A DNA stretch of 64,000 nt from an uncultured Gemmatimonadales bacterium. GTDB lineage: Bacteria > Gemmatimonadota > Gemmatimonadetes > Longimicrobiales > Gaopeijiaceae. Shown piece after piece: positions 1 through 64,000 of this stretch (position 1 is the first letter of the stretch; the number at the start of each line of letters is the position of its first letter). The DNA is taken from NCBI GenBank assembly GCA_963809895.1, contig CAWELD010000003.1, forward strand, positions 384,001-448,000. Direction: 5' to 3'. The notes under the pieces are model-generated. The model was given only the letters and a program-made list of their open reading frames with translations, made no database searches and was not told the DNA's origin. The translations under genes and the position numbers were made by a program.

Positions 1-1
1 G

Positions 2-544
2 CACGCCCGGGGCTACGCCGTGGGGTCGCTGCATCCGCTGCAGTCCCTGGCGCATCCACTGATGGGTGCGGACCGGCTCCCGGGATCGGCCTTCGCCGGG
101 TCGGGAGAGCCGCGAGCGACCGCCGTGGCCCGCTCCATCGTGTCCGCTCTCGGCGGACGTCTGCTCCAGATTCCGGTGAGTCGGCGACCCCTCTACCACG
201 CCGCGGCCGTTCTGGCCTCCAACGGGCTCGCCGCCCTGACGGCCTCCGCCCTGCGGCTGCTGGTGCAGGCCGGCATCGACGAGGCGGATGCCCTGTCCGC
301 GCTTCTGCCGCTCCTGCGGGGGACCCTGGACAACATCGAGGAAATGGGACTCCTTCAGGCTCTCACCGGGCCGGTGGAGCGGGGCGACCGGGAGACGGCG
401 CGGTTGCATCTGGCGGCTCTGGACCCCCGCGACCGCGACGTCTATCGAGCCCTGGGCCGGGAGCTGGCACGGCTGACCGCCGAGCGTGGTGAGGAGGAGC
501 AGCCCGACGAGGCCTGGGACGAACTCTTTCAGGAAATCCCATGA
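2..544 (+). CDS. Rossmann-like/DUF2520 domain protein (5' partial)
   Basis: Frame open from the window edge; [18 protein letters not shown] and [10 protein letters not shown] motifs; stop overlaps the pdxJ start. Confidence 0.85.
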
Positions 545-1269
545 GGTTCTACGTAAACATCGACCACGTGGCCACGGTCCGCGAGGCGCGCCGGACGGAC
601 GAACCCGACCCGGTACGAGCCGCGGTGCTGGTCGAGCTCGCCGGTGCGGACGGTATCACCGTGCACCTGCGTGAAGACCGGCGGCACATCCACGACCGGG
701 ACGTGCGCCTGCTCTCCGACACGCTGCGCACCGTGCTCAATCTCGAACTCGCCAGTGCCTCGGAGATCGTGGATCTGGCGTGCGAGCTCCGGCCGCATCA
801 GGCCACGCTCGTCCCCGAGCGCCGGGAGGAGATCACCACGGAAGGCGGCCTCGACCTGGGCTCGCGTGACCAGCGCGAACGCCTGGAGCCCGTGATTCGC
901 CGGCTCCGTGACGAGGGTATCCGCACTTCGCTGTTCATCGATCCTCGTGACGAATCACTGCGGATCTCCAGTGAGCTCGGGGCCGATGCCGTGGAGTTGC
1001 ACACCGGAGAGTACGCCAACGCGCGGGAGCAGGATGGGCGGGTCCGGGAACTGAACCGCCTTGCGGGCGCCGCCGCCACGGGCCGGGAGCTCGGGCTGGC
1101 GGTCCACGCCGGCCACGGGTTGACCTACGAGAACGTGGCTCCCGTCGCCACCATCCGCGAGATCGAGGAGCTCAACATCGGTCACTCGATCATCTCACGG
1201 GCGGTCTTCGTCGGCATGGAGCGCGCGGTGCGTGAGATGGCGACGATCCTCCGCGAGGCGCGCCGGTGA
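541..1269 (+). CDS. pdxJ: Pyridoxine 5'-phosphate synthase
   Basis: [57 protein letters not shown]. Confidence 0.97.
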
Positions 1270-2327
1270 GACGTTCGTGGAAGGCCATCCTCGGGGTGGG
1301 CCTGTCCGCGTTCTTGATCTGGTACACCCTCCGCGACGTGGATCCCGTCGCGGTGTGGCACCAGGTGCAGCGCGCGAACCTGTGGCTCCTGGCGGGCGCG
1401 GTGGCCATTGCCACCTTCGGATTCGCCGTGCGGGCATGGCGTTGGCGGATCCTGCTGCATCCCCTGCGTCAGGACACCACGTTCCACGATCGATTCTCCG
1501 CGGTCAACATCGGCTTCATGGCCAACAACCTGGTCGGTGGCCGGGTGGGCGAGTTCGCCCGGGCCTACGCCTACAGCCGGCTGGATCCGCGGGTCAGCGT
1601 CAGTGGCGCCTTCGGAACGCTGGTAGTGGAGCGCCTGCTGGATGCGCTGACGCTGTCCGCGTTCCTGGTGCTCACGGTCCTCGCCCCGTCCTTCCCGGAC
1701 GTGGCGCTGGGCCCGCGATTCACGGCCCTGATCCGCCTGGCGGCGCTGCTCCTGGGGGCACTGGTCGTGATGATCGGCTTCCTGCTGGCTCTTCCGGGGC
1801 CCGTGGTCCGACTCGTGGAGCGTCTGGCCGGCTTTCTACCGGCGAGCGCGGGCCGCATCGTCGTGGATGCCCTGGAGGCGTTCATGGAGGCGCTGGGGGT
1901 CGTGCGGTCGCCGGCGCTCCTGGCCCAGGCCGTGGCCTGGACCGTGGGGTTCTGGCTCTTTCACGGGGTCTCGTTCTGGTTGGGCATGCTGGCCTTCGGG
2001 ATCCACTCGGGACCCATCGCGGCTTGGTTCACCGAGGCCGTGGTGGGCTTCGGGGTGGCGCTGCCCGCTGCTCCGGGATTCTTCGGCACCTTTCACGCCT
2101 CCGCCCAGTTCGCGTTGGAGACGGTCTACCAGGCCGACCCGGTGCGCACGCTGGCCTTCGCGTACGGGTACCACATCGGAGGGTTCATACCCGTGACGCT
2201 CATGGGACTCTGGTACGCCCGGGCTCTCGGCCTGTCGCTGGGCGATGTGCGCGCCAGCGAGGCCCGTGTAGAGGAGGCCGTGGAGGGTACCCACCACGAT
2301 TCGGAGCCGGGATCGGGGCCATCGTGA
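1266..2327 (+). CDS. Lysylphosphatidylglycerol synthase TM-domain (UPF0104) flippase-like membrane protein
   Basis: Multi-[43 protein letters not shown]. Confidence 0.85.
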
Positions 2328-3226
2328 GCACGCCGTACGGGGTGGACGTGGAAGCTCCCGCCAAGATCAACCTGACCTTGCGGATCCTGCGCGCCCGGGC
2401 CGACGGGTTCCACGAGCTAGAGACATTGTTCCAGGCCGTGGGTCTCTCGGATAGTCTGGAGATTCAACGGCGTCGGGATCCCGGCGTGGGCCTCCGCGTG
2501 GTGGGTGAGGACCTCGGTGCGCCGGAGGACAACCTGGTGACCCGGGCGGCTCGGGCGTATCTGGAGGCCGCGGCGCTGGATGACCAGGGCGTGGACGTCC
2601 GACTCGAGAAGAGCATCCCGTCGGGAGCGGGACTGGGCGGTGGCAGCTCGGATGCCGGTGCCACGCTGCGGGCCATGGACGCGCTCTTCGCCCGGGCCGT
2701 GCCCCTGGAGCGCCTGACATCGCTGGCCGTGTCGCTGGGATCGGACGTGGGCTTCTTCGTCGGGTCGGCGGGCCTCGCGGCGGCTGGCGGCCGAGGAGAG
2801 CGACTTCGTCCGTTGTCCCCGCTTCCGGCCGCCGGTGTGGTGGTGGGGCTGCCTCCCGTGAAGGTGGCTACGGGCTCCGCGTATGGTCGTCTGGACCGCC
2901 ACCGAGCCGGGTCGGTGCCCCCGCCGGTGCTGGGCGACGCCGCGCCAGCGGCATGGTCCGAGGTAGCCCAGTTGGCGCTCAACGACTTCGAAGAGGTCGT
3001 GCTCCCAGGGTATCCGCCGGTGGCGCAGGCGCTGCGGGCCCTTCGTGAAGACGAGCCGCTGATGGCGCTTCTGTCCGGAAGCGGGAGTGCCGTCTTCGCC
3101 GTTCATCCGGACCTCGATTCCGCTCGCGCCGCTGCCGGGCGCGCCCAGCAGCGGGCGCCGGAGACCCGCTTCGTCGCCGTGTCCACGCTGCCGCACATCC
3201 CGGCGCCGCGCATACACGAGGGTTGA
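2324..3226 (+). CDS. ispE: 4-diphosphocytidyl-2-C-methyl-D-erythritol kinase
   Basis: GTG at 2324 overlaps the upstream TGA; APAKINLTL, KSIPSGAGLGGGSSDA, LGSDV, LSGSGSAVF. Confidence 0.95.
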   Translation: MSTPYGVDVEAPAKINLTLRILRARADGFHELETLFQAVGLSDSLEIQRRRDPGVGLRVVGEDLGAPEDNLVTRAARAYLEAAALDDQGVDVRLEKSIPSGAGLGGGSSDAGATLRAMDALFARAVPLERLTSLAVSLGSDVGFFVGSAGLAAAGGRGERLRPLSPLPAAGVVVGLPPVKVATGSAYGRLDRHRAGSVPPPVLGDAAPAAWSEVAQLALNDFEEVVLPGYPPVAQALRALREDEPLMALLSGSGSAVFAVHPDLDSARAAAGRAQQRAPETRFVAVSTLPHIPAPRIHEG

Positions 3227-3251
3227 ACCGATCTGACGGGTGGTCTAGTCT
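3223..3251 (+). promoter_or_regulatory. sigma70-type promoter of tRNA-Gln
   Basis: TTGAAC-N17-TAGTCT upstream of the tRNA. Confidence 0.55.
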
Positions 3252-3289
3252 TCGCTTGCGTTCGACCCCGCTCGCGAGGGGTCCGTCGT

Positions 3290-3360
3290 TGGCCCGTCGT
3301 CTAATGGCAGGACACCGGTCTTTGGAACCGGCGGTGGTGGTTCGAATCCACCCGGGCCAA
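3290..3360 (+). tRNA. tRNA-Gln(TTG), CCA not encoded
   Basis: Acceptor TGGCCCG/CGGGCCA, anticodon arm CCGGT-CTTTGGA-ACCGG, T arm GGTGG-TTCGAAT-CCACC; usual position after ispE. Confidence 0.95.
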
Positions 3361-3453
3361 TTCTGAGGTATGTGGACCCAGCCTGTCGATTCCGTTGCGT
3401 CCGCGGGCCGTGGGGCGGTACTGTCACCAGCCACCACACGACGGGACGGTAGC

Positions 3454-3876
3454 ATGGGACGGAGCGGTAGCCACGGTGGATCCCGCGTGACGGGAGCCAG
3501 GCGGAGGGTCGGAGGCTGGCTGGGCTGTGCGCTGGTGATCGCGCTTCCGGCCTGCTCGTCGTCGTTGCCCTCGCCGTTCTCGCGCCGGACCACCCAGGTG
3601 TTCGTCACTGTGGCGAACCGCAACTGGACGGATCACACGATCTTCGTCTCCCGGGGTGGCGCACGAGCCCGTCTCGGCCTCGTCTCGTCCAATCAGACCC
3701 GGACCTTCCGGCTTCCGCCGGACATGACCCACCCGGGCATCGCCATCTATTTCCTCGCCGATCCCGTCGGCTCGGATCAGGTCTATTCCAGCCCCCAGGT
3801 CTCGCTGAACGGAGGCGAAACCTGGGTCTGGACGCTCATGCCACAGATTGAGCAGTCCACGCTCGTCCTGCGCTGA
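3454..3876 (+). CDS. Hypothetical lipoprotein (start uncertain)
   Basis: Hydrophobic stretch with lipobox LPAC, then a beta-rich domain. Confidence 0.65.
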   Translation: MGRSGSHGGSRVTGARRRVGGWLGCALVIALPACSSSLPSPFSRRTTQVFVTVANRNWTDHTIFVSRGGARARLGLVSSNQTRTFRLPPDMTHPGIAIYFLADPVGSDQVYSSPQVSLNGGETWVWTLMPQIEQSTLVLR

Positions 3877-4168
3877 CAACGAGGCCCTCCGACGGGTAAC
3901 CCGGCTCCTGACCGGCGCGTAAGGTTTCCCGGTCAACATTCTTGCGGTTCCGTAACGAGATCCCTATATGGGGTGGCGAGCAGTCGCGCATCACACGGGT
4001 CCGGCCCTTCCCCCGCCTCCGGACCGACATCTTCGTCGACATAGATCCAATCCGAACGTTCTCGGCCTCGGGTAACCGGGGTCGGAGAGACGGAACGCCG
4101 TCGTGGCGTTCGATAGCCGGCCCGGGAGAGGCCCGGGCGGAATGCAACTCAACCCGGAGGAGCCAGGA

Positions 4169-7100
4169 ATGGGACGCAACCTGGTACGCGGCTTGGCTCT
4201 CTCGCTCCTGCTGCTGGCCATGCCCATGGCGGTATCGGCGCAGGCGAGAGAGATCACGGGCCGAGTCGTCACAGAAACGGGGCAGGCGCCGCTTGCCGAC
4301 GTGGCGGTTCAGCTCGTGGGAACACAGCGCGGAGCCTTCACCGATGCCAACGGCCGATTCAGCATCACGGTCCCGGCCGGCCCGGTGCAGCTACGCGTGA
4401 GCTTGATCGGCTGGGCGACCCAGACGGTCGACATCGATGCGGGTCAGATGAACGTGACCATCAGCTTGGCCCGTGACGTCCTCAACCTGGATGAGATCGT
4501 GGTCACTGGTCAGGCGACGTCCGTGGCTCGCCGCAACCTCGCCAACGCCGTGGCGACGGTGAGCTCGGACGAGCTCACCAAGACACCCGCCGCCAGTCTG
4601 GAGCAGCAGCTCGCCGGTAAGATCGCCGGCGCCGACATCCAGGCCAACAGCGGCGCCCCGGGCGGTGGGTTGCAGGTCAACCTGCGTGGCGTTTCGTCCA
4701 TCATCGGCGCCGCCACACCCCTCTATGTCGTCGATGGCGTGATCGTCAGTGACATCTCCGTGGCGTCGGGAACCAACGTCATCGAGCGTGCCAGCGGTGG
4801 GGCCTTCGGCAGCGGGTTCGCCTCGAACCAGGACAACGCCCCCAACCGCATCGCCGACCTCAACCCCAACGACATCGAGAGCGTCGAGGTGCTCAAGGGC
4901 GCCTCGGCCGCGGCCATCTACGGATCCAAGGCCAACAACGGGGTGATCATCATCACCACCAAGCGTGGCCGATCGGGGGCACCGCAGTTCTCGCTCACGC
5001 AGCGCTTCGGCACATTCGACCTCAGTAACAAGCTGGGTCTCCGCCGCTTCAACAGCATGCAGGAGGCTGTGGACGTCTTCGGACCTCGCGCCGCCGACTA
5101 CTGGGACGGGAACTTCTACGACCACGAAGAGGAGATCGCCGGCAACAACCCGCTCTCCTACGAGACGGCACTCAGCATGAGCGGCGGTACGCCCGACACG
5201 CGCTATTTCGCATCGGGCCTGGTGAAGCACGACGGCGGCATCATCACTGGGACCTACTACGACAAGCAGTCCCTGCGCCTGAACATCGATCAGAACCTGG
5301 GTGACCGGGCCACGATCCGAGTGAACATGAACGGCCTCCACACCAAGACGGGCCGAGGATTCACGAACAACGACAACCGGTCCATCTCGTACTGGATGAC
5401 GTTCCCGCAGACGCCCACCTTCGTGAACATCCAGAAGCAGGGCGACGACTGGCCAGACAACCCCTTCGCCAACTCGAATCCGCTCCAGACCGCGGCGCTG
5501 GCGAAGAACGACGAACAGGTCTGGCGCATCATCAGCTCGGCCGAGCTGCAGGTGGATCTGCTCCAGTCCGACGATCAGTCGCTGCGCTTCACCGGAAACG
5601 CCGGCGCCGACTTCTTCAACCTGAAGAACGTCGTGTTCTCGCCGCCGGAGCTCCAGTTCGAGCCCCTCGACGGCAAGCCGGGCACGACCTTCCTGGGTCA
5701 GACCGACAACCTCAACCTGAACGCCGGCGGGAGCCTGGTGCACGAGTGGCATCCCGAGAGCATGGGGATCTCCGCCACCACCTCGCTGGGCATGCAGTAC
5801 GAGCAGCGTGAGCTGGACGTGGCCCGGATCCTCAACGAGGACCTCATCGTCGGCCAGAGCAACATCGACCAGGGCACCAACCCCGGCATCTTCCAGAACC
5901 GGCAGAAGGTCCGGGACCTGGGCTTCTTCGCTCAGGAAGAGGTGCTGCTCCTGGATGAGCGGCTGCTGCTCACCGCCGGCCTGCGGGCCGACCGGTCCAG
6001 CAACAACGCCGAGCCGGACAAGTACTTCTACTATCCGAAGTTCGCCGGCTCGTACCGCTTCCCGGATCTGATTCCGGGCAAGGTCGACGAGCTCAAGCTG
6101 CGGGCGGCCTGGGGACAGGCCGGCAACCAGCCTCTCTACGGCTCCAAGTTCTCGAACCTCAACTCCGGCAACATCGCCGGTCTCCAGACGCTCAACATCT
6201 CCACCACCACGGTGGCGGAGGATCTGCATCCCGAGCGTCAGCGTGAGCTCGAGGGTGGCTTCGACGCAACGTTGTTCAACCAGCGTGCGCAGCTCGAGTT
6301 CACCGCGTATCAGCGCCGGATCACCGAGCTTCTGCTTCGGCGAGCCCTTCCGCCGTCCAGCGGCTACAACACCGCCATCTTCAACGGCGGCGTCATGAAG
6401 ACAACCGGGTACGAAGCGGCGCTGCAGTTGCTGCCCATTTCGAAGCCCGACTTCGAGTGGAACTCCCGGGTCACGTTCTCGAAGGACAAGACCATCATCG
6501 AAGAGTTGCCCGTGCCACCGTTCGCGGCGGGCGGCTTCGGAACCGCCCTCGGCGGCTTCCGCGTCGAGGAGGGCAAGAGCGCCACGCAGATCGTCGGACG
6601 TGACACCACCACGGTGGTCAACGACCCGCGCTGCGACGGCGACTGCCCCATCGGCACGCGTATCGTCACGGACATCGGCGACGCCAATCCCGACTTCCGC
6701 ATGGGCTTCTCCAACGAGATCCGCAAGGGAGCCTTCAGCCTGTACAGCCTCTTCGACTGGCAGCATGGCGGCGACGTCATCAACCTGACCGCCTGGCTGT
6801 ACGACCTGAGCCAGACCGCCGACGACTTCGCCGACGCGTGCAACGTCGCAGGGTGCCAGGACGGTGAGACGCTGGGCGAGTACCGCCTGCGCGTCTATCC
6901 AGGCCGCACCTCGAAGGTGTGGGTGGAGGACGGCTCTTTCCTGAAGCTGCGTGAGCTGACCCTCACCTACGACGTTCCCCAGGACCTCGTGCAGGGCATC
7001 TGGGGCCGTGCTCGCTTCCTGCGCCTCAGCCTTTCTGGCCGGAATCTCTACACCTGGACGGGCTACTCGGGCATGGATCCCGAGGTCAGTAACTTCGGCG

Positions 7101-7183
7101 CCCAGGCCATCGGCCGGAACGTGGACGTGGCGCCTTACCCACCCAGCCGGAGCTTCTGGCTGTCGGTGGACATCGGCTTCTGA
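4169..7183 (+). CDS. SusC/RagA family TonB-linked outer membrane receptor
   Basis: GGAGG RBS; signal peptide; N-terminal Ig-like domain; LDEIVVTG; PLYVVDG; DLNPNDIESVEVLKGASAAAIYGSKANNGVIIITTKRG; C-terminal Phe. Confidence 0.95.
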   Translation: MGRNLVRGLALSLLLLAMPMAVSAQAREITGRVVTETGQAPLADVAVQLVGTQRGAFTDANGRFSITVPAGPVQLRVSLIGWATQTVDIDAGQMNVTISLARDVLNLDEIVVTGQATSVARRNLANAVATVSSDELTKTPAASLEQQLAGKIAGADIQANSGAPGGGLQVNLRGVSSIIGAATPLYVVDGVIVSDISVASGTNVIERASGGAFGSGFASNQDNAPNRIADLNPNDIESVEVLKGASAAAIYGSKANNGVIIITTKRGRSGAPQFSLTQRFGTFDLSNKLGLRRFNSMQEAVDVFGPRAADYWDGNFYDHEEEIAGNNPLSYETALSMSGGTPDTRYFASGLVKHDGGIITGTYYDKQSLRLNIDQNLGDRATIRVNMNGLHTKTGRGFTNNDNRSISYWMTFPQTPTFVNIQKQGDDWPDNPFANSNPLQTAALAKNDEQVWRIISSAELQVDLLQSDDQSLRFTGNAGADFFNLKNVVFSPPELQFEPLDGKPGTTFLGQTDNLNLNAGGSLVHEWHPESMGISATTSLGMQYEQRELDVARILNEDLIVGQSNIDQGTNPGIFQNRQKVRDLGFFAQEEVLLLDERLLLTAGLRADRSSNNAEPDKYFYYPKFAGSYRFPDLIPGKVDELKLRAAWGQAGNQPLYGSKFSNLNSGNIAGLQTLNISTTTVAEDLHPERQRELEGGFDATLFNQRAQLEFTAYQRRITELLLRRALPPSSGYNTAIFNGGVMKTTGYEAALQLLPISKPDFEWNSRVTFSKDKTIIEELPVPPFAAGGFGTALGGFRVEEGKSATQIVGRDTTTVVNDPRCDGDCPIGTRIVTDIGDANPDFRMGFSNEIRKGAFSLYSLFDWQHGGDVINLTAWLYDLSQTADDFADACNVAGCQDGETLGEYRLRVYPGRTSKVWVEDGSFLKLRELTLTYDVPQDLVQGIWGRARFLRLSLSGRNLYTWTGYSGMDPEVSNFGAQAIGRNVDVAPYPPSRSFWLSVDIGF

Positions 7184-7203
7184 TGATGCGACGAGGAGAA
7201 CCC

Positions 7204-8565
7204 ATGAACGCGAAGAAGATGCTGCGCCGGGTCCTCGCCGTGGCCGCCGTCGGCCTCGTGGTCGCCGGTTGCGAGGACTTCACGATTCCCAACTACAACA
7301 ACCCCGCCCGGGAAGACCTGACCGGGAGCCCGACCAAGCCGACCATCGCCGCGGCGGTCCGGGGTATCGTATCCACCCAGCGGGGCCTCAAGGCTGGCAT
7401 GGTCACCCGCCTCGGCGTCTGGGGCAGGGAAGGCTACGACCTGCGGCCCGAGGAGCCCCGCACCACCACCGACGCCCTCATCGATCCCATCGATCCGGTG
7501 AACGGCGGGCTCTATTACGGTGGGCAGTACACGCAGATCGCTCAGATCAACACGGTCCTGGCGGCGCTGGAGAACTCGCCGCTGTCGGAGCAGGAGCGCA
7601 AGGCCGCCTCCGGTTTCGTGAAGACCATGAAAGCCGATGCCTTCTGGCAGATCGCCATCGCCCGTGCGGTGGAAGTCGGAATCCCCCTGGAGCCGAATCC
7701 GGATCCGAACGGGGAGCTGTCGCCGATCATGCCGAAGGCCGACGTGTGGGCGTACGTCAACAGCCTGTACGACGACGCGCTCTCGGACCTGAACGCCGGC
7801 GGAGGGAGCTTCCCGTTCGATCTGCCGGACGGGCTCTCCGACTTCGCCACGCCGTCCACCTTTGCCAAGGTGAACCGGGCTCTCAAGGCCCGTGCCCTCA
7901 AGTACCAGGGGGACTGGGATGGTGTGATCACGGCGCTGCAGGGCTCCTTCCTGAGCACGTCGGGCGCCATGGATCTCGGACCCCATTTCAACTACAGCAC
8001 CATCTCGGGTGACGCGTCGAACGGGTTCTATGGCAACCCGTACCATCACGCGCACCCGCGCATCCGGGCCGAGGCTCAGCTCCAGGACAACGGCGACATC
8101 GACCAGCGGGCCCTGGACAAGACCGAGCCCGAGCCGGCGCTCACGCTCCTGGACATCACCGTCACGGAGCACATGAACGTCTACAAGAGCCTGTCGGCTC
8201 CGCTGCCGTGGATCACCAACGACGAGCTCCTGCTCATGCGTGCCGAGGCCAACCTGGCGCTGAACAACCGTTCGGCGGCCCTCTCGGACGTGAACGTGGT
8301 GCGCACGGTGGATGGCGGCCTGCCCGCCCTGCCGGGCAGCTACGGCGGCGATCTCCTCGAGGAGATCCTGTACAACAAGCTCTACTCCCTGCTGTGGGAG
8401 GGTGGCTTCCAGTATCTGGACCTGCGCCAGTACGGGAAGCTCGACGAGCTGCCGCGGGCGCAGCCGAACCACGGGGTCTATCCCGGGTTCCCGTACCCGC
8501 TGAACGAGTGCCTCGCCCGGGACATCATGAACCAGGTGGAGTGCACGACCTACTTCGCGCAGTGA
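7204..8565 (+). CDS. SusD/RagB family outer membrane lipoprotein
   Basis: Directly follows SusC; lipobox VAGC; ELLLMRAEA, VNVVR, LLWEG...DLRQYG. Confidence 0.9.
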   Translation: MNAKKMLRRVLAVAAVGLVVAGCEDFTIPNYNNPAREDLTGSPTKPTIAAAVRGIVSTQRGLKAGMVTRLGVWGREGYDLRPEEPRTTTDALIDPIDPVNGGLYYGGQYTQIAQINTVLAALENSPLSEQERKAASGFVKTMKADAFWQIAIARAVEVGIPLEPNPDPNGELSPIMPKADVWAYVNSLYDDALSDLNAGGGSFPFDLPDGLSDFATPSTFAKVNRALKARALKYQGDWDGVITALQGSFLSTSGAMDLGPHFNYSTISGDASNGFYGNPYHHAHPRIRAEAQLQDNGDIDQRALDKTEPEPALTLLDITVTEHMNVYKSLSAPLPWITNDELLLMRAEANLALNNRSAALSDVNVVRTVDGGLPALPGSYGGDLLEEILYNKLYSLLWEGGFQYLDLRQYGKLDELPRAQPNHGVYPGFPYPLNECLARDIMNQVECTTYFAQ

Positions 8566-8610
8566 TGCGACGGGGGTAGGTGCCAGGGGTCCTGGACGGA
8601 CTCCAGCGAA

Positions 8611-8644
8611 GGCGGCGGGCCGGGGGAAACCCCGGTCCGCCGCC
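8611..8644 (+). terminator. GC-rich hairpin after susD
   Basis: GGCGGCGGGCCGGGG-GAAA-CCCCGGTCCGCCGCC; weak U tract. Confidence 0.6.
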
Positions 8645-8712
8645 GTCGTATTGAGGGATTACAGGGCGCCACCAGGGCGGGGCGCCTCTTCCGCAAGCCG
8701 GTGTGACGGACG

Positions 8713-9537
8713 ATGCGAACGACGAGGTGGGTTCCGGTGGCCGTGCTCCTCATGTCACCGGCGTGGGCCGAGGCCCAGAAACGAACCGTGACGGGTGTGC
8801 TGCGGCCCTCCGAAGCGGGCGTGCCCTTCGCGGGGGCCGCGGTCACGCTCCTGGGCTCGGACCAGGTCGTGTGCGCCGCCCCGGATGGCCGATTCTCGGT
8901 GCGCATCCCGGCGCAAGGCGAGAGCCGTCTCCGGATCCAGCCGGTGGGCTTCGATCCCTTCGAGGTGACGGTGCTCGAGGGGCGAGACGACGTCAGCCTC
9001 GCGCTCCCCGAGCACGTGGTCGTGCTCCGGGGGGTCACCGTGACGGCGTTCGCCGGGTCCGGGGCCCTGCCACACGCGAACACCGTCCTGGCCGGAAACG
9101 ACCTGTCCCGGGCGCCCAGCGCCTCCATCGAGGGTCCGCTTCAGGCCCGGGTGCCGGGCGCGGACATCCGTCACAATTCCGGCGCCCCTGGCGGAGGCTT
9201 CCAGTTGGATCTCCGAGGCGTACGCACCATTCTCGGGGGCAGCGAGCCCCTGGTGGTTGTGGACGGCACGGTGTTGAGCAATGTCAGGATCGCGTCGGGC
9301 GCGGAAATGGTGCTGGGGACCGACGCGGCGCAGTCCGACGCGGCGAACCGCCTCGCCGATCTCAATCCCGCCGACGTGGAGCGGGTGGAGGTGGTGAAGG
9401 GATCCGCTGCCACCCTCCGGTACGGCCCCCGGGCCGCCAACGGCGTCGTGGCGATCACCACGCGACGGGGACGGTATGCCCCGGCCGAGGCGGTGGACGA
9501 GACCGCGGTGGCGGCCTGCTTCCGGCCGGTGGGCTGA
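8713..9537 (+). CDS. SusC-like protein with Ig-like and plug domains but no beta-barrel
   Basis: Signal peptide; NSGAPGGG...LRG, PLVVVDG, ADLNPADVERVEVVKG...YGPRAANGVVAITTRRG; stop about 20 aa later. Confidence 0.85.
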   Translation: MRTTRWVPVAVLLMSPAWAEAQKRTVTGVLRPSEAGVPFAGAAVTLLGSDQVVCAAPDGRFSVRIPAQGESRLRIQPVGFDPFEVTVLEGRDDVSLALPEHVVVLRGVTVTAFAGSGALPHANTVLAGNDLSRAPSASIEGPLQARVPGADIRHNSGAPGGGFQLDLRGVRTILGGSEPLVVVDGTVLSNVRIASGAEMVLGTDAAQSDAANRLADLNPADVERVEVVKGSAATLRYGPRAANGVVAITTRRGRYAPAEAVDETAVAACFRPVG

Positions 9538-9637
9538 CGGGACTCGAGCGTTTGCCCGGACCTCGAACCGGGAGCTACTGTCGACGTGAGCTCCGCGGAA
9601 GCCGCTGACCCTCCGGACCCTGGTGCGCTGCCGATCG

Positions 9638-11452
9638 ATGGTGGAACTCCTGCTGATGCTGGCACTTGCGTCGATGACCCCGAGGGTGGCGTACGCGGGT
9701 CGGGCGGTGAGGCCAGTAGACGTCGTCGCCGATTCCAGCCAGGCGGTGGAGGCCGCCAAGCAGGCCCAGGCGCGCTTCGAGCGGCGGCGGCTCCGGTGGG
9801 CCGACCGGGACCGGACGGGCACCTGGGGAGGCGAGTGTGACGAGCGCCTCGGGCGCATGTGCCTCCGCTTCGAGGAGGGCGGGGACTGGTGGCCGGGCGA
9901 CGAGGATCCCGACCTGGTCGAAGCCCGCGAGGCGCTCCTGGAGGAGTTGGCGCAGGCGGCGCGGACGGCCCCGGGCGATCCCTGGATCCTCGGGCAGCGC
10001 GTGGTCTATCTCGGCGAGGCCGGGCGCTGGGGCGAGGCTGGGCTGCTGGCCCGGCGGTGCCCGCTGGCGGCGGACCGGTGGTGGTGTGACGCGCTGCTGG
10101 GTCTGTCGCTCCACGCCCGCGGACGCTTCGTCGAGGCCGAGGCCGCCTTCCGCGACGCGCTGGCCGGCATGCCGCCGGAGCAGGCCCGCCAGTGGCAGGA
10201 CATGAAGCTGCTCCTGGACGGCGACGGCCGCGACCATCTGGACGACCTGGATCACCTGGACGCCGACCGGCGTGAGCGTGGTATCGCGGCCTTCTGGCGG
10301 CTCGCGGATCCGCTCTGGCTCGTCCCTGGCAACGACCGCCTCACCGAGCATTTCGCACGGCGGGTCGTGGCCCGCACGCGCTCCGACGCCCGCAATCCCT
10401 ACGCCATGAGCTGGGGCAGCGACCTGGACGACCTCCTGGTGCGCTACGGGTGGGAGATCGGCTGGGAGCGGACCGAGCCCAGGCCCGGCGAGCTCGGCAT
10501 GCGCGGCTCCGCCCTCGGGCACCAGCATCCCTACTCCGAGAGCTACGTGCCCACGGGGAAGGGTTGGCGGGAGCCCACGGGCGTGGAGGCCGAGGAGTGG
10601 ATTCCCGGTGCCCGCGATGAGCCCCGCACGGGCTACGCTCCGGGGTATGCCCCGGTCCTGCTTCCGGTCGACGCGCAGGTCGCCGTTCTGCCTCGGGGCG
10701 ACCGGGTGGTCGTGGTGGCGAAGCCCTTCCTCCCGGACGACACGACCTATCACGGCGGCCACGACCACCCGCCGCTACCCCTTCCGGACGCGTTCCAGGG
10801 GGCTTCGGACCAGGAAGGTCTGTTCCTGGCGGACTCCACCGGCGAGGCCGTGATTGCGCGCGTGAGCGCGCCGGGGACCGACGCCCCGCTGGTGGTGGAG
10901 GCGCCTGCCGGTCGCTACCTGCTCAGCCTGGAAACCTGGTCCCCGGCCCACCGGCGGGCAGGGCGGCTCCGTCGGCCGGTGGTGGCCCCGGCCACGCCGC
11001 CGGACATCCCGACGCTGTCGGATCTCCTGGTGCTGGCGCCCGGCGGCGGCGAGCCCACACGGCTTTCGGACATCGAGCCCTACCTGCTTCCCGGCGCCCG
11101 CGCGTCGGCGGGCGACACGTTGCGCATCGCCTGGGAGGTGTACGGCCTCGGGTGGCGCAGCGAGACGCTCTCGTACCGCCTCACCCTGACGCGCGTGCAG
11201 GGAGGCCTGCTCCACGCCGCCGGACGCTTCCTGGGGCTGGTGGGGGATCCACGGCAGCAGTCGCTGGACTGGCTCGAGCCCGCCCCCGAGGAACCGGGCC
11301 CACACCTGAGGGCGGTGGACCTGACGCTTCCGGGCGACCTGGACGCGGGCCGCTATCGGCTCCGCCTCGAGTTGGCCTCGGACGGGCGTACGACGCTCCA
11401 ATCCGAGCGCATCCTCGAGGTGGTCCCCCGAAGGGCGCCGTTCGGGCCCTGA
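9638..11452 (+). CDS. Secreted protein with TPR-like helices and a divergent GWxTD-like domain
   Basis: Signal-like N-terminus; FWRLADP...NDRLTEHFARR...SWGSD...LVRYG resembles the GWxTD family; C-terminal Ig-like domain. Confidence 0.6.
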   Translation: MVELLLMLALASMTPRVAYAGRAVRPVDVVADSSQAVEAAKQAQARFERRRLRWADRDRTGTWGGECDERLGRMCLRFEEGGDWWPGDEDPDLVEAREALLEELAQAARTAPGDPWILGQRVVYLGEAGRWGEAGLLARRCPLAADRWWCDALLGLSLHARGRFVEAEAAFRDALAGMPPEQARQWQDMKLLLDGDGRDHLDDLDHLDADRRERGIAAFWRLADPLWLVPGNDRLTEHFARRVVARTRSDARNPYAMSWGSDLDDLLVRYGWEIGWERTEPRPGELGMRGSALGHQHPYSESYVPTGKGWREPTGVEAEEWIPGARDEPRTGYAPGYAPVLLPVDAQVAVLPRGDRVVVVAKPFLPDDTTYHGGHDHPPLPLPDAFQGASDQEGLFLADSTGEAVIARVSAPGTDAPLVVEAPAGRYLLSLETWSPAHRRAGRLRRPVVAPATPPDIPTLSDLLVLAPGGGEPTRLSDIEPYLLPGARASAGDTLRIAWEVYGLGWRSETLSYRLTLTRVQGGLLHAAGRFLGLVGDPRQQSLDWLEPAPEEPGPHLRAVDLTLPGDLDAGRYRLRLELASDGRTTLQSERILEVVPRRAPFGP

Positions 11453-11454
11453 CG

Positions 11455-11483
11455 TTGACGCTCCTTCGCGCCGTTTCTAACTT
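11455..11483 (+). promoter_or_regulatory. sigma70-type promoter of prs-rplY-pth
   Basis: TTGACG-N17-TAACTT. Confidence 0.6.
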
Positions 11484-11570
11484 CGTGGGCTGTCGCACTC
11501 GTGCGGCTCACTAACCCGGAGCGGCGGCGGACCTCACGGAATGCCCCACGGCCCGAACACTCCCGGATCC

Positions 11571-12536
11571 ATGGACGACAATTTCGGTCGAGGCCCTCTC
11601 CTGCTGCTGGCGGGGCGGGCCAATCGCCCCCTTGTGAAAGAGATCAGCGACATCATCGGCGTCCCCGACGACGGGGCGACGATTCGTGATTTCGCCGACG
11701 GAGAGATCTTCGTCCGTATCGACCGGAACGCCCGGGGGCGGGACGTCTTCATCATCCAGCCCACCTCCGCGCCCGCCGAGAACACCATGGAGCTGTTGCT
11801 CCTCATCGATGCGGCGCGGCGCGCGTCGGCGGCGCGGGTCACGGCCGTAGTCCCGTATTTCGGATACGGTCGCCAGGACCGGAAGGATCAGCCGCGGGTC
11901 TCCATCGGGGCCAAGCTCATGGCGAACATGCTGGTGGCCGCCGGCGCGGACCGGGTGGTCTCCATCGACTTCCATCAGCACCAGATCCAGGGCTTCTTCG
12001 ACATCCCGGTGGACCACCTGTACGCGGCGCCGGTCATCACCCGCTACTTCCGGGACAAGGACCTTCAGGACCTGGTGGTGGTGGCGCCGGACGTGGGGTC
12101 GGCCAAGATGGCCCGAGGCTACTCCAAGCGGTTGGGGGCGACCTTCGCCATCATCGACAAGCGGCGCCCGGCGCACAACGTGGCCGAGGTTCTGAACGTG
12201 GTCGGTGACGTGAACGGGAAGAACTGCCTGCTCACCGACGACATGGTGGACACGGGCGGCACCCTGGCCAATGCGGTCAAGGCCCTCAAGGAGCGGGGTG
12301 CGCGCGCTGTCTACGCGGCGGCGACCCACGCGCTGCTCTCGGGGAACGCGGCGGAGAGGCTGTCCGCGGCGCCCCTGGAGGAGTTCGTGGTCACCAACAC
12401 GATCCACATCCCCGAGGAGCGGCGCTTCGAGGGGTTGAAGGTGCTGTCGGTGGCGGGCCTGCTGGCCAACGCCATCGAGTACATCCACTCGAACGAGTCG
12501 GTCAGTCAGCTCTTCGAGTTCAGGGACAACGACTGA
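11571..12536 (+). CDS. prs: Ribose-phosphate pyrophosphokinase (start 11541 or 11571)
   Basis: FADGEI, PYFGYGRQDRK, VVAPDVG, IIDKRRP, DDMVDTGGTL. Confidence 0.97.
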   Translation: MDDNFGRGPLLLLAGRANRPLVKEISDIIGVPDDGATIRDFADGEIFVRIDRNARGRDVFIIQPTSAPAENTMELLLLIDAARRASAARVTAVVPYFGYGRQDRKDQPRVSIGAKLMANMLVAAGADRVVSIDFHQHQIQGFFDIPVDHLYAAPVITRYFRDKDLQDLVVVAPDVGSAKMARGYSKRLGATFAIIDKRRPAHNVAEVLNVVGDVNGKNCLLTDDMVDTGGTLANAVKALKERGARAVYAAATHALLSGNAAERLSAAPLEEFVVTNTIHIPEERRFEGLKVLSVAGLLANAIEYIHSNESVSQLFEFRDND

Positions 12537-12599
12537 GGGACCCGCAAGTACTCACCTGAAACGGGCCCCGCAGGCCCTCTTCGAGGCAGGTAGCAGATC

Positions 12600-13292
12600 A
12601 TGACGATTCACGCGACGCTCAATGCGGAAAAGCGCGACGCCACCGGCAAGGGCGCCGCCAGGAAGCTCAGGGCCGAAGGGCTCGTGCCCGCGGTGGTCTA
12701 CGGGCAGGGCGGCGACGCCATCGCCGTGACCCTGAACGCGCACGACGCGCTGCGGCTCTTCGAGAGCATCTCCGTCGAAAACACGCTCGTGGACCTGACC
12801 CTGGACGGCGAGAGCATGGAGACCCTGGTGCGGGAGATCCAGGTCCATCCGATCCGGCCCGAGTTGCTCCACGTCGACTTCTATCGCGTCCAGAAGGGCA
12901 TCATCCTGGACGTGGAGATCCCGGTGCACCTCACGGGCATTCCCGTGGGCGTCAAGTCGCACGGGGGCGTTCTCCAGCAGGTCATCCACGACCTGCCGGT
13001 GCGGACGATCCCGTCGCTCATCCCCGAGAGCGTCGAGGTCGACGTGACCGGCCTGGACGTGGGCGATTCGGTGCACGTGGGCGAGCTCGACCTGCCCGAA
13101 GACGTGGAGGTCCAGCTCGACGACGAGCGCACGGTGTGCTCCGTGATCATTCCGAAGGGCCTCGCCGCCGAGGAGGAAGAGGAGGAGGAGGGCGAGGAGC
13201 CGGAGCTCATCGGTGAGGAAGGCGAGGAAGGCGAAGTCGCCGAGGGCGCCGAGGGCGAGGAAGCCGACACCGAAGGCGAGTCCGAAGGCTGA
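12600..13292 (+). CDS. rplY: 50S ribosomal protein L25/Ctc with acidic tail
   Basis: GKGAARKLRAEGLVPAVVYG, EIQVHP, LLHVDF, PVGVKSHGG. Confidence 0.96.
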   Translation: MTIHATLNAEKRDATGKGAARKLRAEGLVPAVVYGQGGDAIAVTLNAHDALRLFESISVENTLVDLTLDGESMETLVREIQVHPIRPELLHVDFYRVQKGIILDVEIPVHLTGIPVGVKSHGGVLQQVIHDLPVRTIPSLIPESVEVDVTGLDVGDSVHVGELDLPEDVEVQLDDERTVCSVIIPKGLAAEEEEEEEGEEPELIGEEGEEGEVAEGAEGEEADTEGESEG

Positions 13293-13294
13293 CC

Positions 13295-13849
13295 ATGAAC
13301 GTGGTGGCCGGGCTCGGCAATCCGGGGCCCGACTACGATTCCACCCGTCACAACGTGGGCTGGTGGATGTTGGACCGCCTCGCGCACGACTGGGGCTTCG
13401 GCACGTTTCGCCAGGAAGGTCGAGCCCTGGTGACCGGCGGGACGGTGGGCGGCCGACGCGTCGAGCTGGTGAAGCCCACCACCTGGATGAATCGCAGTGG
13501 CGCCGGCCTGCTCCCCTACCGGGAGTTGGACCCGTCCACCGACCTCCTGGTGGTGGTGGACGACGCGGCGCTGGATGTGGGCCGGGTACGATTCCGGCCC
13601 AGCGGGAGCCCCGGGGGGCACAATGGGCTCAAGTCGGTCTCGGCCGTGCTGGGGACCGACGACTACGCCCGCCTCAGGATCGGCGTGGGCCGATGCCCTC
13701 CGGAGACCGACCTGGCGGACTGGGTGCTGTCACCCATGCCACCGGAGGACGAGGACACGGTGGTGGAGCTCCTCCCGGAGCTGACGGAGGCCGTGGGCCT
13801 CTGGCTGGACGAAGGAATCGAAGCGGTGATGAACCGCTACAATCGATGA
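13295..13849 (+). CDS. pth: Peptidyl-tRNA hydrolase
   Basis: [39 protein letters not shown]. Confidence 0.96.
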
Positions 13850-13934
13850 GCGGCGCCCGGCCGGGCGCGGCCACGCCGGTGGACCTCGGAGGTCCCCGGC
13901 CAACGCGAACCGCACCGAGGAAACGAGTCATCCC

Positions 13935-16040
<2,106 letters not shown>

Positions 16041-16079
16041 CGCCCAGGATCGCCGCCCGGGCTCCCGGGCACGACGCCT

Positions 16080-16123
16080 CGCAGGCCCGGCATTCCTTCG
16101 TGGATGCCGGGCCTGCGCCTTTT
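16080..16123 (+). terminator. Intrinsic terminator after hppA
   Basis: 14-bp stem CGCAGGCCCGGCAT/ATGCCGGGCCTGCG followed by CCTTTT. Confidence 0.75.
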
Positions 16124-16309
16124 CTGTCGTCCGGCTGGACCCGCCTTCCCGCGCCTCCCCACACCGGGGCACCCTCCGTCACGGTGAATGACACCCCGTC
16201 CGCCGGACGGCGTATTACATCGCGGAGCGGGAACAGGGGAGGGCGGTGGGGCGTCGGGGGCCAAGAGGGATTGGATGACACAATGGACGCGGAACGGGTG
16301 CAGAGGCTC

Positions 16310-18772
16310 ATGAGGCGAGATGGCGGGCGGCGGAGCGTGAGGCAGGTCGTTACGGCGACGATCCTCCTGCTCGGCCTGGCGGCAGGCCGGGTGGCGGCCC
16401 AGACGGTCGCCGGGTCGGTGGCGGAGCCGGGCCGTTGGTTGGTGACGCTGGAGGATTCCCAGGGTCGGGCGGTGGCGTCGCGGGTGAGCGCCGAGGACGG
16501 CAGCTTCGTCCTGCGGGCCCTCCGAGCCGGCGCGTGGGCCGTGCGGGCGGAGCGGGTGGGATTCCGGACCACGCGCTCCGACGCCGTCGAGCTGGCGGCC
16601 GGCGATACCACCCAGGTAACGCTGGACGCCACGCCCGATGGCAACCTGGCCGCTCTCACCGGAATGGAGAGCTCCAGCTGCGTGGTGAGGCCGACGCCGG
16701 ACACGCCCACCGGCCGTGCCTGGCAGCAGGCGAGGGTCGCGCTGGCTGTGGCGGCAGGCCTCCTGGACCAGGAGGCCATCCTCCTGGACGCATCGGTGTA
16801 CCGCCGCGAGCTGGCGGCCGACGGGCGCACGGTGCGCCGTGAGGAGCCGGTCGACGTGCGCACCGGCGTCACCCGGGTCACGCCTGCCGTGGATCCGGCC
16901 GACCTGGTGGAACGGGGCTTCGTCCGTGAGGCGGAGGACGGGGGATTCCGTTTCTTCAGCCCGGCGCCCGGCGTGATTCTCTCCGATGCGTTCCAGGACA
17001 CGCACTGCTTCCGCCTGCGCCCCGACGGAGGTCCGGCGCTGGTGGGCCTGGCCTTCGAGCCGACCCCCGGGCGGGACTCGATCCCCGACGTGGGCGGGGT
17101 CCTGTGGATCGAGGCTGCGAGCGGCCGGCTGGTCCTCATGGAGTACGCATTCCGGAACTTCGAGCTCGGCATCCCCCTGGGAGGGGCCGGCGGGCGCACG
17201 GTGTTCGCCGAGCTGTCCGACGGAAGCTGGGTCATGCCGGAGACCTGGCTGCGCATGCCGCTGCTGGAGGTGGCGCTGGGTGAGGACGACGCGCCCACGC
17301 AGCGGTGGGGTCTGGGTGGAGTCCGCGAGGAAGGGGTGCGACTCCAGCGGGTCCGATCGGGCAATCAGGCGTGGTCTCTGGAAACCAGCACGGGCACCGT
17401 GGAAGGCGTGGTGCGGCTGCACGAGGACGGCGAGCCTCTGGAAGGGGCCCGGGTGGTGATCCCGGGCACGACGCACGAGACCCGCACCGACGCCCAGGGA
17501 CGCTACCGCCTGGACGGATTGCTGGGCGGTGTGTACCCGGTGACGGCGAGGCATCCCAGGCTGGAAGCGCTCGCCGTGGGCGCGGGCGTGCATCCCGTGG
17601 CGGTCCAGGAGGGCTCGGTCAGCCACCTGGATCTGGCGGCGCCGCGTCCCGAAGAAGCGGCGGCGCAGCTGTGCGGGGGCGTGGGCACCACCGGACCCCG
17701 GATCATCCTGTCGGGACAGGTGCTGGATTCGCTGACGGACGAGCCGCTCGCCGGGGTGCCCCTGACGCTGCGCTTCCGCGACGAGCGTCGCGACGGCTCG
17801 CCCAGCCGCGAGGTGCGCATCTCCAGCGGATCCGGCGGAGAGTACGTCTACTGCGACGTGCCACCCGCTACCGAGGTGCGTATCCGGCCGCAGACTCCCG
17901 GTAGTGACGGTACCGACGACGACGTGTTCGTCACGGCCAACAGCGGCGTCATGCGCCGAAACCTGGTGGTGCGGCTGTCCACGGAGACTGGACCCTCGGG
18001 CATCTTCGGCACTGTGCGCGAGTACTCCACCAACCGGCCGCTGGAGAACGCCGACGTGGTGGTGCAGGGGACCGACATCCACGTGCTCACCAACTCCAAC
18101 GGCTTCTTCGCCATCCCCGCCGTGCCGCCGGGCCTCCAGGTGCTGGAGGTGAGCCACCTGGGGAACCAGAGCCGCAACGCGGTGGTGCAGGTCGGCGGCT
18201 CCGGCGCGACGCGCGTGGAGGTGGAGCTCGCCACCGAGGCCATCCCCGTGGAAGGGATCACGGTCACCGTGGTTCCGCGCCGCCTGTTCGGCGACATGGT
18301 GGACATGCAGAAGCGCATGGAGTTGGGCTTCGGGACCTACATCATGAAGGAGGAGCTCGAGCAGCGGGGCGGGAACCTGGCCACGGCGCTCCGGGGCAAG
18401 GGCGGCGTGCGCCTCGTGCGCATGACCGATCGTCCCGGCGGGCTGGCGCCGGTGCTCCGGGGCACCATGGACCTGACCGGCTCCAAGGACGACCGCGGCG
18501 AAGTCTGGTGCTATCCGGCCGTATATCTCGATGGGCAGCGCTGGAGCCTGCCCAGGGAAGGCGGCGTCGGCCACGAGCCTCTGGACTTCACGCAGTTCCT
18601 GGCCATGGACGTGGAGGCCGTCGAGGTCTACAAGGGCGCGGGGTCGGTGCCCGGCGAGTTCGGCGGAGGCGACGCCGCCTGCGGCGCCATCGTGATCTGG
18701 AGCCGCCGGGGCGGCGTGACCATCCGGGGTAAGGCCTCGGGCAGGGGCGGCAGCGATGGGGGCGGTTCCTAG
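16310..18772 (+). CDS. Secreted protein with several carboxypeptidase-regulatory-like domains and a C-terminal TonB plug-like domain (start uncertain)
   Basis: Repeated G.V...PL.GA.V....TD..G.Y units; C-terminal CYPAVYLDG and DVEAVEVYKG....PGEF....ACGAIVIWSRRG. Confidence 0.8.
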   Translation: MRRDGGRRSVRQVVTATILLLGLAAGRVAAQTVAGSVAEPGRWLVTLEDSQGRAVASRVSAEDGSFVLRALRAGAWAVRAERVGFRTTRSDAVELAAGDTTQVTLDATPDGNLAALTGMESSSCVVRPTPDTPTGRAWQQARVALAVAAGLLDQEAILLDASVYRRELAADGRTVRREEPVDVRTGVTRVTPAVDPADLVERGFVREAEDGGFRFFSPAPGVILSDAFQDTHCFRLRPDGGPALVGLAFEPTPGRDSIPDVGGVLWIEAASGRLVLMEYAFRNFELGIPLGGAGGRTVFAELSDGSWVMPETWLRMPLLEVALGEDDAPTQRWGLGGVREEGVRLQRVRSGNQAWSLETSTGTVEGVVRLHEDGEPLEGARVVIPGTTHETRTDAQGRYRLDGLLGGVYPVTARHPRLEALAVGAGVHPVAVQEGSVSHLDLAAPRPEEAAAQLCGGVGTTGPRIILSGQVLDSLTDEPLAGVPLTLRFRDERRDGSPSREVRISSGSGGEYVYCDVPPATEVRIRPQTPGSDGTDDDVFVTANSGVMRRNLVVRLSTETGPSGIFGTVREYSTNRPLENADVVVQGTDIHVLTNSNGFFAIPAVPPGLQVLEVSHLGNQSRNAVVQVGGSGATRVEVELATEAIPVEGITVTVVPRRLFGDMVDMQKRMELGFGTYIMKEELEQRGGNLATALRGKGGVRLVRMTDRPGGLAPVLRGTMDLTGSKDDRGEVWCYPAVYLDGQRWSLPREGGVGHEPLDFTQFLAMDVEAVEVYKGAGSVPGEFGGGDAACGAIVIWSRRGGVTIRGKASGRGGSDGGGS

Positions 18773-18847
18773 CGGGCGGTGGTCTGCTACATTGAGGCTC
18801 CGCCCGGGGCGAGAGGCCCTCGGCCCGCACCTTCGCCGTCGGCTTCC

Positions 18848-20050
18848 ATGTCCAGAGAGATCTCGTTCGAGAACGCCCTCGCCTTCGCCAGCGATCTGAT
18901 CCGCATCCCCTCTCCGCCTGGAGCGGAGGGCGAGGTAGCCGTCCGGGTCCGCGAAGAGATGGAGGCGCTCGGCTTCGACGACGTGCGGGTGGACGCCGCC
19001 GGCAACGTGATCGGGGTCGCCCGCGGCGCGGGCGACGGGCCGGCGGTCCTGCTCAACAGCCATCTCGACGTGGTCGCCGAGGGTGATCCCGCCGAGTGGG
19101 AGCATCCCCCGTTCTCCGGCGTGGTGGAGGGGGGATGCCTGCACGGGCGGGGTGCCATGGACATCAAGGGGCCGCTGGCGCTCCAGACCTACGCCGCGGC
19201 GTCGCTGGCCGGCAAGGCGCCGGGCGACGTGATCGTGGCCCACACGGTCTACGAGGAGCGGGGCGGGCTCGGCATGAAGAGCCTCCTGGAGACCGGCGAG
19301 GTGACGCCGGACCTGGTCATCATCGGTGAGGCCACCCACGGCGACATCTGCATCGGCCACCGGGGACGGGCTGAGCTCGAGGTGGTCCTTCGCGGGGTGG
19401 CGGGGCACGCCAGCGCGCCGGAACGGGCCCGCAACGCCCTGGAACTCTTGCCCGCGGTATTGGAGGCGGTGGCCTTCGTGGCCGCCGATCAACCCAGCGA
19501 CCCGGTGCTGGGTTCGGCGACGCTGGCGGCGACGGCGGTGGACGTGCTGCCCGAGAGCCGCAACGTGATCCCCGACAAGGTGGTTGTGGCGCTGGACTGG
19601 CGCATCCTGCCGGGCTCCACCGAGGAACAACTCGTGGAGCGGGTGAGCGAGGCGATCCGTCGGCGCGTGACGGCGGTTTCCGAGGGACTGTCGTGGGAGG
19701 TGCGGGTGGCCACGGAGGAGCAGACCACCTACACCGGCCTCACCCGGGACAAGGGCCTGCTCACGCCGGGCTTCCTCCTGTCACCGGATCACCCCGCCGT
19801 GGTGGCGGCCGCCGCGGCTGCGGGGCTGAGGGAAGGGGAGGGAGCGGCGACGGTTCGTCCGTGGACCTTCGCCACCGACGGCGGTTGGAGCTGCGGGGTG
19901 CACGGCATCCCCACCTTCGGATTCGCGCCGGGCGAGGAGCGTTTCGCCCACACCAACCGCGAGCGGCTCGACGTGGACGAGGCGCGCTGGGCCTACCAGC
20001 GCTATCCCCTCATCATCACCGCCGCCCAGGAGGCCCTGAGCGGCGGTTGA
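18848..20050 (+). CDS. M20/ArgE/DapE-family metallo-hydrolase
   Basis: NSHLDVV, GRGAMDIKG, EERGG, IIGEAT, GHAS.PE, ATDG, HTNRE. Confidence 0.9.
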   Translation: MSREISFENALAFASDLIRIPSPPGAEGEVAVRVREEMEALGFDDVRVDAAGNVIGVARGAGDGPAVLLNSHLDVVAEGDPAEWEHPPFSGVVEGGCLHGRGAMDIKGPLALQTYAAASLAGKAPGDVIVAHTVYEERGGLGMKSLLETGEVTPDLVIIGEATHGDICIGHRGRAELEVVLRGVAGHASAPERARNALELLPAVLEAVAFVAADQPSDPVLGSATLAATAVDVLPESRNVIPDKVVVALDWRILPGSTEEQLVERVSEAIRRRVTAVSEGLSWEVRVATEEQTTYTGLTRDKGLLTPGFLLSPDHPAVVAAAAAAGLREGEGAATVRPWTFATDGGWSCGVHGIPTFGFAPGEERFAHTNRERLDVDEARWAYQRYPLIITAAQEALSGG

Positions 20051-20069
20051 CGAGACTCCCGGGGCCTGT

Positions 20070-20089
20070 GGTGGCGGACGCCCGCCACC
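20070..20089. terminator. Hairpin between convergent genes
   Basis: GGTGGCGG-ACGC-CCGCCACC. Confidence 0.45.
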
Positions 20090-20096
20090 GGCCGGG

Positions 20097-21413
20097 TCAG
20101 TCACCGGCGGGCGGCTCGGCCGTGGACGTCCGTGACGACTGCAGCATGCGCCGGTTGGCGGCGCGCATGACCTCCTCCAGGTCGAGCCCCAGGGCCGAGG
20201 CCATGGCTTCCACCGTGCCCAGGGCGCCGCGCACCCGCTGATTGGCGGCGTTGGCCAACCCCTCGCCGTCGCCCCCGTCCAGGACCACCATGCGATCGAT
20301 CTCCGTGCCCTTCACGGCTTCGACGGCGGTGCTGAGCAACTGGGGCAGCTTCTCGGCCACGAACACCGCGAAGGCCTGATCGCCGCCCTCCTTCACCTGC
20401 TCGTAGAGCCGCCGCAGGATCTCCACCTGCGCCTTGCCTCGCTCCAGGATGGGCGCGGCCTGCGCTTCGGCCTCGGCCTGGGCTGCCTCGCGGGCGGCCA
20501 GGGCCGGGGTCACCACATCGGCCTGCAGTCGCTGCTGCTCCTTCTGCACCCGACGGGTCTCGAGCTCCTTCTGCGCCTCGACCTCGGCCTGCTCTGCCTT
20601 GACCCGCGCGGTGCGCTCGGCGATCTCGCCTTCCTGATCCAGGGCCGCCTGTCGGACCCGGAGACGGTTCTGGGCTTCGGCCACCGTCACGGCGGTCTCG
20701 GCCTCCCGCACCTCGGCGCGCTTGCGGGCCTCGGCCTGGGCCTCGCGGGTGTCGGCTTCGGCATCGGCCTCGGCGATCTCGGCTTCGCGCACGGCCTCCG
20801 CAGCCTTCTTGCGGCCGATGGCCTCCAGGTAGCCCCGCTCGTCGCTGACGTTCTGGATCTTCAGGACGTCGAGGTGGAATCCCAGTGCCGTCAGATCCTC
20901 GCCGGCGTCCTCGGCCAGCGCCCGGGCGAACCCGAGGCGATCCTCGTTGACGGCCTCGGGCGTGAGCGTGGCCAGGACGCCACGCAGGTTACCCATGAGG
21001 GTGTCCTTGGCCAGCGATTGGACCTCCTCCTCGGTCTTGCCCAGGAGGCGTTCCACGGCGTTGTTGAACACCGTCTCGGGCTCCGAGGCCAGCTTGACGT
21101 TGGCGATGGCCTCGACGTTCAGGGGGATGTTGCCCTTGGAGAAGGCGTTCTTCACCGAGATCTCGATGGGGAACGTCTCCAGGTTCATGTGCTGGACCGT
21201 CTCGATGATGGGGATGCGCATGGTGCGTCCGCCGATGACCGAGCGGTAGCCCACCCGCTGTCCGTCGCCGAGGCGCCGGTTGCGGCCGGTGATGACCGCC
21301 GCCCGGTTGGGCGGCACGATGACGATGAGCGCCCGCACCGTCGCCAGGGCCACGATGGCCACTGCCAGGACGACCAGGGCGAGCACGGCCGGAGCAAAGA
21401 AGGCTTCAGGCAT
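20097..21413 (-). CDS. Flotillin/SPFH domain protein
   Basis: N-terminal TM, SPFH domain (NAVERLLG, LMGNLRGVLATLTPEAVNEDR, LKIQNVSD), AE-rich coiled coil. Confidence 0.92.
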   Translation of the reverse strand: MPEAFFAPAVLALVVLAVAIVALATVRALIVIVPPNRAAVITGRNRRLGDGQRVGYRSVIGGRTMRIPIIETVQHMNLETFPIEISVKNAFSKGNIPLNVEAIANVKLASEPETVFNNAVERLLGKTEEEVQSLAKDTLMGNLRGVLATLTPEAVNEDRLGFARALAEDAGEDLTALGFHLDVLKIQNVSDERGYLEAIGRKKAAEAVREAEIAEADAEADTREAQAEARKRAEVREAETAVTVAEAQNRLRVRQAALDQEGEIAERTARVKAEQAEVEAQKELETRRVQKEQQRLQADVVTPALAAREAAQAEAEAQAAPILERGKAQVEILRRLYEQVKEGGDQAFAVFVAEKLPQLLSTAVEAVKGTEIDRMVVLDGGDGEGLANAANQRVRGALGTVEAMASALGLDLEEVMRAANRRMLQSSRTSTAEPPAGD

Positions 21414-21500
21414 TCCACGACTCCTTGAGTGATACGGGCGGGTCCCTGTGACAAATACGGGCGCGCGCCGACGTCTCTTCAGGCTTCTGCTGCATGCATG

Positions 21501-22175
21501 TCAGTCGTCCGGAGCCCCCGGCAGGGCGTCCAACTCGTCTCCCTCCAGGGGCGCGACCCGGGCCACGCCGCCGTCCATCTCCACCACCACCACGGAGGTC
21601 CACGACTCGGGATCCCCGTGGGCGCTGGAGTGGGGCAGCGCGCGCAGCGTGACCCGGTGCAGGCCCCGCTCCACCACCACCGTTCCAGGGCTGTGCGCAA
21701 GCAGAGGCAGCGTGACCGTGCCGGTGCGTCCCACGAGGTCCCGATCCATGGGCTGTGTGCCGCTCTCGGTGGCGCGCAGGTAGTAGAAGAGCGCACTCAC
21801 CAGCGCCCCGGCCAGCGCGCCGCCCAGGAGCGCGAACAGGAAGGATGCGGTGGGCCCTTTTCCCAGGAGGGTGAGGGCCAGGCCCGTGGCGCCGAAGCCG
21901 AACAGCCCGTACACCACGGTCCGCAGCGAGAAGATGCGGGCTGCGGCGTGATCGTGGGCGATGTCCACGTCGTGCTGCAGGTCCATGTCGCCCTGAAAAT
22001 CCACATCGCCCTGGAAATCCACGTCGCCGTGCACGTCCAGGCCACCGTGCAGGTCCAGACCGCCCACATCCACGTCTCCCCCCAGGTCCACATCGCTGTC
22101 GTGGGCGCCGCCCAGGAGCGAGACGAGGAGGAAGCCACCTCCAAGGACCAGAGAGAAGACGTAGAGAGCGAACAC
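21501..22175 (-). CDS. NfeD-like (YqiJ/YuaF-type) flotillin partner with Asp/His/Gly-rich repeats
   Basis: TM helices, FGFGATG, C-terminal OB-fold-like LVGRTGTVTLP; upstream of the flotillin. Confidence 0.8.
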   Translation of the reverse strand: MFALYVFSLVLGGGFLLVSLLGGAHDSDVDLGGDVDVGGLDLHGGLDVHGDVDFQGDVDFQGDMDLQHDVDIAHDHAAARIFSLRTVVYGLFGFGATGLALTLLGKGPTASFLFALLGGALAGALVSALFYYLRATESGTQPMDRDLVGRTGTVTLPLLAHSPGTVVVERGLHRVTLRALPHSSAHGDPESWTSVVVVEMDGGVARVAPLEGDELDALPGAPDD

Positions 22176-22273
22176 GGATGAGCTCCTGGACGCGAATCGG
22201 AGGGTGTCAGCAAGATACGCGGGGCGGCGCCCACGCGCACGGATCTCGCGTCGCGGCGCGGTGCCGCCGCGAA

Positions 22274-22302
22274 TTGACCCCTCCGAGCACCGCCGCTAGC
22301 TT
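22274..22302 (+). promoter_or_regulatory. sigma70-type promoter of ychF
   Basis: TTGACC-N17-TAGCTT, same hexamers as the ffs promoter. Confidence 0.65.
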
Positions 22303-22312
22303 GTCTCCGCAG

Positions 22313-22342
22313 CGCGCGCCGGGCTCCGGCGCGCGATTTTTT
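22313..22342 (+). terminator. Terminator-like hairpin in the ychF leader
   Basis: CGCGCGCCGG-GCT-CCGGCGCGCG-A-TTTTTT. Confidence 0.55.
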
Positions 22343-22365
22343 CGTCCGCCATCCGCCGGGACATC

Positions 22366-23463
22366 ATGCTGAAGGTCGGCATCGTGGGACTCCCCAACGT
22401 GGGCAAGTCCTCGCTCTTCAACGCCCTCACCGCCGTGGGCGCTCCGTCCGAGAACTATCCGTTCTGCACGGTGGATCCCAACATCGGCACCGTGGAGGTG
22501 CCCGATCCCCGGTTGGACCGCATCCACGCCCTGGCGCAGTCGAAGACCCGTGTGCCCACCGTGATCCAGTTCGTGGACATTGCCGGGCTGGTGGAGGGCG
22601 CGTCGGAAGGGGAGGGGCTGGGCAACCAGTTCCTGGCCAACATCCGCGAGGTGGACGCCATCGCCCACGTCCTGCGCTGCTTCGACGATCCCGACATCGC
22701 TCACGTCATGGGCTCGGTGGATCCCGTGCGCGACCGGGCCATCGTCGAGACCGAGCTGGCGCTCTCGGACCTGGAGATGGTGGAGCGGCGCCTGGACCGC
22801 GTCGGCAAGAAGGCCAAGTCCGGCGAGAAGGACGCGCAGCGCGAGCTGGCCGTGCTCGAGAAGGTCTTCGCCGCGCTGTCCGAGGGACGCCCCGTCCGCA
22901 AGCTCGTGCTGGACCCCGAGGAGCGGCGCATCCTGAAGAGCTTCCAGCTCCTCACCGCCAAGCCCGTGCTGTACGTGGTGAACGTGGCCGAAGAGGACCT
23001 GCCCAGCGGCGACAATCCCTGGGTGCGAGCGCTACGCAAGGTGGTCGAGGAGGAAGACGCCGGCGAGATCGTCCCGGTCTGCTCGGCCATCGAGTCCGAG
23101 CTCGCCGAGCTCGACGAGGAGCACCGCCTGGAGTTCCTGAAGGAGCTGGGGCTGGAGGAGTCCGGCCTCAACCGCCTCATCCACGCCGCCTACCACCTCC
23201 TGGGACTCATCACCTTCTTCACCACCGGCGAGAACGAGTCCCGGGCCTGGACCGCCCGCCGCGGCATGACCGCCCCCGAGACCGCCGGCCTCATCCACTC
23301 GGACTTCCAGCGGGGCTTCATCCGCGCCGAGACCATCGCCTACGACACCTTCTGCGAGATCGGCTCCTGGAAGGACGCCCGGGACAAGGGCCTCCTGCGT
23401 TCCGAGGGGAAGGACTACGTGGTGCAGGATGCGGATATCATCCTGTTCCGCTTCAACGTGTAA
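22366..23463 (+). CDS. ychF: Redox-regulated ATPase YchF
   Basis: [67 protein letters not shown]. Confidence 0.98.
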
Positions 23464-23480
23464 GGGGTGCGCTCTGCGAG

Positions 23481-24017
23481 TCAGCCCAACTCGTCGGCCG
23501 TTCGGACCACCCACTGCACCAGGGCGGTCCTCCGATCTTCGGTGATGGGGAGAACCTGAATCCGCGACAATAGGGTCTCGGTCTCCACCAATCCTTCCAC
23601 GAGAAGGACGCGTACGAACATTCTGTCCTTCTCGCGGGAGGCTACCAGCTTGCTAGCCGCGAGATCATGCGCCTCGATGCAATGCCCCGTGTTGCCTCGG
23701 GTGCCCACGATGTCGGAAACGGCGATCGTGCGTTGCTCCCACCCGTGCGGCAGAGTCGCTGCCTCGATCGAGACACCGTGAACGTAGAAGCCGTGAGTCG
23801 CGTGAAACTGGGACAACTCTCCGAGGGAAGCGTCGATAGCATCGACCTCGTCGGGCCGATTCAGCGGTTGGACATCCACCTCGATCGAGGTACGGAGTTC
23901 CGGAGGAGCGTCAGGGTACTCACCCAGGATGGCCTGCGAGCCGAAGATCAGTACGTCTGTATCGCCTGAAACCTCGCATGCCGCGCGGATCGCGTGCTCG
24001 AGTTGCTGGCGAGTCAC
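23481..24017 (-). CDS. DUF6036-like nucleotidyltransferase (putative toxin)
   Basis: LEHAIRAA, IFGSQAILG, SIEVDV, GELSQFHATHGFY, DLAASKL...REKD. Confidence 0.8.
   Translation of the reverse strand: MTRQQLEHAIRAACEVSGDTDVLIFGSQAILGEYPDAPPELRTSIEVDVQPLNRPDEVDAIDASLGELSQFHATHGFYVHGVSIEAATLPHGWEQRTIAVSDIVGTRGNTGHCIEAHDLAASKLVASREKDRMFVRVLLVEGLVETETLLSRIQVLPITEDRRTALVQWVVRTADELG
23485..23507 (+). repeat. 23-bp direct repeat, copy 1
   Basis: CCCAACTCGTCGGCCGTTCGGAC, identical to 25322-25344. Confidence 0.9.
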
Positions 24018-24940
24018 TTCTGTGTCTCGAGCGATGACAGGAGTTCTTCGCGCTCATCGTGGGTCAGCACGGCGAAGAATGGTGAGCTCTGCCGCAACCG
24101 CTGAGCCCGGGCGGTGTCCGCCACGAGGAAGTCCTTGAGGCGTTGAGGTGAGTAGTGAGCCAGGATGTCTCGCCATTCCTTGATGTCGTGCGATGCCGGA
24201 CCCTGGTCCCTGGTCAACAGGAGGTCGATGTGGCGTTCGGCCCGACGGCGCAGTGACGGATCCCGGTCGAGCATGCCAGCGATGACCTCACTCACCTTCT
24301 TGGCGCGCTCAACGCTTGCCTCATGTGTACTCGGTGACGCGGGCCCACGGGCGGCGGGCGCGTGATGACCGGCCAGGATGGTCTTCCCTCCAAGCTCGAG
24401 GGACTCGACTTCCGCGCGTGAGAAGAAGTGGAGTTCGATGGTGAGGTCGAATCCGCCTTCTACCTCTGCGATGCGCTCGCGGATCGCACCTTCGAGATAG
24501 ATCAAGGATCGCCCATCAGCCACAATGCCCATGTGAAGTGGCTCGCCAGCCGCAGTGGGGGACTCCCTAATCCAGGCCAGATTGATCTCGGGTAGCCCTT
24601 GGAGGACCTCGCGAAGCTCCTCCAGGAATGCCTGATGACGAGCCTGTTCCGCGCGGAAGAGCTCCCGAAGCTGGTGGGAGAGCGGGTCCGAGTCCCTCAT
24701 CCTGAACCTCTGCGCTCGACCGCCGCCGATCAGTTCTACAAAGCCGGTTCGCGCCAGGCGCCTGAGCGCCCGGCGGGCGCCTGCCTCGGTCAAACCCACC
24801 TGCTCCGCAGCCTCGGGGGCGCCGATCGGCCCCGAGACCTCATTGGCGAGGAGCCTCAGCAGGCGAACGTTGGCCTTCGTGCCGAGAAGGTCGTTCAGCG
24901 GTGTGCGGATGAAGTCCTGAGGGATAGCGATTGGCTGCAT
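24014..24940 (-). CDS. Winged-HTH + degenerate nucleotidyltransferase + helical domain protein (putative antitoxin/regulator)
   Basis: N-terminal wHTH; middle NTase-like fold lacking GS and DxD; C-terminal RLRQSSPF motif; 4-bp overlap with the downstream NTase gene. Confidence 0.7.
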   Translation of the reverse strand: MQPIAIPQDFIRTPLNDLLGTKANVRLLRLLANEVSGPIGAPEAAEQVGLTEAGARRALRRLARTGFVELIGGGRAQRFRMRDSDPLSHQLRELFRAEQARHQAFLEELREVLQGLPEINLAWIRESPTAAGEPLHMGIVADGRSLIYLEGAIRERIAEVEGGFDLTIELHFFSRAEVESLELGGKTILAGHHAPAARGPASPSTHEASVERAKKVSEVIAGMLDRDPSLRRRAERHIDLLLTRDQGPASHDIKEWRDILAHYSPQRLKDFLVADTARAQRLRQSSPFFAVLTHDEREELLSSLETQK

Positions 24941-24959
24941 GGCGGTACGCGTCTATCGA

Positions 24960-24997
24960 AAACAATACATCAGTATTGTTTAGGATACACATGTATC
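24960..24997. promoter_or_regulatory. Twin palindromic operators upstream of the HTH gene
   Basis: AAACAATAC-ATCA-GTATTGTTT and GATACA-CA-TGTATC; both have the core ATAC-N4-GTAT, 20 bp apart, in AT-rich DNA. Confidence 0.7.
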
Positions 24998-25321
24998 TAT
25001 TATCGCGCAAGCCTCACCTCCCAGCCCGGAAACTGACCTCCCTCGGCTGAACGTCGGTCGTCATCGAGGCACATACGCCACGGTCCGGATTCGGGGCTCG
25101 CGTCCCAAAGTCACGGTGAACAGTTCCACGCCGCGATCGCCCGCGCCGGCGACAATCTGCACCCGGAAGGGCAGCCGGCCGGGCGCGTGGACCTGCCCGC
25201 AAGCCTGCGCGTGCTCGTCGCCACGCGTGAGCGCCTGTGGGGCACCGAGACCGATCGCCTGGGCGTATCCCATCTGCGGCGCTTCGCCATCACGTCGGAT
25301 GGGACGGAACCGTAGCGTATC

Positions 25322-25344
25322 CCCAACTCGTCGGCCGTTCGGAC
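25322..25344 (+). repeat. 23-bp direct repeat, copy 2
   Basis: Identical to 23485-23507. Confidence 0.9.
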
Positions 25345-25422
25345 TTGCTTGCGTCGTTCCCCGCTCGGAGCTTGTCCAGAGCGTGCGGTCTGCTTTCGGT
25401 CTCGGTTTCCGGAGAAGGATTG

Positions 25423-26169
25423 GTGTTCAGCAACGTCTACGACGATGACACTCGGGCATCGGCCTACGCAGGCCTGGAGTTTCCCGGCACGTACTACCTG
25501 GCGTTCCGAGACATCCCCTCGCTCCTGCGCGAGCACGTGCGCGGGCGCTCGGCGCTCGACTTCGGGTGCGGCGCGGGCCGGTCGACCCGATTTCTCCGCG
25601 AGCTCGGGTTCGACGTGACGGGAGTGGACATCTCGTCGTCGATGTTGGCCCAGGCCCGGGCGCGCGACCCGGAAGGAAACTACCTCCTCGTGCCCGATGG
25701 CGATCTCAGCGCCCTGCCGAGCGCGGCCTTGGACTTGATCTTCAGCGCCTTCACCTTCGACAACATCCCGGGACGAGACGCTCGCGCGCGTCTCTTCGGC
25801 GAGCTCCGCCGCGTGCTGGCGCCTCACGGCAAGTTGGTGAACCTCGTTTCGGCCCCGGAGATCTACCTCAACGAGTGGGCCTCGTTCACCACTCGCGACT
25901 TTGTCGAGAACCGCTCAGCGCGGTCCGGCGATCGGGTTCGCATCGTGATGCTCGACGTGCCGGACCGACGTCCCGTGGAAGACGTATTGTGGTTGGACAG
26001 TGACTACCGCGAGCACTACCGCAGCGCAGGCCTCGAGGTGGTGTTGCTCCACCGCCCTCTCGGACGGGGCGACGATCCCCAACGGTGGGTGTCCGAAATG
26101 CACACATCGCCCTGGGCCGTCTATGTCCTCGCGCCGGACGGCACCGTACCGAGCATCGATCGTCCGTGA
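25423..26169 (+). CDS. Class I SAM-dependent methyltransferase
   Basis: ALDFGCGAGRS, GVDISSSML, RVLAPHG; GGAGAAGG RBS before TTG/GTG. Confidence 0.9.
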   Translation: MFSNVYDDDTRASAYAGLEFPGTYYLAFRDIPSLLREHVRGRSALDFGCGAGRSTRFLRELGFDVTGVDISSSMLAQARARDPEGNYLLVPDGDLSALPSAALDLIFSAFTFDNIPGRDARARLFGELRRVLAPHGKLVNLVSAPEIYLNEWASFTTRDFVENRSARSGDRVRIVMLDVPDRRPVEDVLWLDSDYREHYRSAGLEVVLLHRPLGRGDDPQRWVSEMHTSPWAVYVLAPDGTVPSIDRP

Positions 26170-26203
26170 CCGGTCAGGGTGTGTCGCCGGGGTGATTCAC
26201 CGT

Positions 26204-26277
26204 CGGGCGCGAGGCAGATGGGGGCTGGCGCTCCTTGGTTCCTGCGCCAGGGGGGGCGCCCCATCTGCCTGTGCCCG
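26204..26277. repeat. Long imperfect inverted repeat between convergent genes
   Basis: AGGCAGATGGGG/CCCCATCTGCCT outer stem plus CTGGCGC/GCGCCAG inner stem. Confidence 0.65.
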
Positions 26278-26296
26278 TGATTTCAACCGGCGAGGG

Positions 26297-28117
26297 TCAG
26301 CCGCCCCCGCCCGCGGCCGCCCCGCTGTTCTGGTTGTCTCTCCCGGGCTTCGGCCAGGCGCTGGCGGCCAGTCCCATGGACCCGGTCTTCACCGCGTAGA
26401 TCTCGCCGGTGAGCTGTGAGGCCACGTAGGCGGTGCCATCGGCCGCGATGGGCGAGGAGCCCTTGATCACCTTGAACTCCCCGTTGACCTCGAACTGCCA
26501 GAGCTCGGAGCCCGCCGCGTCGTAGGCGTGAAGGATCCCCACGCCCCCGAACACGCACCCGCCCACGGGAACGTAGAGCGTCCCGTCGGCGCCCACGGTG
26601 ACGCCCCCGTACTCCGCGGGGCACCCGGAGAGCGGATCGCGCCACGCCTCGGACCCGTCGGAATTCAAGGCGTAGACGGTGCCCACCGGGTCGGTGTCGT
26701 CCTGACTTCCGCCCGACGTGACGTAGATCGTGCCGTCGGCGGCGAGGGCCGGCGACGTGAACACCGCGCCGCCGGTCTGGTAGGTCCACGCCAGGGAGCC
26801 GTCGGGATTCAAGGCGTAGAGCTTGCCGTCCGTCGTAAATATGCCGGAGCCGGAGTCGAACGAACCGGTGCCCCCGACGTAGATCGTACCGTCTTCGGCG
26901 ATGGCGGGGGCACTCCCACTCCCGTCGAGCTCGTACGTCCAGTCCACCGATCCGTCGGAGGCGTCGAGCGCCACCAGGCGCCCGTTGGCCGTTTCGTCTT
27001 TCGCGGCGTACAGAGTGCCCCCGGCCCCCAGCGCCATGCGGTACCCCGCGCTACCGCCGTCGCTGTATGTCCAGAGCTGGGTGCCGGCGGAGCTCACCGC
27101 ATGGATCGTCGGCGGGTCGAGGAAGTTGTCGTCGCTCACGTAGACCGTGCCGTCGGGGCCGACGACCGGGGTGCCGGACACTCCGAACACTCCGCCCACC
27201 GTGTAGGTCCACTTCGCGGTGCCGTCGGGATTGAGGGCATAGAGGGTTCCGGCGCCGCTTCCGAAGTGGATGGTTCCGTCGGGGGCCACGCTGGGTGGGC
27301 CCGCGATGTACTCGTCGGCGGTGAAGGACCAGGCTACGGTGCCGTCGGGGGCCAGAGCGAAGAGCATCGCCTGATCGGCGTTGGTCGCGGCGTAGATCGT
27401 GCCGTCGGCGGCCATCGCCGTACCCACGAGCTCGCCTCCGACCGTGGTGGCCCAGCGGTACATGCCGGCCAGTGTCTCGCACGCCAGGGTGAAGGAGGCC
27501 TCGGCCGTCTCACTCTCGGTAATCGTGACGGTAGCGGTGGCCTCGGAGGTGATCTGGCAATTGGTCGCCACCGAGGTGAGCTCCACCGTGACTTCGCCCA
27601 GGGGGAGGCCGTCGATCACCTTCATTCCGTTGGTGCTCAGGCTCGCCGACGAGCTGCCGATGTTCAGCAGGTAGCCGTTGGCGTCGAGAGCGCCGGGGTC
27701 GCCGGCGGTTTCGGTGGTGACCCGGAGGTTTCCTCGGATCGCCACGGTGATCGTCGCATTCCCCTGATGGCTGGACGACGTCGCGGTGATGGTCGCGCTC
27801 CCGTCGCCCACGGCCGTCACCAGGCCCGATGCGCTCACCGTGGCCACCGACTCGGCGTCAGAGCCCCAGGTCACGGTCTGCCCGCTCATGGTCTGCCCGT
27901 TCTGGTCGCGGACGGAGGCGTTGAGCTGGGTGGTGGCTCCCGTGCTCGACAGGGTCTTCGAGGTGGGCGAAACCACCACCGTGGTTGCGACCGGGGTCTC
28001 CTCCTCGGGGCCGGTCCCGCTGTCGGAGCATGCGGCCAGTGCGAACATGGATACGACGGGGAGGATCAACGCCAGATAGACGCGGCGGGCGCGTTGGGAG
28101 GAGGGCCGTCCAGGCAT
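26297..28117 (-). CDS. Lipoprotein with Ig-like (Big_2) domain and PQQ-like beta-propeller
   Basis: Lipobox LAAC; VRDQNG...VTWGSD..VATVSASGLVTAVGDG; repeated P....DGTIY...LYALNPDG...W. Confidence 0.85.
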   Translation of the reverse strand: MPGRPSSQRARRVYLALILPVVSMFALAACSDSGTGPEEETPVATTVVVSPTSKTLSSTGATTQLNASVRDQNGQTMSGQTVTWGSDAESVATVSASGLVTAVGDGSATITATSSSHQGNATITVAIRGNLRVTTETAGDPGALDANGYLLNIGSSSASLSTNGMKVIDGLPLGEVTVELTSVATNCQITSEATATVTITESETAEASFTLACETLAGMYRWATTVGGELVGTAMAADGTIYAATNADQAMLFALAPDGTVAWSFTADEYIAGPPSVAPDGTIHFGSGAGTLYALNPDGTAKWTYTVGGVFGVSGTPVVGPDGTVYVSDDNFLDPPTIHAVSSAGTQLWTYSDGGSAGYRMALGAGGTLYAAKDETANGRLVALDASDGSVDWTYELDGSGSAPAIAEDGTIYVGGTGSFDSGSGIFTTDGKLYALNPDGSLAWTYQTGGAVFTSPALAADGTIYVTSGGSQDDTDPVGTVYALNSDGSEAWRDPLSGCPAEYGGVTVGADGTLYVPVGGCVFGGVGILHAYDAAGSELWQFEVNGEFKVIKGSSPIAADGTAYVASQLTGEIYAVKTGSMGLAASAWPKPGRDNQNSGAAAGGGG

Positions 28118-28163
28118 GGCAGGACTCCGGTCCGTGGGGAGGATTGGGGTCGAACGCCCAACC

Positions 28164-28583
28164 TTAGCTCCGCGCCCCGTCCCCTCGATTGAACGCCTGT
28201 CGCGAACCCTTGCCATTTCGTTGCGCCGTGGCCTCCGTCGCGGAGCCATGCGGGTTCCGGGCCGCCCGGAAGTCGGTCGGCGGCATCCCGGTGTCGCGCT
28301 TGAAGCTCCGGGTGAAGTGGGCGGGATCCCGGTAGCCCACGGCCCGGGCGACGGCCCGGACCGTGCGATCCGTGGTCCGCAACAGGACTTCGGCGCGTGC
28401 CATGCGGGCCCGGCGGATCCGGGCCCCGGGCGGTGTGCCGCCGCTCTCCACCAGCCGCCTGTGAAGCCCCGAGCGACTCATGCCCATGGCGCCGGCCAGC
28501 GCGCCCACGTCGAAGGACGGGTCGGCGAGGCATGCCTCGATGATGTCCGTCACCCGCACGAGGAAGCTGGCGTGGTCGTGCAC
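28164..28583 (-). CDS. Stand-alone AraC-type HTH protein
   Basis: MGMSRSGLHRRL, VGYRDPAHFTRSFKRDTGMPP. Confidence 0.8.
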   Translation of the reverse strand: MHDHASFLVRVTDIIEACLADPSFDVGALAGAMGMSRSGLHRRLVESGGTPPGARIRRARMARAEVLLRTTDRTVRAVARAVGYRDPAHFTRSFKRDTGMPPTDFRAARNPHGSATEATAQRNGKGSRQAFNRGDGARS

Positions 28584-28731
28584 GGGGGAGCTCCGGCCGG
28601 GGGCGCGACATGGAGAGGCGGACGCCTGATCATGCCAGCCGCCGGGTCCCGGGCGCTTGCAGCCACGTTGCAGATCGCTGTCGATCCGTCGCAGTGCCCG
28701 GTGCGTGCCACCCCCGCCTCTTCGGCTCCTC

Positions 28732-31700
28732 CTACTCGGGGCCTCGCTCGCGGTACTCGCCCGGAGTGCACCCGAAGTGCCGCTTGAAGCTCCGGGTGAA
28801 GTGGGCCTGGTCGCTGAATCCGGTCTCGTACGCGATCCGGCCCAGGGAGTGCGAGCCGGCCTCGATCAGGTCCGCGGCCCGCTGGAGCCGCATGCCCCGG
28901 ACGAGCGTCCCCGGCGCCTGACCGAGCAGGGCCGTGAGCTTCCGGTGGAGCTGCGAGCGGCTCATGGCCACCGCCGCTGCCAGCTCCTCGACGGAAAAGC
29001 CCTGGTCGGCCATCCGCTCCTCGATCACCCGGCTCACCGAAGCCAGGAACTTCTGGTCGAGCGAGGTCCCCCCGACCTCCTCGGGCTTCAACCACAGCTC
29101 GCCGGCGTAACGAGCCCGGAGCAGCCGTCGGAGCTCCAACAGGCTGTGCACCCGACTCCGGAGCACACGCGCGCTGAACGGCTTGCCGAGATAGTCGTCC
29201 ACGCCGCTCTCCAGCCCCTCGACCCTGGCGTCGTCCGACACGCGGCCCGTCAGCATGACGATGGGAACGTGGCTCGTGCGCTCGTCGGCCCGGAGCCGTC
29301 GGGCCAGCTCCTTGCCGTCCATGCCCGGCATCCCGACGTCGGTGATCACCAGATCGGGGACGAGCTCGATGGCCCGGGCCAGCCCCGCAGCGCCGTCCGC
29401 GGCCTCCTCGATCCGATAGTCGGTGACCAGCTCCTGGCGCAGGAAGGCCCGGGTGTCTTCGTGGTCCTCCACGATGAGGACGATGGGGGGTTCGCCGTCC
29501 ACGGCGTCAGGCTCTTCGTCGGGTTCGCGATCCGCGTCGTCCGGAGCCGTGGGCGCCGCGGCGGGGGGGGTGTCCAGCGTCGCCCCATCCCGATCCAGCG
29601 GCAGCCGGATGTCGAAGCGAGTGCCCCGGCCCAGCTCGCTTTCGACGGTGATCGTCCCCCCGTGGAGCTCCACCAGCTCCCGCACCAACGCAAGCCCGAT
29701 CCCGGTACCCCCGGCCGGCGCGCCGGGCCTGGCAGCCACCTGATAGAAGCGGTCGAAGATCTGCGTCCGCGCCTCCGGAGGAATGCCCACTCCCGTATCC
29801 TCCACGGCGACGAGGGCGGCAGGAGCGCCGTCGTGACTCTCATGGTTCCCGTCACCGCTGTCACCACGGGGCACCTCACGCACCCGAGCCACGATCTCGC
29901 CTCCGTGGGGCGTGAACTTCAGGGCGTTGGAGAGGAGGTTGTTGACCACGCGTCGCATGCGATCGGGATCGAAGTGTGCCATGAGCGTGTCGAGATGCGA
30001 CTCCACTCGGAGCTCCACTCCCGCGGCGTCGGCTGCCGAACTGAAGTCGGCCACGGCGCGTCGCACCAGCTCGACCAGATCGCCCGCACGGAGGTCCAGC
30101 TCCAGGGCGCCCGCTTCGTAGCGCGACAGCTCCAGGAGCTCGTCGGTGAGCCGCTGGAGCTCCCGGGTCTGCCGCTCGGCCATGTCCAGCTTGCTGTCGG
30201 TGCCTGCGACGGTCCCCGGCACCGCACCCCGATCCTCCCGGGCCGACTCGATCTGTCCGAGGATGAGCGCCAGTGGCGTGCGATACTCGTGCGAGAGGTT
30301 GGCGAAGAGCCGCGAGCGGGTGTCGGCGAGCTCCCTGAGCCGGCGAGCTTCGGCTTGCTCCCGATCCAGGGTCGCGGCGAAGCGCCGCCGCCGGAGCTCC
30401 ATCGCCCGCACGAGGACGAGGGTGCCGAGCGCGAGGCTGGTCCAGAGGATCAGAGCCCAGGGCCGTCGCCACCAGGGCGACAGAATGTGGAAGGCGAACA
30501 CCGCCTCGTCGCTCCACACCCCGTTGGCGCTCGCGGCGCGCACGCGAAACCGGTAGCTCCCGGGCGCGAGGTTGGTGTAGCGCGCCCGCCGCTCGGTTCC
30601 CACCTGACGCCACGCCTCCTCCTGGCCGTCGAGACGGTAGGCGTAGGTGTTGGAGGCGGGGTCGGCGAAGTGGAGGCCCGTGTATTCGAAGATCAGGTCG
30701 CGGTCGGAGCTCGCGAGCTCGGGAGCGGCGGTCGACAGGTCCAGATCTCCTGCTCCCACCGCCTCCACCCGGTCGATCCGGATACGGGGCGGATGAGGGT
30801 TCCCTGCCGCCCCGGCGGGCTCGAATCGGAGGATGGCCCGCTCCAGACCGAAGGCCGCCACCCGTCCGTCGGCTGATGCCCACGCGCCCCCCGGCTGGAA
30901 GGCGCCGGGATCGGAGCTCCCGGGGGTGGGAAGGGTGCGCAGCGGCCCGGCCCCTGGCTCGATCTCGGTGAGTCCCGTGAAGGTCGAGACCCAGAGGTGG
31001 CCGCGGTCGTCGACCGTGAAGTCTTCGACGTAGTCGGTGGGAAGCCCCGTTGAGGTGTCGAGCCACCGACCGCAGCGACCTTCGGTAGGGTCGAATGCGC
31101 ACAGCCCACGTCCGTCGGTCCCCACCCACAGGCCCCCGGCCTCGTCGAAGTGCGCCACCCCCACCACGCGCCCGCTGCTCTCGTCGGGCCCGAGCACGCT
31201 TCCGGCGGCTTCGAGCGGGCCGCCCGCCGGCTTCCGGAGCACGCGCCCGTCCTGGCGCACCATCCAGAGGGCGCCCCCAGGGCCCGTCTCGATGGCCACC
31301 ACCGACCCCGGCTGCTGCCACACGGGCTCGGTCTCCAGGCCCGCGGCCTCCACCACGCCCGATGCGGGATCCAGCCACACCACCCCCGTGGCGGTGGCGA
31401 GCCACAGGCGGTCCTCGGCCCAGGCCATGTCCCATACCTGACCCAGTGGGTCGGCGCTCGGCGGTCGAAAGGGCTCCAGCGTGGGCTCCGCCGCGTCCGG
31501 ATCGATCCTGCACAGCCCGACGTCGCGGTCCCAGTAGCCGACCCAGAGCGTCCCGTCGGGCGCGCGGAGCAGGCTCGAGAGCCACTCCAGCACGTTGGGA
31601 GCCCCCAGTCCCGGGCAGGTCCACACCGCGTCCCTCCCCTCGTCGACGCTCCAACGGACCAACGCCCCCCCGTCGCCATACCAGATCGTAGACGCGTCTG

Positions 31701-32880
31701 TCCCGAGAATCGCCCGCACCGGTGTGCTGGCCGCACGGAGGTGGAGCTCCGGCGCCTGCAGGTCTATTCGCAGGACGGCGCCCGCGTCTTCTCCCGCGCG
31801 GCGGCTGGTCGCGACCCAGAGCACGTCGTCCCGGGTGATGATGGTGGCGTTGATCCTGGGCCAGGGCGCGCCGCCTCTGGCGAGATCCACGTGTTCGAAG
31901 GTCCCCCTCGTCGGGTCGAAACGCTCGAGGCCCCGGTCGAGCGTGCCAAGCCACAGGGGGCCGGATCCGTCGGCGGTGAGGGTCATGAGGCTCGGGCTCG
32001 CGCTGCCCGGCACGTGCTCGAACGCGTCGCGCGCCGGATCGTACCGATGGAGTCCGCCCCCGATGGTTGCGACCCAGAGCGTGCCCCCGTCATCCACGTG
32101 CAGCGCCATCACGTCGTCGTAGGCCAGGCTCCCGGGATCGGCGGGGTCGTGGCGGTAGCGCCGGAAGGCGTCACCCCCGGGTGGCAGGCGGTTGAGCCCC
32201 GACCAGGTGGCGACCCACAGGTTCCTGTCCTGGTCGAGCACCATGGACCGGATCCGGTTGTTGGACAGACTCGTGGGATCGGCGGGGTCATGTGTGAACT
32301 GCCGCACCACGGTCCCCGTCTCGGGGTCCAGGAGCGCGAGACCCGACGCCTGACGGTCGGACCAGTCCAGCGTGCCCACCCACAGGCGCCCGTCGGGATC
32401 CTGGAGCATGTGGGAAACGGACCCAACGGGAAGGCTCGCCGGATCGTCGGGATCGTGGCGGAAGACCGCGTCCACGGTGCCGCGCGCGGGATCGATCTGG
32501 ACCAGAGCCGCACGTTGACCCACCCACAGCCGCCCCTCGCGGTCGACGAAGAGGGATTCCACCGGCGTCTGCGGAAAGCTCGCGACGCTGCCCGGTCCCG
32601 CCCGGAATACCTCCACCCGGTACCCGTCGAAGGATCGGAGCCCGCTCTCCACCCCCATCCAGACCCGTCCCTCCGGCCCCTCCACCATCGCGCGCACCCG
32701 GTCGTTCAGGTCGGGGCCGGGCTGCACCCCGGTCCAGCGGGTGGTCTGCGCGCCGAGGGGGGTGGCGATTCCGACGAGGGCGCTGACCAGGCCGACGGCG
32801 GGGCCGGTGGCGGGCCCGAGAGAGAGGGCCAGAAGAGTGGGGGCGACGGTCGCGGGTCGCCGCGAGATCCAGCGACACAT
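28732..32880 (-). CDS. Hybrid two-component sensor-regulator (propeller-YYY-TM-HisKA-HATPase-REC-AraC)
   Basis: LWVG propeller repeats, YAYRLDG/YTNLAPGSYRFRVRA, SHEYRTPL, NLLSNALKFT, GTGIGL, ITDVGMPGMDG, HFTRSFK. Confidence 0.93.
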   Translation of the reverse strand: MCRWISRRPATVAPTLLALSLGPATGPAVGLVSALVGIATPLGAQTTRWTGVQPGPDLNDRVRAMVEGPEGRVWMGVESGLRSFDGYRVEVFRAGPGSVASFPQTPVESLFVDREGRLWVGQRAALVQIDPARGTVDAVFRHDPDDPASLPVGSVSHMLQDPDGRLWVGTLDWSDRQASGLALLDPETGTVVRQFTHDPADPTSLSNNRIRSMVLDQDRNLWVATWSGLNRLPPGGDAFRRYRHDPADPGSLAYDDVMALHVDDGGTLWVATIGGGLHRYDPARDAFEHVPGSASPSLMTLTADGSGPLWLGTLDRGLERFDPTRGTFEHVDLARGGAPWPRINATIITRDDVLWVATSRRAGEDAGAVLRIDLQAPELHLRAASTPVRAILGTDASTIWYGDGGALVRWSVDEGRDAVWTCPGLGAPNVLEWLSSLLRAPDGTLWVGYWDRDVGLCRIDPDAAEPTLEPFRPPSADPLGQVWDMAWAEDRLWLATATGVVWLDPASGVVEAAGLETEPVWQQPGSVVAIETGPGGALWMVRQDGRVLRKPAGGPLEAAGSVLGPDESSGRVVGVAHFDEAGGLWVGTDGRGLCAFDPTEGRCGRWLDTSTGLPTDYVEDFTVDDRGHLWVSTFTGLTEIEPGAGPLRTLPTPGSSDPGAFQPGGAWASADGRVAAFGLERAILRFEPAGAAGNPHPPRIRIDRVEAVGAGDLDLSTAAPELASSDRDLIFEYTGLHFADPASNTYAYRLDGQEEAWRQVGTERRARYTNLAPGSYRFRVRAASANGVWSDEAVFAFHILSPWWRRPWALILWTSLALGTLVLVRAMELRRRRFAATLDREQAEARRLRELADTRSRLFANLSHEYRTPLALILGQIESAREDRGAVPGTVAGTDSKLDMAERQTRELQRLTDELLELSRYEAGALELDLRAGDLVELVRRAVADFSSAADAAGVELRVESHLDTLMAHFDPDRMRRVVNNLLSNALKFTPHGGEIVARVREVPRGDSGDGNHESHDGAPAALVAVEDTGVGIPPEARTQIFDRFYQVAARPGAPAGGTGIGLALVRELVELHGGTITVESELGRGTRFDIRLPLDRDGATLDTPPAAAPTAPDDADREPDEEPDAVDGEPPIVLIVEDHEDTRAFLRQELVTDYRIEEAADGAAGLARAIELVPDLVITDVGMPGMDGKELARRLRADERTSHVPIVMLTGRVSDDARVEGLESGVDDYLGKPFSARVLRSRVHSLLELRRLLRARYAGELWLKPEEVGGTSLDQKFLASVSRVIEERMADQGFSVEELAAAVAMSRSQLHRKLTALLGQAPGTLVRGMRLQRAADLIEAGSHSLGRIAYETGFSDQAHFTRSFKRHFGCTPGEYRERGPE

Positions 32881-32987
32881 GGCGCGCGTATCAGGAGGGT
32901 CGTCGTGGACTGCCAACCTGGGGGGGCGAGATGGTACGCGCCAGGAGTTCGGGTGGGACTCCCCCGAACTCGGGGTCGCCATGCGAG

Positions 32988-33016
32988 TTGACAGATATGC
33001 ATGGACCATGCATGAT
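32988..33016 (+). promoter_or_regulatory. vapBC promoter with overlapping palindromic operator
   Basis: TTGACA-N17-CATGAT; perfect inverted repeat ATGCATGG-A-CCATGCAT (32997-33013). Confidence 0.7.
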
Positions 33017-33022
33017 ATGTGT

Positions 33023-33271
33023 ATGGCGACCAAGACCATCTCTCTGAAACTGGCGGCGTACGAGCGCCTCCGTCGCGCACGGCGTGAACCCGGCGAATCC
33101 TTCAGTGATGTGGTGATGCGGGCCGAGTGGCCCGACATGACGGCCAGGGGTGGAGAACTGCTGGCGCTGATCCGCGAGCGCGGGCCTGACTACGCCCCAC
33201 CCGATCTCGACGCGATCGAAGCGGTGAAGGCGTCCGATCAGGCTCCGGCCGACAAGTGGACGGAGCAGTGA
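33023..33271 (+). CDS. vapB: VapB-family antitoxin (DUF217-like)
   Basis: MATKTISL..AYERL....ESFSDVV; GTGA overlap with the PIN gene. Confidence 0.85.
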   Translation: MATKTISLKLAAYERLRRARREPGESFSDVVMRAEWPDMTARGGELLALIRERGPDYAPPDLDAIEAVKASDQAPADKWTEQ

Positions 33272-33654
33272 TCCTCGAGACGACCTTCCTGGTGGCACTG
33301 GAGCGCGAGTTGATGGCGGGGTCGGAGGGGCCCGCGCATGCGTTTCTGGCGTCGCACGCAGAGACCCGCTTCCGGCTCACCTTCACCATCGCGGGGGAGG
33401 TGGCGGCGGGCTACGGCACGAGTGCGCGTCCCAGATGGGAGTCGTTCCTCGCGCCGTTCGACCTGCTCCCGGCGACTCCCGAGGTCTGCTGGCGATACGG
33501 GCAGCTGTTCCGCTATCTGAACGCCAACGGTCTGCTGATCGGAGGGAATGATCTTTGGATCGCAGCCACGGCTGTCGCCTTCGCTTCGCCCCTGGTGACG
33601 CGCAACACGAAGCACTTCAACCGGGTCCCGGGGCTCGAAGTCGTGACCTTCTAG
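33268..33654 (+). CDS. vapC: VapC PIN-domain toxin
   Basis: ILETTFL, TIAGEVAAG, IGGNDLWIAATA, LVTRNTKHFNRVPGL. Confidence 0.9.
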   Translation: MILETTFLVALERELMAGSEGPAHAFLASHAETRFRLTFTIAGEVAAGYGTSARPRWESFLAPFDLLPATPEVCWRYGQLFRYLNANGLLIGGNDLWIAATAVAFASPLVTRNTKHFNRVPGLEVVTF

Positions 33655-34001
33655 CGGGTCACGCGACCGCGCTTGGCCTCCCGGTCCCGGAGCAGCCGGT
33701 TCGCGAGCCGGACGCTCCAGCCGGCCCACGCCAGCACCGCCACGATGACCACGGCGACCCAGACCAGTGGGCCCACGGGCGCGAACGCCAGCCCGGTCAT
33801 GACCGCGCCGATGGCCAGCAGCCCCTGTGCGCTCCGGGCGTTGGCCTCGTACCAGACCCATTCGTCCTCGAACGTGGCCCGGACCCGGAGTCCGTACCAC
33901 ACGTTGGGCTTCACCCGTCGTCGGATCAGGGGGATGGAGAGGACCATGAACAGCACGCCGGTCCCGGCCAGCAGCAGCGTCACAAGGCGGTCCGCCATCA
34001 T
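33651..34001 (-). CDS. SdpI/YfhL-family membrane protein
   Basis: VKPNVWYGLRVRATFEDEWVWYEAN; three TM helices. Confidence 0.8.
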   Translation of the reverse strand: MMADRLVTLLLAGTGVLFMVLSIPLIRRRVKPNVWYGLRVRATFEDEWVWYEANARSAQGLLAIGAVMTGLAFAPVGPLVWVAVVIVAVLAWAGWSVRLANRLLRDREAKRGRVTR

Positions 34002-34906
34002 GCCTCCGAGCGTGTCTTCGTGGGGTCGACCTGGCCGTGCTTCCCGGCCATCACGCTGAAATAGACGTCTTTGAGGTCGGGCGGAACAGGCTCGAACCCG
34101 GGGCCGGGGCTCGTGGCGGAGAAGACGTGGGCGATGGTGCGGCCGGCGAGCAGGCGCGTGGAGATGACGGTGTGGTCCCGCTGCAACTCGGCCAGCTCCT
34201 CGGCCGTGACGACCCGGCGCCAGATGTGGCCCGCGAGATCCTCGATGGCATGCGACGGCTCCGCCTCCAGCAGGATGCGGCCTTCGTGGATGATGGCCAT
34301 GCGGGTGCACAGCTCGGACACGTCCTCGACGATGTGCGTGGACAGCACCACCACGCTGCGCTGGCCGAGCTCACTCAGGAGGTTGAGGAAGCGGACGCGC
34401 TCGGCGGGGTCGAGGCCCGCGGTGGGCTCGTCCACGATGACCAACCGGGGGTCGCCGAGGAGCGCGATGGCGACGCCGAAGCGCTGCCTCATACCTCCGG
34501 AATACGTACCCAGCTTCTCCTTGCGCACGTCCCAGAGGTTCGTCTGCCGGAGGAGCGACTCGACCACCTCCTTGCGCGCCGCCCGGTCGACGATGCCCTC
34601 GAGCACCGCGAAGTGCGTGAGCAGCGCCTCTGCGCTCACCCGGGGGTAGAGGCCGAAGTCCTGGGGCAGGTAGCCCAGCATTTCCCGGACGCGCTCCTTG
34701 TCCGCCAGGACGTCGATGTCGCCGAGGTGCACCGTGCCCGTGTCCGGGTCCTGCAGTGTGGCGAGGATGCGCATGAGCGTCGACTTGCCGGCCCCGTTGG
34801 GTCCCAGCAGGCCGTACATGCCGGGCGGGATGGTCAGCGACACGTCGTCCAGCGCCCGAACGCCGTTGGAGTAGGTCTTGGAGATCCCGCGGATGTGGAG
34901 CTCCAT
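33998..34906 (-). CDS. ABC transporter ATP-binding protein
   Basis: GPNGAGKST, GYLPQDF, YSGGMRQRFG, IVDEPTAGLDP, LSTH. Confidence 0.95.
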   Translation of the reverse strand: MELHIRGISKTYSNGVRALDDVSLTIPPGMYGLLGPNGAGKSTLMRILATLQDPDTGTVHLGDIDVLADKERVREMLGYLPQDFGLYPRVSAEALLTHFAVLEGIVDRAARKEVVESLLRQTNLWDVRKEKLGTYSGGMRQRFGVAIALLGDPRLVIVDEPTAGLDPAERVRFLNLLSELGQRSVVVLSTHIVEDVSELCTRMAIIHEGRILLEAEPSHAIEDLAGHIWRRVVTAEELAELQRDHTVISTRLLAGRTIAHVFSATSPGPGFEPVPPDLKDVYFSVMAGKHGQVDPTKTRSEA

Positions 34907-34920
34907 GCGGGTGTCCTGGT

Positions 34921-37900
34921 TCACGGCTCTCCCCCTGCGGAGGATCGAGGGATATCCACGACGTTGTCGGCCGGCTGCACGTCGATGAGGAGATGGCGGG
35001 GGTCGATGCCGGCCCGGGCCGGGGGCACGGGGACCGTGACGGTGATGGTCTGCGAACCGCTCCGTACGCGTCGCATGCCCAGGTACAGCGGTTCGCCCGT
35101 GTCGCCGTCCCGGGCGGGGCCGTAGACGCCGACCTCGACGAGGTCGTCCATGGGCCGTTCGCTCTCGGCGCCCGCCGTGTCGACCACGACCTTGCGCGCC
35201 TCCACGTCGAGGGTCACCTGCCACTGACCCCCGGCGGTCGGCTCGGCCGTCGCGCGCTCCGTCTTCAGCTCCCAGAAGGTGTTCCGCTCGAGCAGGTCGC
35301 CCAGGAGCGTCTGCAGGGAATCGGGCGTCACCTCCCGCAGCTCGCCAAGGAGCTCGAGCGAGGTCGCAAACGGGGGCTCGTACGACGCGTGCCGTTGGCG
35401 GAGGTGCCGCCACGCCTGGTCCACCCCCTCCTGGCCCACGTACTCCCGCAACGCGTACATGGCGAACGGGCCCTTGCGGTAGCCCAGGAAGGAGTCGTTG
35501 GCGCGGAGCAGCGGAACGTCGGTGCGGGAGCGAGGGGTCAGATAGGATCGGCGCATGAAGTCCAGCAGACGTTCCAGCTGCGCGGTCCCGTACTGATCTT
35601 CGATCACGCCCATGGCGGCGTACCAGGCGAAGCTCTCGCTGAGGAGGACGCGGCCCTCCATGCGGGCGGGCACCGGCTGGAACTGATGGGCCACCTCGTG
35701 GGCCGTCACCGCGAACACCATGTCCGGATCGTGGGGATTCCGGTCGGCGTCGAAAAGCGGAAACAGCTCCTGATACCAGATGGTGCCCGACGCGGCGTGC
35801 AGCGATCCCCCGGCCGACGGGTACTCCACCATCCGGATCACGTGATACGGAAACGGTCCGAACCGCTGGGTGAACTGCGCCAGCGAGGCCTCCACGGCCT
35901 GCATCATGCGCGGCACGTTCCTGTCGTGGGTGGGATCGTGGTAGACCTCGATGTCCACGTCCTGCCAACGCCCTCCGGCCACCGCGTAGTCGGCGGAGAA
36001 GACGGCGTACCCGTTCCCGATGGGGGCGCTGGTCTCGTACCGGAAGTAGCGTCGGCCGTTCTCGGTCCAGCTCCGGACCAGGTCTCCGGGCGCGACGGCG
36101 ATCTGATCGGCCGCCGTCCCGATGGTGACCGAGAGATCGAGGTGCTCCATCCCGTAGCGGTCGCTCGCCGCCTGAGCATCGTACAGGGAGGGGAAGGGCT
36201 CCCAGGGCGGCAGTCCGTGATCCCTCCGCTCGCCCGGAGTGGAGAGTTGCCTGGCGAGCTGATAGCCGATGAGCGGCATCCAGTCCTGCAGGACGAAGAA
36301 GCTCCCGTTGCCGACGACGGCGGTGCTGGGGGTCCCGGCCGGAAAGCCCCGTGGCGCGTGGCGCACCTGCCACGTCATCTGCAGCGTGTCGCCGGGCTGG
36401 AGCGGCTCGTCCAGTGTGTAGATGCGATGACCCAGCGTGTCGTCGACGAGGGCGGCACGCACCGGACGGTCGAAGTCGATGACCGGTGGGGGTAGCTCGA
36501 GCGACGTCGCCACGTGCAGGGTGTCCAGGGGCCGGTCGGTACGATTCACCAGGTGGTGGGTGCCGCGGATGTCAGCCGCACGCCGGTCGGGATGGATCTG
36601 GATGTCCAGCTCGGTGGCCACCAATTCGGGTCGGGGCGCGCCCCGGTAGGCCCCGTAGTGCCGCTCGTACTCGGCCCGGGCCTCCGCGCGATCCGCGCTC
36701 GTCCGGTAGGTGTTCAGGATGTCGGTGTTGTAGAAGACGAACCCGGCCACGAGCAGGAAGAGGGCCAGCGCCCCCGTCACGGCCCCGGCCGGCGGCCCCC
36801 TGAACCGGCGGCGCGCCAGGCGCACACGCTCCAGCAGCCCGCCCTCGATCCCCCGTACCCAGAAGAGGCGTGCCACGCACGCGATGAGCAGTGCTCCTGC
36901 GGCCCAGTACAGATCGAACCACAGGACCGGCGACAGGTACGGCCCGAACCCACTCATGGCCGAGTGATACCAGCTCGGCAGGGAGCCGAGGATCAGCATG
37001 GGGTGCTCGAGGCCCAGGAGCTGCGGGATCAGGGGAGCTACGAGGAACAGCGCGATGACGTGCCCGAGATACTTCTGGTTCACGAGCACGTGGATGGAGA
37101 GCGCGAACAGGGCGAAGAGGAGCGGGCGCACCAGGACGAGGGGAAGCACGCGGGCGTAGAGCCCCGGCTCGACGTCGTGCCAGCCGAGGCGAGCCTGGGC
37201 GAGCACGGCCCCCAGCGTGAGGAGCCCGTACAGGGCGAGGATCACCAGCCACAGCCCCAGGAGCTTGCCCACGAACCGTGCGCCGTCCGGCACCGGCGCG
37301 GCATCGGTCAGCGCCTGCATGTTCGCGTCGCGTTCGCGCCAGACCAGCTCCCCGGCGAGAAGGATGGGGAGCAGGACCATGGCCAGCACCACCGGAGGGG
37401 GCGTATCGCCCACATCGGGTCCGAGAAGGGTGCGCAGCACGAGGTCCGTGGCGGGCAGGACCGGCATGCCGGCCCCCATGCTTCCCAGCATGGTCAGGGT
37501 GAGCGCGAACTGCGCACCCACGACCAGGGGGACCAGAAGCCAGGCCCAGGGTGGCACCGCCTCCCGCAACGAATCGCGCGTGACGGCGAGCGCCTGCCGC
37601 ACGTGGCCCGCGAAGCCCAGCATCCGGGGGGCCACGGGTACCGCCACGGGCGCGCCGAGGGCGGGCGCCGCCCCCAGAACCGGGAGCGGCGTGCCCCCCG
37701 GCGCCTGGCTCCGGGTCGCTCGACCTGGACGCAGGGGGCCTCGCTGCCACCAGTGCACGGCGCCGGCGTTCCCACCGAAGTCGAAGCGCCGGTGGGCTAC
37801 CACCAGCAGGGCGCACGCCACGGCGAGCCACAGGGCCCGGTTCAAGATCAGTGCGCTGTCTGCGCCGATCAGGCGTTGGCTCAGGTCCAGAGGAGACCAG

Positions 37901-38571
37901 GTCCGCGCCATCATTTCGACCACGTTGATCCCGGTGGGATCCAGGGTCTGTGCCAGGTCCCAACGACCGAGAAGGTCGCCGAAGTAGGACGAGGTGAACT
38001 GCCCCCAGGCGAAGACGAGCGCCGCCCCGGCCCAGCTCCCCAGCGGATGGCGCACCAGCGTCGCCAGGGTGAAGAGCAGCGCCGTCGCCACGAAGGCGTT
38101 GGGGAGCATGATGAGGACGTGGGACTGGAGGTAGGGCGCCAGGCGGAACGGTCCCACCACCCCTGCCGCCAGCTCCGGCTGCGCGAGTGGCACAAGGATG
38201 CGGGCCAGGGGCACCGCGGACACCACGATGACTGCCACGATGACCGCGCCCACGAAGCGGCCGCCCAGATAGGCGGCTCGACCGACGGGCGCCGCGTGCA
38301 TGAGCGGCTCCAGCCGCGTCCGCACGTCTCGTGTCGCCGCGTCTCCAGCCACCGCGGCGATGAGGATGAGGGCGACCAGGCCCATGACGATGCCGCTGGC
38401 CGCGATGGAGAGCGGGGCGTTGAACAGGATGTCGCGGCCGCGGGCCTTGGCGAGGTCGTCGCTCGTCACGCCGACGAGGGGGATGAGATACAACCCGAAG
38501 AGGATCCAGAAGGACCGGCGCCTGAGCTGATGGACCAGCTCGAAGCGGACGATCTCCAGCCACTTCAGCAT
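34921..38571 (-). CDS. ABC-2-type permease fused to an M1-family aminopeptidase domain
   Basis: Two multi-TM blocks, then a soluble domain with HEVAH...LSESFAWY and GYRKG. Confidence 0.88.
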   Translation of the reverse strand: MLKWLEIVRFELVHQLRRRSFWILFGLYLIPLVGVTSDDLAKARGRDILFNAPLSIAASGIVMGLVALILIAAVAGDAATRDVRTRLEPLMHAAPVGRAAYLGGRFVGAVIVAVIVVSAVPLARILVPLAQPELAAGVVGPFRLAPYLQSHVLIMLPNAFVATALLFTLATLVRHPLGSWAGAALVFAWGQFTSSYFGDLLGRWDLAQTLDPTGINVVEMMARTWSPLDLSQRLIGADSALILNRALWLAVACALLVVAHRRFDFGGNAGAVHWWQRGPLRPGRATRSQAPGGTPLPVLGAAPALGAPVAVPVAPRMLGFAGHVRQALAVTRDSLREAVPPWAWLLVPLVVGAQFALTLTMLGSMGAGMPVLPATDLVLRTLLGPDVGDTPPPVVLAMVLLPILLAGELVWRERDANMQALTDAAPVPDGARFVGKLLGLWLVILALYGLLTLGAVLAQARLGWHDVEPGLYARVLPLVLVRPLLFALFALSIHVLVNQKYLGHVIALFLVAPLIPQLLGLEHPMLILGSLPSWYHSAMSGFGPYLSPVLWFDLYWAAGALLIACVARLFWVRGIEGGLLERVRLARRRFRGPPAGAVTGALALFLLVAGFVFYNTDILNTYRTSADRAEARAEYERHYGAYRGAPRPELVATELDIQIHPDRRAADIRGTHHLVNRTDRPLDTLHVATSLELPPPVIDFDRPVRAALVDDTLGHRIYTLDEPLQPGDTLQMTWQVRHAPRGFPAGTPSTAVVGNGSFFVLQDWMPLIGYQLARQLSTPGERRDHGLPPWEPFPSLYDAQAASDRYGMEHLDLSVTIGTAADQIAVAPGDLVRSWTENGRRYFRYETSAPIGNGYAVFSADYAVAGGRWQDVDIEVYHDPTHDRNVPRMMQAVEASLAQFTQRFGPFPYHVIRMVEYPSAGGSLHAASGTIWYQELFPLFDADRNPHDPDMVFAVTAHEVAHQFQPVPARMEGRVLLSESFAWYAAMGVIEDQYGTAQLERLLDFMRRSYLTPRSRTDVPLLRANDSFLGYRKGPFAMYALREYVGQEGVDQAWRHLRQRHASYEPPFATSLELLGELREVTPDSLQTLLGDLLERNTFWELKTERATAEPTAGGQWQVTLDVEARKVVVDTAGAESERPMDDLVEVGVYGPARDGDTGEPLYLGMRRVRSGSQTITVTVPVPPARAGIDPRHLLIDVQPADNVVDIPRSSAGGEP

Positions 38572-38647
38572 TGCGACATCGTCCACCCCCGGTTTCGATG
38601 GTCTCGTGCCGGTCGCTCGGCGCCTGATCGATCAAGTATGCATGGTG

Positions 38648-38674
38648 AAGTTTGCACTGTAAAGTACTTTGCAC
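38648..38674. promoter_or_regulatory. Candidate operator upstream of the ABC-M1 operon
   Basis: AAGTTTGCACTGTAAAGTACTTTGCAC: palindrome AAAGTACTTT and a TTTGCAC repeat with 17-bp period, AT-rich. Confidence 0.55.
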
Positions 38675-38770
38675 AATATGATTACTCCACGCTCAGGTGA
38701 AAGCCGTTCAACGAGGCGGCGTAGACGCCAGGGTCTGAGCCGTCTTCGCTCCTCCCGCCGGAACCCCCCG

Positions 38771-39637
38771 ATGCGCGCCCACCTCGTCCTCACCGTCGGA
38801 TTCTCGCTCTCACTGCCGCTCCTCGCCGGGGCGCAGCAGCAGCCGACGCGGGCTGTCGCCGATCGCTACCTGACGCTCACGATGAACCAGGAGTACGACG
38901 CCCTCCTGGACGCGTACAGAGACGATGCCCGGTTCTTCGATCCGACGGCCGAGGTCTTCGAGGGGCCGATTGCCGAAGGGCCGATCGAGGGTGCGCGGAA
39001 GATCGTCGAGCTCCAGCAGAGCTGGGGGCTGGCGGCCTCCGAATTCGATGTGGCGGCTGCCTTCTCCGTCGGAAGATACGCCCTGTATCGCGGCACTCTC
39101 CGTGTGCGCCATGACGTCGCCGACGCGTGGATCGCGATGCCCTTCGTCACGGTCCTGCGGATCGACGCGGGTCAGGTCGCCGAGCGTACGGACTTCGGCG
39201 GATATGTCGAGCCCTTCGGGATGGAAGATCGGTTCGGGTCCGTGACGGAAGAGACGAGACGGATCTCCGCAGAATACCTGAAGGCGTACCTGGGAGCCGA
39301 CCTCGAGGCGCAGCGTCGTCTGCTCGCGCCCGATGCGGTCTTCCAGGATCCGACGGCGCAGGTGTACGGGCCCGGCTCGGGCCAGCGTCTCGTGGGCGCC
39401 GGTGACATCATGGAGCGGAGGACCCAGACGTTCCAGAACGTCGCCGCGTTCGATCTCGCCGTCTCGGACTCGTTCGTCTCCGGCCATCACGCGGTCTACA
39501 TGGGCCGCACGACGTACACCCTTCGAAACGGGACCCGCTTCGATCAGCCCGCGGTGATGGTCATCGAGGTGCGCGGCGGCCAAGTCACCCGCCACTGGGA
39601 CTTCGTCGATTACTCGGTCGCTCCGGTCGGCGCCTGA
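38771..39637 (+). CDS. Secreted protein with two tandem SnoaL/NTF2-like domains
   Basis: Signal peptide; repeated DARFFDPTA/DAVFQDPTA and GQVAERTDF/GQVTRHWDF. Confidence 0.8.
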   Translation: MRAHLVLTVGFSLSLPLLAGAQQQPTRAVADRYLTLTMNQEYDALLDAYRDDARFFDPTAEVFEGPIAEGPIEGARKIVELQQSWGLAASEFDVAAAFSVGRYALYRGTLRVRHDVADAWIAMPFVTVLRIDAGQVAERTDFGGYVEPFGMEDRFGSVTEETRRISAEYLKAYLGADLEAQRRLLAPDAVFQDPTAQVYGPGSGQRLVGAGDIMERRTQTFQNVAAFDLAVSDSFVSGHHAVYMGRTTYTLRNGTRFDQPAVMVIEVRGGQVTRHWDFVDYSVAPVGA

Positions 39638-39671
39638 TGGGTGAAGCGAAGATCACGTCCGCGCGGTCGTC

Positions 39672-42359
39672 TCACTCCGCCCGGAGAGAGATGGCGGGGT
39701 CCACTCTTCCGGCCATCCGGGCCGGAACCCAGCTCGCCAGGCCACCTACCGCCAGCATGAGGCCCGAAGCCCACGCCCACACCGATGGCTCGGTGGGGGT
39801 CGTCCCGAAGAGGAACGCCTCCAGCAGCCCCGATCCGGCGGCAGCGAGCCCCAGCCCCAGCGCCACGCCCAGGGCGGCGACCGTGGACCCCCGTACGACC
39901 ACGCGCCGGACCAGGCGGTCGGCGTCGGCGCCCAGGGCCATGCGGATGCCGAGCTCCCTCCTCCGGCTCTGCACCGCGTGGGCCAGGGTGGAATAGAGGC
40001 CCACCGACGAGAGGAGCAGGGCCATGGCCGCGAAGGACGCCAGGAGGGTGGCGAAGAAGGTAGGCTCTACGAATTGCTCGGCCATGACGGACTCCACGCT
40101 CCGGTAGGATCGGAGCTCCACGCGGTCGTCGAAGTCCGCGAGGATCGCCAGGAGTCCCTCGCGCACGGACCGTCCGGGCTCGGCTCTGAGGACCAGGTCC
40201 AGGGGCCCCAGGGGCACCTGTGTGTAGGGCATCCAAAGGTGCTCCTCCGGGTCTGACCCGGGGCCCCGGTATCGGGGTGAGCCGGCGATCCCCACCACTG
40301 TCCGTGGGGTGAACGTTCCATCGCCACCCACCACGATCTCGGCGCCCAGCGCACCCCCCCCGGGCCAGTACTTTCGGGCCAGGGATCGGCTGATCACCAC
40401 CACGGGCCGCGTTTCCGCCCGGTCCGACGACTCGATGTCCCGGCCCTGCAGGATGGGCACGCCCATGCTCGCGAGATGGCCTCCACCCACACGGTGGAAC
40501 TCGATTCGCGCGCGAATCAGCTCGTCTTGACCGAGTTCCATTCCGACGGGATCGATGTAGCCCACCCGCCCCCCCGGGGTGTATGGACTTCCCGAGGAGA
40601 GGGACGCGGAACGGACGCCGGGGATGGCCCTCGCCCGTCGTTGTAGCTCGTCCAGGAGGCCGGGATTGAAATCGTCGCCTCCGAGGCCACGCATGCGGAA
40701 GGTGGCCACCTCGAGCCCCGCCGGATCGAAGCCCGGATCCACCTGGTGAAGGCGCACCAGGCTCCGCATGAGGAGTCCGGCCCCCACGGCCAGGGCCAGA
40801 CCCATGGCCACCTGCGCCAGGACCAACCCCTCCCGGGTCAGGGCCGCCCGCTTCGAGGTGGCTCGGCCCGGGCCGGCGCGCAGCGGCGCCGACCGCCCGG
40901 ACGCCACTACCCACGCCCCGGGCAGGACGCCGACCACCAGGCCCACCACCAACGACACGGCAAGGGCCACGAGAGCCACGCGTGCATCCAGCCCCACCTC
41001 CACGAGCCGGGGCAGGTCCACGGGACCGCTGCGACGTACGGCGCCCACTCCGACCCAAGCGGCGAGCGTGCCCAGGCCGCCGGCCCCGAGCGCGAGAATC
41101 ACCGTCTCCGTGGTCACCTCGCCGACCACCCGGAGGCGGCTGGCTCCCAGGCTCAGGCGGACACGGAGGCTCTCGGCTCGATCGAGGGTCCGCAGGAGGA
41201 CCAGGTTGGCGACGTTCAGGCAGGCGATGGCCAGCAGGAGTCCCACGGCCCCCAGGAGGAGCTTCAGCGTCCTGGACGCCTCGCCCAGGGTCTCGTCCCG
41301 GAGGGGGCGAGTCGTGAATCCCGTGAAGACCCGGGGCGACAGACCGTTGACCTCGGCGATACCGCGGCCGAGGGCGCTGAGCTCGTCGGACACCTGGGTT
41401 CTGGAATAGCCGCTGGCCACGCGGCCGATCATGTCCAGCCCGGAGAGGTCACGCTCCTGAAGGGGCAACTCGGCTCGGGCGAGGGGAGCCCACAGCTCCG
41501 TGCCGCCCATGTGCATGCCCTCGGGAGGGTGGAAGTCCGCGGGCATGACGCCCACCACGGTGGCGGTGCGGCCGTCCAGCTTCAGCGATCTGCCCAGGAT
41601 CGAGGCTCCACCCAGACGAGACTGCCACAGCCCGTGGCTCACGACTACCACCAGGGGCGCTCCGAGACGGTCGTCCGAGGGTGCCAGGGTCCGTCCAAGA
41701 AGGGCCGTGCGGCCCAGGGTGGTGAAGAAGGTACCGGACACCCAGCCACCCCGGACCAGCTCGGGTGCGGTCCCGGGGAGGCCCACCGCCATGGAGCCGG
41801 GAACGCTTGCCGCCACTGACGACAAGGTGGTGGATTCAGCCTCCAGGTCCCGGAAGTTGGGACCGGAGGTGGCACCGAGTCCGGGCCGACCTTCCCGGGT
41901 GGAGCCCAGCCGCAGAAGCTCGTCCGGCCTCTGGTAGGGGAGAGGCCTCAGCGCCACCGAATCCACCACCGTGAAAACGCCCACCGCCGACCCCAGGGCC
42001 GCCGCCAACACCAGGACCACCACCGCCGACCACCCCGGGCTCCGGGCCACCGCCCGCATACCGTGCCGGATCACGTTCGCTACACCCATCCCCCTTCTCC
42101 CTGTCGTCGTGAGCTCGCGGGTGCCACGGACCGAGTGGAAGCGCAAACGGAGGCCCGCACCGGCCAGGTTGGCCGCCTCGCACCAGGTATCCCACCAAGC
42201 CGGTCCCCGAACACTTCCACGCGCCTTGCGCCGCTCCTCCACCAGGGCCTCCAGCGAGGTCCCGGCTTCTTCCCGATCGCGCCGGGGCCAGGTCAGCAGT
42301 GCAGCCCGGAGCAGCCAACGCTCCCAGGGGCGATGGCGCCGACCCCGAGGCCCTTTCAT
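39672..42359 (-). CDS. ADOP-family duplicated MacB/FtsX permease
   Basis: ALRPLPY..PDEL, VVGVMP, LLAIACLNVANL, VDPGFD, RRELGIRMALGA, VDPAISLRAE; ATGA overlap with PadR. Confidence 0.9.
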   Translation of the reverse strand: MKGPRGRRHRPWERWLLRAALLTWPRRDREEAGTSLEALVEERRKARGSVRGPAWWDTWCEAANLAGAGLRLRFHSVRGTRELTTTGRRGMGVANVIRHGMRAVARSPGWSAVVVLVLAAALGSAVGVFTVVDSVALRPLPYQRPDELLRLGSTREGRPGLGATSGPNFRDLEAESTTLSSVAASVPGSMAVGLPGTAPELVRGGWVSGTFFTTLGRTALLGRTLAPSDDRLGAPLVVVVSHGLWQSRLGGASILGRSLKLDGRTATVVGVMPADFHPPEGMHMGGTELWAPLARAELPLQERDLSGLDMIGRVASGYSRTQVSDELSALGRGIAEVNGLSPRVFTGFTTRPLRDETLGEASRTLKLLLGAVGLLLAIACLNVANLVLLRTLDRAESLRVRLSLGASRLRVVGEVTTETVILALGAGGLGTLAAWVGVGAVRRSGPVDLPRLVEVGLDARVALVALAVSLVVGLVVGVLPGAWVVASGRSAPLRAGPGRATSKRAALTREGLVLAQVAMGLALAVGAGLLMRSLVRLHQVDPGFDPAGLEVATFRMRGLGGDDFNPGLLDELQRRARAIPGVRSASLSSGSPYTPGGRVGYIDPVGMELGQDELIRARIEFHRVGGGHLASMGVPILQGRDIESSDRAETRPVVVISRSLARKYWPGGGALGAEIVVGGDGTFTPRTVVGIAGSPRYRGPGSDPEEHLWMPYTQVPLGPLDLVLRAEPGRSVREGLLAILADFDDRVELRSYRSVESVMAEQFVEPTFFATLLASFAAMALLLSSVGLYSTLAHAVQSRRRELGIRMALGADADRLVRRVVVRGSTVAALGVALGLGLAAAGSGLLEAFLFGTTPTEPSVWAWASGLMLAVGGLASWVPARMAGRVDPAISLRAE

Positions 42360-42718
42360 GGCCGGCCGGGCTCCAGGAGAGCACGTTTCTCGCCGAGGCG
42401 CACGAGCTCCCTGAGGCGGCTGAGCTCCTGTGACACCACCTCCCGGCCCAGGGGAGTGATGCACACGTATTTTCGGCGGGCGTCTCCTCCCTTCTCGGCC
42501 TCCGGCGGGTCTGACGGCTCCACCAGTCCGTTGGACCGTAGACGGCGGATGGCGAGGTAGAGCGTGCCCGATCGTAGGTCCGAGGGCACGCCGGCGCGGG
42601 CCTCGATGTCCTGGATGATGCCGTAGCCGTGGAGGGGGCCCGTGCCCAGCGCCAGGAGGATCTGGAGCTCCAGCTCGGTGGGGGGGGTGAGGTCGGGGGA
42701 GTCCGGGGCCCTGGCCAT
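42356..42718 (-). CDS. PadR-family transcriptional regulator
   Basis: ILLAL...LHGYGIIQDI, GTLYLAIRRL...GLVE, RRKY..ITPLG. Confidence 0.9.
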   Translation of the reverse strand: MARAPDSPDLTPPTELELQILLALGTGPLHGYGIIQDIEARAGVPSDLRSGTLYLAIRRLRSNGLVEPSDPPEAEKGGDARRKYVCITPLGREVVSQELSRLRELVRLGEKRALLEPGRP

Positions 42719-42743
42719 GGCGTTCCGTTTCGCGTGGGTGTTT

Positions 42744-42766
42744 TCTATAGCTATGACAACTATAGA
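42744..42766. promoter_or_regulatory. Palindromic operator upstream of padR
   Basis: TCTATAG-N9-CTATAGA in AT-rich DNA. Confidence 0.6.
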
Positions 42767-42866
42767 TACGTCACCCTTATCGGACACGGCAAGGGGGACG
42801 AGGGTTGCCGGCTAGCCACACCGACCCGACGCGGCGTGTCCGGATCCTGGCTCGCCGAGACGGGCC

Positions 42867-43223
42867 TCAGCTCACCAGCCTCCACAGATCGGCCAGATCG
42901 AAGGGCTTGCCGAGAACGCCCCGGATGCGTTCGGGGGGAATGGTGTGGGGTGGCAGATCCAGCCCGAAGCCCGACATGAGGATCACGTCCAGGTCGTGCT
43001 TCTCGCTCACGGCGTGGGCCGCGAGCTCGAGCCCGCACTCCTCGCCCAGATGGCGGTCGGTGAGGAGGACGATGGGCCCGGCGAGCGCGTCCAGCGCCGC
43101 CAACGCGGCCTCCTTGGAGCCCACGGCGACGCAGGGGACGGCGAAGCGGCGCAACACCAGCGTCAGCGTCTGTCTGAGCACCGGATCGTCCTCGACGAGG
43201 AGGACCGTCGACCGTGAAGACAT
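42867..43223 (-). CDS. Single-domain response regulator (receiver)
   Basis: LLVEDD, LLTD, MSG, KPF. Confidence 0.85.
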   Translation of the reverse strand: MSSRSTVLLVEDDPVLRQTLTLVLRRFAVPCVAVGSKEAALAALDALAGPIVLLTDRHLGEECGLELAAHAVSEKHDLDVILMSGFGLDLPPHTIPPERIRGVLGKPFDLADLWRLVS

Positions 43224-43431
43224 GACCGGCGCCTTTCTGGGTGCGGGGAGGGCAGGACCGCCCCGAATCATATCTCGCGGGGGCTGCGGTCGCTTGATTC
43301 GGAAGAATTCTTGACGAAGGGAGCGCGGACCCCGGTCGGCAGAAATCCGCGGAGCCGAACGTCGGAGAGTGAGCGGTCGCGCCTCGGGGCGTCTGTGCGT
43401 ACCGGGGCATCATCCAATCCCACACCCGACC

Positions 43432-44718
43432 ATGCGCCTCCACCGTCTCGCGCTTGCTATGCGTCCGCCCCTGGCCCGATCCGTGGGCTGGCTCATGGCT
43501 CTCGCACTCCTGGCGCCCCTGGCCTGTTCCGACGCTCCGTCCGCCCCGGAGATCCCGCCGGGCGAGCTGGTCTTCACCGTCCAGCCGACGGACGCGCCCG
43601 CCGGTACCTCATTCGAGAGGTCTCCGGCCGTGCAACTCCAGGACCCGAACGGAGCGCCTCTTCTGCTGGAGGGCGACGTGACGCTGCGATTGGAGGGAGG
43701 ACCGGAGGGGGCGAGCCTCGGCGGAAAGACCGTCGCCACGGGCCGGCCGGTGACGGCGACCTTCACGGGGGCCTCGGTGAGCACGCCCGGCAACTACTGG
43801 CTCGAGGCGGAGTGGAAGGGCAAGACGGCCCGGAGCCGCGACTTCGAGGTGGTGACGGCGCCGGACCTGATCCGCATCCACAACGGCGGCACCGAGGCGC
43901 GGGGGATCGTCATCGACGGCGCCACGTCGCAGGAGTTCATCAACGACGACACGCTCCTGACCACCGATACGATCATCGAGCTGGTCCGGCGCTCGCCCGG
44001 ACTCAACGGCGAGGTGGTGGTCTTCGACCGCCAGCGTGCGGTGACCGCCGCGCCGACACCGTGGACGCCCGGCGTGGACACCTTCGACATCACGCTTCGG
44101 GATCCCCCGACGATTCCCATCACGATCTGGATGCTGAGCTCCCGACCGCAGCGGGTGCAGACCGCGGTGGATGCCTGGCTCGAGATGTGGGGTACGGAGG
44201 GCATGGGACTGGAGGTCGACCTGGAAATGGTGGACCTGTCCGACATTCCCGGGGCACCGCAGGTGGATGGCCTCGGGTTCTGCCGGACCGGCTCGGACAC
44301 GCGCAAGGAGTGGGGATACCGGCCCGACCGCATCAACGTGTACTACGTGGAGTTCGAGGGCACCGGGGGGGTGGCCTGTGGCGAGCATCTGGGTGTCGTC
44401 ATGATCATCAACCGGCTCGCGGACGTGGGGAACCTGCTCACCCACGAGATCGGTCACTCCTTCGGACTCCCGCACTGGTTCGAGCTCGGCCTCACCGGAT
44501 TCGCCGACACGGGCAATGCCATGGGGGGCGGCGAGCAGTACCTTACCGAAGGGCAGATCTTCTACTCGCACTTCTCGAAGACATCGGCGCTGGTGACCGT
44601 GTACGGCCTCGACGAGGGCGCCCGCGACTGCTCGCCTCCGAGAGACGAAGAGGACGACCGGCCCTGGTGCCTGCCCCACGCCTTCCGGTTCTGGCCGGAC
44701 AGATCGCCAGCGGGATAG
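43432..44718 (+). CDS. Lipoprotein with a metzincin-type zinc protease domain
   Basis: Lipobox PLAC; Ig-like LVFTVQP domain; HEIGHSFGLPH and a downstream NAM Met-turn. Confidence 0.75.
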   Translation: MRLHRLALAMRPPLARSVGWLMALALLAPLACSDAPSAPEIPPGELVFTVQPTDAPAGTSFERSPAVQLQDPNGAPLLLEGDVTLRLEGGPEGASLGGKTVATGRPVTATFTGASVSTPGNYWLEAEWKGKTARSRDFEVVTAPDLIRIHNGGTEARGIVIDGATSQEFINDDTLLTTDTIIELVRRSPGLNGEVVVFDRQRAVTAAPTPWTPGVDTFDITLRDPPTIPITIWMLSSRPQRVQTAVDAWLEMWGTEGMGLEVDLEMVDLSDIPGAPQVDGLGFCRTGSDTRKEWGYRPDRINVYYVEFEGTGGVACGEHLGVVMIINRLADVGNLLTHEIGHSFGLPHWFELGLTGFADTGNAMGGGEQYLTEGQIFYSHFSKTSALVTVYGLDEGARDCSPPRDEEDDRPWCLPHAFRFWPDRSPAG

Positions 44719-44952
44719 GTGCCGACCGCCCCGCGCGGCGGCGACCCGGCGACCTGACCTGAGGAGGACTTCCCCACGTCGACTGCGGGGGTTCTCCCTA
44801 CGGCGCGATCGCGCCTGGTCACCCCATATATCAATCGGCCACCCTCAGGTGGTGGTTTCGACGCTCGTTCGCCAGACTCGCCCATCGGGGGCGCATTCAT
44901 AGAGATCCCATCCAGGGACTCCCCCCGGTGCGCGTATGATCCGGAGGCGGAC

Positions 44953-45672
44953 ATGAGCGCCATCGCTTCACCCACCGCACGCTCCTCCACCCTGAATCCG
45001 GACGCCCTCTCCCGGGTCGGTCTGCGGCCGGTCGGCCGTGTCGCTCTGTCGTGGTGCATGGCCGGTGGGGTGGTTGCCGGTGGACTCCTCGTCGTGAGCA
45101 TCACGCTCGCCGGACGGTTGAGCGCCGGCGGGATCTCGGTGGTCGCGGCCACACTCTTCGTCATGGGCGCCGCCGCGGGCCTGGTGCACGGAGGCTTGCT
45201 GGGCTATCTGGCCCGAGACCCGGGCGTGCCGCGCAAGGACGCCTTCAGGCAACTGGGGCTCGCCGCGCTCTGGCTGATACCGGCCCTGGCGCTCTCCGGC
45301 CTGGCCGCCATGTGGATGTCGTTGACCGCGGCCGCGCTGTCGGGATCGCTTCCCGCAACGGCGACGGCCGGGGTGGCCTTCGGATGGATGCTGGGCCTGG
45401 CCTTGTGCGCATGGGCGGTCGCCGAAGGGTGGATGGCGCTGAGCCGGGCATTCCGGCGTTGGCCCGACTATCGGTGGGGCGCGTTGATCCTCAGCGGCGT
45501 CTTCGGCGTGCTGGTCGCGATCTTCCACACGGTTCGCCCGGAGATCTGGTTCACGGACCTCCGCGTCACCGGGTTCGGCGCCATCTTCCTGGCGCTGGTG
45601 GCCACGGTGTGGATCGGCCTTCCGGTGGCCATCGTCCTGCTCCGCGTCTGGCACCGGTTGGTGGCGGCATGA
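44953..45672 (+). CDS. Hypothetical multi-pass membrane protein
   Basis: GGAGG RBS; about six hydrophobic helices. Confidence 0.7.
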   Translation: MSAIASPTARSSTLNPDALSRVGLRPVGRVALSWCMAGGVVAGGLLVVSITLAGRLSAGGISVVAATLFVMGAAAGLVHGGLLGYLARDPGVPRKDAFRQLGLAALWLIPALALSGLAAMWMSLTAAALSGSLPATATAGVAFGWMLGLALCAWAVAEGWMALSRAFRRWPDYRWGALILSGVFGVLVAIFHTVRPEIWFTDLRVTGFGAIFLALVATVWIGLPVAIVLLRVWHRLVAA

Positions 45673-45806
45673 GCCTTCCACCCGCACCGAGCCACTGATA
45701 CCTTTACAGGCTGACATTCCAGTCCCGCTCCGCCCGGCGCTCGGCACCGCAAGCCGACCGCGTTCAGAGGCGGGGCCCGTACACCCCGAACGGACCGAGG
45801 GAAACC

Positions 45807-46427
45807 ATGCGGCTCTACGAGGTCGTCTACATCTTCGACGCGTCCATGGACGAGGACGCCGTCAACGCCAAGCTGGACCGGTATCACGGTCTCATCACCG
45901 AAGCCGGCGGTGAGATCACTGCCGTCGACCACTGGGGCGCCCGCCAGCTTGCCTACCCCATCGGCAAGGCCAAGTCCGGGTACTATGTGGTGGCCCAGTT
46001 CGACGCGCCGGCCGACGCCCTGCCCGAATTCGAGCGCATCGTCAAGCTCGACGACGAGGTGCTGCGCTATCTGGTGGTCCTGAACGAAGGCGAGCCTTCC
46101 AACGGCATGTCCATCATGGCCGAGGCGGCCCCTTCGGCGTCCACGGACGACGACGAGGACGACGAAGAAGAGGACGAGGACGACGACGACAGCCCGCCGG
46201 AGTTCCAGGGCGGCCGCGGCCGACGGCGGCGTCACGAGGGGCCCGCCATCACCCTGCTGAACTACAAGGACGTCTCGACGCTGTCACGCTTCCTGACGGA
46301 GCAGGGAAAGATCCTGCCCAAGCGCACCACCAAGGTGGACGCCCGCTTCCAGAGGCAACTCGGGCGCGCGGTGAAGCGGGCCCGCTACCTGGCCCTGATC
46401 CCGTACATGCGGGACCACGAGGCCTGA
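45807..46427 (+). CDS. rpsF-rpsR: Fused 30S ribosomal proteins S6 and S18
   Basis: aa 1-93 match S6 (YEVVYI, WGARQLAYPI, GYYVV, VLRYLVV); acidic linker; S18 follows (NYKDVSTLSRFLTEQGKILPKRTT, QRQLGRAVKRARYLALIPY) with no stop between. Confidence 0.92.
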   Translation: MRLYEVVYIFDASMDEDAVNAKLDRYHGLITEAGGEITAVDHWGARQLAYPIGKAKSGYYVVAQFDAPADALPEFERIVKLDDEVLRYLVVLNEGEPSNGMSIMAEAAPSASTDDDEDDEEEDEDDDDSPPEFQGGRGRRRRHEGPAITLLNYKDVSTLSRFLTEQGKILPKRTTKVDARFQRQLGRAVKRARYLALIPYMRDHEA

Positions 46428-46431
46428 TTCG

Positions 46432-47391
46432 GTGCAGGAAGCCAGCCGTCCGGGCGACGAGCCGTTGCCGGAGGGGGATCCCCGGGAGTGGCGCCGTCCT
46501 GCGGCGCTGTTCCTGCTCCTGCTGGCGTTTTCCGCCGTGCGGCCGTCGGTCCTCGTGGGCCTGCCGTTCGCCCTGATGGTCCTGGCCCTGCCGATCCGAC
46601 GTCCCATGGCGTTGCTGCTGGCCGGAGCCATGGTGTTCTTCTCGCTGCTGGGGCCGGAGCGGACGGGCATCTGGTACGCCGAGCGAGGGTGGGCGGTACT
46701 CCTGGGCGGGTGGTTCGCCGCCCTGACCCTGCGCTGGCCCGCCACCCGGTTCCTCACGCGAGCGCTCATGGCGGTGGCCGGTGCGGCCGGCGTGGCGCTG
46801 GCGTTCGGGTTCGCGGCCCCGGGCTCGCTCTCGGTGCTGGACTGGGGGATGGCGGAGCGTCTCCGCGAAGGCGTCACCACGGCCCTGGCCGCCGTTCGCG
46901 TGCTCCAGGGCGGGGCGGAGACACTCTCGCCCGCGCTGGTGACCACGGTCTACCAGGCGGCCGAGACGCAGGCGCACCTGTTCCCGGCGCTGCTGGCGCT
47001 GGGTTCGGTGGCCAGTCTGGGGGTGGCGTGGTGGCTCTACGTGCGGGTGGGTCTGGGCGTGCGCGGCGCGCTCGCTCCGTTGAAGGACTTCCGTTTCAAC
47101 GACCAGCTCGTCTGGTTGTTCATCGCCGGCCTCTTGGTTCTGGTGATCTCGCCGGGCGAGGGATGGATGCGGGCCGGGGCGAACGCGGTCGTCTTCATGG
47201 GCGCCATGTACGCGCTGCGCGGCGCCGCGGTGGTGTTGTTCATCAATGGGGGTATCTCGGTCCTGGGCGTCATCGCCGTCGCCTTGGGCCTGCTGTTCGT
47301 GGCTCCGATCATCCTGGCGGGAGCGCTGGTGATCGGACTGGGTGACACATGGTTGGACCTCCGGGCGAGAGCCGGATCCCGGACGGCGTGA
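46432..47391 (+). CDS. DUF2232/YybS-family membrane protein
   Basis: Multi-TM; FRFNDQLVW, IGLGDTWLDLR; usual position between rpsR and rplI. Confidence 0.85.
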   Translation: MQEASRPGDEPLPEGDPREWRRPAALFLLLLAFSAVRPSVLVGLPFALMVLALPIRRPMALLLAGAMVFFSLLGPERTGIWYAERGWAVLLGGWFAALTLRWPATRFLTRALMAVAGAAGVALAFGFAAPGSLSVLDWGMAERLREGVTTALAAVRVLQGGAETLSPALVTTVYQAAETQAHLFPALLALGSVASLGVAWWLYVRVGLGVRGALAPLKDFRFNDQLVWLFIAGLLVLVISPGEGWMRAGANAVVFMGAMYALRGAAVVLFINGGISVLGVIAVALGLLFVAPIILAGALVIGLGDTWLDLRARAGSRTA

Positions 47392-47414
47392 TCAATGGAC
47401 GAAGGAGACATCCG

Positions 47415-47879
47415 ATGAAAGTGATCCTGAAGGAAGACATGCCGAACCTGGGCGAGTCCGGCACCATCGTCGACGTGAAGCCCGGATACGCTCGCAACTA
47501 CCTGCTTCCCCGGGGCTTCGCCTACGAGGCGAGCGAGACGAACCTGCGCCGCATCGAAGAGGAGCGGCAGCGGGCCGAGGAACAGGCGAAGCGCGACTAC
47601 CTGGAGGCCCGGCGGCGCGCGTCCCAGCTCGAGGGCCAGTCGCTGGTCTTCGAGGCGCGGGCCGGTGAAGGCGAAGACGGAAAGCTGTTCGGCTCCGTCA
47701 CCAACGCCGATATCGCCGACCGCCTGAACCGCGACGGAGGGCTCGACTTCGAGTTGGACCGTCGTCTCGTTCAGCTCGAGGAGCCCATCAAGGCGCTGGG
47801 CGCATACGTCGTTCCCATTCGCCTCCACGCCGACGCGGTGGTGGAGGTGGACATTCGAGTGGAGCGCGCCGAAGACTGA
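47415..47879 (+). CDS. rplI: 50S ribosomal protein L9
   Basis: MKVIL...LG..G..VDVKPGYARNYLLPRG, KLFGSVT, PIKALG; AAGGAG RBS. Confidence 0.97.
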   Translation: MKVILKEDMPNLGESGTIVDVKPGYARNYLLPRGFAYEASETNLRRIEEERQRAEEQAKRDYLEARRRASQLEGQSLVFEARAGEGEDGKLFGSVTNADIADRLNRDGGLDFELDRRLVQLEEPIKALGAYVVPIRLHADAVVEVDIRVERAED

Positions 47880-47892
47880 GTCGGACCGGGCC

Positions 47893-47928
47893 CGCCCCCG
47901 TTCGCGGTCGAGGCCGTGAGCGGGGGCG
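47893..47928. terminator. Hairpin between rplI and rsfS
   Basis: CGCCCCCGTTCGCGG-TCGAGG-CCGTGAGCGGGGGCG (two GU pairs); no U tract. Confidence 0.4.
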
Positions 47929-47952
47929 CACCCCGATCAGCACGGAGAGGGC

Positions 47953-48357
47953 ATGGAGTCGATCAGGACCGTGACCCCGGCGGAGCTGCCGGAAGAAGTC
48001 CAGCGGGCAGGAGCGCTCGCCCTGGAGCGAAAGGCGCAGGACGTGTTGGCCCTCGATCTGCGGGGGATCAGCAGCGCCACCGACGTGTTCCTGCTCGCCA
48101 GCGGAACGTCGGACATCCAGGTCCGGGCGGTGGCCGAGCACATCGTCGAGGAATTGAAGAAGGACGGCGTCCGACCCGACCACGTCGAAGGGATGGAGGG
48201 AGGACGTTGGGTCCTCATCGACTACATCGACTTCGTGGTCCACGTCTTCCATCCACAGGCCCGGGGCTTCTACCAGCTCGAGACGCTCTGGGGTGACGCA
48301 CCGCAGGTGGGCTTCGAAGACGAGATGGCCGACTCGGCGGAGAACCCCTCCTCGTGA
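47953..48357 (+). CDS. rsfS: Ribosome silencing factor
   Basis: KAQDV..LDLR, WVLIDYIDFVVHVF..R.FY.LE.LWGDA. Confidence 0.95.
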   Translation: MESIRTVTPAELPEEVQRAGALALERKAQDVLALDLRGISSATDVFLLASGTSDIQVRAVAEHIVEELKKDGVRPDHVEGMEGGRWVLIDYIDFVVHVFHPQARGFYQLETLWGDAPQVGFEDEMADSAENPSS

Positions 48358-48463
48358 CCTCGCGGGGGTCGCACACCCCGATTGCCCGGCCTTCCGACGC
48401 CGGGTTACCTTCTCGCCGGTTCAGGGATCACGTCGCTCCCGTCTCCCGGATCCTCCGCCATAC

Positions 48464-49909
48464 ATGACTTCCCGTAACGACTGGCAGCCCCTGCGGCTGA
48501 ACGACCCCTACCTTCCGGAGCTGCCCGAGGGCGGGCGCGCCACGGTGGCCGTGGTCGCGTTTCCCAGGGCGCGGGAGTCGGGCTGGTCGGCGCGTGCCAC
48601 CGCGGCCATGGCCCGTGGCTGGTGCCTGTCCGGCCTCCCCACCTACGCCTGCGATCTCGATCTGGAGGAGCCGGCGCTGCACACCGCCTTCGGTGTGGCC
48701 AACGGCGAGGGGATCAGCGACGTGCTCCTGTACGGGGTCTCGGCGAGGCGCGTGGCTCAGCGGGTGGAGGAAGGACTGTTCCTCGCGTCGGCGGGCACCG
48801 TGGCACCGGACCCGGGGGCGGTCAGGGCGAGCCCGCGCTGGGATGCCTTGGTCGACGGCTTCCAGGGCGCCGGGGCGTTGCTCCTCCTCTACGTCGTGGC
48901 GGGGGCGCCCGGCGCCGATGCCGTCCTGGCGCGAGCCGATGGGGTCGTCGCCCTGGCCGGTGCCGACGAGGCCATCGACCTGGGCGAGGCCGAGGAGCGG
49001 CTTCTGGCCGTGCTCGGTCCCGAGGATTCCACCCCGTCACGCGCTTCGCCGGGTGGTGCTCCCGAGCCCGCCGACGAGGAAGAGCCGGAACCGGCCGCCA
49101 GCGCGTCCGCCAGGGCGCCGACGGCCGACTCCTCGGGCCGGGGCTGTGGGCGCCTGGTCCTCATCGGAGTGCTGATCGTGGTGGTGGTCGTGGTGCTGGT
49201 TGCGGCGCTGGGATGGGTGAAGATCCCGGGCCTGAGCCTGCGAGAGGCCGATGCCACCCAGGTGGCGTCGCTCGCGACACCCTCCGCTGGGGTGATGGCG
49301 CTGGAACCGGGACCGGCGGCGACCTCCGCGGGTGTTGTGCCCGCTCCGGAGGAGCTCGAGGTCGGGACGAAGCCCGACGACCTGGCTGCGCAGGAGACCA
49401 CCGCACCCGTCACCGACCCGGTGCAGGCGTGGGCCGTGGCCCTGGAGTCGCTCAGGGCCCTGGATGTGGCGGCGGCGCGTGTCGAGCACCTGCGCTCCAG
49501 GTATCCGGGGACCGCGTTCTGGATCGCGCCGGTGCGCGTGGACGGCGTGCGCTACAACCGAGTGCTGGCCGGGCCGGCCGAGACGCCACAACGGGCCGAT
49601 GCCCTCGGCAAGCGCCTGGCCTCCGAGGCGGCCCGCGGAGGGTACCGCGTCCAGGAAGCGAGGCTCTCGTTCCTGGTGGGAGAGATGGACGGACTGGCCG
49701 CGGCCCGGGAATGGGCCACCTCGCTCGAGGACCTCGGGGTGCCCACGCACGTCCTGCGGGTCGGTCATCCCGACGGCACCACCGCCTTCCGGGTCTACAG
49801 CGGCACCTACGCGTCCGAAGCCGAGGCCGCCACCCTGCGTGAGGTCCTCGAGAGCCAGGGTCTCGGCTCCCTCCGGCTCACCGCACACCGAGGCGTCATT
49901 CCGGAATGA
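48464..49909 (+). CDS. Bitopic protein: degenerate MinD/BY-kinase-like domain, TM helix, SPOR-like C-terminal repeats
   Basis: CDLDLEEPALH..FG..N.EGISDVL; TM LVLIGVLIVVVVVVLVAALGW; YNRVLAGP and FRVYSGTYASEAEA. Confidence 0.65.
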   Translation: MTSRNDWQPLRLNDPYLPELPEGGRATVAVVAFPRARESGWSARATAAMARGWCLSGLPTYACDLDLEEPALHTAFGVANGEGISDVLLYGVSARRVAQRVEEGLFLASAGTVAPDPGAVRASPRWDALVDGFQGAGALLLLYVVAGAPGADAVLARADGVVALAGADEAIDLGEAEERLLAVLGPEDSTPSRASPGGAPEPADEEEPEPAASASARAPTADSSGRGCGRLVLIGVLIVVVVVVLVAALGWVKIPGLSLREADATQVASLATPSAGVMALEPGPAATSAGVVPAPEELEVGTKPDDLAAQETTAPVTDPVQAWAVALESLRALDVAAARVEHLRSRYPGTAFWIAPVRVDGVRYNRVLAGPAETPQRADALGKRLASEAARGGYRVQEARLSFLVGEMDGLAAAREWATSLEDLGVPTHVLRVGHPDGTTAFRVYSGTYASEAEAATLREVLESQGLGSLRLTAHRGVIPE

Positions 49910-52900
49910 AGCTGCGCTCCCTTCGCGTCCACGGCTTCAAGTCCTTCGCCGACGCCACCGAGGTCCAGTTCCACGACGGGATCACGGCCATCGTGGGCCC
50001 CAACGGCTGCGGCAAATCCAACATCAGCGACGCCATCCGCTGGGTCCTGGGCGAGCAGCGTCCCACGGCCATTCGGGGCGCCAAGATGGAAGAGGCGATC
50101 TTTCAGGGCTCGGTGAACCGGCGGCCGGTGAACCGGGGCTCGGTCACCATGACGGTGACCAATGAAGACGGTGCGCTCCCGGTCCCCTTCGAAGAGGTGG
50201 AGATCGGCCGCATCGTCTACCGTGACGGGGGCAGCGATTACACGCTCAACCGCACCAACGTCCGTCTCAAGGACGTCGTGGACCTGACCCGCGACACGGG
50301 GCTGGGCGCCAACGCCTACAACGTCATCGAGAACCGCATGATCGACGCCATCCTGTCGGATCGGGCGGACGAGCGGCGCGCGCTCTTCGAAGAGGCGGCG
50401 GGCATCGGCAAGTACAAGGACCGGCGCAAGGCGGCCCTCCGCCGTCTGGAGCGTGCGGAGATGGACCTCCAACGGTTGGAGGACGTGATCTCCGAGGTGG
50501 AGACCAAGGTCCGGTCGTTGGCGCGCCAGAAGGGCAAGGCGGAGCGGTATCTGCAGTACCGGGCCCGACGTCTCGACGTCGAGGTCGCGGTGGTGCGGCA
50601 CCAGCTCGACACCCTCACCGGCCGATTGGCCGAGGTGAACCGGCATCTCGCGGGCGACACGGTGGAGGGCGAGGGCAAGGTGGCCGAGGTGCGCGCCGCC
50701 GAGGCCGAGTACGAGTCACTCCGCATCCAGCAGGTGGAGGCCCAGAAGGCCAGGAGCGCCTCGGCGGCGCGCCTCGACGAGATCCGCTCGGAGCTGGTGC
50801 GCTGGGAGCGGGACCTGGCCGTGGCCGACGAACGCGCCACGTACGCCCGTCGGCGCCTGTCCCAGATCGAGGGCGAGCGCTCCGAGGCCCGCTCCCGGGC
50901 GGAGACGGCCGGGGCGGAATCCGAAGAGCTGGCCGAAGATCTCTCGGTGGTGGAGTCCGAGCTCGCCTCGGCCGAGGCCGAGCTGGAGGAACGGCGGTCC
51001 ACCGCGAACGAGGTGCGCGCTCGACTGCAGGAGGCTCGAGAGGCGCTGGAGTCACTGGAGAGCCGCGAACGGGAGATCGCCCGTCGCGGGGCCCAGCTGG
51101 AGGGCGACGCCGAATCGTCCGAGGCCCAGGCGGCCGAGCTGGGGCGCCGTCTCGAACGGCTTGGCCGGGAGTTGGAGGAGGCGGCGGACACGGTCTCGGA
51201 CCTGGAGTCGCAGGGGGATCTCTTCTCTGGCCGACTGGACCTGCTGAAGCGCGAGGTCGACACGGCCAGGGGCGCCGCCCGTGCCGGCGCCGCCGAGGTC
51301 GAGGCGGCCCGGGAGGCGCTGGAAGAGGCGCGCGCCGCAGAGGTGGAGATCTCGGACCGCGCGCAGGCCCTCAGGGCGCGCCGAGCAGCTCTGGAGGCGC
51401 TGGAGCGTGACCGCGAGGGGATGGAGCCCGCCGTGCAAGCGGCGCTGGACGCGGGGATCGAGGGCGTTCACGGCCCGCTGGTGGATTTCGTGCGCGCAGA
51501 CGAGGACGTGGCTCCCGCGGTGGAGGCCTTCCTGGGCCCGCTGGCCCGGGGCCTGGTGGTGGCCGACGATGCGGCCGCGGAGCGCGCCCGCCGGTGGTTC
51601 ACCGAGGACTGGGGGAAGGGCGGGGGACTCGTGTTGCTGCCCCTGGACCGTGCGCCGGGGAGCGGCCCCGCCGGGACCTTGCTCGGCGCGGTGGAGGCCA
51701 CGGGCGAGGGCGCCCCATGGGTGCGGGCGCTCCTGGCCGGCGTGGACCTGGTGGACGAGGACGGCCTCATGGGGGGCAGCGGCGGAGCCCGCGTGACCCG
51801 CAAGGGCGCGACCCGGGAGGCCTCGGGCATCGTCCGCGTGGGCAATCCCACGGGATCGGGGGGGCTCCTGGAGCGGAAAGGTGAGCTGCGCAAGCTGGTG
51901 AAGGACGCCGAGCGCGCCTCCACTGCCGCCGCCGAAGCCCGGGAGGCGAGGGAGGCCGCCAGAGAGACGCTGCGCGCGCGTGAGGAGGCCCTCGAGGTCG
52001 CGCGCCAGGCGGCCCGCGTTGCCGAAGACACGCACCGCCAGGCGGCGGCGGAGGTGGCCGAGGCCGTGGACCGCAAGGACCGGGCGGACCGGCACCGCGA
52101 CGAGCTGGCGCGGCAGGTCGAGGGCACGCGGGCGGCCCGGGCTCGCGCCCAGGAGCGCGCCCGCCAGGCCCGCGAGGATCGCCAGGGCCTCCTGGCCGAG
52201 GAAGAGGGCCTCAGGGACCGGCGCGCCGAGGCGCGCTCGGCGGTGGAGGCGGTGCAGGAAGAGTGGGAGGTCGCCCGCAGCGAGCAGGCGAGCCTGGAGG
52301 TGCAGGCCACCCGTCTCCAGGGCGAGCGGTCCCGTCTGAGCGAGCGGGCCGGGGCGGTGGACCGGGCGCGGGCGTCGGCGCTGGCCCGGACGGAGGCGCT
52401 GGACCGGGAGGAGTCCCAGCTTCGCACCGAGCTCGAGCAGGTCGCCGCGACCCAGCAAGAGGGCGCCGACGCCACCGAGGCCCTCTTCCAGCGGCGCGAG
52501 GAAGCTCAGCAGGAGCTCCGCGCCCGGGACACGGCGTTGAACGAGGTCGGCGAGGCACTGGCCGCCGCCGAACGCAAGGCCCGGCAGGCACGGCAGGCGG
52601 AGCGCGAGGCGACGGACCGACGCCATCGCCTCGAGCTGGAGCGCCAGGAGCTGGAGGGGCGCATCGGGCGCATCCAGGACCGGCTCGAGGGTGAGTGGGG
52701 ACGCCCGCTGGCCGACCTCATGGCCGAGGCGCAGCCGGTGGAGGGCGAGCAGGAGGCGCTCCAGGAGGAGCTCCGCGAGATCGTGGTGGCGCTGGAGCGC
52801 ATCGGTCCCGTGAACATGTTGGCCGTGGAGGAGCATGCCGAAGAGAGCCAGCGGCTGGAGTTCCTCAAGGAGCAGCACGCCGACCTCATCAAGGCCCGCG

Positions 52901-53424
52901 ACGACCTGCGTGCCGCCATCCGCCAGATCAACCAGACCGCCACCGAGCTCTTCTTCGGCACCTTCGAGAAGATCCGAGAGAACTTCAAGACGGTGCACCG
53001 ACGCCTGTTCGAGGGCGGTGAGGCGGACATCTGGCTCGCCGACGAGGAGGATCCCCTGGAATCGCCGGTGGAGATCCACGCCTCGCCCCGGGGCAAGAAG
53101 ACCCAGCGCATCGACCTGCTGTCGGGCGGGGAGCGGGCGCTCACGGCCCTCTCGCTCCTCTTTTCGATCTACCTGGTCAAGCCCAGCCCCTTCTGCGTGC
53201 TGGACGAGGTGGACGCGCCGCTGGACGAGAACAACATCGGCCGCTTCATCCGGCTCCTGCACGACTTCAAGGAGCAGACGCAGTTCGTGGTCATCACCCA
53301 CAACCCGCGCACCATCGAAGCGGCGGACTGGATCTACGGCGTGACCATGGAAGAGCCCGGCGTGAGCACCATCGTGGGCGTGCGCCTGGAAGATGCTCTC
53401 GAACAGGCGCGAGGCGCCGCGTAG
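49906..53424 (+). CDS. smc: Chromosome segregation protein SMC
   Basis: GFKSF, GPNGCGKSNI, coiled coils with hinge, LSGGE, LDEVDAPLD, VITH. Confidence 0.97.
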   Translation: MKLRSLRVHGFKSFADATEVQFHDGITAIVGPNGCGKSNISDAIRWVLGEQRPTAIRGAKMEEAIFQGSVNRRPVNRGSVTMTVTNEDGALPVPFEEVEIGRIVYRDGGSDYTLNRTNVRLKDVVDLTRDTGLGANAYNVIENRMIDAILSDRADERRALFEEAAGIGKYKDRRKAALRRLERAEMDLQRLEDVISEVETKVRSLARQKGKAERYLQYRARRLDVEVAVVRHQLDTLTGRLAEVNRHLAGDTVEGEGKVAEVRAAEAEYESLRIQQVEAQKARSASAARLDEIRSELVRWERDLAVADERATYARRRLSQIEGERSEARSRAETAGAESEELAEDLSVVESELASAEAELEERRSTANEVRARLQEAREALESLESREREIARRGAQLEGDAESSEAQAAELGRRLERLGRELEEAADTVSDLESQGDLFSGRLDLLKREVDTARGAARAGAAEVEAAREALEEARAAEVEISDRAQALRARRAALEALERDREGMEPAVQAALDAGIEGVHGPLVDFVRADEDVAPAVEAFLGPLARGLVVADDAAAERARRWFTEDWGKGGGLVLLPLDRAPGSGPAGTLLGAVEATGEGAPWVRALLAGVDLVDEDGLMGGSGGARVTRKGATREASGIVRVGNPTGSGGLLERKGELRKLVKDAERASTAAAEAREAREAARETLRAREEALEVARQAARVAEDTHRQAAAEVAEAVDRKDRADRHRDELARQVEGTRAARARAQERARQAREDRQGLLAEEEGLRDRRAEARSAVEAVQEEWEVARSEQASLEVQATRLQGERSRLSERAGAVDRARASALARTEALDREESQLRTELEQVAATQQEGADATEALFQRREEAQQELRARDTALNEVGEALAAAERKARQARQAEREATDRRHRLELERQELEGRIGRIQDRLEGEWGRPLADLMAEAQPVEGEQEALQEELREIVVALERIGPVNMLAVEEHAEESQRLEFLKEQHADLIKARDDLRAAIRQINQTATELFFGTFEKIRENFKTVHRRLFEGGEADIWLADEEDPLESPVEIHASPRGKKTQRIDLLSGGERALTALSLLFSIYLVKPSPFCVLDEVDAPLDENNIGRFIRLLHDFKEQTQFVVITHNPRTIEAADWIYGVTMEEPGVSTIVGVRLEDALEQARGAA

Positions 53425-53433
53425 GAGGGTGCC

Positions 53434-54258
53434 ATGAGCGCCGCCGATGCGACTGGAATGGAATGCCGGGTCCTGGGCTCGGGCACGCTCATCCCGTCCG
53501 ACGAGCGGCGGTCCGCCTCGCACATGGCGGTCTTCGGCGATGTGCACATGCTCCTGGACGTCGGATTCGGAACGGTGCATGGATTTGCGCGCCATGGAGT
53601 TGCGTGGCATGACTTCACCCATGTCGTGATCTCGCATTTCCACACCGACCACATCGGCGACCTGGCGCCCTACCTCTTCCTGCTCACCTACGGTCCCGAG
53701 CCCCGGAAGGCGCCCCTGACCATCGTGGGACCGCCCGGGATCGGCAGGGTGCTGGACGGGCTCGCCGAGGCGCACGGAGCGTGGGTCCGGGAGCCGCCGT
53801 TCCCGCTGAACGTGGTGGAGTTGGCGCGAAACGACCGCTGGAGTGATCCGGAGGGCCGTTTCACCCTGGTGTGCCATCCCACCCCCCACACCGACGAATC
53901 GGTGGCCTGGCGCGTGGAGACGAGCCACGGCGTCCTGGGCTACACGGGTGACACCGGACCCGATGCAGAGGTGGGCCGCTTCCTGGCCGGCGCGACGCTC
54001 CTCATCTCCGAGTGCGCCGTGCCCGACGGCAGCGACGTGCCCATCCATCTGACGCCGGGGCAGGTGGCCGAGCTGGCGGGTCTGGCGCGGCCGGAGCTCC
54101 TGGTGCTCACCCACGCGTACCCGCCTCTGGATCCCGCCGAGGTTCCGGACCTGGTGCGCCGCGGGGGGTACGACGGCCCGGTGATCGCCGCTCGCGACGG
54201 CGACACCTTCCGCATCGGAGACGGGCGGGCGGTTCCCGCCGATGGCCCGCCGCGGTAG
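53434..54258 (+). CDS. MBL-fold metallo-hydrolase (RNase Z-like)
   Basis: VLGSG, LLDVG, SHFHTDHIGD, YTGDTG, HLTP, LTH. Confidence 0.85.
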   Translation: MSAADATGMECRVLGSGTLIPSDERRSASHMAVFGDVHMLLDVGFGTVHGFARHGVAWHDFTHVVISHFHTDHIGDLAPYLFLLTYGPEPRKAPLTIVGPPGIGRVLDGLAEAHGAWVREPPFPLNVVELARNDRWSDPEGRFTLVCHPTPHTDESVAWRVETSHGVLGYTGDTGPDAEVGRFLAGATLLISECAVPDGSDVPIHLTPGQVAELAGLARPELLVLTHAYPPLDPAEVPDLVRRGGYDGPVIAARDGDTFRIGDGRAVPADGPPR

Positions 54259-54300
54259 ACTTTTCCGGAGAGATCCTCCCACTCCGCAGGACATACGACG

Positions 54301-55353
54301 ATGCTGGTGGTCATGAAGCACAACGCCTCGGACGACGACATCGACGCCGTCGTCGAGGCGATCAAGGACATGGGATACGATGCCCGCCCCATTCCCGGGG
54401 GCCAACGGACCGCCGTGGGTCTGATCGGCAACGACGGGCGCGTGGACACGGCCAGCCTGGAGGGCATGGCCGGGGTGCTGGAGTGCATCCCCGTCACCCA
54501 GCCCTACAAGCAGGTATCGCGGGAGTGGAAGGAGGAGGACACGGTGATCCGGCTGGACAACGGCACCGTGATCGGGGGGAACGAGATCGTGGTGATGGCG
54601 GGCCCCTGCGCCGTGGAGAGCGAGGATCAGATCCTGACCGCGGCCCGGCAGCTCCGCGAGTTGGGTGCCACCGTGCTCCGGGGCGGCGCCTTCAAGCCCC
54701 GCACCTCGCCCTACTCCTTCCAGGGGCTCGGTGAGGCCGGACTCCGGCTCCTGGCCCGTGCCCGTGAGGCCACGGGCATGGCGGTGGTCACGGAGGCGCT
54801 GGACCCCGAGGGGGTGGAGCTGGTGGCCGAGTACGCCGACATCGTCCAGATCGGCGCCCGCAACATGCAGAACTACCCCTTGCTGCGCAGGGCGGGGAAG
54901 GTGGGCAAACCCGTGCTCCTGAAGCGGGGCATGAGCGCCACCATCGACGAGTTCCTCCTGGCCGCCGAGTACATCCTGGCCGAGGGCAACGAGCAGGTCA
55001 TTCTGTGCGAGCGCGGCGTGCGCAGCTTCGACAACCACACCCGCAACCTCCTGGACCTCACGGCCATCCCGGTGGTGCAGGCCCTGTCGCACCTGCCCAT
55101 CATCGCCGATCCCAGCCACGGAACCGGCATTCGCTCCAAGGTGGTGCCCATGGCCCGGGCGGCGGTGGCCGCCGGCGCCGACGGCCTCATCGTCGAGGTC
55201 CATCCCGATCCGCCCAAGGCCCTCTCCGACGGGGCGCAGTCGCTCTACCCGGAGCAGTTCGGCGAGCTCATGGGCCAGATCCACACCATCGCTCGGGCCA
55301 TCGGCCGGGAGCTGGTGGCGACCCTTCCCGAGCCCGCCGCCAGCCCGGGCTGA
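54301..55353 (+). CDS. aroF: DAHP synthase, type I-beta with N-terminal regulatory domain
   Basis: [47 protein letters not shown]...SDG. Confidence 0.96.
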
Positions 55354-55405
55354 GAGAGCCCCGGCGGCACATCCTCCGAAACCCGCATCCCCCGATTTCC
55401 GTATT

Positions 55406-55439
55406 GCGGTATAACGTGACGCGGTATATCGTCACGCGG
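55406..55439. promoter_or_regulatory. Tandem/palindromic operator upstream of the second padR
   Basis: 15-bp period GCGGTATAACGTGAC-GCGGTATATCGTCAC-GCGG; inverted repeat CGTGACG-N8-CGTCACG. Confidence 0.6.
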
Positions 55440-55529
55440 AAGAGGTGACGAGGTCCGCCTCGGGGCACCCCCGAGGGGATCCACCGCTCACGCAGGCCAT
55501 TCTTCGGACGCCACGCGGGGAAGACCACG

Positions 55530-55901
55530 ATGCCATCCGACGCCGAGGCCCGGCACCTGCCGCTGTCGGTGCCCGTATACCAGATCCTCCTGTCGCTCAG
55601 CGACCGGATCCTGCACGGCTACGCGATCATCCAGGACATCCAGGAGCGAACCGAGGGTGTCGTGGACCTGACGGCCAGCACTCTCTACGGAGCCGTGAAG
55701 CGGCTTCTCGGTGACGACCTGCTCGAGGAAACCGAGGCGCCGGAGGGTGTGGAGATCGACGATCCGCGGCGTCGCTACTACCGCATCACGCCGGCGGGGC
55801 TCGCCGTGCTGCGGGCCGAGACCCGCCGACTTCGTCGAGCGTTGGAGGATGCCGCGGCCAAGGGGTTCACCGCCGAGAGCTCCGAGCGGGCGGTGCCGTG
55901 A
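55530..55901 (+). CDS. PadR-family transcriptional regulator
   Basis: ILLSL...LHGYAIIQDI, STLYGAVKRL, RRRYYRITPAG. Confidence 0.92.
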   Translation: MPSDAEARHLPLSVPVYQILLSLSDRILHGYAIIQDIQERTEGVVDLTASTLYGAVKRLLGDDLLEETEAPEGVEIDDPRRRYYRITPAGLAVLRAETRRLRRALEDAAAKGFTAESSERAVP

Positions 55902-58528
55902 GCTCCGGTGTGCCGTGGGTGGTGCGCTGGCTGGTCGGGCGTCTGCCGTCCGGCACCCGCCGGGTGGTCGGCGCCCCGCTGGAGAGGACCGTGGCCGACG
56001 CGCTGGCCCATGCTCGCTGCCGGGGTCGAATGGCCTGGGCCTGGGCCTTCGTCCGCGAGGTGACCTCGCTGGCCCGACTGGTGACTCGTGAACGTTTTGG
56101 CGCCGGGGCCCAGGGGGCCCGGGGGCCGGGGGAGTGGATGACGATGGGAATGCAGGAGATCCGATACGCGATCCGCACACTGAGGCGGAGCCCGGGCGTC
56201 ACGGTGGTGTGCATCCTCACGCTGGCGCTGGGGATCGGCGCGAATACCGCCATCTTCAGCGTCGTCGACGGCGTGCTCCTGCACAACCTGTCGTACGCCG
56301 AGCCCGATCAGGTCGTCTACATGGGCGAGCTCACGCCCCAGGGAGGCTACACCAGCACCTCGTACGAGAACTTCAGGGACTGGCAGGCGGCCGGGGTGAT
56401 GTCTTCGGTGGCCGCCCTGCTGGGCAACAGTGTGAACGTCACGGGGGAGGGCACCCCGGAGCGCATCCGTGGGCTGTTCGTGACGGCCTCGTACTTCGAC
56501 GTGGTGGGCGTGCGCCCGGTGTTGGGGCGGGCCATTCAACCCGGCGAAGACGTGCCCGGCGGGCCACGGGTCGCGGTGCTCAGCTGGGGCTACTGGCAGC
56601 AGCGTTTCGGCGGCTCGCCGGACATTCTCGGACGGACCCTGCTGCTGAACAACGAGCCGCACACCATCGTCGGCGTCATGCCCCAGGGATTTCGCTCCCC
56701 GTGGGACACGCCCGCGGCCTGGATCTCCCTCCAGACGGCGCCCCGGACCTTCAACCGCGGAGACCGCGGCTTCCAGGCCGTGCTGGGACGCCGGGCTCCG
56801 GGACAGTCCCTGGACGAGGCCCGCGACGCCATGCAGGGTGTCATGGCCGGCCTCGCCGAGCGCTATCCCGAGGTGAACGCCGGCCGCGGGATCTGGATGG
56901 AGCCGCTGGGGCCCTTCCTGGCCGCTCGCAACCGACCCGTCCTTCTGGGTCTCATGGGGGCCGTGGCCCTCCTGCTGCTCATCGCCGCCGCCAATGTCGC
57001 CAACCTGCAGCTGGCGCGAACCTCGTCCCGGCGTCAGGAGCTGGCCGTGCGCGCGGCACTGGGAGGTGGGCGTCGGCGTTTGCTGCGGCAGGTCCTCACC
57101 GAGAACGGCATTCTCTTCGGCGCAGGCGGTGCCGTGGGGCTGGCGGTGGCGGTCGTGGGAGTCAGGGGCTTGCTGGCCCTGGAGCCGTCCTTCGATCGCT
57201 ATTACCACGTGGCGCTGAACCTTCCGGTAGCGCTGGCGAGCCTGACCGTGGCCGTGGGGGCCGGCATCGTCTTCGGGCTGATTCCGGCCCTGGAGGCGCT
57301 TCACACCCAGCCGGCCGGAGCGCTCCGCGAGGGCGGCCGGAGCGGAGGTGGACGAACCGTGCGCCGCTTCCGGTCGGGCTTGGTCGTGGTACAGGTGGCG
57401 CTGTCCGTGAGCCTACTGGTGGGCGCGGGTCTTCTGACCCGGAGCCTGGGCAACCTGCTCGGGGTCGATCCGGGCTTCGATACGCGGCGGCTCCTCACGC
57501 TGGAGTTCCGCCTGCCGCAGAACTCGTACGCGGACGACGAAGCCACGGTGGTCTTTTTCGATCGCATGCTGGACGAGGTGCGGGCGGTGCCCGGGGTGGA
57601 GGCCGCCTCCGTGGCCCAGGATCTGCCGTTCTCCGGAAACGGCGGCACGCAGCCCTTCATCCGGGAAGGCGAGCCCCTGAATCTGGAGCAGGCTCCGGTG
57701 GTGCGCCGGAACGTGGTGAGTCCCGACTACTTCGAGACCATGGGGATCCCCCTGCTGCAGGGGCGCGGGCTTCAGGGCTCCGACCGCGCCGAGACCCCGA
57801 CGGTGGCCGTGGTCAGTCGCGCGGCGGCGGACCGGCTCTTCGATGGAGACGATCCCCTGGGCGCGCGCTTCTACTACACGGAGCAGCTCGACGTCGCCAC
57901 CGTGGTGGGCGTGGTGGGTGACGTGGCGACGTCGCTCACGGACGCGCCGGATCCCTACGTGTACTTCTCGTATGCCCAGAGCCCGTCACACTTCTCCAGT
58001 CTGGCGGTGCGCACGCGCGGCGAGCCCATGGCGCTGGCCGACGCGGTGCGCGAGGCGGTGTGGCGGGTGGATCCGCAGCAGCCGGTCTGGGAGATCATGC
58101 CCATCACCGAGCGCATGGCCGGCGACGCCAGGAGCCAACGCTTCGCCATGGTGCTCCTGGTCGCGTTCGGCGTCACGGCGCTGCTCCTGGCCAGCCTGGG
58201 CCTCTACGGCGTCATGAGCTACTCCGTGCGCCGCCGGGAGCGCGAGATCGGGGTGCGGGCCGCCCTCGGTGCCGCGCCGGTACGGCTCCTGGGCATGGTC
58301 CTCCGCGAAGGGCTCGCCCTGGCCCTGACGGGGCTGGCGATCGGGGTGCTGCTGGCGTGGTGGCTGTCCAGCCTCCTGCAGTCGCTCCTCTTCGGTGTGA
58401 GCGCCCGGGATCCGGTGTCCTTCGGGCTCGCCGTGGTGATCCTGGCCGGTGTGGCGGCGTTGGCGGCCTACCTGCCGGCGCGGCAGGCCGTGCGCGTGGA
58501 CCCGGCGGAGAGCCTGCAGGAGAGCTGA
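55898..58528 (+). CDS. ADOP-family duplicated MacB/FtsX permease
   Basis: LTLALGIGANTAIFSVV, ANVANL, VDPGFD, GLYGVMSYSV..R.REIGVRAALGA; GTGA overlap with PadR. Confidence 0.93.
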   Translation: MSSGVPWVVRWLVGRLPSGTRRVVGAPLERTVADALAHARCRGRMAWAWAFVREVTSLARLVTRERFGAGAQGARGPGEWMTMGMQEIRYAIRTLRRSPGVTVVCILTLALGIGANTAIFSVVDGVLLHNLSYAEPDQVVYMGELTPQGGYTSTSYENFRDWQAAGVMSSVAALLGNSVNVTGEGTPERIRGLFVTASYFDVVGVRPVLGRAIQPGEDVPGGPRVAVLSWGYWQQRFGGSPDILGRTLLLNNEPHTIVGVMPQGFRSPWDTPAAWISLQTAPRTFNRGDRGFQAVLGRRAPGQSLDEARDAMQGVMAGLAERYPEVNAGRGIWMEPLGPFLAARNRPVLLGLMGAVALLLLIAAANVANLQLARTSSRRQELAVRAALGGGRRRLLRQVLTENGILFGAGGAVGLAVAVVGVRGLLALEPSFDRYYHVALNLPVALASLTVAVGAGIVFGLIPALEALHTQPAGALREGGRSGGGRTVRRFRSGLVVVQVALSVSLLVGAGLLTRSLGNLLGVDPGFDTRRLLTLEFRLPQNSYADDEATVVFFDRMLDEVRAVPGVEAASVAQDLPFSGNGGTQPFIREGEPLNLEQAPVVRRNVVSPDYFETMGIPLLQGRGLQGSDRAETPTVAVVSRAAADRLFDGDDPLGARFYYTEQLDVATVVGVVGDVATSLTDAPDPYVYFSYAQSPSHFSSLAVRTRGEPMALADAVREAVWRVDPQQPVWEIMPITERMAGDARSQRFAMVLLVAFGVTALLLASLGLYGVMSYSVRRREREIGVRAALGAAPVRLLGMVLREGLALALTGLAIGVLLAWWLSSLLQSLLFGVSARDPVSFGLAVVILAGVAALAAYLPARQAVRVDPAESLQES

Positions 58529-58584
58529 CGCGAGACGTCCCGTCAAACCCTGTAGTCGCCCCGTATCGGGCGCCATCGTCCGTC

Positions 58585-58953
58585 ATGGACACGCACAGAG
58601 TGGGACAGGCCTTCGAAGCCATGGCCGAGGCCATGCTGGTGGACGGCGGCTGGCACGTTCTCGAGCGCAACCTGCGCTTCGGCCGCAAGGAGATCGATCT
58701 CGTGGTGCGGCGTGGGGCGGTGGTGGCCTTCGTGGAGGTGAAGGGGAGGCGCGGCTCGGGATTCGGGCATCCCCTGGAGGCGATCACCGCGCTGAAGCGC
58801 CGCGAGATCGAGGCCGTGGCGCGCTGGTGGCTGGCGCGATTCCGTGAGCCCGGCGTCCGGTACCGGTTCGACGCCGTGGCGGTGGTGGCGGAGCGTGGCG
58901 CGCCCATCCGGATCACCCACGTGGAGGACGCCTGGCGGCCAGGTTGGCGTTGA
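58585..58953 (+). CDS. yraN: YraN family putative endonuclease
   Basis: LERNLR, EIDLV, FVEVKGR, RFDAVAV. Confidence 0.9.
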   Translation: MDTHRVGQAFEAMAEAMLVDGGWHVLERNLRFGRKEIDLVVRRGAVVAFVEVKGRRGSGFGHPLEAITALKRREIEAVARWWLARFREPGVRYRFDAVAVVAERGAPIRITHVEDAWRPGWR

Positions 58954-58978
58954 CCTCCTCGGGGGGTCCGGGTAGCTT
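58950..58978 (+). promoter_or_regulatory. sigma70-type promoter of ffs
   Basis: TTGACC-N17-TAGCTT ending 5 nt before the RNA. Confidence 0.7.
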
Positions 58979-58983
58979 CAGAC

Positions 58984-59083
58984 GTGCCCCAGGTCCGCAG
59001 GGCGGGAGCCCACCAACTCCGTCAGGACCTCGCCGGTAGCAGCGGTACGTGCGGTGAACGCAGCTGCGGGTCGCCTGGGGCAC
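58984..59083 (+). ncRNA. ffs: Small SRP RNA (4.5S)
   Basis: Terminal stem GTGCCCCAGG/CCTGGGGCAC, CCGCAG/CTGCGG, domain IV GTCAGG-ACC-loop-GGT-AGCAGC; directly upstream of dnaX. Confidence 0.9.
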
Positions 59084-59092
59084 ATTTCTACA

Positions 59093-59132
59093 GCCTCCCG
59101 GGCCGGGCCAGTCGCCGTGCCCGGGGGGCTTT
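59093..59132 (+). terminator. Possible terminator after ffs
   Basis: GCCTCCCGGGC...GCCCGGGGGGC followed by TTT. Confidence 0.45.
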
Positions 59133-59224
59133 CGTGCCCTGGCACGGGCTGCTAGGCTAACCCCTCTGCGACGCTCCCGCGCCACGCGCGGGCGCCGCCT
59201 TCTTCAGCTGCCGGCCCGGAGTCC

Positions 59225-60931
59225 ATGGCGCACCAGGCACTGGCTCGCAAGTACCGTCCTCGCCGTTTCGCCGAGGTCGCGACCCAGGAGCACGTCTCCG
59301 AGACGTTGCGACGCGCGGTGGCCGGGGGGCGCGTGGGACACGCCTACCTCTTCTGCGGCCCCCGGGGCGTGGGTAAGACCACGCTCGCCCGCGTGTTGGC
59401 CATGGCCCTCAACTGCCCCGAGCGGGGCGACGACGGTGAGCCCTGCGGCGTATGCCCGTCCTGTCAGCGCATCTGGGGTGGGCACACCGCCCTGGACGTC
59501 GTGGAGATCGATGCCGCCTCCAACCGCGGGGTGGATGCCGCGCGCGACCTGCGGGAGCGTGCCATGTACGCGCCCTCCGAGGAGGGGCGCTACAAGGTCT
59601 ACATCGTCGATGAGGCCCACATGCTCACCCGGGAGGCGTGGAACGCCCTCCTCAAGGTTCTCGAGGAACCGCCGCCACGCGTGATCTTCGTTTTCGCCAC
59701 CACCGAGCCCCAGAAGATCCAGCAATCGGCGGCGCCCATCCTGTCTCGCTGCCAGCGCTTCGATCTGCGCCGCATCGGGGTCTCCGACATCAGCCAGCGT
59801 CTCCGGGAGGTCCTGGACGCCGAAGGGGCGTCGGCCCCCGACGAAGCGCTGCGACTCCTGGCCCGCAAGGCCGACGGCGGCATGCGCGACGGGCTCTCGC
59901 TCCTGGACCAGGTCCTGTCGCTCACCGGCGGTGAGATCAGCACCGAGGGCGTGCGTCAGGTGCTGGGGTTGGTCGAGGACGAGCGCTACGTCGAGCTGCT
60001 GGACCTCCTCCGCGACGGACGTCACGGCGACGTGTTCGGCTTCGTCGAGAGCCTGCTGGACGAAGGGTACGACCTGTCGGAGTTCTACCACGGTCTCGTG
60101 GACGTGCTGCGCACCCTTCTGCGCTTACGCCTCACCGACGCCGACAGCCTCCCCGAGCTCGCCGATCACATGCTGGCGACGTATCGCCAGCGGGCGAGCG
60201 AGTTCGAGGCCGGTGACCTGGTGCGCATGCTGGCCATGGCCTCGGAGCTGGAGAGCACCGGCAGCCTGAGGAGAAGCGGACACCCCCGGCTCCTGGTGGA
60301 GATGCTGCTGCTGCGCCTCAGCTACCTGGACCGCACCGTCGAGCTCGAGGAGCTGTTGGGCGCTCTGGGTGGCGCCCCCGCACCTGGTGGACTACCGCCC
60401 CGGCCGCCCCGGCCAGGGTCGTCGCCCGGAGAGAAGGCGTCGAACGCCGAAACGAAGTCCCCCGCCGGGCCGCCCGCGGCCGAGTCGTCTTCCGCTGCGC
60501 CGCCGCCGGCACCGGAGGCCTCGTCGTCGTCGGCTCCCGCCGCCGGGCCGCCGGATCTCACGACCGCCTGGTTCCGGGTCCTGGAGGCCGGCCAGGGCGT
60601 GCCTACGGGCATGTCCAGCTTCCTGCGCACCAGTCGTCCCCGCGACGCCGGCGAGGGGAAGGTGGCCCTCGAGCTTCCCGCCCCGGCAGCGGAGCGCTTC
60701 GGGGCCGTCGCGGGCGCCCGACACGCCCTTCAGGAGGCTCTGTCCCAGGCTCTGGGGCGCGCCGTGGAGCTCGAGATCACGGCGCTTTCCGACGCGCCGG
60801 AGCAGGGTCGGGACGGCCCCGCTCGCGTGACCCAGGACACCGTGCGCCAGGGCCGCCTTCGTGAGCTCGTCGAGAAGGAACCACTCCTGGAACGAGCGGT
60901 AGAAGAACTCGATCTCGAACTCCTCGAATGA
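59225..60931 (+). CDS. dnaX: DNA polymerase III subunit gamma/tau
   Basis: LARKYRP, GPRGVGKTT, zinc-binding Cys cluster, EIDAASNRG, IVDEAHML, NALLKVLEEPP, SRCQRF. Confidence 0.97.
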   Translation: MAHQALARKYRPRRFAEVATQEHVSETLRRAVAGGRVGHAYLFCGPRGVGKTTLARVLAMALNCPERGDDGEPCGVCPSCQRIWGGHTALDVVEIDAASNRGVDAARDLRERAMYAPSEEGRYKVYIVDEAHMLTREAWNALLKVLEEPPPRVIFVFATTEPQKIQQSAAPILSRCQRFDLRRIGVSDISQRLREVLDAEGASAPDEALRLLARKADGGMRDGLSLLDQVLSLTGGEISTEGVRQVLGLVEDERYVELLDLLRDGRHGDVFGFVESLLDEGYDLSEFYHGLVDVLRTLLRLRLTDADSLPELADHMLATYRQRASEFEAGDLVRMLAMASELESTGSLRRSGHPRLLVEMLLLRLSYLDRTVELEELLGALGGAPAPGGLPPRPPRPGSSPGEKASNAETKSPAGPPAAESSSAAPPPAPEASSSSAPAAGPPDLTTAWFRVLEAGQGVPTGMSSFLRTSRPRDAGEGKVALELPAPAAERFGAVAGARHALQEALSQALGRAVELEITALSDAPEQGRDGPARVTQDTVRQGRLRELVEKEPLLERAVEELDLELLE

Positions 60932-60982
60932 GCCCAGCCTCCATCCGCCTCGCGGCGGTGCTCGCCCCTTCCGGATGACGTC

Positions 60983-61300
60983 ATGACCAACCTTCAGCAG
61001 CTCATGCAGATGGGCCAGCAGCTCCAGGCCCGCATGTCCCAGCTTCAGGAGTCCCTGGAGCGCCAGGCGGTGACGGCCACCGCGGGCGGCGGGATGGTCA
61101 CGGTCACGGCGGACGGCAAGGGTGAGGTGAAGAAGGTCAAGATCGACCCCACGTGTGTCGACCCTGCCGACGTGGAGATGCTCGAGGACCTGGTGCTGGC
61201 GGCCGTCAACCAGGCCCAGACCAAGGCCAAGGAGCTGTACGAGGCCGAGATGAAGAAGGCCACCGGAGGGCTGCCTCTTCAGCTCCCGGGCCTGTTCTGA
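60983..61300 (+). CDS. ybaB: YbaB/EbfC nucleoid-associated protein
   Basis: AGGGMVTV, IDP, DVEMLEDLVLAAVN; between dnaX and recR. Confidence 0.95.
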   Translation: MTNLQQLMQMGQQLQARMSQLQESLERQAVTATAGGGMVTVTADGKGEVKKVKIDPTCVDPADVEMLEDLVLAAVNQAQTKAKELYEAEMKKATGGLPLQLPGLF

Positions 61301-61323
61301 GCGGCGAGCGTCGCCCTCGATCC

Positions 61324-61932
61324 ATGTCCGTCATCGATCGGCTCACCGCGGAGCTGTCCCGGCTCCCGGGGGTCGGCCCGAAGACCGCCCTCCGTCTCGT
61401 GTACCACCTGATGAAGGGTTCGGCCGACGACGCGCGAAGACTGTCCGCGGCCATCCGGGACGTCGCGGATCGGGTCCATCCCTGCGAGCGTTGTGGTAAT
61501 TTTTCGGAGGAGCGTCTGTGCGCCGTGTGCTCAGACCCTCGACGTGACGGCTCTCTTCTATGCATCGTAGAAGAGGCGTATGAAGTAGGTGCCATCGAGC
61601 GAACGGGACATTTCCGGGGTCGCTACCACGTCCTGGGAGGTCACCTGTCGCCCCTGGACGGCATCGGGCCTGAGGAGTTGAGCATCGTGTCGCTGATGCG
61701 GCGCGTGGAAGCAGAGACGCCGGAGGACGGGAACGAGAGGGTCGCCGAGGTGATCCTGGCCACCAGCTCAGGGGTCGAGGGTGAAGCGACGGCGGTGTAC
61801 CTGGAGGGCCTGCTCCGCCAGCGGGGCCTGCGGGTGACCCGTCTCGCCCGGGGTATCCCGGTGGGAAGTGACCTGGAATACGTGGATGGCAGCACGCTCG
61901 CCGAGGCGTTGGCGGGCCGGCGAGAGATGTGA
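61324..61932 (+). CDS. recR: Recombination mediator RecR
   Basis: LPGVGPKTA, C4 zinc finger, YHVLGG.LSPLDGIGP, EGEATA, RLARGIPVG. Confidence 0.97.
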   Translation: MSVIDRLTAELSRLPGVGPKTALRLVYHLMKGSADDARRLSAAIRDVADRVHPCERCGNFSEERLCAVCSDPRRDGSLLCIVEEAYEVGAIERTGHFRGRYHVLGGHLSPLDGIGPEELSIVSLMRRVEAETPEDGNERVAEVILATSSGVEGEATAVYLEGLLRQRGLRVTRLARGIPVGSDLEYVDGSTLAEALAGRREM

Positions 61933-61940
61933 GGATACGG

Positions 61941-62243
61941 ATGAAGCGGAAGCTAAAGATCGTCAGCGTGACCCTGGTCGCCGCAGCCGCCGCCGGTGCA
62001 GTCGCGGCGCTGATCGTGCGTGATCAGATCTCCCGCCACCGGCGGAATCTCTTCAGCCCGCACGCGCTCCGGCGCCTGGCCGCGCTGGGTCACATGTCCC
62101 GGGCCGAGGCGTCCGTGGACCATATCACCCTGCTCCGGGACTTCATCGCATGGGAGCCCCGGAAGCTCCTGCGCAGTCGGGCGCGGGCGATCCTCGCGAG
62201 GATGGAAGAGGAAGCGGCGATTTCGACCGCCCACGTGGGGTGA
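61941..62243 (+). CDS. Hypothetical protein with N-terminal TM and short HEAT-like helices (start 61929 or 61941)
   Basis: Hydrophobic N-terminus; RRLAALG; follows recR. Confidence 0.65.
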   Translation: MKRKLKIVSVTLVAAAAAGAVAALIVRDQISRHRRNLFSPHALRRLAALGHMSRAEASVDHITLLRDFIAWEPRKLLRSRARAILARMEEEAAISTAHVG

Positions 62244-62414
62244 CGGTCCACCTTGCCAGCCTGCGCGGATCCCCCGACTATTGGGGCCGCATGCGCCCTT
62301 GGGCGCGGTACCCCCTTCTGGAGTGCTTCGTGACGGCTCAGATTCCCGCGGCACCAGCGACCCCGGCGGCCTTCCCCGCCGTGCGCGCGCAGCGCGCGTA
62401 GGAGACCTCGACCC

Positions 62415-62993
62415 ATGTCGATGATCAACTACGCCAGCCGCGAGATCAACTGCAAAGTGGTCTACTACGGCACCGGCCTCGGGGGAAAGACCACCAACCT
62501 GGAGTACATCTATTCCAGGGTGAATCCCGAGACGAAGGGGAAGATGATCTCGTTGGCCACGGAGACGGAGCGCACGCTCTTCTTCGACTTCCTCCCCATC
62601 GACCTGGGCGAGATCCGCGGGTTCAAGACGCGCTTTCACCTGTACACGGTCCCCGGCCAGGTCTACTACAACGCATCCCGACGCCTCATTCTGAAGGGCG
62701 TGGACGGTATCGTGTTCGTCGCGGACTCGCAGCAGGAACGGGCCGAGGCCAACATCGAGTCCATGCACAATCTCTACGAGAACCTGGAGTCGTACGGGTA
62801 CGATCTCGGGTCCATTCCCTTCGCGATCCAGTACAACAAGCGGGACCTGTCCAACGCCATCGGCGTCGAGGAGATGCGAGCTCAGCTCAATCCCATGGGA
62901 GTGCCGGACTTCGAGGCCGTGGCTATCGAGGGGAAGGGGGTCTTCGAGACCCTCACGGCCGTGAGCAAGGCAGTCGTGAAGGCCCTGAGCTGA
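62415..62993 (+). CDS. mglA: MglA-family small GTPase
   Basis: [54 protein letters not shown]. Confidence 0.93.
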
Positions 62994-63001
62994 GCCCGGC
63001 C

Positions 63002-63646
63002 GTGTCGGAGCGTCGCCTGACCCTCCCCAACATCATCACACTCTCGAGGATCGCGGTGTGCCCGGTCCTCTTCTTTCTGGCGATGGCGCCCGGCACCGGT
63101 GCCCGCCTGGGAGCTTTCGTCCTGTTCGTGGTGGCGGCGCTCAGCGACGTATGGGACGGCTATCTGGCGCGCAAGCACGGCTGGATCACCGACATGGGCA
63201 AGCTTCTGGATCCCATCGCGGACAAGCTGCTCCTGGCCGTCACCTTCATCCCGTTCTATCTGATCAGCCATCGACCCGGCACCGTCAACGACGTGCCGTT
63301 CTGGGGTCCTCTGCCCCTGTGGGTGGTGGTGGTGATCTTCGGACGCGAGCTCTTCATCACCCTCTTCCGCACCTGGGCGGCGCGACGCGGCGTGGTCATC
63401 GCCGCTGGTCGCTCGGGCAAGCACAAGGCGCTCCTGCAGAACCTGTTCATCGGGGGAATGCTGCTCTGGTTCCCCGTGGCCAGGGCGGCGGTGGATCGGG
63501 GTTGGGGAGGAGGGGGATGGGCGTGGTGGAGCGTGTTCCACCGGTCCTTCGTTGGCCTGACGCTGGCCCTCGCCGTACTCCTGACGATCTACTCCCTGAT
63601 CGACTACCTGTGGCGGTATCGCTCCCTCCTGGGCTTCCGCGCGTGA
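63002..63646 (+). CDS. pgsA: CDP-alcohol phosphatidyltransferase (PgsA-like)
   Basis: TLPNIITLSRI, SDVWDGYLARK..ITDMGKLLDPIADK. Confidence 0.9.
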   Translation: MSERRLTLPNIITLSRIAVCPVLFFLAMAPGTGARLGAFVLFVVAALSDVWDGYLARKHGWITDMGKLLDPIADKLLLAVTFIPFYLISHRPGTVNDVPFWGPLPLWVVVVIFGRELFITLFRTWAARRGVVIAAGRSGKHKALLQNLFIGGMLLWFPVARAAVDRGWGGGGWAWWSVFHRSFVGLTLALAVLLTIYSLIDYLWRYRSLLGFRA

Positions 63647-63653
63647 GGCGTCG

Positions 63654-64000
63654 TTGAGCGGGGCGCCGCGCAGCGTGGTCGTGACCGTGGGTGACGAACT
63701 CCTGCTGGGCCGAACCGTGGACACCAACAGCGCCTGGCTGGGGGCCGCGCTGGCCGATCTGGGCGCGCCGGTCCTCGAGCGGGCCACGGTGGCGGACACC
63801 GACGACGCCATCCGGGACGCCGTGGTCCGCGCCATGGAGCGGGCGCCCCTGGTGGTGCTCACCGGAGGTCTGGGGCCCACCGACGACGACCGCACCCGCC
63901 CGGCCGTGGCGGGGCTGCTGGGCATCGACCTGGTGGTCGATCCCGACCTGTTGGCCGCTCTGGAGGCGAAGTATCTGCGTCGCGGCTACGACGCCCTCCC
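63654..64000 (+). CDS. cinA: CinA-family protein (3' partial)
   Basis: Translated by hand: VTVGDELLLGRTVDTNSAWL, TGGLGPTDDDRTR; follows pgsA. Confidence 0.88.
   Translation, partial: MSGAPRSVVVTVGDELLLGRTVDTNSAWLGAALADLGAPVLERATVADTDDAIRDAVVRAMERAPLVVLTGGLGPTDDDRTRPAVAGLLGIDLVVDPDLLAALEAKYLRRGYDAL

Follow-up and report, generated by a model that had tools for sequence, protein, structure and literature searches.

A fused rpsF-rpsR gene encodes ribosomal proteins S6 and S18 in one open frame throughout a Longimicrobiales-like family of Gemmatimonadota

The ribosomal proteins S6 and S18 are the standard example of a pair that has to form before rRNA can be bound. As set out in one part of a published report (PMC4647458), S6 and S18 form a heterodimer first, which then binds to the S15-16S rRNA complex, and in E. 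coli the S6:S18 heterodimer represses translation of rpsF via the 5' leader. In the canonical bS6:bS18 heterodimer (PDB 1G1X, 4YBB, 7K00) the two proteins are separate chains. By contrast, the DNA analysed here, a window of 64,000 nucleotides which the names of its homologues place in the Gemmatimonadota, in a Longimicrobiales-like family including the cultured Gaopeijia maritima, encodes both proteins in a single open frame, such that the predicted product is one chain in which the C terminus of S6 and the N terminus of S18 are not free. The fused protein nonetheless shares with the canonical pair both domains, each above its profile cut-off, and the position before rplI, and it keeps both the acidic tail of S6 and the basic arm of S18. 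The split rpsF/rpsR genes of the same order and phylum, the domains of which are 53-68% identical to the window protein, are like the fused gene in having an acidic S6 tail and an adjacent S18, with no ssb or priB between them; they differ in that a stop codon and then an ATG separate the two coding regions, and in that their S18 is of the putatively zinc-binding (C+) subtype in 31 of 32 loci.

The original prediction, made from sequence alone, described one 206-codon ORF with complete S6 and S18 and no stop between them, standing in the usual place of rpsF and rpsR before DUF2232-rplI, with no ssb intervening. The ORF list, Pfam and NCBIfam all agree with this description, as do the Pfam assignments of the neighbouring genes (Table 1); neither ssb nor priB was found between the S6 and S18 parts, and the D/E run, the RGRRRR patch and the in-frame ATGs lie in the sequence where they had been reported. 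In Pfam, Ribosomal_S6 matches residues 4-91 (E 1.3e-29, 102.7 bits against a cut-off of 27) and Ribosomal_S18 matches residues 151-198 (E 1.8e-19, 70 bits against a cut-off of 21). The NCBIfam equivalogs give the same picture, TIGR00166 (S6) covering residues 1-92 with 90.7 bits (cut-off 42.9) and TIGR00165 (S18) residues 148-202 with 74.5 bits (cut-off 38.75). A search of the whole assembly (5,328,191 bases in 11 contigs, 95.16% complete) found exactly one match each for S6 and S18, located in the same open frame; the fused gene is therefore the cell's sole source of both proteins.

Table 1. Features of the fused rpsF-rpsR locus and its 3' neighbours, in positions of the window
Feature	Position	Strand	Basis or remark
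5' leader, conserved predicted stem-loop structure	45690..45806	+	nine aligned loci from one genus
Shine-Dalgarno-like GAGGGA	45797..45802	+	4 nt 5' of the ATG; kept in 9/9 aligned loci
Fused rpsF-rpsR ORF	45807..46427	+	ATG start, 206 codons plus stop, without internal stop
bS6 domain, residues 4-91	45816..46079	+	Pfam PF01250; pLDDT 95-97; Foldseek
S6-type C-terminal tail, residues 92-128	46080..46190	+	E. coli S6 alignment; split relatives similarly acidic
In-frame ATGs, codons 101 and 104	46107, 46116	+	within the S6-type tail
15-residue D/E run DDDEDDEEEDEDDDD, residues 114-128	46146-46190	+	end of the S6-type tail
Junction motif SPPEF, residues 129-133	46191..46205	+	occupies the stop/start codon position of split relatives
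S18 N-terminal basic arm, residues 134-151	46206..46259	+	solved S18 chains align; without CxxC
RGRRRR, residues 137-142	46215-46232	+	inside the S18 N-terminal arm
bS18 core, residues 152-206	46260..46424	+	PF01084, TIGR00165; pLDDT 87-94
DUF2232 membrane protein gene	46432..47391	+	PF09991, 30.8 bits, cut-off 27.8
rplI (bL9), N and C domains	47349..47879 (listed ORF)	+	Pfam
rsfS (ribosomal silencing factor)	47953..48357	+	PF02410, E 2.6e-30

The surrounding genes call for brief comment. The ORF listed for rplI overlaps the 3' end of the DUF2232 gene, and because its L9 N domain begins only at residue 23, translation more probably starts from the ATG at 47415 (MKVILKEDM...). Directly 5' of the fused gene lies a hydrophobic ORF of 239 aa (44953-45672) with the look of a multi-pass membrane protein and no Pfam match; a further ORF, of 449 aa (43369-44718), has a hydrophobic N terminus and a HEIGH motif, and may encode a secreted zinc metalloprotease, Peptidase_M66 matching it below threshold (18.9 bits, cut-off 20.6).

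The two domains had initially been described as joined by a linker of ~45 aa. On comparison with solved and split forms no new linker is apparent; the segment is made up of the native acidic tail of S6, about five junction residues (SPPEF) and the native arm of S18. E. coli S6 (135 aa, its acidic tail included) aligns to residues 1-128 of the fused protein; alignments to solved S18 chains begin at residue 134 or 142 and end at residue 204. In split relatives S6 ends in a comparable acidic tail (...EEED), followed by the stop codon. Within the order, the S18 ATG follows the S6 stop by 2-6 nt at each of 12 split loci, a gap that reaches about 140 nt at most in a distant family; in 7 of these 12 loci the two coding regions are in the same frame, divided only by the stop, or by the stop and one codon. 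The Shine-Dalgarno site of S18 in split relatives, GAGGAGGA, is itself encoded by the final Glu/Asp codons of S6. The arrangement in split relatives suggests that the rpsF-rpsR fusion arose when the stop codon of S6 was lost at such a tightly coupled junction; that a single loss of this kind would suffice to fuse the genes offers a simple reason for recurrence of fusion in unrelated bacteria.

The junction (S/G)PPEF-x-G-x-RGRRRR is kept in 20/20 fused loci, one having A-P-E-F; written more generally, P-P-E/P/V-F/Y is present in 19 of the 20 and A-P-E-F in the remaining one, and the split forms are without the motif. The acidic segment that precedes it is freely variable, ranging from about 40 to about 180 residues among the fused loci. 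Acidic tails of comparable extent are also seen on split proteins: three loci of another family of the class (L035-L037, in G222, G241 and G257) have S6 proteins of 224-234 aa with Ala/Glu/Asp-rich acidic tails of ~130 residues, and in each the S6 stop is retained and a separate C+ S18 lies downstream. Long acidic tails that end in a stop codon imply that such a tail is characteristic of the phylum and did not come about through the fusion.

A structure prediction, which had been suggested as a check on the fusion, gives two confident domains with a disordered tail and arm between them. The AlphaFold2 model, for which 52 fused sequences were used, has a mean pLDDT of 81.8 and a pTM of 0.73, and disorder is predicted for residues 106-124 (pLDDT below 50) and 132-142. 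The S6 part has the strand-helix-strand-strand-helix-strand order of the S6 fold, and in Foldseek it superimposes on the solved chain 8cwo_F with a target TM-score of 0.93 and an rmsd of 1.0 over 94 columns. No solved chain with both domains was present in the best 60 of 130 sequence matches or among the top 50 listed fold matches.

Fused genes were found throughout the window's family. The protein of Gaopeijia maritima (P0012) is, like the window protein, of 206 aa, and is 76% identical to it; among the matches listed, both Pfam domains are present in all of at least 120 homologues. In a sample drawn at genus and family level, comprising 41 relatives of which 25 are of the window's family (its own genome included), a match consistent with fusion is present in 24 of the 25 family genomes: 21 are single, full-length and stop-free, two consist of two segments in one open frame, and one is broken across two contigs. 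The one family genome without a match is 87% complete. All 16 sister-family genomes in the same sample, from two families, have two adjacent genes. In a sample of the order (151 genomes), all 50 genomes of the window's family are matched, as are 47/50 and 49/50 of the sister families, where each listed row has an internal stop or a separate second match; in 17 sister-family genomes, one match runs over the full length and is interrupted by precisely one stop. In a sample of the phylum (121 genomes, each at least 90% complete), matches that are stop-free and full-length, or of two segments in one frame, are restricted to the 12 genomes of the window's family, its own included.

Reading of the loci themselves (51 fetched and read by script) leads to the same division. 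Single ORFs of 205-345 aa are present in 20/20 family loci, the window included; the genes are split in 12/12 loci of the two sister families and in 20/20 loci of nine further families of the phylum, the 32 split loci (L023-L054) thus coming from 11 other families. The close relatives are therefore not all split, as they might have been had the fusion originally proposed been confined to one genome, since the search of related genomes for single ORFs with both domains found fusion at every family locus read. The tallies include six unpublished genomes, all of other families and none of them fetched, on which no conclusion rests: G117 has an in-frame match with one stop, G053 has a match over the S6 part with one stop inside, and G025, G103, G166 and G221 have listed matches only over the S6 part.

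A maximum-likelihood tree of 52 rows, built on the S6 domain and S18 core, unites the fused rows in a single branch (support 100/98) that adjoins the sister families. This topology fits one origin and vertical descent of the fusion in the family, an event that would have occurred once, at the base of this one Longimicrobiales-like family. Horizontal replacement of S18 in the fused clade was considered as well and may have occurred; in the combined S6 and S18 tree that clade lies among its taxonomic neighbours. The family is the sampling unit, and the fact that all its members are fused counts as one event, rather than as many independent functional confirmations.

The reading preferred here, with a probability of roughly 0.8, is that the ORF is a real rpsF-rpsR fusion, one chain of which would do intramolecularly what the S6:S18 heterodimer does. 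Translation from the ATG at 45807 would give one chain of ~23 kDa, running in the order S6 domain, disordered acidic S6 tail, SPPEF junction, basic S18 arm and S18 core, which would provide the 30S platform with bS6 as well as bS18. Pairing of S6 with S18 would then take place within one molecule, so guaranteeing a 1:1 stoichiometry.

It is conceivable, if improbable, that the fused ORF instead encodes a precursor, the linker of which is cut after translation or during assembly to release separate S6 and S18. A conserved motif adjoining a disordered segment resembles a possible processing site, and retention of PPEF-x-G-x-RGRRRR at every fused locus, beside an acidic region that varies freely, could be read in this way; however, the RGRRRR portion corresponds, in alignment, to the N-terminal arm that S18 natively has in solved chains and in split relatives (MARGRQK...), and conservation of the motif as an RNA-binding arm, in contact with rRNA or S6, is explained without cleavage. 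The neighbours at the locus are DUF2232, L9 and RsfS, with no protease tied to it, and cleavage of a fused precursor would have no obvious advantage over the tightly coupled two-gene layout.

Rather than being cut from a precursor, S18 might also, or mainly, be made alone from an internal start, the fusion protein being minor or dispensable. Such a start had been entertained in the original prediction for the in-frame ATGs of codons 101 and 104, and three relatives (L015, L020, L021) have an in-frame ATG or GTG nearer the arm. The proposal is unsupported by comparison of the loci: no Shine-Dalgarno-like site lies within 18 nt of either ATG, the two codons are not conserved (GLS or GMS being found there in relatives), and the fused genes have, ahead of the arm, nothing conserved that corresponds to the strong GAGGAGGA site of S18 in split relatives. 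Among the 20 fused loci, no start codon conserved in position and accompanied by a Shine-Dalgarno site was found between the domains, and 5 of the 20 are without any in-frame ATG, GTG or TTG between the S6 domain and the S18 core, so that a conserved internal start finds no support, and production of S18 by this route appears very improbable.

The single frame was further compared with contigs aligned to 45600-46600, drawn from four public runs of as many studies, some of which leave parts of this interval uncovered. A 337-base contig of a related strain (run X3 record 18) covers 45918-46254 with 11 substitutions and no gap, and three contigs of another run (run X2 records 10, 11 and 15) jointly cover 46090-46267, likewise gapless. 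A metatranscriptome contig (run X5 record 27) is identical to 46123-46245; this is compatible with transcription across the junction, but contaminating DNA could also be its source. Over 46080-46260, the interval for which mapping of reads had been proposed, the public-run contigs thus cross the junction and no indel is listed. The depth spike at 46145-46190 is due to unrelated contigs that share the low-complexity GAC/GAG run. The notion that the single frame merely reflects an error of sequencing or assembly, a stop or indel having been overlooked in this low-complexity acidic run, at which foreign contigs pile up and the gene of one relative (G018) is broken across two contigs, is effectively refuted by the gapless contigs over 46090-46267 from four runs of four studies, by the single frame in 20/20 independently assembled family genomes despite their differing linker lengths, and by the genome having no second S6 or S18. 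The genuine in-frame S6-S18 fusion that was first proposed is consequently upheld by the sequence, by independent contigs and by conservation in every family member examined; limited to the level of the gene, what was noticed in one genome is one family-wide fused gene, found at all 20 family loci, and not an accident of that genome.

The region 5' of the fused gene also has conserved features. In an alignment of 45677-45818 with eight relatives, all of one genus, three blocks are invariant (ATCCCGCT, GCCCGT and GAGGGA), and nested stems with 20 predicted pairs can be drawn, 3 of which have compensatory changes among the nine loci. A search of 45300-46600 against Rfam (4227 families, E up to 10) gave five chance-level matches to microRNAs and lncRNAs (E 5-10) and no ribosomal leader. 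The predicted structure may be autoregulatory, as a lineage-specific counterpart of the rpsF leader that binds S6:S18.

Fusions of S6 with S18 are not unique to the window's family, and the present case is not a first. A search of 1.84 billion representative proteins found many two-domain S6 and S18 proteins at 28-47% identity to the window protein, their S6 and S18 sequences being typical of proteobacteria, alphaproteobacteria, Bacteroidota and other groups; in the ESM Atlas, only Gemmatimonadota fusion clusters of the window protein were found. Such levels of identity, together with the lineage-typical character of the S6 and S18 sequences, point to independent origins of the fusions in other lineages. 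Most of these proteins are metagenomic singletons, such that some may be artefacts, and some recur in several sources. One of them, P0178, comes from a Bdellovibrionota MAG (record OY764265.1) and is 205 aa long; a contig scan with it returned its own record only. Of 15 genomes searched from its class, 7 have a single full-length stop-free match, 5 have two segments in one frame, 1 is split and 2 have no match; hence 12 of the 13 matching genomes look fused, and 10 loci were read as one ORF. The fusions of other lineages (P0178, and the proteobacterial-, alphaproteobacterial- and Bacteroidota-like P0160, P0171 and P0180) have the same S6-spacer-S18 order as the window protein, and their S18 part is likewise without the full Cys motif; by contrast with the strongly acidic spacer of the window protein, theirs are basic or mixed.

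The first analysis knew of no characterised example of a fusion of this type. This stands in so far as no paper describing one was found, but diverse S6-S18 fusions do exist in other lineages. In the main texts covered, no described or characterised natural S6-S18 fusion was found; the main text of Yutin et al. 2012 contains none of the terms 'fusion', 'fused' and 'S18', and that of the paper describing Gaopeijia mentions neither ribosomal proteins nor a fusion.

The sequences of the fused and split S18 differ in a further respect. According to a part of one report (PMC5912738), CxxC-type motifs separate zinc-binding primary ribosomal proteins from zinc-free alternative ones, S18 being among them, and the mycobacterial S18-1 is reported there to bind zinc. 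Among the 32 split loci of the phylum, the same 31 in which S18 is C+ have CxxC in the arm and C-A/S-R/K/P-H-Q in the core; given this motif and the portion of that report, split-form S18 would be expected to bind zinc. At 20/20 fused loci the S18 part is entirely devoid of Cys, and Phe stands in place of the core His. In the window protein the core has D-A-R-F-Q in place of C-A-R-H-Q, both the third Cys and the His being gone, and its Cys-free S18 part is accordingly not of the zinc-binding subtype. In lacking any CxxC-type Cys, it resembles the mycobacterial S18-2 (C-) as set against S18-1 in the same part of PMC5912738; however, C- alternative ribosomal proteins are Zur-regulated spare copies, whereas the fused C- S18 is the only S18 of its genome. 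The exception among the 32 split loci, L048 (in G260:C1, belonging to a different family of the class), encodes an S18 from which two of three Cys are gone (CPITE..., V-D-A-R-H-Q), which indicates that motif loss is possible without fusion.

General zinc sparing was considered as a cause of the Cys loss and rejected for the window's genus, since S14, L31 and L33 are of four-Cys type both in the window's own genome (G000) and in G015; the loss of Cys is thus specific to S18. Elsewhere in the fused family, in a genome of another genus (G024), the sole S14 and L31 matches are Cys-poor (C-; L056 and L065, at G024:C1:3382258-3383313, ~0.7 kb apart), by contrast with the four-Cys forms of the window's genus, so that the zinc status of ribosomal proteins varies within the family.

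The same contrast is seen in the Bdellovibrionota class, where one split genome has CxxC...C-x2-H, and ten further fused loci, as well as that of P0178, are without the motif. Across diverse lineages, the full motif occurs in 0/33 fused proteins scored by script and, as judged by eye, is absent from 6 unparsed ones. Fusion and loss of all four putative zinc-motif residues (CxxC...C-x2-H) co-occur, and the two may be causally linked. The form that such a link might take is a matter for greater caution. Zinc would, in an S18 of the zinc type, hold the N-terminal CxxC to the Cys and His of the core; it may be, though this is doubtful, that tethering to S6 and the S18 zinc knuckle are alternatives, the tethered arm making the zinc site dispensable or incompatible, and hence lost. 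The opposite order, in which loss of the zinc site came first and permitted the fusion, is also possible. The pattern is new, but with two informative contrasts only it is a lead, not a result.

UniRef carries the fused protein under the automatic label 'Multifunctional fusion protein', and the source annotations name it solely as '30S ribosomal protein S6' (NCBI) or 'small subunit ribosomal protein S6'; as a consequence of annotation as S6 only, marker-based completeness and phylogenomic pipelines may record S18 as missing in the window's family. Judged on the sequence evidence, the S6-S18 fusion is real, lineage-wide and modestly surprising. As a natural single-chain S6-S18 that is fixed family-wide, including in a cultured species, and that has sister families with split genes and C+ S18 for comparison, it would provide a ready test of obligatory 1:1 tethering in assembly of the 30S platform and in autoregulation. 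The link between fusion and motif loss is likewise testable and, if true, the S6-S18 fusion would give S18 a way of folding its arm that needs no zinc.
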